From the NCBI GenBank assembly GCA_046497275.1, contig JAWOFX010000002.1, positions 8,960-40,959 of the forward strand: a stretch of DNA of 32,000 bases, written 5' to 3'. The position numbers were made by a program, and so were the translations under genes. This document shows, in pieces, positions 1 through 32,000 of the stretch; position 1 is the stretch's first letter, and the number at the start of each line of letters is the position of its first letter. This stretch comes from Promethearchaeia archaeon (GTDB taxonomy: Archaea; Asgardarchaeota; Lokiarchaeia; Sigyniarchaeales; SOKP01). Below the pieces are notes generated by a model. The model made no database searches and was not told where the DNA came from. It was given only the letters and a program-made list of their open reading frames with translations.

Positions 1-1560
1 TTTACTTAAATTTAAAAAACTTCTTTTCGAGCTACTCCAATTATAAATCCCGAAATCTGTTATAATAAATACCAAAACTTTTTTATCAGCCTTATCGCAT
101 TGTTTTATTATTTTCTTTGTGGGTAAAACTGTTCCTCCCCCTTGATAAGTGAGGAGTGTTTTTTCTGCCTTCCTAAAATCTGAAGTCCAATCGCTCACAT
201 CTGCTTTATTTGAAAAATTGATCACACTAAATTTTACCCCTCTCTTAGCAGCATAATGAAGAGATGCGAACGCTGCTATCAATGCAGTATGATAAGGGCC
301 TTTTCCTTGGTCTGTCTTAGCAGTATAACGCCATCCCATTGATCCAGAAGAATCTAAGACAATCAATAGATCTGGAATTTCTTGTTCCTCAAAATGACCA
401 GGTCCCAATTTATAGGCCCATTTGCGAGTCGTGATATTTGGAATAATAATCGGACTATTTAATAAAGATTGTATAATATCTAATTCTTCAATAGGATCTC
501 CAATTCTCCATACTTCTGGATAAACGGGAACTTGACCCCCGGGTTTTTCCTCATAAATCCGGATTTGTATCAAATTTTTAGCTTTTCCCCTATACCATGT
601 TGCTAATGGATCCCCCTCAATCATTATTCCCGCTTGAGTTGCTGGAGCTCCAAATTCCGAATAATTTACATCTTTTGCAAATTCTTCAGATTTTTGTTTT
701 AATTTATCCGTATTTTCTTTATCTAATTTATCTGAATTCTTACTTTCGAGAGGATTATCCATAATCTCTAAGATATCATCGGGAATTTCAATATAAGATT
801 GCCCTTTTCCCGGGGCTTCCCTTAAAGATTTACCTTTTTCTGATTTTAATCCTTTCCCAACAAGATTGAAAGTATCTTTTATCAAATCGTTCAGATAATA
901 GGCTATTTTTTCAACTTTTTTTTCCCATTTCGACTCATCATAGAATTCCTTTAGAATGGTTTTTGATATTTTCTCAACCAAATTTTTATAGTTATCTGAT
1001 AATTGCTCTTTTGAAATTTCAATATTTAATATCTTTTCATAAAGAGCAAGGAGAATTTTAGAAAAATCCGATAAATTATTTTCCTGTTTGATATGTTCAT
1101 ATATTGTTCTTAATTCCCACGATACTAATTGTGGATGTTTGGAATATGTGATTTTATCTATGACTAAATCAGCGAACAAATTTACGACTATAGGAGCAAA
1201 ATTTTGATTAACGTGTTTCAATGCTGCTTTTAAAAGCTTTGCGTCAATATAACCATCATATGGACAAATTTGATAATGAGAAATTTCATGAAGGCTGATG
1301 ATATAATAAAATTCAATATATTCTTGTTCATTTGAAAATAATGGAGTATTTGCGAGATTCATTGTAATTTGCCATCTTTCTTCAGGATCTATATAAAAAC
1401 CTTCGCGATGGGTATAATCAAATACAAAATGAGGTTCATTTAAGGGAGGATAATAATATTCTCTCAAAGATCTATTCCAACCTTTTTTAGCTAAATCTAT
1501 TAGCTTATTTTCATTTTCTTGTATAAAATCAATATTTTTTTCGTGTTTATATTGACTCAT
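1..1560 (-). CDS. VWA-domain protein with N-terminal HExxH metallopeptidase-like domain (MoxR partner); 3' end runs off the window
   Basis: Not in the ORF track. Manual translation from ATG at 1560 (MSQYKHEKNIDF...) stays in one frame at the points checked down to base 1. It contains HEISH (aa 91-95, nt 1276-1290), the MIDAS motif DSSGS (D403, nt 340-354), then YQGGGT and IITDFG. It lies 33 nt downstream of the MoxR gene on the same strand. Confidence 0.85.
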   Translation of the reverse strand, partial: MSQYKHEKNIDFIQENENKLIDLAKKGWNRSLREYYYPPLNEPHFVFDYTHREGFYIDPEERWQITMNLANTPLFSNEQEYIEFYYIISLHEISHYQICPYDGYIDAKLLKAALKHVNQNFAPIVVNLFADLVIDKITYSKHPQLVSWELRTIYEHIKQENNLSDFSKILLALYEKILNIEISKEQLSDNYKNLVEKISKTILKEFYDESKWEKKVEKIAYYLNDLIKDTFNLVGKGLKSEKGKSLREAPGKGQSYIEIPDDILEIMDNPLESKNSDKLDKENTDKLKQKSEEFAKDVNYSEFGAPATQAGIMIEGDPLATWYRGKAKNLIQIRIYEEKPGGQVPVYPEVWRIGDPIEELDIIQSLLNSPIIIPNITTRKWAYKLGPGHFEEQEIPDLLIVLDSSGSMGWRYTAKTDQGKGPYHTALIAAFASLHYAAKRGVKFSVINFSNKADVSDWTSDFRKAEKTLLTYQGGGTVLPTKKIIKQCDKADKKVLVFIITDFGIYNWSSSKRSFLNLSK

Positions 1561-1593
1561 ATGTTCTCATTAAATTCCATTTTATTCAGATAT

Positions 1594-3324
1594 TTAAAAA
1601 TCTTTTTGTAAATAATCTAATTTATCTAAAATCCCTTTTAATTTAAGTGCCTCACTTCCACCAGAAATTTGGATATTAACAAGAGAATCATCATCGGTTC
1701 CCGTAACATTTACTTCAATGAGAAGATCTTCAGAACGAACTTGTTTAGTTTGTCTTTTACCAAAAGCTTCCTTTAGTGAATTATCTAATTTAGGAAATTC
1801 AGAGGCGATATCTGCCCACACTTCCTTCCAATAATAGTATTTAAACACATAATCTGTTACGGTTTGCTTGTATAATTCACGATTACACCAATTAATAAGA
1901 TCAGCCCTGTTTGGAAAATCTAAATTTTCTAATAATTCATTTCTAATTTGTGCTAATTCTTCTATTTTTCCCTTATTGGATGCTTCATTAATTTGCTTAG
2001 CCAGGTCTTTATATTTTTTGTTTTTTATTTCTTGTACAAACGGATAAAGATCATATTTTACAATTAAATCATTTTTTTGAAAATTTTGGATTTCTTGTAG
2101 ATCTCCTTTTTCTTGGATGCCATTTCTGAATTTTTGCGTAATTTCATAGCAAATTTTTCTTTTTAAGAATCTATTTTGTATTTTTACTAAAAGGTCTCTG
2201 GAAAATTCATATTTATTACCCCAATATGGTGCTTTTTCTGATTCCCTCTTAGAATAATTTACTCTATGGGAAATGACATAAGGAGCTATAGTATTTACTA
2301 TATTGACATCTATCTCATTAATATCTAATAACCATGCTAAAGCCTTTGAATATCTTAATAAATCTTTTGCAACACGTACACTTAAAATAGAATCAATTTT
2401 ATTGCATACATTTTGAGCAGTGTCGAAATGACATCCCGAACATAATCCAGTACTTGGTTTTAGATCTTCAGTATTTCCTTTATCGATTCTATCACATAGT
2501 GTAAATTCTCTAATTATCGCATGAATATAATTATTCGTTTCTTGGTTAATTTGTACTCTATTCACATAATACCATATTTCCATTAAATCATCTATCGTTA
2601 AAATTTTCGGAACTTCAAGCAGTTCATCATATCCAGAATATTTTTCATCCTTTCCAGCCAAAATTAACTGTAGATCTTGGCTTGCGGGCATAGATATTGG
2701 GACAGAGATTCCAAATCGATCAAGAAATGGAGAACTTAACTCAAATGTTCCCACATCTTGGGGATTGATTGTCGCAAATAGACAGAATTTATTTACATTC
2801 ATAACTGAATCATAATATTTCACAGTACCCTCAGCGAGAAGGGAGAGTAATATATCTTGAGCATAAGGAGTAAGTCTATTTACTTCATCAATGATTTTCC
2901 AAAAATTAGTCACAAACTTTTTCCAGACGACCTCTTCAGCACCATCCTTCATTAATTTTCCTAATTTCAAAGTCCCAACTAATTTTTCCTCAGTTAATTG
3001 GGGATGACCACGAATGATAGATTCTTCGATTATTTCAAGTGTATTAGAGGTGAACATCCGTCCAAGAAGTTTTACCAGCGTAGTCTTACCACCGCCATGT
3101 CCCCCTATCAGGAGCATTGCAGAATTAGGAACTAATGCATTTAATATTGAGATGGTAAGAATTTCCGGTAATTTTATGGATTTAATCTTATTATTATTTT
3201 TAGGATCTGGATATTTAATTTCCAAATTTTTAGAATGAATAAATAATTGATTTGCTTGAATTAGATTAAGTATTCTCCAGACTTTTTTTCTTAATTGTTC
3301 ATGTTCTACTAATCTTGTTTCCAT
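1594..3324 (-). CDS. MoxR-family AAA+ ATPase
   Basis: Walker A GGHGGGKTT, Walker B/MoxR motif IIDEVNRLTP, FATINP..GTFELSSPFLDRF, and SVR sensor region. Adjacent to a VWA gene. Confidence 0.9.
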   Translation of the reverse strand: METRLVEHEQLRKKVWRILNLIQANQLFIHSKNLEIKYPDPKNNNKIKSIKLPEILTISILNALVPNSAMLLIGGHGGGKTTLVKLLGRMFTSNTLEIIEESIIRGHPQLTEEKLVGTLKLGKLMKDGAEEVVWKKFVTNFWKIIDEVNRLTPYAQDILLSLLAEGTVKYYDSVMNVNKFCLFATINPQDVGTFELSSPFLDRFGISVPISMPASQDLQLILAGKDEKYSGYDELLEVPKILTIDDLMEIWYYVNRVQINQETNNYIHAIIREFTLCDRIDKGNTEDLKPSTGLCSGCHFDTAQNVCNKIDSILSVRVAKDLLRYSKALAWLLDINEIDVNIVNTIAPYVISHRVNYSKRESEKAPYWGNKYEFSRDLLVKIQNRFLKRKICYEITQKFRNGIQEKGDLQEIQNFQKNDLIVKYDLYPFVQEIKNKKYKDLAKQINEASNKGKIEELAQIRNELLENLDFPNRADLINWCNRELYKQTVTDYVFKYYYWKEVWADIASEFPKLDNSLKEAFGKRQTKQVRSEDLLIEVNVTGTDDDSLVNIQISGGSEALKLKGILDKLDYLQKDF

Positions 3325-3478
3325 ATAAAATGCCTCTTGATCATATTCTCTTTCATTATAACTAAAATCGACTAATTATTTATTTTTGTTTATGAAGTCT
3401 AATAATATATTTCAATTTTCTTCTAGAAATGAGGACTTAATCTTTAAAAGATAAACCCCGATAAATTTTCATATAATC

Positions 3479-4180
3479 CTAGTTTGGTTTAAGACCTAAA
3501 AGTTGATTTAAATCTTCTATAACGAAGTCTGGTTGATATTCCCAATCCGAATATCCATCAGGATATTTTTCAAAGTTTCTAATAAGCAAACAAGCATGAA
3601 TATTTGCCCTTTTCGCTGCGGAGATGTCCGAAATGGAATCACCTATCATTAATGCATTAGACTCGTTTAGGTTAAAGTTTAATTTATTTAAAATCATGTT
3701 TATACCATCGGGTGATGGTTTCGCAATTTCTTGTTCATTTTCATCACCAAGCCCCAAGATTTCAAGAAAATAATGTTTTATATCGAATTTTTCTAATATA
3801 TACTCTACTATATATCGAGCTGTGTTGGAAATTATAGCCAATTTTTTATCTTCGTCTAATAATTTATCTAAAACGTATATTACATCAGAATATAACCTAA
3901 TTTTTCCCTTTTTTATGAAATTCTTTCTAATTTTAAAATCTATTGTATCAAAATGCTCCCAAAATTTATCATAGTCTTCTAAAAAAAGACCCCATTCTTT
4001 TAAAAGAGTTTGATACTGATCACCAGACATCCAAAATTTATTTCTTCTGATTTTCTTGGGAATTGTGGTAATAGAAAAAGATTTTAAAGTTTTCACTAAG
4101 ATTTTATCAAAATATTCTGGTGGATTTGGAATATTTAAAAGACTATTATCAAGATCGAATAAATAATAATTAAATTTCAT
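3479..4180 (-). CDS. HAD-superfamily hydrolase (phosphoglycolate phosphatase-like)
   Basis: Motif I FDLDNSL, motif II IISN, motif III KPSPDG, motif IV MIGDSISD. Confidence 0.88.
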   Translation of the reverse strand: MKFNYYLFDLDNSLLNIPNPPEYFDKILVKTLKSFSITTIPKKIRRNKFWMSGDQYQTLLKEWGLFLEDYDKFWEHFDTIDFKIRKNFIKKGKIRLYSDVIYVLDKLLDEDKKLAIISNTARYIVEYILEKFDIKHYFLEILGLGDENEQEIAKPSPDGINMILNKLNFNLNESNALMIGDSISDISAAKRANIHACLLIRNFEKYPDGYSDWEYQPDFVIEDLNQLLGLKPN

Positions 4181-4236
4181 ATCTTAATTGTATTATTATC
4201 CTAAATTCTAAAAAATTAATTCTCTAGATTATTAAA

Positions 4237-4623
4237 TTAAAAGTATCCAATGTGACCAAGATCTTTTCCATTTTCATCTAAGGCATAAACCAATCCCATA
4301 GAAAGTGCTCCTTCATCATCATCCTCTTCAGAGTTTCTCGCTTTATTTTTCTTTTTAGTAGGTTTTGCGACTTTTTTAATCGTTTCGAGTTTAAATTGAA
4401 ATTTTCCCCCACAAACTTCACATTTCATAAGTATAAGTTTTGTATTTTTATTTTCTTCATCAAACTCTTCAATTTCAAGAGGGATTATCTTATTTTTATC
4501 TTGATTATCACATCCAGGCAAAAAACATTGATCTAAAGAAATCTTTTCCATTCCTCTTCTCGCTAATGCTATCCATGCATAAGCAGGAATCTCATACCAT
4601 AAATCCTTATTTTCATCACTCAT
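4237..4623 (-). CDS. Hypothetical protein with probable Zn-binding site
   Basis: 128-aa ORF with CFLPGC and CEVC cysteine pairs. Transcribed divergently from gatC. Confidence 0.6.
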   Translation of the reverse strand: MSDENKDLWYEIPAYAWIALARRGMEKISLDQCFLPGCDNQDKNKIIPLEIEEFDEENKNTKLILMKCEVCGGKFQFKLETIKKVAKPTKKKNKARNSEEDDDEGALSMGLVYALDENGKDLGHIGYF

Positions 4624-4756
4624 ATTAATATAACCAAAATTGAACTTTCGTTTTTAAAATCTATTCTTCAATTAATAAATAATAAAATGGAAAAAAATAA
4701 TTAATAATTATTATTATAAAAAATAACGGGAATCGTAGAAACATATTAGAAAAAAA

Positions 4757-5068
4757 ATGAATAAAGAAGAGGAAATCGAATTCTCAAAGGAAAAAATAAG
4801 GTATGTTTCCAAATTAGCCTTATTAGATTTAACGGAAGAGGAAGAGGAAAAATTATCAGGGCAATTAAATAATATTATATCTTATTTTAAAAAATTAGAA
4901 AATTTAGATACAGAGGATATTGAGCCTACCCGACATCCTATTGAGGGTTTAAAAAATATTTTTAGAGAAGATGAGGTTTGGGAAGGTTTAGGTCAAAAAA
5001 AGGCATTAAAAAATACGGAAAATAAAAAAGATGGTTTTTTCAAGGCTCCACGAATATTAAAGGAGTAA
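4757..5068 (+). CDS. gatC: Asp-tRNA(Asn)/Glu-tRNA(Gln) amidotransferase subunit C
   Basis: IRYVSKLALLDLTEEE...QLNNIISYFKKL...DTEDIEPT.HP...FREDE...DGFFKAPRI is the GatC pattern at the expected length. Confidence 0.92.
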   Translation: MNKEEEIEFSKEKIRYVSKLALLDLTEEEEEKLSGQLNNIISYFKKLENLDTEDIEPTRHPIEGLKNIFREDEVWEGLGQKKALKNTENKKDGFFKAPRILKE

Positions 5069-5075
5069 GAAAGAT

Positions 5076-6089
5076 TCAATCTTTGTATTTTTCTGTAAGA
5101 AGTCGTATAGCATCAGCCATATCATGTAAAGCTTTTTTTTTCTGAGTAGGATTTAATTCCATAAATTCGTTTTCAAAACCAGATTTTATCTCATTTGGAG
5201 ATGCTAAGCTGAGATATTTATCTACTATAAGTTTAGTAATATAATCATCATAATCTTTCAAAACTTTCTGAAGCTTATTATTCTCCCTTATTTCATCCCA
5301 TAATTCCAATGTCTCTAAAGATCGAATGCCAATATCAAATCGAAACCAACTTATCGGAAACAATCTTTCTCGTTCGATACCTGATTCTATAATTGTGATA
5401 CAATCTTGATCAATGTAAAATTCGGGAATTTCATCTTCTTTAAAAACAATTCTATCATTCATCATAAATAGATTTGCTGATTTATTTGATGAGACTACCA
5501 GACCTGTGGCAAAACCTTTAGCAAATCGCAATTTATCTGCGATATCTTCTATTGTGGTTCCTGGTATTTTTAATTTATTTTTGTTACGCCCTTGAATTGT
5601 TATATTGATATAATCTCTTTTTTCTCCACTTTTAACTAATTTTGGAAATAAATTTTGATCTCTACTTTTTCTATGAGCATCCATTAAAGTATTTAATAAT
5701 TCTCTATCAAGTTCTAATCCAGGTATAACAGTATTCTGATTCATAAACGCATCCACTTCAAAATCCCCAATACCATAAAATAATTTTTTTTCAGCAATGA
5801 TCTGTCGAAGACTGTTAACTATTGAGGTTACGAGAGCATCAGGATCATCTTGTATTGATTGATATTCTTTTGTTGTAAAGGTATCGATTTGATCTTCTAA
5901 GCCCTCGATATTCTTATAGAATTCGGCCCAACTCATTTCAGTATAGATGGTTCCAATATTATAGAGATTGTGGTCTTTATCTAAACAAAATATATTTTTG
6001 GAACCTCCTAATTCAACTCCTGATTTTGAACCAGAAGCTAAAAAAGCAGATGGAGGATTGTAAAACTTTAGATAAAGACTGGAAATCAT
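5076..6089 (-). CDS. Hypothetical protein (paralogue of 6182..7183)
   Basis: 337-aa ORF sharing FYNPP, LASGSK..GGSK, GTIYTEMSWAEFYK, DFEVDAF, GFATG and PISWFR.D.GI with its neighbour. Confidence 0.8.
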   Translation of the reverse strand: MISSLYLKFYNPPSAFLASGSKSGVELGGSKNIFCLDKDHNLYNIGTIYTEMSWAEFYKNIEGLEDQIDTFTTKEYQSIQDDPDALVTSIVNSLRQIIAEKKLFYGIGDFEVDAFMNQNTVIPGLELDRELLNTLMDAHRKSRDQNLFPKLVKSGEKRDYINITIQGRNKNKLKIPGTTIEDIADKLRFAKGFATGLVVSSNKSANLFMMNDRIVFKEDEIPEFYIDQDCITIIESGIERERLFPISWFRFDIGIRSLETLELWDEIRENNKLQKVLKDYDDYITKLIVDKYLSLASPNEIKSGFENEFMELNPTQKKKALHDMADAIRLLTEKYKD

Positions 6090-6181
6090 ACTAATAAGTG
6101 AGTATAATTTAAATTTCTTTAATAAAAGTAGAATTGCTTAACTATTTAAAATTACTTATCAATATTACTTTAAGAGTAGAT

Positions 6182-7183
6182 TTATTTTTTCTTCACATCT
6201 TCATGCAAAATTTTTATTGCAATTTGCAAATCTTTCAGCACTTGTTTTCTCTCTTGAGGTGTCATCTGGAAAAAATCATCTTGGATATTGAATCCCAGTC
6301 CGCTGCTGGAAGCTAATTTTTCGTATTTTTTAAATATCATTTCTAAAAGATAATGATCATATTTAGCAATAGCTATTTGCAGTTTATCCATTTCCTTTAT
6401 TTTATCCCATAAATTGAGAGTTTCTAGCGCATCTATTCCTAAATCAATACGGAACCAGCTTATAGGCGTAAGAATTTCATTTTCAATTCCATCCTCAATT
6501 AAACGAATATTTTCTTTATCTAAATATAATTTCCGAACTTTCTCTTCTTTAAACTTGATATTATCATTCATTATATAGAAATTAGCTAATATTTGAGTTG
6601 TACAAACAATTCCAGTAGCAAAACCGCTCACAGCCCTCAACTGATTCGCTAATTCTTCCAAGTCAGATCCTTGAAATATTAATTTATCTCTTTTTTCTCC
6701 ATAGAATTTTATTTGTATTTTTGGTTTATTCCCAGAATCTCTTAAGATTTTAGGAAATAATATCTTATCTCTTGTCGTTCTGTGTGCTTTCATTAATTTA
6801 TTTATTACACTTGGAGGAATTTTAAGACCAGGAATAATGGTATTTTCATTTAAAAATGCATCTACTTCAAAATCTAATATACCGTAAAACAATCTATCAT
6901 TTTTAATAATCTTATTAATGCAATGAGAAATTGAATTTACAAGAGCTTCAGGATCATCACTGATAGATTCATATTCCTTTTGAGTAAAGCTATCGATTAT
7001 ATCCTCCAAACCTTCATCTTTATAAAATTCAGCCCAAGACATTTCTGTATATATAGTTCCTTCAGAATAGAGATTTCGATCTTCATCTATACTTACAATT
7101 AGTTTAGAACCACCTATTTCTAAGCCTTCCTTTGACCCAGATGCTAAAAGTGCTCGTGGGGGATTATAAAAATCTAACAGCAA
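6182..7183 (-). CDS. Hypothetical protein (paralogue of 5076..6089)
   Basis: 333-aa ORF with TTG start, colinear with the downstream paralogue along its whole length. Confidence 0.8.
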   Translation of the reverse strand: MLLDFYNPPRALLASGSKEGLEIGGSKLIVSIDEDRNLYSEGTIYTEMSWAEFYKDEGLEDIIDSFTQKEYESISDDPEALVNSISHCINKIIKNDRLFYGILDFEVDAFLNENTIIPGLKIPPSVINKLMKAHRTTRDKILFPKILRDSGNKPKIQIKFYGEKRDKLIFQGSDLEELANQLRAVSGFATGIVCTTQILANFYIMNDNIKFKEEKVRKLYLDKENIRLIEDGIENEILTPISWFRIDLGIDALETLNLWDKIKEMDKLQIAIAKYDHYLLEMIFKKYEKLASSSGLGFNIQDDFFQMTPQERKQVLKDLQIAIKILHEDVKKK

Positions 7184-7279
7184 TGAATTAACCTTAAATT
7201 CATAATTGAAATTAAATATTTAGAATATTGAATATCCTTTAAGATCATTTTAGAAAACAAATTTATATAATTAATTAAA

Positions 7280-7370
7280 CGATGCATTTTTAAGAGTGCA
7301 CATCTCTGCAACCAGCAACACGTTCGTGAATGCGGTATTAGGTAGTACTACTACACATAGGCAACACGAG
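7280..7370 (-). ncRNA. Candidate omegaRNA scaffold (visible structured part) / transposon right-end region of the TnpB locus
   Basis: GC-richer island inside an AT-rich intergenic region. There is a long imperfect hairpin at 7324-7369 (UCGUG/CACGA, UGC/GCA, UAU/AUA, GUAG/CUAC) across the tnpB stop codon and a second bulged hairpin at 7281-7304. TnpB omegaRNAs are known to overlap the 3' end of the gene. Confidence 0.4.
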
Positions 7371-9879
7371 TCATAGCTAAAAACCTTTTTGGACTCATTT
7401 GATACCTTTGTGGTTTAATCTTGCTTTTGTTTAACCTTTCTTTTCTTTTTAACTCTTTTGTGGGAATTCCATTTGAAGGGCAAAATCTAATCGGCGGGGT
7501 GGTGATAAATTTGGTAACTTTTTGCCTTGCTTGATTGGGTAGGCTTCGGCGAGGATCGGAAATCAAGCGTAGGTTGTAGGCGATGGCTTTATGGGAAAAG
7601 AGCTCTGGATGTTTTTTTCTGCCGATATTAGCAGCACCGTTGATATCTCCGTGAATGATTTTTCCGTTCCTTGTCCGAAACAGCCCATTATGTTTTACTT
7701 TATTTTGGGTGAATCTGCGTAATCCAGCATATTCATCATTTGGTTTTTTCCCAATGGATTCTTCATCAATAAATGAACATTTGCTGGTATACCATTCGGT
7801 TGTGTAATCCACTTTAATTCCAAAATAAATAGCTTCTTCCTGAATCCGTTCAAACATTCGGCTAAATGGAAGCGAAACGAATAAATCTCTGGTTATCTTC
7901 TTGAGTTTAACAGTATTGGTTTTCCATCCCGTGTTATAGCCAATTGTAATCGTCCCTACTCCATAGTATAGGCAATAATACATAAGCTTCTTGGCGATCT
8001 TGTTAATGGCATCCCGCTTCACTCTGTTATATTTGTCCCATAACTCATCTATTTTCAATTTGACAGATGCTAAATATTTCCGTAAATTTTGAACTGACCA
8101 CCCAGAAATTGTTTCCAAAATTCGTATTTTACGATTCCTTTTGTCCCGCAAATAGCGAGAATAATTACGCAAGAGAGAATTTTTCTCACGAGGGGCAATC
8201 TCCATCAAAATAATCTTTCTGAGCTTATTAAAAATCCCTTTATAAACACTTTCTCCGTCGCTCTCAGCAAGTTTTCTGAAATTGTCCCAATTCGTATTTT
8301 TTGCAGTCCTAAAAAATGATCTGGAACGAAAACATCCAAGAGAAGAATTCGTATCCAATCGTGAAAGATCAGAAAACTTTTTAAAAACATACAAAATCAT
8401 TTTTTTCAAGTTCTCGAACTCGTCGTGATAGGTGTGAATTCGAGAATCGATAATTGAGTCTAATGGTTGAATAAATTTATTTTTTTCATATCGCTCTAGC
8501 AAATCGGCAATTACATCAGCTTTCCGTTGCAGTGAGGGAACTCTATGATTTATCCTATAATTCCATTTTTTTATTGCTGAACCGCTAAAAATAGGAAATT
8601 TCGCACCAAAATTTTTAAAGACAGTAAGAAAATTATTCACTCCGAAGTCAATGGAAATGGCTCTGTTAGGGTTTTGCTCGTAATTATTGAGATCAAGACC
8701 ATATTCTCTGGCTCGTTGTGGTTTCGTTTTGTAATAATGAATGTTAAATGAGTAATTTCTCCCGCAAGGTATGATCTCCACAAACCCACCGTTTTTGAAC
8801 AATTGAGATAATACCCTTGCTCTGACTCGTATTCGGGGGATTAAATGATCGTGTGAGGGTGGCACATACATATAACACGTACGTCTTTTATTATTGATGG
8901 CGTCTTTAAGGCTTTCTAGATTCTTCCTATGTTCGAGTCTCTGCTTTGTATAGATTAATTTCCATTGTCCCACTCGTTCTCCCTTTACTTTTTTGCCAAT
9001 GTAGCGGGGTAGACCAGGTCGTGACGGCTTCTGACCGCGTCGATTTTCTGCGGTATGTTTCCAGTTTTTTAGACTTTCATAATATTTCTCTATTAACTTT
9101 AGGTGACTCAAAAAATTCTCACACACAGCTATAACTATCTGTTGGGCACATATAGTATATCCGATATCTTTGTAAGAATCCATAAATTTCATTATCGTTG
9201 GAACAGTACTACTTAAGGCTCGTAATCCATTTTCAAAAATTCCGTTCAAAATCTTTATAGCCGCCTTTTTTGTGTCAGTTGGATAACCGGATTCTCTTAT
9301 GGTTTTATAAAATTTGTTCTCTATACTTTTACGATATAGGCTTTTCTTCTCAGGATCTTTCGTATTATGAAAAAAATAATATTGGCGCAATAAGTACAAT
9401 GTATCATTCGCGAGTGCTCGAGAACGGTCAGAAAGGCGATTTAACTCTTTTAAATCAAATTTAGACCGAGAAATCCGGATTGACTCGGTGGAATAACGCC
9501 CTTTTTCGTCAATCATCGATTGCATTTCCTTAATGTGCTTTTGGTTTATTACAAAAGATCTCGAAGTAAGCTGCTTATTATCAATAGGTTTTGGGTTGAT
9601 ATGATCTTTATGGATTCCTACATTGGAATTCTTCGAAATATCTTCGGCAGAATTCTTATTCTTCTCTTCGTTTAAATTTGGCAATAATAATTGGGAATTA
9701 TTAGTTTTTTCTTGTTTAATTTTCTCAAATAAAGGATAAAAAGGGACCCCATAATTTCTCATCAGGATTTTATTTATCGCATCCAACCCTAACACAATAT
9801 CGGTTTTAAAAGTCTGCGTCATATTGGTTTTAAGTAAGAAATTGTCCTTATAGGCTTGATGATTTACATAAAATTCCAC
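7351..9879 (-). CDS. tnpB: Large TnpB-family RNA-guided endonuclease (rearranged RuvC-II)
   Basis: RuvC-I SIDFGVNN (D411), ITIGYNTGWK with Gly at the canonical RuvC-II site (G647), alternative Glu in TTEWYTSKCS (E695), RuvC-III HGDINGAANI (D745). The N-terminal TnpB motifs ELNRLS...LANDTLYLLRQYYF and AQQ...RPGLPRY are present. GTG start. Confidence 0.9.
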   Translation of the reverse strand: MEFYVNHQAYKDNFLLKTNMTQTFKTDIVLGLDAINKILMRNYGVPFYPLFEKIKQEKTNNSQLLLPNLNEEKNKNSAEDISKNSNVGIHKDHINPKPIDNKQLTSRSFVINQKHIKEMQSMIDEKGRYSTESIRISRSKFDLKELNRLSDRSRALANDTLYLLRQYYFFHNTKDPEKKSLYRKSIENKFYKTIRESGYPTDTKKAAIKILNGIFENGLRALSSTVPTIMKFMDSYKDIGYTICAQQIVIAVCENFLSHLKLIEKYYESLKNWKHTAENRRGQKPSRPGLPRYIGKKVKGERVGQWKLIYTKQRLEHRKNLESLKDAINNKRRTCYMYVPPSHDHLIPRIRVRARVLSQLFKNGGFVEIIPCGRNYSFNIHYYKTKPQRAREYGLDLNNYEQNPNRAISIDFGVNNFLTVFKNFGAKFPIFSGSAIKKWNYRINHRVPSLQRKADVIADLLERYEKNKFIQPLDSIIDSRIHTYHDEFENLKKMILYVFKKFSDLSRLDTNSSLGCFRSRSFFRTAKNTNWDNFRKLAESDGESVYKGIFNKLRKIILMEIAPREKNSLLRNYSRYLRDKRNRKIRILETISGWSVQNLRKYLASVKLKIDELWDKYNRVKRDAINKIAKKLMYYCLYYGVGTITIGYNTGWKTNTVKLKKITRDLFVSLPFSRMFERIQEEAIYFGIKVDYTTEWYTSKCSFIDEESIGKKPNDEYAGLRRFTQNKVKHNGLFRTRNGKIIHGDINGAANIGRKKHPELFSHKAIAYNLRLISDPRRSLPNQARQKVTKFITTPPIRFCPSNGIPTKELKRKERLNKSKIKPQRYQMSPKRFLAMTRVAYV

Positions 9880-9948
9880 ATCAGAAATAAACTCACCTTG
9901 CTTTGAGATGTTTAAGATTTTGTATCTCGATTATCTTTGAGGGAAAAA

Positions 9949-11151
9949 TTAATTAATAGGAAGCTTAAAGGAGAAAGTAGAACCTAATCTAAGGCCTTCA
10001 GATTTGGCAAAGATCTCCCCATCATGCAAATTTATGATTTCTTTCGAAATATGAAGCCCTAACCCGGAACCATTCATTTTGATATCTAATAAATCATTCG
10101 ATTTTTCTATATCTGGAAATTTATTAAATACTTTTTCAAGTTGATTTTGAGTAAGGCCAATTCCCGAATCTTTAATATTAAAAAACGCATAGGTTCCCTC
10201 AGTTTTAATTATTATTTCAATATCGCCGTTAGGAGGTGTAAATTTTATTGCATTTGAAAGTAAATTTATTATTACTCTCTCTATCTTTTGAGCATCGATA
10301 TTTAATATTAATGTTTTTGGGAAAATTGTATTTACCATTAAATTTTTCTCATCAATTTGATATTTGACGTCTCTAAGACAATTCTTTACTAAACAAATAA
10401 AGTCTTGCTTTTTCTTTTCTATTTTAAAATTATTTGATTCTAATTTGGATATATCCAATAAGTTCCCAACCAACTTTATAAGTCTTTCACTGGAATTATT
10501 TATTATTTCTAAAAGATCTTTAAAAACAGAAATATCTTCAAATTTATTTTTATTATAAAAATCTAATAGGAGTTGACTTGCTCCATATAAGGAAGTGATT
10601 GGAGTCTTTAATTCATGAGTAGCAATATTTAAGAAGTTTTTTTGCAATTCTTCGATCTTTTTTAATTTGCTAATTTCTCTTTTGAGTAAATCTTCCAATT
10701 CTATCCGATTTAAATTTTCCTCATAATTTCCTATAATATCTTTGCTTTTTATTCTGGTCCCTAGACTAAGAGATTCTTGAAGATTTATTTCGTCAATAAT
10801 TATTTGGATAAATGATTGATTAATCAATTTTATTTGAGACATATAAAGGTTAATTAATTTTACCTCTTGATTTATTTCTATTGAGAACCCCTTTTTACCA
10901 AAAATATCTCCTTTAGCTACTTGATTTAACTGTTCTTCAAGTATGATGCTTAAATCTTCAGGAATTAATGAATTGAGGAAAATATTTTTGGTTATCACAT
11001 CATCATAATTTAAATTAAAAAAAATTTGTGCTTTTTCATTTAAATATTGAATTTTTCCTGAAAAATCTAATAGAAAAAGAGAATATGGTAACTTATTGAA
11101 TTTAATCTTCAATTCTTCATATTTTGGTATATTATTATCAAAACTAATCAT
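9949..11151 (-). CDS. PAS-domain sensor histidine kinase (soluble)
   Basis: N-terminal PAS-like segment (LPYSLFLLDFSGKIQYLNEKA), H-box THELKTPI, N-box NLLSNAIKF, G1 DSGIG, G2 GSGLGL. Confidence 0.9.
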   Translation of the reverse strand: MISFDNNIPKYEELKIKFNKLPYSLFLLDFSGKIQYLNEKAQIFFNLNYDDVITKNIFLNSLIPEDLSIILEEQLNQVAKGDIFGKKGFSIEINQEVKLINLYMSQIKLINQSFIQIIIDEINLQESLSLGTRIKSKDIIGNYEENLNRIELEDLLKREISKLKKIEELQKNFLNIATHELKTPITSLYGASQLLLDFYNKNKFEDISVFKDLLEIINNSSERLIKLVGNLLDISKLESNNFKIEKKKQDFICLVKNCLRDVKYQIDEKNLMVNTIFPKTLILNIDAQKIERVIINLLSNAIKFTPPNGDIEIIIKTEGTYAFFNIKDSGIGLTQNQLEKVFNKFPDIEKSNDLLDIKMNGSGLGLHISKEIINLHDGEIFAKSEGLRLGSTFSFKLPIN

Positions 11152-11302
11152 TTTTCAAATTTGAAAAAAACCAATTCTTAAATTGTTAAACAAAATGATC
11201 TTAAAAAAAAGCTATGAAAAAAAAATTCATTCTTACCTATATAACGAACAAAATTGTAAAAATTCTAAGAACTCAAAATTTTATAAATTTCAATATGATG
11301 TA

Positions 11303-12808
11303 TTATTTCATTCTTCTTCGAAACTGTGAATAATCGCTTAACACTTTAAAACATTGGCTAGGAGCATCCCATAAATCAAAAATAGGGATATCGTGAGATA
11401 TAAACTTTTGTAACCACCCTGAACGATATGGGATTGGGCCAACGTAAAAAACAGGTATAGAATATTTTTTCATTAATCTTTTCATTGGTTTGAATACAGC
11501 TCTCTCTATTACATTTCCGATATTTCTCATTTGATCATCTATCACCATACCAGATTCTTCCATCGTTTTAAGCACATCATCTAAATCGAAGACACCATAG
11601 ACAGCAATGCCATCAACCTCTCCGGATTCCATTAAGATTTTGGGGAATTTTTTGAACAAATTTAAAAAATCTATGTCAAAAGTCACATCTATCGGATTTA
11701 GAGCACTTGCTGTGGGTGGAATATATTGTTTAATTTCCTCTTGAAGAGTATTACTGAATTTAGGTACTTCTAATCCAAATTTTTCCATAGACTTCGTCAT
11801 CATGCTCCCACTCCCCCCAGAATCAGTAACGACTGCAATCTTTTTTCCTTTCATAAATACCTGCTCTTTTTGTGCAAATGAAAGTGTACGAAGATAATAT
11901 AGAAAATCTTGCATTGAAATAGTCGAAATTATACCCGTTTCTTTAAACACAGCATCATAAATATTTTGATTTCCCCCGATAGATCCAGTATGACTCATTA
12001 TCGATCTTTCTGCTGCTTCTGAACCCCCAGCATAAATTGCTACAATGGGTTTTTTAGGGGTTATTTTTTTTGCGATATCAATAAATTCTCTGCCCCTCTT
12101 TATTTCCTCAATATAAAGTCCTATTACTTGTGTTTGTGGATCATCTTTGAAAAATTTTAAATAATCCACTATATCGATGTTAAGTTCATTTCCTATAGAC
12201 AAAGATTTACCGACCCTAACACCCCAATCTTGGCAATGCCAAAACAAATGACAGGCAATAGTTCCAGACTGTGAAATTATCGAAATATTTCCTCTTTCAG
12301 GAGTTTCATAGATCCACATTGTATTAAAATGTGAGTTCTCGTTTTCGGGGTCATACCATCCGTTATATATTCCCAGACAGTTTGGACCAACAAACCTCAT
12401 TCCATACTTCTCAGCTATTTGATTGATTTTTTTCGATAATTCTAAACCATCTTCACCCACTTCTCTGAATCCACCTGAGGTTATAATTAATTGCTTTATG
12501 CCTTTCTCTCCACATTCTTGCATGACTTCAGGTACTATTCTCGGAGGCAAAATAATAAATGCTAATTCAGGTATTTCTGGTAAGTCCAACACGCTTTTAT
12601 AGGCTTTATGTCCTTGTACCTCATCTAATCTTGGATGGATAGGAAAAATCTTTCCTGTAAACCCACCTTCCCTAATATTTCTTAATTGCATAGAACCCAT
12701 TGTGGTTAAAAGATTATTATTCGCACCGAAAACAGCTATGCTTTTAGGATTTAAGATTTTATATAAAAAGTGGTTTTGATTAAGTTCTTGATATTCTTGT
12801 AAGTTCAA
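11303..12808 (-). CDS. acdA: Acetate/acyl-CoA ligase (ADP-forming), alpha subunit
   Basis: CoA-binding domain PKSIAVFGA, GMRFVGPNCLG, ISQSG, phospho-His motif SHTGS, NPIDV. Confidence 0.85.
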   Translation of the reverse strand: MNLQEYQELNQNHFLYKILNPKSIAVFGANNNLLTTMGSMQLRNIREGGFTGKIFPIHPRLDEVQGHKAYKSVLDLPEIPELAFIILPPRIVPEVMQECGEKGIKQLIITSGGFREVGEDGLELSKKINQIAEKYGMRFVGPNCLGIYNGWYDPENENSHFNTMWIYETPERGNISIISQSGTIACHLFWHCQDWGVRVGKSLSIGNELNIDIVDYLKFFKDDPQTQVIGLYIEEIKRGREFIDIAKKITPKKPIVAIYAGGSEAAERSIMSHTGSIGGNQNIYDAVFKETGIISTISMQDFLYYLRTLSFAQKEQVFMKGKKIAVVTDSGGSGSMMTKSMEKFGLEVPKFSNTLQEEIKQYIPPTASALNPIDVTFDIDFLNLFKKFPKILMESGEVDGIAVYGVFDLDDVLKTMEESGMVIDDQMRNIGNVIERAVFKPMKRLMKKYSIPVFYVGPIPYRSGWLQKFISHDIPIFDLWDAPSQCFKVLSDYSQFRRRMK

Positions 12809-12926
12809 TTTTAACCCTTTAGAAGAATTTAATAAATGAATGGTAATTTGATAACAATATTTTTAATAAAATCTTATATAATATGAATTTTGAGATTTTA
12901 ATTATGGTAATCCAGAATTAGAATTT

Positions 12927-13439
12927 TTATTTTTTGCCAGTTGATCCAAATCCTCCCAATCCACGATCGGAATTGGGTAAATTTTCGGTTTCAACAACTT
13001 CATAATCATGAAGTTTTCCTAAAATAATCTGACAAATTCTCTCTCCTTTTTTCAAAATGACGTCTTTATTGGAAATATTTGCAACGATCGCCATCCATTC
13101 ATTTCTATATCCAGAATCAATGGTACCCGGACTATTTAATATTGTGAGTCCGTCCCATAACGCTAACCCACTTCTTGGAACCACTTTAAAATAATATCCT
13201 TGAGGAATTGCGGTTGAAAATCCTAAAGGACAACCTACTCTCTCTAATGGTTTCAATATATACTTATCAGTGTCTATATCAATTAACTCTTTTTTCCCTC
13301 CCTCTATATTTATCTTTTTAAATCCCTTAATACGAGCATCTGCTCCCGCATCACCAGGTTTGGAAAATTCTGGAATTTCTGTATTGGGTCTTTCCTTTTT
13401 AAAATATACTTTTATCCTTTCTTTTTGAGATTTTTTCAT
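12927..13439 (-). CDS. dut: dUTP diphosphatase (trimeric dUTPase)
   Basis: PRSGLA, NSPGTIDSGYR, GERICQ and C-terminal RGLGGFGSTG motifs. Confidence 0.93.
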   Translation of the reverse strand: MKKSQKERIKVYFKKERPNTEIPEFSKPGDAGADARIKGFKKINIEGGKKELIDIDTDKYILKPLERVGCPLGFSTAIPQGYYFKVVPRSGLALWDGLTILNSPGTIDSGYRNEWMAIVANISNKDVILKKGERICQIILGKLHDYEVVETENLPNSDRGLGGFGSTGKK

Positions 13440-13556
13440 AATATTCTCTAAGTAATCTTTTAACCATAATTATTTAAGAAAATAAAAAAGAATTTTTATT
13501 AAATAATCATTAATTAGGATAAAAAAGAAGAATAAACTAAGCAAGAAAAAGAAATT

Positions 13557-14012
13557 ATGATAGAAATTGGTAGATACAATCCTCGAGAGCATGAAATGGG
13601 ATTAAAGGAATTATTTTATGATTTTAAGCAAAACAATTCCTATTTCCAAGTGAGTTGGGAACAATTTAAAGAAGAATTGGATAAAAGAGTACTTGATCTA
13701 ACAAAAAGAAATGGTATGGTTACTGCATTGGAAGAAGGAAGACTTGTAGGATGGTCTACATATTCTATATTTGTAGATTATCTAGGAAATACGAGAGTTC
13801 TTATTCATCAAGTAATGACACGCAAAAAAGATTCATATAAAAAAGGAATTGAAGAGAAAATAATTCGTGAGCTTGAGAAATATGTGAAAAATACATTAAA
13901 ATACGACAAAGCATATTATCTCTGGAAAGAATCTGACAGTTCTCTGCGTAGTTTGTTTCTAAAATTAGGAATTAAGAAATCAGACTATATATGGCATGAA
14001 AAAAAGTTATAA
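13557..14012 (+). CDS. GNAT-fold protein (putative N-acetyltransferase)
   Basis: VTALEEGRLVGW beta-strands, IHQVMTRKKDSYKKGIEEKII (motif A-like) and LFLKLG near the C-terminus. Degenerate. Confidence 0.55.
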   Translation: MIEIGRYNPREHEMGLKELFYDFKQNNSYFQVSWEQFKEELDKRVLDLTKRNGMVTALEEGRLVGWSTYSIFVDYLGNTRVLIHQVMTRKKDSYKKGIEEKIIRELEKYVKNTLKYDKAYYLWKESDSSLRSLFLKLGIKKSDYIWHEKKL

Positions 14013-14062
14013 TAATCCTATTCTTGTATTTGATATTAATCAGTGTGGAGGGTTGACTTATT

Positions 14063-14800
14063 TTGACTGAAATAGAGAACCAGATTGAAAAAGCAGATAA
14101 ACTTAAAAAAGATAAAAAATTTAACCCAGCCATCGAACTTTTGGAAAAATTGTATGAAAAGAATCCTGAAAACAATAAAGTAAAAGAATTTTTAACCAAC
14201 ACTTTATTAGATTACGCTGGAGAACTTAATGATGAATTTATTAGAGAATATAATGAAGCATTAAGAATCCTTCAGAAAGTCATTAAGATTGATCCAGAGA
14301 ATTATAGAGCATTATATAATTTAGGAATCACATATCATAATTTAGGAGAATACCAAAATGCTTTAGATGCTCTTAATGACGCTCTTGAGATAAACCCTCA
14401 GTATAAATACTGTTATTATAATATTGGTTTGATTTATGAAGATTTGCATGATTTTATTAAAGCCTTAAAAGCATATACTAAAGCAGTAAAAATTGATAAA
14501 AATTTCAGTTATGCTGCTCAAGCTAAAAGAGATATGCAACAATTAATCGATTCATCGAGTGAGTTAGAAATTCCCATATTAGATACAATTGATGATAAAT
14601 CCTTACAGAAATTAAAAAATTTGCTTAAAATGTCTAATAAAGTAAAAATAGAGATGCTTGAGGAGATTCTTAAAATCGAAAAACCAAAAGTAATTGATTT
14701 AATAATCGGATGGGGAGATAAGTATCAATTTGAACTCGATGGTGATTATTTAATTATAAATAAAGAGACTTTACCTAAATTGCTTAATGAATTAGAATAA
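14063..14800 (+). CDS. TPR-repeat protein with C-terminal winged-helix-like domain
   Basis: About 4 TPR repeats (e.g. ALYNLGITYHNLGEYQNALDALNDALEINP). The C-terminal ~55 aa are helix-helix-helix followed by beta strands. Confidence 0.8.
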   Translation: MTEIENQIEKADKLKKDKKFNPAIELLEKLYEKNPENNKVKEFLTNTLLDYAGELNDEFIREYNEALRILQKVIKIDPENYRALYNLGITYHNLGEYQNALDALNDALEINPQYKYCYYNIGLIYEDLHDFIKALKAYTKAVKIDKNFSYAAQAKRDMQQLIDSSSELEIPILDTIDDKSLQKLKNLLKMSNKVKIEMLEEILKIEKPKVIDLIIGWGDKYQFELDGDYLIINKETLPKLLNELE

Positions 14801-14866
14801 TATCATTATATGACAAAAATAAGTGCAAAAATAAAAAAATAATAGAAATTTGAATATTTTACATAT

Positions 14867-15076
14867 TTACTTCTCAATTTCGAAGTTAACTTGACAACGG
14901 ACCCTATATACCAACTCATCGACATCTTCGCGGACCTTTACGTCAGATTGAATTATTGTAAGGTTTCTGATGCCTCGAAGGGTTTTCTTGGCTTCCATAT
15001 ATGCGTTTTTTACCGCATCAGCCCAATTTTGTTTACTTGTGCCAACAAGTTCGATACTTTTATAAACTTCACCCAT
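14867..15076 (-). CDS. Dodecin-family protein
   Basis: 69 aa with VYKSIELVGTS...A..TLR...YRV...NFEIE, the dodecin pattern at the expected length. Confidence 0.85.
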   Translation of the reverse strand: MGEVYKSIELVGTSKQNWADAVKNAYMEAKKTLRGIRNLTIIQSDVKVREDVDELVYRVRCQVNFEIEK

Positions 15077-15311
15077 TTATATCACTTCCTTTTATGTGGT
15101 GAAATATGTTGTTATTAGTTAATATTTAAATATTACTGATATGAATTATTGAAACTCAAAATTTTCGATAATTTTATAGTCATTTTTTGCTAAATAATAG
15201 AGAAAAAAATGATATTTTCTGTAAATTTCAATTTTAAATAGTTTGATTTAATAAAAATTAATAAATAAAACGAATAAATAAAAAGAAAATAATTTTTTAA
15301 AATAGGAAGAT

Positions 15312-16631
15312 TTAGGCATCTGGATTTTCCAATACAACTGCGACTCCTTGTCCACCGCCACAGCATGCATTAGCCAATCCATATTTAGCACCTTTATCTC
15401 TAAGTATTCGAGCTACAGTTCCAGGTAATCTTACCATAGTAGATCCTAATGGATGTCCAATTGCAGTAGATCCGCCCATAACATTGACTTTTTCTTCTGG
15501 TATGTTGAATGCTTTCATACAATTTAAGGTAACAATGCAGAAAGCCTCATTTATTTCCCAGAAATCAATATCATCTGCTTCTAAACCAGCGTGTTTTAAC
15601 GCCATTTCAGTTGCAGGAACAGGCCCTCGTCCCATAACGGAAGGATCAACAGCAGCCCATCCTATTGAGACAATCTTTGCTAAAGGCTCAAGACCTCGTT
15701 TCTTTGCTTCCTCAGCTTCCATTAATACTGCCGCAGTCGCACCAGCATTCAATGGAGAGGAATTTCCAGGAGTAATAACTCCGTCCTTAGTCCCTTCTCG
15801 TTCTTTATAGCCACTTCTTCCTCCAATATCCTCACCATAAATATTCTTTTCCAAATAAAATGGTTTAGAGATTCTTGGTAATGATGCTACTTTTTCTAAT
15901 ACAGATTTTCGTGCAGCTTGATCCGTTTTAATTACTTCTGTTTCTTCTACATTTCCTTCAGCGTGAGCTTCTATAGGAATAATTTCTCCACCCCAAACTC
16001 CTGAAGTAAACCATCCTTCTTCTTGAGATTTGATAGTTAAATTATGGCTTCGTACACCAAATTTATCCATATCTTCTTTTGTGAAATGAGGAGTTTCTTG
16101 TTCATATAATTTTTGGGCGGTCTGAAGCATGTTAATAGTGGTCAATAAGTCATATTCTGGTCTATACCATTCACTCTTTTTATTAATCATATTCAGATTT
16201 GGTTTTACCCAGTCATTATTCATTGGAATCCGAGTCATATGTTCTACTCCCGTAGCTAATGTACATTTACTGTAGCCTGTCATAATTTCCATTATTCCAA
16301 CATGCATACCTGAACCAGCAGAACCACATTGTCTGTCGACAAAGAGAGCAGGAGTATCTTCAGGAAACCTCGCTAGGAATATTGGAAGTCTGCCGCCGTA
16401 TGTCCATTGTTCATAGACACCCATAGCTGACCCAACGGTGACCTCATCGATATCTTCTTTTGTAATTCCCTTATCAGCTAACTTTTCATCGAAAAATTTC
16501 ATCAATAATGTAGCAAGCAATTCATCTCCTCGAATCTCACCAAACACATCTCTTTCCGGTTGTTTTGGTCTCGATCGTGAAAATGGTGTTCTCGCGTAAT
16601 CAATTAACCATACTTCTTTTGTTTCTGGCAT
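15312..16631 (-). CDS. Thiolase (acetyl-CoA C-acyltransferase)
   Basis: DRQCGS catalytic Cys, NEAF, GHPLG and CCGGGQG motifs. Confidence 0.93.
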   Translation of the reverse strand: MPETKEVWLIDYARTPFSRSRPKQPERDVFGEIRGDELLATLLMKFFDEKLADKGITKEDIDEVTVGSAMGVYEQWTYGGRLPIFLARFPEDTPALFVDRQCGSAGSGMHVGIMEIMTGYSKCTLATGVEHMTRIPMNNDWVKPNLNMINKKSEWYRPEYDLLTTINMLQTAQKLYEQETPHFTKEDMDKFGVRSHNLTIKSQEEGWFTSGVWGGEIIPIEAHAEGNVEETEVIKTDQAARKSVLEKVASLPRISKPFYLEKNIYGEDIGGRSGYKEREGTKDGVITPGNSSPLNAGATAAVLMEAEEAKKRGLEPLAKIVSIGWAAVDPSVMGRGPVPATEMALKHAGLEADDIDFWEINEAFCIVTLNCMKAFNIPEEKVNVMGGSTAIGHPLGSTMVRLPGTVARILRDKGAKYGLANACCGGGQGVAVVLENPDA

Positions 16632-16911
16632 TTTTAATAATTCAACTCTTTATTTAGTTTAGATTGAGTAATTTCTTATAAATTGTAATTTAGAAAATTT
16701 AAAAACAATATTAAACTTTTTGAAAATGAATACTAGATTGATCGATTTGAGAACAAGATTAATGATTATTCAAAAAAAAAGTACCAAAATCAAAAATTTA
16801 TGTTAAATTTGATCACTTCATTTAGATTAATATCAAGATAAACTCAACAAAGAATATATTTTATGAGAAACAAAAAGAATCCTTAATAAAAGTGTTATAT
16901 TTAAAACTATT

Positions 16912-17337
16912 ATGAGTAAACAAAGTAAAAGAACTAATCCAAAAATAAAAGTCGCTGTAATTGCGGGAAGTACTTCTGATGAAGAAGTCTATAATAAAGC
17001 ATTAAAAGTATTAGATGAGAAAAAAGTACCATACGAGCTTAAAATTCTTTCTGCACATAGAAATCCAGACGAGCTCGATGCTTATGTGAACTCATGTTCT
17101 GCATTGATATATATAGCAGTTGCGGGATTATCGGCTGCCTTACCCGGAGTAATTGCATCAAAGACTAATAAACCCGTTATCGGTGTACCTGTAAATGCTA
17201 AATTAGGCGGCTTAGATGCATTATTATCAATAGCTCAGATGCCCCCAGGCGTTCCAGTTGCATGTGTGGGAATTGATAGAGGAGATAATGCTGCTCATTT
17301 AGCAATAAGAATTTTAGATTTATTAGAAAGCAAATAA
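16912..17337 (+). CDS. purE: N5-CAIR mutase / AIR carboxylase PurE
   Basis: [35 protein letters not shown]. Confidence 0.95.
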
Positions 17338-17365
17338 CTTTGTAAAAATAATTCAATGAGTTAAA

Positions 17366-18076
17366 ATGGCAAAAAATAATTTGATTGAGCAAGGAAAAAG
17401 AAACGCAGCAGAGAGGGCGGTTGAAGAAAATATAAAGGAGGGGATGATTATAGGTATAGGGAGTGGTTCTACGGTTGTTTATGCTGTACAAAAAATGGGG
17501 GAATTAAATCAAAATAATAATTTGAATCTAAAATGCATACCATCCTCTTTTCAATCCTATCAATTAATTGTAGAAAACGGATTAGAATTAGTATCATTAG
17601 ACCAATATTCAGAAATTGATCTGGATATCGATGGCGCCGATGAGATAGACAAGGATCTAAATCTTATCAAAGGAGGCGGAGGGTGCCATGTTCAGGAAAA
17701 GATTCTTGCGTCCAATTCTAAAAAATTGATTATTATAGCAGATTTTAGAAAGAATTCGAATTTTCTTGGCGAAAAATGGAAAAAAGGAATTCCAATTGAA
17801 GTTATTCCAATGGCTTATGTTCCGATAATGAATAAGATCAAAAAGATGGGGGGAAAACCAAAACTTAGAATGGCGCAATCCAAGGCTGGCCCATTAATAT
17901 CGGATAATGGAAATTTTATTATAGATGCTGATTTTGGAATAATTAAAAATCCCTCAGAATTAAATCAAAAATTAAAAGGTATATCTGGTGTGGTTGAAAC
18001 TGGACTATTTATCAATATGGCTTCAAAAGCATATATTGGGCAAAAAGATGGAAAAGTTTCAATTAAGAATAAGTAA
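17366..18076 (+). CDS. rpiA: Ribose-5-phosphate isomerase A
   Basis: GIGSGST, DLDIDGADE, IKGGGG, QEKI, GVVETGLF. Confidence 0.96.
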   Translation: MAKNNLIEQGKRNAAERAVEENIKEGMIIGIGSGSTVVYAVQKMGELNQNNNLNLKCIPSSFQSYQLIVENGLELVSLDQYSEIDLDIDGADEIDKDLNLIKGGGGCHVQEKILASNSKKLIIIADFRKNSNFLGEKWKKGIPIEVIPMAYVPIMNKIKKMGGKPKLRMAQSKAGPLISDNGNFIIDADFGIIKNPSELNQKLKGISGVVETGLFINMASKAYIGQKDGKVSIKNK

Positions 18077-18107
18077 TGGGATTAGAGTTAAAAAATAAAG
18101 TTAATAT

Positions 18108-19148
18108 TTACACATTAGTTTCAATTTCCTGAATCTTTTTATGAAATATGCCAATTTCTAGGTTAATTCTTTTTCTAATGACTTTAAAATAGATAATTAG
18201 CGCTCCTATTATTAATTGAGTTATAGCTAATATATTAAAATAAAGCATATCTAATCCTATAGTACTTGACACGATTACTATATCTCCCGTTTTCGACCCG
18301 AAAATAAACCAATGAGGTAATCCAAAAGTATTATTGATCGAGTATAATGGAAAATCTAACCATGCTATAATCATTAGGAAAATTAAGAATCTATTAACCC
18401 AAAAATTAAATTTTTTGAAATATAGAATAAATCCTACTAGAAAGATAAAGACCCATTGAAAAATCTCTCCCCCCATCATTACAAGTATATAAAATTCATC
18501 TGGAACATTTTGAAAATTGACATAACCTGCAAAATTCTTCCAATCTAAAAATGGAAAGGGTGCATAACCAGTTATTTCTCCACCAGAAATTAATACGAAG
18601 AAAGCATGTCCATTTTCATGTATGAAGGAGCTTAAAAGAAGAGCTACAATTAAAAGACTGGTATATTGAAAATATCGCTTAAGATATCTTTCTCTGTTAA
18701 GAGTATGAAAGGTTAAACCTATAAAAACCAAAGTCGAGATAATGTATAGATATCCTCCGATTTCTAAATATTCCAAATTTGTAGGTGTTGATCCCTGAGG
18801 AAATAAAATTAAAAATTGAGGATTAATAAAGAGGAGGATTATTGAAAAGAAGGCTATTAAAGATTGTATTGAATAAATCAGAACTCTTAATTTTATTATT
18901 TTTACAAATAGATTTGTTATAATATTAATTACTGAGAGGAAAATCAGTAAATAAAAAGGTATCACTTGCGAATTCTCATAGAAAACATAAATAATTACTG
19001 GTAAGGACCCCCAAGTATTATGTTTTATATACATAAAATTAAAATTTAAAATTAGGAAAATTATTCCTAGAATAAGAATTAAAAAATTTCCTATATTACT
19101 TATTTTACTTCTTTGGAACACTGCTATAAAATCTTTATTCATTTTCAC
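18108..19148 (-). CDS. Polytopic membrane protein with C-terminal M50-like (HExxH) Zn-metalloprotease domain
   Basis: About 8-9 hydrophobic segments. FIHENGHAFFVLISGG (H177, nt 18606-18620) follows a TM helix, then MMGG, with a later TGD as candidate third-ligand Asp. Confidence 0.65.
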   Translation of the reverse strand: MKMNKDFIAVFQRSKISNIGNFLILILGIIFLILNFNFMYIKHNTWGSLPVIIYVFYENSQVIPFYLLIFLSVINIITNLFVKIIKLRVLIYSIQSLIAFFSIILLFINPQFLILFPQGSTPTNLEYLEIGGYLYIISTLVFIGLTFHTLNRERYLKRYFQYTSLLIVALLLSSFIHENGHAFFVLISGGEITGYAPFPFLDWKNFAGYVNFQNVPDEFYILVMMGGEIFQWVFIFLVGFILYFKKFNFWVNRFLIFLMIIAWLDFPLYSINNTFGLPHWFIFGSKTGDIVIVSSTIGLDMLYFNILAITQLIIGALIIYFKVIRKRINLEIGIFHKKIQEIETNV

Positions 19149-19375
19149 TGATTAATTAAATTAATATTTAATTTCTAAATAAGGGAAGATTTTTTTAAAG
19201 ATTATTCAAGATAGTTATGTACTTGAATACCCGTTTATGTGCTTCTATTACATATTTGTTGTATATTGAATTTAATATCATAATATTTTTGATATTATTA
19301 GTAATCAATAGAATAGTTTGGGTAAATTTAAAATATCAAATTTTTATATGAAAATAGAGATATTATTTATTTGTA

Positions 19376-19843
19376 ATGAAAAATTCTATTGATGATTTTA
19401 TAAAAAAATACGAACTAGATAATTTTAAGAAACCTTTAGAATTGACACCACAAAATAAAATAGAATTTTTTAATGATTTAACAGAAATCTTAAGAATTAT
19501 TTGTAGAATATTTGATAAAACTGCAAATATTCCATCTATTCGTGGTTTACTATTATTGATGGGATTAGCGAAAATCGGAGAATCTGAAGAGGTCATAAAT
19601 AAATCTGATATAATGGATGAATTGAATATTGATAGATTAGAGAAATTATCGCATGCCTTTGAATATCTCGAACAAAATAACTATATAAAAATCATCGAGA
19701 AAACACCGCGATTTCATGTTGTAAAATTAAATAAAGAAGAAAATCCCGATTTAAAGATTTTTGAAGAACTTATAAAAAAATACTGGAAAAGTCCAAAAGA
19801 ACAAAAAAAAAAAATTCAGAAATGGGTTGAGGAAAATGACTAA
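19376..19843 (+). CDS. Winged helix-turn-helix protein (putative transcriptional regulator)
   Basis: LLLLMGL...INKSDIMDELNI...KLSHAFEYLEQNNYIKI...VVKL is a MarR-like wHTH pattern. Confidence 0.6.
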   Translation: MKNSIDDFIKKYELDNFKKPLELTPQNKIEFFNDLTEILRIICRIFDKTANIPSIRGLLLLMGLAKIGESEEVINKSDIMDELNIDRLEKLSHAFEYLEQNNYIKIIEKTPRFHVVKLNKEENPDLKIFEELIKKYWKSPKEQKKKIQKWVEEND

Positions 19844-20702
19844 AAATGAAAATTCATTTAGTTCAGGATTTGATCTGAATGATGGAGGTGAGACTAATAT
19901 ATTTTCCAAACTAAAAACAGAATTAAAATTGCGCCTTTTAAAATATATTATTCCATCTACTATTTTACTCGTATTTATAATTATAATCATCATTGGCTTA
20001 GAAGCCACTTCAACAAATGAAATACAATCAAATAATTATAATCTATTCAAAATAGGGAATTATTTCAGTTTCTATTGGATATTTTTCGGTTTTAGTGCAT
20101 TTTTTATAATAAAAATCTTAAGTATTCTTAAGAATAGAAATACTCCTATTATCAATGAATATATTAAGAGAGAAATAAACAATTTAAATTTAGAGTTAAA
20201 GACTTTTTATTCTTATGATATAATTTGTTTAATATTCCTCATATTTTCAAGTTTTTTTTATCTTTTTAACGATTTAAGAATCTTTACCATTAATGAAAAA
20301 ACTTTATTTTTAGGAAAGATTCTGCTCAGTCTTGTTCTTTTTAGCCTCTTGAATTTTATTCTGTGGGTAAATAACAAGAGAATCGATTTGAAGAATAACT
20401 ATTATATCTACTTCAGAATTAAATTTCCAATTTTTAAAAAAAAAGAAATAGAGATGGTAAAAATATTCATGAAATCAAAAAGAGTTTTCCTCTTGTTTAA
20501 CCGGGAGAAAAAGGATTTGTTTTCAAGAATTTCTAAGAAAAGATGGTTGCAGGTAGATAAGACATTAATCTTTAAAAGATTGAACCTAGGAATTTTTACA
20601 AATTTTTGCGAATTCTCTACCTTTCAAAATTTCCCAAATAAATTTCTCAATATAGCCTTAGCAACTAGAGATTGGGATATTAATAAAACCAAACTTAATT
20701 GA
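19836..20702 (+). CDS. Hypothetical membrane protein (~4 TM, basic C-terminal domain)
   Basis: Four hydrophobic stretches. ATG at 19836 overlaps the upstream ORF end by 8 nt and is preferred over the track's TTG at 19827. Confidence 0.65.
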   Translation: MTKNENSFSSGFDLNDGGETNIFSKLKTELKLRLLKYIIPSTILLVFIIIIIIGLEATSTNEIQSNNYNLFKIGNYFSFYWIFFGFSAFFIIKILSILKNRNTPIINEYIKREINNLNLELKTFYSYDIICLIFLIFSSFFYLFNDLRIFTINEKTLFLGKILLSLVLFSLLNFILWVNNKRIDLKNNYYIYFRIKFPIFKKKEIEMVKIFMKSKRVFLLFNREKKDLFSRISKKRWLQVDKTLIFKRLNLGIFTNFCEFSTFQNFPNKFLNIALATRDWDINKTKLN

Positions 20703-20783
20703 ATTTAAGTTAAATTAAAGAAATTAATTACTCCTTATACCTTATATTTTATATAATAATTAATACTCAAACGAGGTTAAATA

Positions 20784-21251
20784 ATGACTGATGAGTTTCA
20801 ATTAAAACTAATTAGTGGAGAAATTACAGAAGATAATCGAAAAAGAATTCATACTGTTAAAAATCCTTTAAATAACTCTTTTCCTGAATTTAAATTACAA
20901 TTACCTGTAGCTTATGAAGGGCCTGAAGGAGAGAAAGGGGAAATAGTCTATACTCCCGAACATTTCTTTATTGCAGCAATTTCTGGATGCTTTTTAACAA
21001 CTTTTTCGGTTGTCTCATCTAATTCCAATTTTAAGTATAACTCTCTAATAATTGAAGCAAAAGGAATTGTTGGAACTAGTACTGGTGAGAAAATAATGGA
21101 GAAAATTGAGCAAGATATCACTCTAAGAATTCCTTCATCAGAAAGAGAGCATAAAGCAGAGCGAGTTTTGGAGATAACTGAAGATAGATGCCCTCTTGCT
21201 AAATCAATCAAAACAAAAATCAATAATACATATAAAATAATCTTCGAATGA
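20784..21251 (+). CDS. OsmC/Ohr-family protein
   Basis: PEHFFIAAISGCFLTTF and DRCPLAKS conserved cysteines. Confidence 0.85.
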   Translation: MTDEFQLKLISGEITEDNRKRIHTVKNPLNNSFPEFKLQLPVAYEGPEGEKGEIVYTPEHFFIAAISGCFLTTFSVVSSNSNFKYNSLIIEAKGIVGTSTGEKIMEKIEQDITLRIPSSEREHKAERVLEITEDRCPLAKSIKTKINNTYKIIFE

Positions 21252-21282
21252 TTTTTTCTTATTTTCTTTACAATTCTTAAGT

Positions 21283-22212
21283 TTATCCTATTCCTAATAA
21301 TACTACAATCAACCACATCAAGCCAAAACTGATAAAATTGGTTAAATTCACTAATGTAGAAGTTAATTTCTCATCATAACCCAACTCAACAGAAAAGGGA
21401 ATAGCGCTCATTCCTATTGGTAATATAAGTCCTACCAATATAAGAGCATTAAATTCTAATCCAAATGGTAAAATAAAAAGTAAAATGAAACCTATTAATA
21501 ATCCAAAACCATATCTTGTCAAAAGAACTCTAATCACATATTTCCAATCAGATTTTTCGAACTGAAAATCAATAAAAATACCTAAAACTAACAATGTGAG
21601 TGCCATATTCGCCCTTGAGAGGATATCCAAAAGATCTGTTAAAAATAATGGAAGAATTAAGCCGGATAAATTTATAATTAACGCGAGAAATAAAGCTATT
21701 AATGGAACAGAACTCAATACTCTTTTAATTATTGCTTTCCAATTGAATTTCTCTTCATGAGGTTTAATTTTTGGAGAATAGAGAGATCCAAGTGTATATC
21801 CCAATATAAATACTGAAAAGGAGTTTCCTAAATCAAACATGATTATATATTCCATACCAACTTCTCCCCAGATCCCTCGAATCAAGGGATAAGCAAATAG
21901 ACCTATGTTAAATCCTACTGAAACCATCATTAATAATCCTTTATATCTTACTGGATAATTTCGATACATCATATATGTAAAACCGGACACAAGTAAACTA
22001 TAACCAAATGCTAAAAAGGGGAGTAAAATTAATGTGGGATAAATTTCAATGTTGCTGAACACTTCTAATATTAATGCAGGTAAAGTTATATTCAATACCA
22101 ATTTTGAGATAATTTTGCCATCATCCTCAGTAAGAAATCCTAATTTCTTGATAAGAAATCCGATAAAAATTATGGTTAATGATAACAGAAATAAATAATT
22201 AGGATTCGACAT
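21283..22212 (-). CDS. AEC (auxin efflux carrier)-family transporter
   Basis: About 10 TM segments with NITLPALI, FNIGLFAYPL, SVPLIA and LPIG motifs. Confidence 0.85.
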   Translation of the reverse strand: MSNPNYLFLLSLTIIFIGFLIKKLGFLTEDDGKIISKLVLNITLPALILEVFSNIEIYPTLILLPFLAFGYSLLVSGFTYMMYRNYPVRYKGLLMMVSVGFNIGLFAYPLIRGIWGEVGMEYIIMFDLGNSFSVFILGYTLGSLYSPKIKPHEEKFNWKAIIKRVLSSVPLIALFLALIINLSGLILPLFLTDLLDILSRANMALTLLVLGIFIDFQFEKSDWKYVIRVLLTRYGFGLLIGFILLFILPFGLEFNALILVGLILPIGMSAIPFSVELGYDEKLTSTLVNLTNFISFGLMWLIVVLLGIG

Positions 22213-22339
22213 TCACAGAAACCAAACTAAATTTTTAAATGTATCTTCTATAAATTCATGAATATAGAAAAAAATATCTAGAATTAGTTAAAAATGCTAA
22301 ATACCTAATTTTTAATTCATAAAATAAAAAAAAAGTAAA

Positions 22340-22519
22340 TTATTGTTGATATTTTTTAGATAAAAGTAGTGCTCCAATCCCGATTAGAGTGATTAGGAAA
22401 AATAGACTGTATCCGGGAATTTGATTGTCTAGTTCGCCTCCATCAGGACTTTCTGAAATGGATAATCTTCTAAAGAAAATATCATCGCCCATTCCCGAAG
22501 CTAGTTTAATTTTAGTTCT
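22340..22519 (-). pseudogene. C-terminal remnant of a Loki-CTERM-type anchored surface protein
   Basis: Not in the ORF track. The frame is open from 22519 to a stop at 22340-22342: RTKIKLASGMGDDIFFRRLSISESPDGGELDNQIPGYSLFFLITLIGIGALLLSKKYQQ*. This is IPGY + TM helix + KK + stop. An in-frame TAA lies immediately upstream. An ATG at 22492 would give only 50 aa. Confidence 0.65.
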
Positions 22520-22616
22520 TTAATCTAATGAACTTTTTAGATGAATTTAGTTCTTAGAGATTGATTTTTCAATGATATAATAAGAAAAAAAAGTTTTAGT
22601 AATTTTATTGATCATT

Positions 22617-23930
22617 TTATCCTTTTAATCTTAATTCTACTTCACTCAAATCCGTACCTTTAGTTTCTTTGATAAATTTGGGAATCAGATAAATGTGTGA
22701 TAGGACAGGCAAGCTTAATATTATAAAGGAGATCCCTAAATTAGAAATTGTCAGTGTAAAAATGGATCCGAGCACAAAACCAATAGTAATTCCTAAAGAA
22801 GTTGCCAATGATCTTATACCTAATCCTGTTCCTCGTTTATCTGTGGGTACTAATTCTTGTATGACGATTCGAATTACAATAAGTAACCCATTAAACCCAA
22901 CATAACCTAAAGATAGTCCTAATGCGCATACTGCTAAAACTCCTACTGTTAAAACAGACCCTAAGTAAAGTAGTATAGTACCTATAGGAAGAATTATTGA
23001 ACAAAAATACAAGAGCGGAATTCTTCCAATTCTGTCCGCTAAAAAGCCTATTGATAGATAACCGATAATGACTGCCAAAGCAACGATAGTTATAATTAAA
23101 CTTGCATCATTTTCGGTTAGAATCGTGTTAGTATCAAGGAAACTTTCTGCCATTTGCATGAAATTAAAATTCATCCCAGCAAAGAATCCCATTATCAAGA
23201 GTGCCCAAATTTCATTCTTTCTGTTAGATTGAAGTAGATTTTTTACATTATCTTTTAGGATAATATTACTTACTTCAAATTGTTTTGTTATTTTGCCCTC
23301 TTCATAAATTTTAGTCTCTTTAATTGTAAATAGGATAATGAAACTTAAAGGAATTCCAAGAAAAATAGGAAGTAGGGTCATCCCTCGCCAAGCCCATACA
23401 GGAGTAGTTTCGGTTATAAATAGAGATCTAAATATCGGCATCATAATTGGACCCAAAATTCCACATGCCAATAAAATATTAATATAGCTCGCCTTTTTTT
23501 CCGGAGGTGATTCTTCTCCCGCATAAATTAACCACATATCACTATTGAAAAACAAATATGTTAAAAGGAGGAAAACCGTATAGAGATAAATGTTTATTGA
23601 TAATGCTAAGAGTAACGCCGATAATCCCATACCTAAAGTGGTGATAAAGAGCATTGTTTTTCTTCCAAATTTATCGGAAAAATATTGGTTGAAAAACACA
23701 AAATATATCCCTAATGTTGCTATTGCAATAACAATTTGCATTATTGCTTGGCTGGTGGTGGCGTCTAATCCAAAAGGAGTAATAAGAAATTCTTTGATTA
23801 TTTTTGATGGAAAAGCTGCAGTGTAGCTTGTTGAATACGCATCCATTATTTGAACGAGGGCTAAAATAATCATCATATAGATGAAATATTTTTTTGATCT
23901 GTGACCGATAGAGTTTTCTTTTTCAGTCAT
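22617..23930 (-). CDS. MFS transporter
   Basis: About 12 TM segments with motif A twice (FSDKFGRK, LADRIGR) and ELVPTDKRGTG. Confidence 0.9.
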   Translation of the reverse strand: MTEKENSIGHRSKKYFIYMMIILALVQIMDAYSTSYTAAFPSKIIKEFLITPFGLDATTSQAIMQIVIAIATLGIYFVFFNQYFSDKFGRKTMLFITTLGMGLSALLLALSINIYLYTVFLLLTYLFFNSDMWLIYAGEESPPEKKASYINILLACGILGPIMMPIFRSLFITETTPVWAWRGMTLLPIFLGIPLSFIILFTIKETKIYEEGKITKQFEVSNIILKDNVKNLLQSNRKNEIWALLIMGFFAGMNFNFMQMAESFLDTNTILTENDASLIITIVALAVIIGYLSIGFLADRIGRIPLLYFCSIILPIGTILLYLGSVLTVGVLAVCALGLSLGYVGFNGLLIVIRIVIQELVPTDKRGTGLGIRSLATSLGITIGFVLGSIFTLTISNLGISFIILSLPVLSHIYLIPKFIKETKGTDLSEVELRLKG

Positions 23931-24029
23931 AGTGAAAAAAAAATTACTTGAGACTTAAAAATTTTACTTAATATTCATTACCAACCGAAATGATGATATT
24001 ACATGATGTTCATTAATAAAATTTGAGAT

Positions 24030-24050
24030 TAAATATGGATAAATATGGAT
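24030..24050. repeat. 10-bp tandem direct repeat (AAATATGGAT x2) in the divergent MFS/GH3 intergenic region
   Basis: taaatatgga-taaatatgga-t is seen directly. Any regulatory role is unproven. Confidence 0.5.
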
Positions 24051-24128
24051 TAAAAAGGAATATAGTATTTCATCTTTTGTTTGAATTTTTAAAATTTATA
24101 TTGAAGATATAATTTTTGGTAATTTATT

Positions 24129-26291
24129 ATGGTGGAAAAGAATCAAGATAATGAAAAAAAGAATTTCATGAATTATTTATTGCCCTTCGAAAAAAGAGCT
24201 GAAGATTTAATTTCACAAATGACCTTAGATGAAAAAATCTCTCAAATTTTTAATATTTCTACTGAGATTGAGAGCTTGAATATACCTTATTATGATTGGC
24301 GTAATGAAGGCTTGCAAGGAGTCGCTTTTGTTGAAGAGTCAACTATCTTCCCGCAAGCTATTGCCATGGCTGCGACTTTTAATGAAGAGCTTATTGAAAA
24401 TGTTGCAAATGTTATCGCAGAGGAAGCTCGAGCTCGTCATCATCATTATTTAAATAGAGGGGAGCAACAAAGATGGACAGGATTAACTTTTTCAACTCCA
24501 AATATAAATATCGTACGAGATCCCAGATGGGGAAGGGGACAAGAAACTTTCGGAGAAGACCCATATCTTACTTCAAGAATGGGTGTCGCATTTTGTAAGG
24601 GATTGCAAGGTTATGATCCAAAATATTTAAAAGTTTCTGCAGAAGCAAAGCATTTTGTCGTACATAGCGGACCTGAAAATTGTAGGCATGAAATTGATAT
24701 AAAAGTAAGTAAGAAAGACTTATATGAAACCTATCTACCCGCATTTAAAGCTTGCGTTCAAGAAGGAAATTGCGAAGGAATTATGAGTGCCTATAATCGA
24801 GTTAATGGTGAAGCAGCATCCGCAAGTAAAAATCTACTTCAAAATATACTTAGAGATGAGCTTGGATTTGATGGATATGTTATATCTGACGGAGGAGCAA
24901 TTAGGGATATTCATAAATACCATAAGGTGGCGGAAGATTATGCGGAGGCTGCTGCAATGGCTTTAAAAGCAGGTTGTGACATATTAAATCCCATGGATTT
25001 ACAAACAATAGCTAAATTAAAAAGACTTAGAAGATCAGTTAAAAAGGCTTTAAAAAAAAATATGATTAATAAACAAGACATTGATCTTACACTTAAAAGA
25101 ACGATGCGAGCAAGATTTAAATTGGGTATGTTCGATCCCCCGGAATTAGTTCCCTATCAAAATATATCTTATGATGTGATTAATTCTAAAAAGCATCGAG
25201 AGTTATCCCTTCATACAGCACGTGAGAGTATCATATTATTAAAAAATGAGAATAAACTTTTACCTTTAAATAAGGAGATTGATTCCATAGCAATTATAGG
25301 TCCAAATGCAGATAATAAGAAAGCGTTATATTATCCTCATTATTATCCGTATCCTCCGAAGATAGTGACCATTCTTGAAGGAATACAGAATAAAGTGAAA
25401 TCAAAAATAGAGGTATTGTATGCCAAAGGAACAGAACTAACTGAACCATCAGATAGTAAGGCAAAAGCTCTGCAGATTGCCAGAAAATCCGATTTAATAG
25501 TTGGAGTATTTGGTTTAACTGGGGATATTGAGGGAGAGGAAGGATATGTAATAGGTCCTCTCCGTGGTGATCGAGACAATCTCAAATTGCCAAAAGTTCA
25601 AGAAGAAATGATAAAAGAATTAAATGATCTTGGAAAACCATTCATCCTTATTCTTACTAGTGGAAGCGCATTAGCTATCGATTATGCTAAAGAAAATATC
25701 CCTGCAATAGTTCAAGCATGGTATGCGGGATGTGAGGGTGGAAATGCAATTTCGGAAGTAATTTTTGGGGATTACAATCCTGCAGGAAGATTACCGATAA
25801 CATTTTATAAATCAATCAATCAGCTTCCCGATTATGAAGATTATAGTATGATTGGTAGGACTTATAGATACTTTGATGAAGAGGTGATATATCCATTTGG
25901 ATATGGATTGAGCTATACCGAGTTTGTGTATAATAACTTAGAAATTTCTCCAAATAAGATTAATGAAGATGATACTATAACAATTAAGGTTGATATAAAA
26001 AATATTGGTGAATATTCAGGAGAAGAAGTAGTTCAAGTTTATGTTAGTAGAGAGGATTTAGGATTCAGAGTTCCAAAGCATGAATTAAAAGCCTTTAAAC
26101 GCATTTTAATTGAAAGAGGTGAAATTAAAACTATTAAGTTTTCAATGAAATCCTCTGATTTATATTCAGTTAACAAGGAAGGAAAGTTTGTATTTCCTCC
26201 AGGTGAAATAAAATTTTATGTGGGGGGATGCCAACCAGGATTTGATTTTTCTAATATTTTATCTAAAAAAATAAGAATTATAAAAGAATAA
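24129..26291 (+). CDS. Glycoside hydrolase family 3 (beta-glucosidase/beta-xylosidase) with C-terminal Fn3-like domain
   Basis: PNINIVRDPRWGRGQETFGEDP, KHF, MSAYN, nucleophile motif YVISDGGA, GEEG, YPFGYGLSYT, EVVQVY. No signal peptide. Confidence 0.93.
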   Translation: MVEKNQDNEKKNFMNYLLPFEKRAEDLISQMTLDEKISQIFNISTEIESLNIPYYDWRNEGLQGVAFVEESTIFPQAIAMAATFNEELIENVANVIAEEARARHHHYLNRGEQQRWTGLTFSTPNINIVRDPRWGRGQETFGEDPYLTSRMGVAFCKGLQGYDPKYLKVSAEAKHFVVHSGPENCRHEIDIKVSKKDLYETYLPAFKACVQEGNCEGIMSAYNRVNGEAASASKNLLQNILRDELGFDGYVISDGGAIRDIHKYHKVAEDYAEAAAMALKAGCDILNPMDLQTIAKLKRLRRSVKKALKKNMINKQDIDLTLKRTMRARFKLGMFDPPELVPYQNISYDVINSKKHRELSLHTARESIILLKNENKLLPLNKEIDSIAIIGPNADNKKALYYPHYYPYPPKIVTILEGIQNKVKSKIEVLYAKGTELTEPSDSKAKALQIARKSDLIVGVFGLTGDIEGEEGYVIGPLRGDRDNLKLPKVQEEMIKELNDLGKPFILILTSGSALAIDYAKENIPAIVQAWYAGCEGGNAISEVIFGDYNPAGRLPITFYKSINQLPDYEDYSMIGRTYRYFDEEVIYPFGYGLSYTEFVYNNLEISPNKINEDDTITIKVDIKNIGEYSGEEVVQVYVSREDLGFRVPKHELKAFKRILIERGEIKTIKFSMKSSDLYSVNKEGKFVFPPGEIKFYVGGCQPGFDFSNILSKKIRIIKE

Positions 26292-26308
26292 AAAAAAGAA
26301 TGATTTTA

Positions 26309-29300
26309 TTAATCCTTAAAACTTAGCTCTTTCCCGCAACTTGGGCAAAATTTCTTCGGACTATCAATCTGAGTACCACAGAATGGACAATAATAAACAT
26401 CGCCCAATTCTACTGGTCTCGATGAGTCATAATATGATTCCTCAGATCTCTGATCTTCGAAACTAGTATCATATGGTTGATAATAATCACGTCCAGCTTC
26501 TTCTGGTTCGATCTTTTTCCTTCTCCGAATATAAATAAAAACTCCAATCCCAATGATAGCGGCAATCACAGCAATGATAATAATTATTGTCGCCCAATCT
26601 ATAGATGGTCTAATAAAGAGAATTATAATGAACGGATCATTAGTAATATTTCCTTCACTATCTAACACATTTACTAGTAATAAACTTATATAATTGCGTT
26701 GTTGTGCAGATGCTGCTGTAGATACGGATTTTTGCCCTTGAATTGAACTATAAGATAAGCTATTCGGTATGGTTAAAGAACCAGTAAATTTTTGACTTGT
26801 AGGATCAAAATCCATCACAGAAATATAAAAAGAAGATGATATCATAGGATAAATTATCTGAGATTCCCCAATAGGTTCGGAAAGAGCCGCCATAAAGAAA
26901 TTAACTGAAACCGTTAACTGAGAATCTAAATCTCTATTTATGGTACCTGTATCAAATGCATCAATTTCAAAATTTACAGAAGCCCCTTGGCTTCCCATTT
27001 GGGCAATCACACTATCATCTTGGGTAGTTTCAGAGAAAGTTTTCCAAGGATTCATTCCTATTTTGAATCTTGAAGTCGATTCATCAATATCAGGATTATA
27101 ATTATTTATCTCAAAAACTTGCCTTGGAGAATTAGGAGTAAAATAACCATTTTCATATGGAATAATATAAAAAATTCCATACCCAGAGGGATCTGTTGGC
27201 AATGTCAATGTATTATCATATATTGTTGAACCAGTTGAACCACTATGAGATAATTCAATTGTGCGATTGACAGTTTTTTCTTTATTATAAAAACTATAAG
27301 AGAATAGAGAAACATAAGCTTTGAAAGGATCATAACTGGAAGAATCAAGATCAACTTCTAAATCTATATTACTACCTTTATTTACCTCATCGGGATTGGA
27401 TAATAGATAATCTATGCCCGGAATTGAATTCGAACCATAATATAATAGCTTAGAGGATTTATTGTATGTATTTACACCTTTTGTAAAATTCACAATAATA
27501 GGATAGGGTTGGTTTCTTGGAGTGAAAGGGAAATTAATAGCATTATTAAATGCGATCCCCGCTTCTAAGGATGTTAGTTCAATCGGAAAATAATTGCTCC
27601 CATTGGTAATATATGCTGAGAGAGACGAAGCTAAGGTGTTGTTGTCTATAGGTAAATTAGTTGTTAAATTTTTTACGTACACTGAAATGCTAAAGTCACT
27701 AGAGGGTGCTCTTGTGGTATTCAATCGAATATTAATAGATACCTCCTTATCATCAAGAAAGTAATCCATCATATTAGATAGTAATATTTCATGGTTACTG
27801 GAATAATTATTGAATTCAAGATCATAATCATTATAAAGCCAATGAAGATCTCCAAAACCAATAAAATTTCCCTTTCCTTGAGTTCCATTATATGCAACAC
27901 CAACAGTTATATTATTTATTTTTCCTATAGGTTCGGCGCTTCCTGTTAGATCAAAACTATGTCCATAAAGCCAATAATACTTATCAACTCCCTCCATTAA
28001 TTCATGGGAGACGGGTGAAACAGGGAGAGAAGTAACACTTGTGCCAATTCCAAGCCATTCATCAAGCATTATATTTTCCTCTTGGATTTGAGTATCTATA
28101 TTCAGCTCAGAAAAAAGTATATTAAGACTTTCTGAACAAATTTCTTGATAACGTGTACCTAAATAGAGAATATTACCCCCAGAATTATAATAATTAACAA
28201 TATTATTGATTTCTTCTGGACTATAAGGAAGAATAGGTGTTTGAAGGACTAATAAATCATATTGAGCTAATCGCTCCTCTGTTAAAATATAATTATCTGT
28301 TTCGTTGTTATAATAGGGTTGCCAATACTCCATCAAATAATCTATGGAATAATTCAATCTAACCAAATCTTTCATCGCATCATAAAAACCAATTTGAGTA
28401 AATGAAAATTGAGGATAAACCCAATCATTAAGTCCATGATAAGAATCCATCAAGATCCGCGATTCTGGAAGTCTAACTTCAATCGAAACATCGGCAGTAT
28501 CCATTAATACCCCATTTATGGTCAGATTTATTTGAAAATTACGAATACCTGGAGTCGCATCATCTTGAACGGTAATATTAATTGTGGTATAATCAATGTC
28601 ATTTTCTGTAAAAGAAAAAGCTGTCTTGTCTAAAGAAATACTCAATCCATCAATTTCCGGAATTTCAAGGAGAACATTATTATTCATACCTGAAATAATT
28701 GAAAGATTTAATGCATGTGAATCACCTGGAAAGTTAAGCAAATTAAAGGGTTTTACTGGTAAAATATCAGGAAAGATTCTACTGACATTATTTATGTCTG
28801 AAAATGTCGAATTTATATGGCTTAGAAAATCTAGAGATGCGGAAACATTAATTAAACCTGCACCAGATCTAAGAAAATCCTCCTCTTCCTCTGCATCAGA
28901 AGGAGATCTTGCACCTTCCATTAGAGCAACCCTAACAGTTTCCGCTGTTAGAGATGGATAAGCTTCTTTTAGTATGGCTATTGCTCCAGACACAACTGGA
29001 CAAGACATACTCGTTCCACTCAATGGAATATAGTCAGCACTTCCAGAAAAATCAAAGAAATCTCCTATATAACGTTTCTCCTTTTCAATTACAGAATTCA
29101 CTGCGGAGGTTGAAATGATATGAACACCTGGAGCAACTAAATCTGGATATCCTAAATAGGTCAATGAAGGTCCCCAACTGCTAAATGATGCTAATTCATT
29201 ATCCTCATTAGTAGCTCCAACACTAATTACATCTGGATGAGAAGCAGGAATACCTCCTGTATAATAATCAGGACCAGAATTACCAGCAGACGCTACAAAA

Positions 29301-30262
29301 ATAACTCCATGATTATTTTTTGCATTAGTTATTGCTGAAGAGATAATTTCGCTTTCATCAAATATACTTCCCCCAAAACTCATGGAGATTATGTCAGATT
29401 TTGGAGCTGCCCATTGGATTGCTTCGAATATATCTATCTCTGAAAGACCCCCACTAACATTTCCTGCTTTTGCATTGATTATATTTACTCCAGGAGCTAC
29501 ACCTCTATATTTTCCACCAGAACTTGCTCCATTAGAACCAATAATTCCTGCAACATGAGTCCCATGTCCATTATAATCTGTTGAGCTTGTTTCATCATCA
29601 ACAAAACTATCTCTATTAATTATATTTAAGTCGAGATGATTATAAACTCCAGAGTCAAGAACTGTGACATTAACACCTGAACCGTCGTAGTCTAAATTAT
29701 CTGCACCAATAGCGGAAATCCACCAATTCGGGTAGGAATTTTCATTCAAATTCGATCCTTTAAGTGTTTCTTTAGTAAAAACTGGCTGTGAGAATAGCCG
29801 TGGTTTATTTATCGATAAAACTTGAAAAAATTGAGCAGTGTCTGATTCTATTTCAATTAATTCAATTATATTTACTTCACAATAGAGTGCTGAAACAATA
29901 TCAAGATTATTAATAATTTTATAATTTTCAAATAAAGAATCAATGATATTAATCCGTTGGTTCTTAGATACTCCTTCTTCAAATTGAAAGATTAATTTTA
30001 TTTTATTATCTTCAGTGATTTTATTAATATCAAGAGAATTCAAATAATCCTTTAGCTCAGTTCCAAATAATGAATTTTTATTTAGAATTAAGGAATGTTG
30101 AGGATTTTGTCCATATAAATCAAAATTAATATTTGAAAGATCTAAATTTTGTTGATTAGATGTAGTAGAATTTATCATACTAACTCCTATGAACGGAAAA
30201 ATGAATTGGCTCACAAATATTAAAATAATTATGAAGTTAGAATGATCTTTTACTTTTTTCAT
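26309..30262 (-). CDS. Membrane-anchored S8 subtilase with GIFT-like domain and cytoplasmic double zinc ribbon (Site-1-protease-like architecture)
   Basis: Signal peptide, I9-like propeptide, catalytic triad D203 (VLDSG), H233 (HGTHVAG), S418 (GTSMSCP), and oxyanion AGNSG. RILMDSYHGL (aa 602) opens a GIFT/DUF4350-like domain. There are many N-x-S/T sequons, a TM helix at ~aa 1224-1245, RRRKK, then CPFC...CPSC. Confidence 0.88.
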   Translation of the reverse strand: MKKVKDHSNFIIILIFVSQFIFPFIGVSMINSTTSNQQNLDLSNINFDLYGQNPQHSLILNKNSLFGTELKDYLNSLDINKITEDNKIKLIFQFEEGVSKNQRINIIDSLFENYKIINNLDIVSALYCEVNIIELIEIESDTAQFFQVLSINKPRLFSQPVFTKETLKGSNLNENSYPNWWISAIGADNLDYDGSGVNVTVLDSGVYNHLDLNIINRDSFVDDETSSTDYNGHGTHVAGIIGSNGASSGGKYRGVAPGVNIINAKAGNVSGGLSEIDIFEAIQWAAPKSDIISMSFGGSIFDESEIISSAITNAKNNHGVIFVASAGNSGPDYYTGGIPASHPDVISVGATNEDNELASFSSWGPSLTYLGYPDLVAPGVHIISTSAVNSVIEKEKRYIGDFFDFSGSADYIPLSGTSMSCPVVSGAIAILKEAYPSLTAETVRVALMEGARSPSDAEEEEDFLRSGAGLINVSASLDFLSHINSTFSDINNVSRIFPDILPVKPFNLLNFPGDSHALNLSIISGMNNNVLLEIPEIDGLSISLDKTAFSFTENDIDYTTINITVQDDATPGIRNFQINLTINGVLMDTADVSIEVRLPESRILMDSYHGLNDWVYPQFSFTQIGFYDAMKDLVRLNYSIDYLMEYWQPYYNNETDNYILTEERLAQYDLLVLQTPILPYSPEEINNIVNYYNSGGNILYLGTRYQEICSESLNILFSELNIDTQIQEENIMLDEWLGIGTSVTSLPVSPVSHELMEGVDKYYWLYGHSFDLTGSAEPIGKINNITVGVAYNGTQGKGNFIGFGDLHWLYNDYDLEFNNYSSNHEILLSNMMDYFLDDKEVSINIRLNTTRAPSSDFSISVYVKNLTTNLPIDNNTLASSLSAYITNGSNYFPIELTSLEAGIAFNNAINFPFTPRNQPYPIIVNFTKGVNTYNKSSKLLYYGSNSIPGIDYLLSNPDEVNKGSNIDLEVDLDSSSYDPFKAYVSLFSYSFYNKEKTVNRTIELSHSGSTGSTIYDNTLTLPTDPSGYGIFYIIPYENGYFTPNSPRQVFEINNYNPDIDESTSRFKIGMNPWKTFSETTQDDSVIAQMGSQGASVNFEIDAFDTGTINRDLDSQLTVSVNFFMAALSEPIGESQIIYPMISSSFYISVMDFDPTSQKFTGSLTIPNSLSYSSIQGQKSVSTAASAQQRNYISLLLVNVLDSEGNITNDPFIIILFIRPSIDWATIIIIIAVIAAIIGIGVFIYIRRRKKIEPEEAGRDYYQPYDTSFEDQRSEESYYDSSRPVELGDVYYCPFCGTQIDSPKKFCPSCGKELSFKD

Positions 30263-30488
30263 AATAGAGTAAAATCAAGCTCATTATTTATTTGTACTTT
30301 TAATAGAATAAAATCAAAGAAATTAAATCATAAGGTTTTAAATTTCATTTCACTTTAGATTAATGTTTATGGAGATCACTCGAATGATGAAAAAACCATA
30401 ATTTTTTTTAAAAATAATATACTATTCTCTCTAACTCAAAAAAGTATTTTGAAGATTCCAAATTTTTCTTGGATTTCAAATCGTATTT

Positions 30489-30590
30489 GGGGTCGTGGAT
30501 TAGCGGAAGATCACTCGCTTGGCATGCGAGAGGCCGGGGGTTCAATCCGAGGAAAATCTCTTCCCTTGAGAATAAATCCCCCCGACTCCA
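30489..30590 (+). tRNA. tRNA-Ala(GGC) with a 30-nt intron in the T-loop (30546-30575, position 58/59); CCA not encoded
   Basis: Acceptor stem GGGGTCG/CGACTCC with G3.U70, D stem GAT/ATC, anticodon stem CTCGC/GCGAG with loop TT-GGC-AT, T stem GGGGG/CCCCC. Removing 30 nt restores the loop TTCAAAT. Confidence 0.93.
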
Positions 30591-30732
30591 TTCTTATTTT
30601 TGCTAAATATATACCTTCATATATTATTTATAAGTTTGAGTTAATTCAATTCCTTTTTAATTATTGAAAGATCGAATGTTTAGATGAAAATTTATATTAG
30701 ATTTTTATATCAAGAGAGAGTAATTTTATCTT

Positions 30733-31566
30733 ATGAAATTTGAACAATTAATTTATGAAGAAAAAGATCAAGTTGCTTGGATTACTTTGAATAGACCAAA
30801 AGTATTAAATGCCTTAAGTATGCAATTATCCAAGGAATTAATGGAAGCCATAACTATAATTCGAGAATCGACAGAAATTAAGTTTGTTGTAATTATGGGA
30901 GCAGGAAATAATTTTTCTGTTGGTGATGATATTAGAGAAATGATAAAATGGGGAGATGCCAATCAAATAATGAGAAGAGTTCGTTATTACCAAAATATGG
31001 CTAATCAACTTGAGGAATTGGATAAAATAACTATCGCTGCTGTTGATGGTTATGCTGTGGGAGGTGGTCTCGAGATAACTATGGCGTGTGATTTCGTTAT
31101 AGCTACTGAACGTGCTAAATGGGGAATGCCCGAGGTAGATGTCGGTATCACTCCTGGATGGGGTGGAACTACCCGCTTAGCACGATTGATTGGAAGAAGA
31201 AGGGCAAAAGAGATTAATTTAATTGGAGCACTCCATAATGCTCAGACAGCAGTAGATTGGAATTTATGGAATCGTGTTGTTTCAAATGATCAATTAAATG
31301 CTGAAGTTGAAAGATTATTAGAAGTCCTTCGTTCAAAAAATCAGCAAGGATTAAGACAGCTCAAATTTATGATAAATCGAGGGGTTGAGTGTGATTTATA
31401 TACAGCGCAGGGATTTGAAGCCCTTTCTGCAGGATTAACTGGGGCTGTTAGTGGTATGTGGAAAATAAAAGATGCTGACCAAGGAAAAGGGATTTATGGC
31501 TTCCAAGATAAAGATAGTTTATGGAAAAAACGTAGAAATCTAGCAAGAGGCTTTTGGACAGATTAG
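30733..31566 (+). CDS. Enoyl-CoA hydratase/isomerase (crotonase family)
   Basis: ITLNRPKVLNAL, FSVGDDI, IAAVDGYAVGGGLEITMACD, PEVDVGITPGWGGT. Confidence 0.92.
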   Translation: MKFEQLIYEEKDQVAWITLNRPKVLNALSMQLSKELMEAITIIRESTEIKFVVIMGAGNNFSVGDDIREMIKWGDANQIMRRVRYYQNMANQLEELDKITIAAVDGYAVGGGLEITMACDFVIATERAKWGMPEVDVGITPGWGGTTRLARLIGRRRAKEINLIGALHNAQTAVDWNLWNRVVSNDQLNAEVERLLEVLRSKNQQGLRQLKFMINRGVECDLYTAQGFEALSAGLTGAVSGMWKIKDADQGKGIYGFQDKDSLWKKRRNLARGFWTD

Positions 31567-31877
31567 GATTTCTTAAAAGTAAAGTTAGTTCCAAACTCTA
31601 TTATTTATTGTTTTATTCAGTTCGTGAAACTGTCCTTTCATGCTTAAATGTATATATCAGTATATGATTGAGATATTATCCAAATAGGATCTAAAGGTTG
31701 TCATAATTTTATAACCGATATCAAAATTATATAAGAGTTAAAATTTTATTTCCAGAGTTAATTTCTTATGTAATAAAATAATCCTTAATCTAATTATCAT
31801 TATAAAAGCCTTAAATGAGTTTTAAACCCTCCCGATGTCGTTTTAGCATTGAAACAAATCAATTGGTTAATGAATCA

Positions 31878-32000
31878 ATGATTCGAATCATTATTGATAA
31901 AATCAAAGATGAGAGGATAAAACTTCTTAATGAATTAATAAAGACAATAAATTTTCGTGGTTTCATAAATCCATCTTATTCAGTTAGAAAGGGTATTTTA
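31878..32000 (+). CDS. Possible start of an ORF running off the window
   Basis: ATG at 31878 is followed by an open frame of 41 codons to the window end (MIRIIIDKIKDERIKLLNELIK...). Too short to classify. Confidence 0.3.
   Translation, partial: MIRIIIDKIKDERIKLLNELIKTINFRGFINPSYSVRKGIL

Follow-up and report, generated by a model that had tools for sequence, protein, structure and literature searches.

The closest described systems are TnpB proteins of the TnpB2/RIIr type, in which glycine or proline replaces the RuvC-II glutamate and an alternative glutamate is found about 45 residues further on, six residues before the first zinc-finger cysteine (PMC10530073, PMC10711439). This rearranged type has been named clade RIIr-5, where the alternative glutamate likewise lies after strand beta-5 (PMC10691335), and the rearranged site is active in the TnpB of Thermoplasma volcanium (PMC10530073). 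Fanzors have been traced to cyanobacterial pro-Fanzors, and a DPG motif in RuvC-I is the criterion for Fanzors and pro-Fanzors (PMC10711439).

The window, by which we mean the whole 32,000-nt stretch of DNA that was analysed, contains an open reading frame whose product is, judged from its sequence, a TnpB-superfamily protein with glycine in place of the canonical RuvC-II glutamate and with an alternative glutamate that is conserved. An earlier sequence-only reading had placed this ORF at 7351-9879 with an 842-aa translation; we reproduced both and assigned the ORF to the minus strand. The ORF, the module within it and the active-site residues are as follows:

7351..9879, minus strand: TnpB ORF (P0001), 842 aa from a GTG, stop codon TAG at 7351-7353; from the ORF list and its translation
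7354..9525, minus strand: likely functional TnpB module (P0002), M119 to V842, 724 aa; from copy comparison and AF2
8647..8649, minus strand: RuvC-I aspartate D411, motif ISIDFGVNN, D-Phi-G type
7939..7941, minus strand: Gly647 at the canonical RuvC-II glutamate position, end of strand beta-4, motif TITIGYNTGWK
7795..7797, minus strand: alternative RuvC-II glutamate E695, right after strand beta-5, motif TTEWYTSKC
7645..7647, minus strand: RuvC-III aspartate D745, motif HGDINGAANI

A script run on the translation verified what the same reading had listed, namely D411, Gly647, Glu695 48 residues further on, D745 and the lack of a CxxC zinc finger. Among the cysteines of the ORF (244, 253, 335, 372, 516, 636, 701 and 800), C701 is the only one between RuvC-II and RuvC-III, and E695 lies six residues ahead of it in the pattern E-x5-C701. 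The four residues, which correspond to D293, G529, E577 and D627 in P0002 numbering, are invariant in an alignment of 112 relatives. G647 aligned at the RuvC-II strand of Cas12f in a profile alignment, and the predicted structure places D411 on beta-1, E695 after beta-5 and D745 where the RuvC-III helix begins. The view that the exchange of glutamate for glycine, with an alternative glutamate, marks a known rearranged TnpB type agrees with this match to TnpB2/RIIr; the rearrangement itself is already published and not new.

The protein scored above the cut-off for Pfam OrfB_IS605 (PF01385; 39.7 bits, cut-off 30.5) and TIGR01766 (37.8, cut-off 32), and below it for the TNB domain (PF07282; 23.8, cut-off 26.3) and NCBIfam guided_TnpB (NF040570; 69.4, cut-off 100). 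Against the PDB sequences, a single-sequence phmmer search gave no match, and a family profile matched Cas12f (8j3r, E 4e-19) and TnpB and no Fanzor chain.

With TnpB2/RIIr-5 and T. volcanium TvTnpB (PMC10691335, PMC10530073), the protein shares glycine at RuvC-II with the alternative glutamate about 45-48 residues on, the placement of that glutamate (right behind beta-5, with the first zinc-finger cysteine position six residues further on), a D-Phi-G RuvC-I, an ADxN-like RuvC-III (GDING here, NADVNG in the subfamily consensus), and a conserved element end no more than about 70 nt from the gene. Unlike them, it is about 300 residues larger, owing to a helical insertion of about 150 aa, insertions in REC and WED and a basic tail of about 80 aa. 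It has also lost the C4 zinc finger, no TnpA was found in its genome, and its relatives are fused to an N-terminal region of about 1,080 aa with a retropepsin-like domain. ISDra2 TnpB (8exa/8h1j) has the same order of WED, REC, RuvC and TNB, and here too an ωRNA would be expected at the 3′ end/right end; it differs in its canonical RuvC-II glutamate, its zinc finger, its length of 408 aa and its partner Y1 TnpA.

Fanzor1 and Fanzor2 (9b0l, 9cf0) and the cyanobacterial pro-Fanzors (PMC10711439) have the alternative glutamate at the same position and are likewise enlarged by insertions, and Fanzor2 resembles the P0002 model in structure (Z 16.0). The sequence-only reading had proposed a Fanzor-type affinity, which did not hold: RuvC-I reads D411-F-G instead of DPG, the CxxC...CxxC zinc finger is absent, and the PDB profile search retrieved no Fanzor. 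Unlike the Fanzors of eukaryotes and giant viruses and the pro-Fanzors of cyanobacteria, the protein has an archaeal host and no serine-recombinase/IS607 context. On these motif and profile comparisons, nothing ties it specifically to Fanzors, and its Asgard origin does not support a direct link with the Fanzors of eukaryotes. Profile-level similarity extends to Cas12f and other small type V effectors (8j3r), and with its helical insertion where Cas12 has REC2 the protein is reminiscent of the path of accretion from TnpB to Cas12; unlike them, this protein is multi-copy with transposon-like ends, and there is no CRISPR array in the window and no cas1 in the genome.

The AF2 model of P0002 (pLDDT 88.5, pTM 0.81), whose first strand spans P0002 residues 9-19, has the WED, REC, RuvC and cysteine-poor TNB parts in the usual TnpB order. 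Its top structural match was ISDra2 TnpB (8exa; Z 17.9, 328 of 341 residues aligned, model residues 9-647), followed by Cas12f (Z 16.1), mimivirus Fanzor2 (16.0) and ISFba1 TnpB (15.9); Foldseek was also run. Apart from small REC/WED insertions, the enlargement consists of two parts:

8074..8517, minus strand: helical insertion of about 150 aa, residues 455-602, placed after the RuvC-I strands and ahead of the RuvC-II strand
7354..7578, minus strand: basic tail at the C-terminus (residues 768-842), confined to the Lokiarchaeota-type clade, with the frame open in all copies

The helical insertion sits at the position of Cas12 REC2, and it is present in large relatives and missing in TnpBs of the same subfamily of 470 aa or less. 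With dN/dS values of 0.20-0.27 in the core, 0.23-0.33 in the insertion and 0.18-0.39 in the tail, the copies evolve under purifying selection (dN/dS 0.2-0.3); these values compare lineages.

The beginning of the ORF has a different origin. The first in-frame start is a GTG, located downstream of an in-frame TAA and inside a decayed homologous stretch, and no ATG precedes M20:

9559..9948, minus strand: degenerate remainder of a retropepsin-like domain (its C-terminal half) and of a low-complexity linker, abutting the stop codon of a histidine-kinase gene

The stretch common to most other genomic copies begins at about residue 108, and since only residues ~108-842 are shared in this way, 842 aa overstates the length of the functional TnpB. 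The module proper measures about 725-735 aa and is complete. Thus, the description of an 842-aa protein about twice the typical TnpB stands for the length of the ORF and not for the TnpB, residues 1-107 being the remnant of another domain. The histidine-kinase gene lies on the same strand 70 nt upstream of the ORF (its stop codon is 9949-9951); transcription of the window copy may rely on read-through from it, and the start codon is uncertain.

By homology, residues 1-107 derive from a larger fusion gene and are what is left of its retropepsin-like domain and linker. P0001 is colinear with residues 965-1814 of P0187, a 1,819-aa fusion protein from related metagenomes carried by a 45-kb ENA contig (73% identity), and the remnant corresponds to about residues 938-1070 of that protein. 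At three further loci (L014, L015 and L017), the frame stays open over 1,224 aa or more, and a distant relative of 1,806 aa (P0044; 27-34% identity) keeps the same order of N-module, protease and TnpB. The remnant begins about 16-43 residues past the position of the D-S-G catalytic motif and does not contain it, and D922 and G924 are invariant in full-length relatives. In these relatives, Pfam RVP scored 18.5, below the cut-off of 20.7, and language-model look-alikes were aspartyl proteases at ~0.9, which we treat as a lead only. The N-module had no match in Pfam and no usable match in the ESM Atlas, and its AF2 model was unusable (pLDDT 36.8, from an 8-sequence alignment). The host genome also contains this N-module and protease in combination with a different C-terminal module (contig C111). 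An HNH-like motif (HHID...N...NH) read by eye in the C-terminus of this paralogue was discarded, as Pfam gave it no support. In the literature searched, we found no description of a TnpB fused to a large N-terminal region with a retropepsin-like domain. The new point, resting on these alignments, is that the window copy is a cut-down version of a fusion protein of about 1,800 residues that also bears a retroviral-type protease domain.

On the 3′ side of the gene, the element stops abruptly at 7282, 69 nt downstream of the stop codon:

7282..7412, minus strand: right end with candidate ωRNA scaffold; final bases of the 69-nt non-coding tail, ...CTCTTAAAAATGCAT
7262..7281, minus strand: candidate guide position in the flank, CGTTTAATTAATTATATAAA; a putative role by analogy with the published TnpB mechanism

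A conserved hairpin spans the last 20 codons (7354-7412). Identity between copies is 85.6% in the 3′ non-coding tail and 84% in the terminal hairpin, against 74% in the adjacent coding sequence, and the flank CGTTTAATTAATTATATAAA is unique to the window copy. A single-sequence RNA fold was no more stable than shuffles (MFE z -0.53), not one of the 26 pairs predicted by RNAalifold showed compensatory double changes, and Rfam returned no ωRNA family and only two chance-level matches.

The host genome carries about nine copies of this repeat, the window copy included, at least 8 of them near full length and with 71-82% aa identity. All copies share one common sharp 3′ end followed by unrelated flanks, and their 5′ ends are ragged and nested, so a TAM cannot be derived from them. 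These ragged ends also do not fit classical IS200/IS605 peel-and-paste transposition, a point that we counted against the preferred reading given below. The copies interrupt the assembly, a MAG of 188 contigs, at contig ends, and no conserved neighbouring gene was seen beside them. Among 151 genomes sampled from the phylum, 30 contain matches to the RuvC half of the protein, mostly in open frames of ~400 aa.

The Asgard archaeal origin suggested by the sequence-only reading was supported by five actin-family genes of lokiactin type (up to 444 bits) and two Snf7 (ESCRT-III) genes in the host genome, and by nearest homologues in Promethearchaeota/Lokiarchaeota MAGs. In this genome, 98.9% complete in its 188 contigs, no Y1 TnpA (PF01797), serine recombinase (PF00239) or Cas1 (PF01867) was found. 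Solo TnpBs are common, so the absent partner transposase does not exclude membership of the TnpB family. We also counted against the preferred reading that no TnpB-associated transposase of any kind was found in the genome and that no promoter was identified for the window copy. As for the suggestion of a possible new OMEGA/Cas12-like effector, the protein is not a lone effector, with about nine copies in the genome, and neither a CRISPR array in the window nor Cas1 in the genome was found.

Taken together, we favour the reading, at a probability of roughly two in three, that the ORF is a 5′-truncated copy of a Lokiarchaeota-type (Promethearchaeota) repeated element encoding an enlarged alternative-glutamate (TnpB2/RIIr) TnpB, a predicted nuclease. 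An ancestral fusion gene of ~1,800 aa (N-module, aspartyl protease and TnpB), intact in related metagenomic contigs, would have lost its 5′ part. An ωRNA transcript would comprise the last ~60 nt of the ORF, the 69-nt right end and part of the adjoining flank; the protein would bind it, and the flank-derived guide would direct cutting of matching double-stranded DNA beside a TAM. By analogy with what has been shown for ISDra2 TnpB and T. volcanium TnpB2, such cutting may favour retention or homing of the element.

A more far-reaching version, which we hold only tentatively and think rather improbable as a whole, is that the native full-length form is a polyprotein of ~1,800 aa (~900-aa N-module, retroviral-type aspartyl protease and TnpB) of an undescribed Asgard mobile element. 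The protease would release the nuclease, the N-module would supply the transposition function, and the window copy would be a 5′-truncated derivative.

We consider it unlikely that the window copy is a fossil, truncated, promoter-less and no longer expressed, with a frame left open through youth or chance and function residing in other copies or full-length fusions. The in-frame TAA in the remnant after the 5′ truncation and the lack of an ATG before M20 are consistent with decay, as are the fragmentary, stop-containing copies on C115, C133 and C185, and dN/dS, which compares lineages, cannot show that selection still acts on this copy. However, at ~30% G+C, a composition in which stop codons readily appear, its frame of 724-842 codons contains none, and all catalytic and nearly invariant family residues are kept. 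Moreover, the right end is preserved to its final base together with the candidate ωRNA region, and the same-strand histidine-kinase gene would allow read-through transcription.

It is less probable still that the family is domesticated, a host-recruited RNA-guided nuclease or regulator in several copies, spread by recombination or duplication and not by transposition. Such a history would suit the genome without Y1 TnpA, serine recombinase or Cas1, the ragged 5′ ends and the age of the copies (dS 0.5-1.0). It would also suit the C25 and C108 copies, where dS is 0.105 in the N-terminal remnant against 0.73 in the bodies, which suggests recombination between copies. Yet the different flank of each copy right after an identical terminal sequence, the contig breaks and the lack of a conserved neighbour are typical of mobile DNA, and most of the exapted TnpBs in the literature occur as single copies, often with an inactive catalytic site (PMC10691335). 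Finally, although repeats that break contigs in a 188-contig MAG could be mis-assembled, we rejected a chimera of retropepsin-like N-terminus and TnpB body as highly improbable, because independent assemblies agree on this junction, which is seen in C108 of the host genome, L013-L017 from JGI metagenomes, the 45-kb ENA contig with P0187, and the very distant P0044 and P0047.

For the family, the preferred reading of a truncated, enlarged TnpB2/RIIr-type element means that a CRISPR-less TnpB lineage independently gained a helical domain at the REC2 position and a basic tail. Growth toward the size of Cas12 is thus documented outside CRISPR, and the lineage offers a new scaffold for guided nucleases. 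The fusion is conserved down to ~27% identity; if it is processed, this would amount to polyprotein-style expression of a prokaryotic RNA-guided nuclease, and the fusion may hide a new transposition enzyme.

The feature is a real, intact-looking and enlarged TnpB2-type nuclease gene, carried in a 5'-truncated copy of an element. The ORF and the insertions that enlarge it are:

Window 7351-9879, minus strand: reported TnpB ORF, 842 residues, GTG start
ORF residues 455-602: helical insertion of ~150 aa, separating the RuvC-I strands from the RuvC-II strand
REC/WED: several insertions, each 10-14 aa
Tail: basic, 65-80 aa

All residues named in the sequence-only reading were confirmed by script: D411 (within ISIDFGVNN), G647 (TITIGYNTGWK), E695 (TTEWYTSKC), D745 (HGDINGAANI) and C701, the sole cysteine between RuvC-II and RuvC-III. 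The ORF scored above the cut-offs of Pfam OrfB_IS605 and TIGR01766, and under those of the TNB domain and NCBIfam guided_TnpB. An exhaustive HMMER search over representative proteins returned 1,926 homologues at E < 1e-3, just 14 of them below 1e-30. In an alignment of 112 of these (A2), D411, G647, E695 and D745 were each invariant, corresponding to positions 293, 529, 577 and 627 of the 724-aa TnpB module (P0002). The AlphaFold2 model built from A2 was confident (pLDDT 88.5, pTM 0.81), and placed D411 on strand beta-1 and G647 where beta-4 ends, with E695 immediately following beta-5 and D745 starting the RuvC-III helix. This predicted topology is the one published for the alternative-glutamate rearrangement, in which the glutamate follows beta-5 (PMC10691335). 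The top structural match of the model was ISDra2 TnpB (Z 17.9, 328 of 341 residues aligned), followed by Cas12f (Z 16.1), mimivirus Fanzor2 (Z 16.0) and ISFba1 TnpB (Z 15.9); the structural comparison was also run with Foldseek.

TnpBs with a non-acidic RuvC-II residue and an alternative Glu ~45 residues off have been described as TnpB2, and that of Thermoplasma volcanium was shown to be an active, TAM-dependent RNA-guided nuclease (Jiang et al, PMC10530073). RIIr-5 is a major clade with Gly in place of Glu (Altae-Tran et al, PMC10691335). Sampling 151 of the phylum's genomes gave 30 with a match at E ≤ 1e-20, a count of sequence matches that nearly all cover the RuvC half only (~P0002 476-650) in open frames of ~400 aa; in those ~400-aa relatives that were aligned, Gly and the alternative Glu were present in all. 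Judging from these published types, genomes and aligned relatives, the rearranged RuvC site is of a known and common type.

The site had been called Fanzor/TnpB2-type, in a protein from the lineage closest to eukaryotes. The TnpB2 half of this description holds, with G647 and E695 invariant. Fanzors and their cyanobacterial pro-Fanzor ancestors are defined by a RuvC-I DPG, an IS607 context and a CxxC zinc finger that the alternative Glu precedes by six residues (Yoon et al, PMC10711439). The window protein shares the E-x5-C spacing but has DFG instead of DPG and lacks the zinc finger, and a search of the family profile against PDB chains matched Cas12f and TnpB and no Fanzor chain. The assignment of the host itself is well supported: the genome encodes five actin-family genes, the best scoring 444 bits, as well as two Snf7 genes, and the nearest homologues carry the NCBI names Lokiarchaeota or Promethearchaeota. 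An Asgard host does not provide grounds for calling the protein a Fanzor relative.

Compared with TnpBs of ≤ 470 aa from the same subfamily, the module has ~312 additional residues. The main insertion lies at the REC2 position of Cas12 and is present in large relatives, which lack the tail. In a FastTree tree over 402 shared columns, the Lokiarchaeota-type clade grouped with other large forms (SH-like support 88), within a clade supported at 95 whose members are mostly mid-sized and large, so that the expansion may have arisen only once. The dN/dS values (core 0.20-0.27, insertion 0.23-0.33, tail 0.18-0.39) indicate that all three parts are maintained as protein. In the same tree, the large TnpBs P0053 (Promethearchaeota MAG, MGV9141356.1) and P0064 (Kosmotogaceae MAG, MFO7882959.1), labelled archaeal and bacterial, were close sisters with end branches of 0.18 and 0.23, which suggests either transfer between the domains or an error in binning.

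The host genome (3.85 Mb, 188 contigs, 98.9% complete) contains at least eight near-full copies of the element with 71-82% protein identity, plus fragments. Most copies align with the ORF only from residue ~108. Those on C92, C118 and C71 have another short N-terminus (MDNRDLRLSC...) and encode 759-774 aa, whereas the window copy and that on C108 are extended upstream by a segment related to a stretch of a longer ORF:

C111:36754-42028 (locus L022:3756-9008), minus strand: 1,751-aa ORF (P0188)

In the window this remnant starts past the catalytic motif, has a TAA in frame and directly adjoins the stop codon of an upstream histidine-kinase gene. Residues 1-107 are therefore a decayed leftover, and the TnpB module proper measures ~725-735 aa rather than 842 aa. 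Among the window, C108 and loci L013-L021, synonymous divergence in the remnant (window 9559-9879) was 0.10-0.42 versus 0.6-0.8 in the TnpB body in every pair (0.105 and 0.73 between C25 and C108), which suggests recombination between copies or extra nucleotide-level constraint. The other 5' variant (C92, C71, C133, C134, C116 and C18) is preceded by ~500-800 nt of conserved sequence (loci L006 and L008). This upstream region, inside which contigs C116 and C18 stop, includes a TATA-like box and a small divergent ORF of ~90-112 aa that matched nothing in Pfam.

All copies share window 7282 to ~9549 at the nucleotide level. The element ends ...CAGAGATGTGCACTCTTAAAAATGCAT, followed by unrelated sequence, with the same exact 3' boundary in every genomic copy as well as at 11 loci from metagenomes or MAGs. 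The ωRNA and right end of a TnpB element are expected at the 3' end or tail of the gene. Identity between copies was 85.6% in the 69-nt non-coding tail and 84% in the hairpin over the last 20 codons, versus 74% in adjacent coding sequence. RNAalifold gave 26 well-kept pairs with zero compensatory double changes, the window sequence folded no better than shuffles (z -0.53), and an Rfam search returned no match; this structural evidence is weak, and the putative ωRNA at the right end is inferred from position and conservation. Fragments consisting of the right end without a TnpB body (C115:3726 and 6273; C185:19262 and 21592) are candidate orphan ωRNA regions. Beyond the C115:3726 end, the flank consists of 23 nt duplicated in tandem, TCCAATTCCTTTAGATTCTAGAT, then TCCAATTCC... 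Within the sequence coding for the tail, immediately upstream of the terminal hairpin, a 16-nt unit occurs 2.2 times in a row (window 7413-7448, TRF score 51). Directly downstream of the right end are two tandem paralogous ORFs (67% nt identity over 673 nt) without Pfam matches:

Window 5076-6089, minus strand: 337-aa ORF
Window 6182-7183, minus strand: 333-aa ORF

In the metagenomic loci L014, L015 and L017, the TnpB frame runs to the edge of the fetched DNA without a stop codon over at least 1,224 aa. Searching for longer proteins led to P0187, a 1,819-aa protein on a 45-kb contig, with which the window protein is colinear over residues 965-1814 (73% identity). Residues ~900-1010 of P0187 look like an aspartyl protease of the retroviral type: all of eight sequences keep D922 and G924, matches to Pfam RVP, Asp_protease_2 and gag-asp_proteas fall just below threshold at the same place in P0188, P0044 and P0047, and language-model look-alikes of the region are aspartyl proteases at ~0.9. 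The order of N-module, protease and TnpB recurs in the distant relative P0044 at just 27-34% identity, so the fusion is old and conserved. An assembly chimera is excluded, as the junction is shared by independent assemblies. P0188 and P0187 have the ~1,050-aa N-module and retropepsin-like domain in common (57% identity), whereas the C-terminal ~700 aa of P0188, with weak HTH-type Pfam matches, differ; one N-module is thus joined to alternative C-terminal modules. P0188 has orthologues of 1,749 aa (P0189) and 1,661 aa (P0190).

Searches of the host genome turned up no Y1 TnpA, serine recombinase or Cas1, and the window has no CRISPR array. Copies have sharp 3' ends and ragged, nested 5' ends, which classical IS200/IS605 transposition does not fit. 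A candidate agent of copy spread is the fusion protein's N-module. The evidence for a putative protease-TnpB polyprotein lies mostly outside the window.
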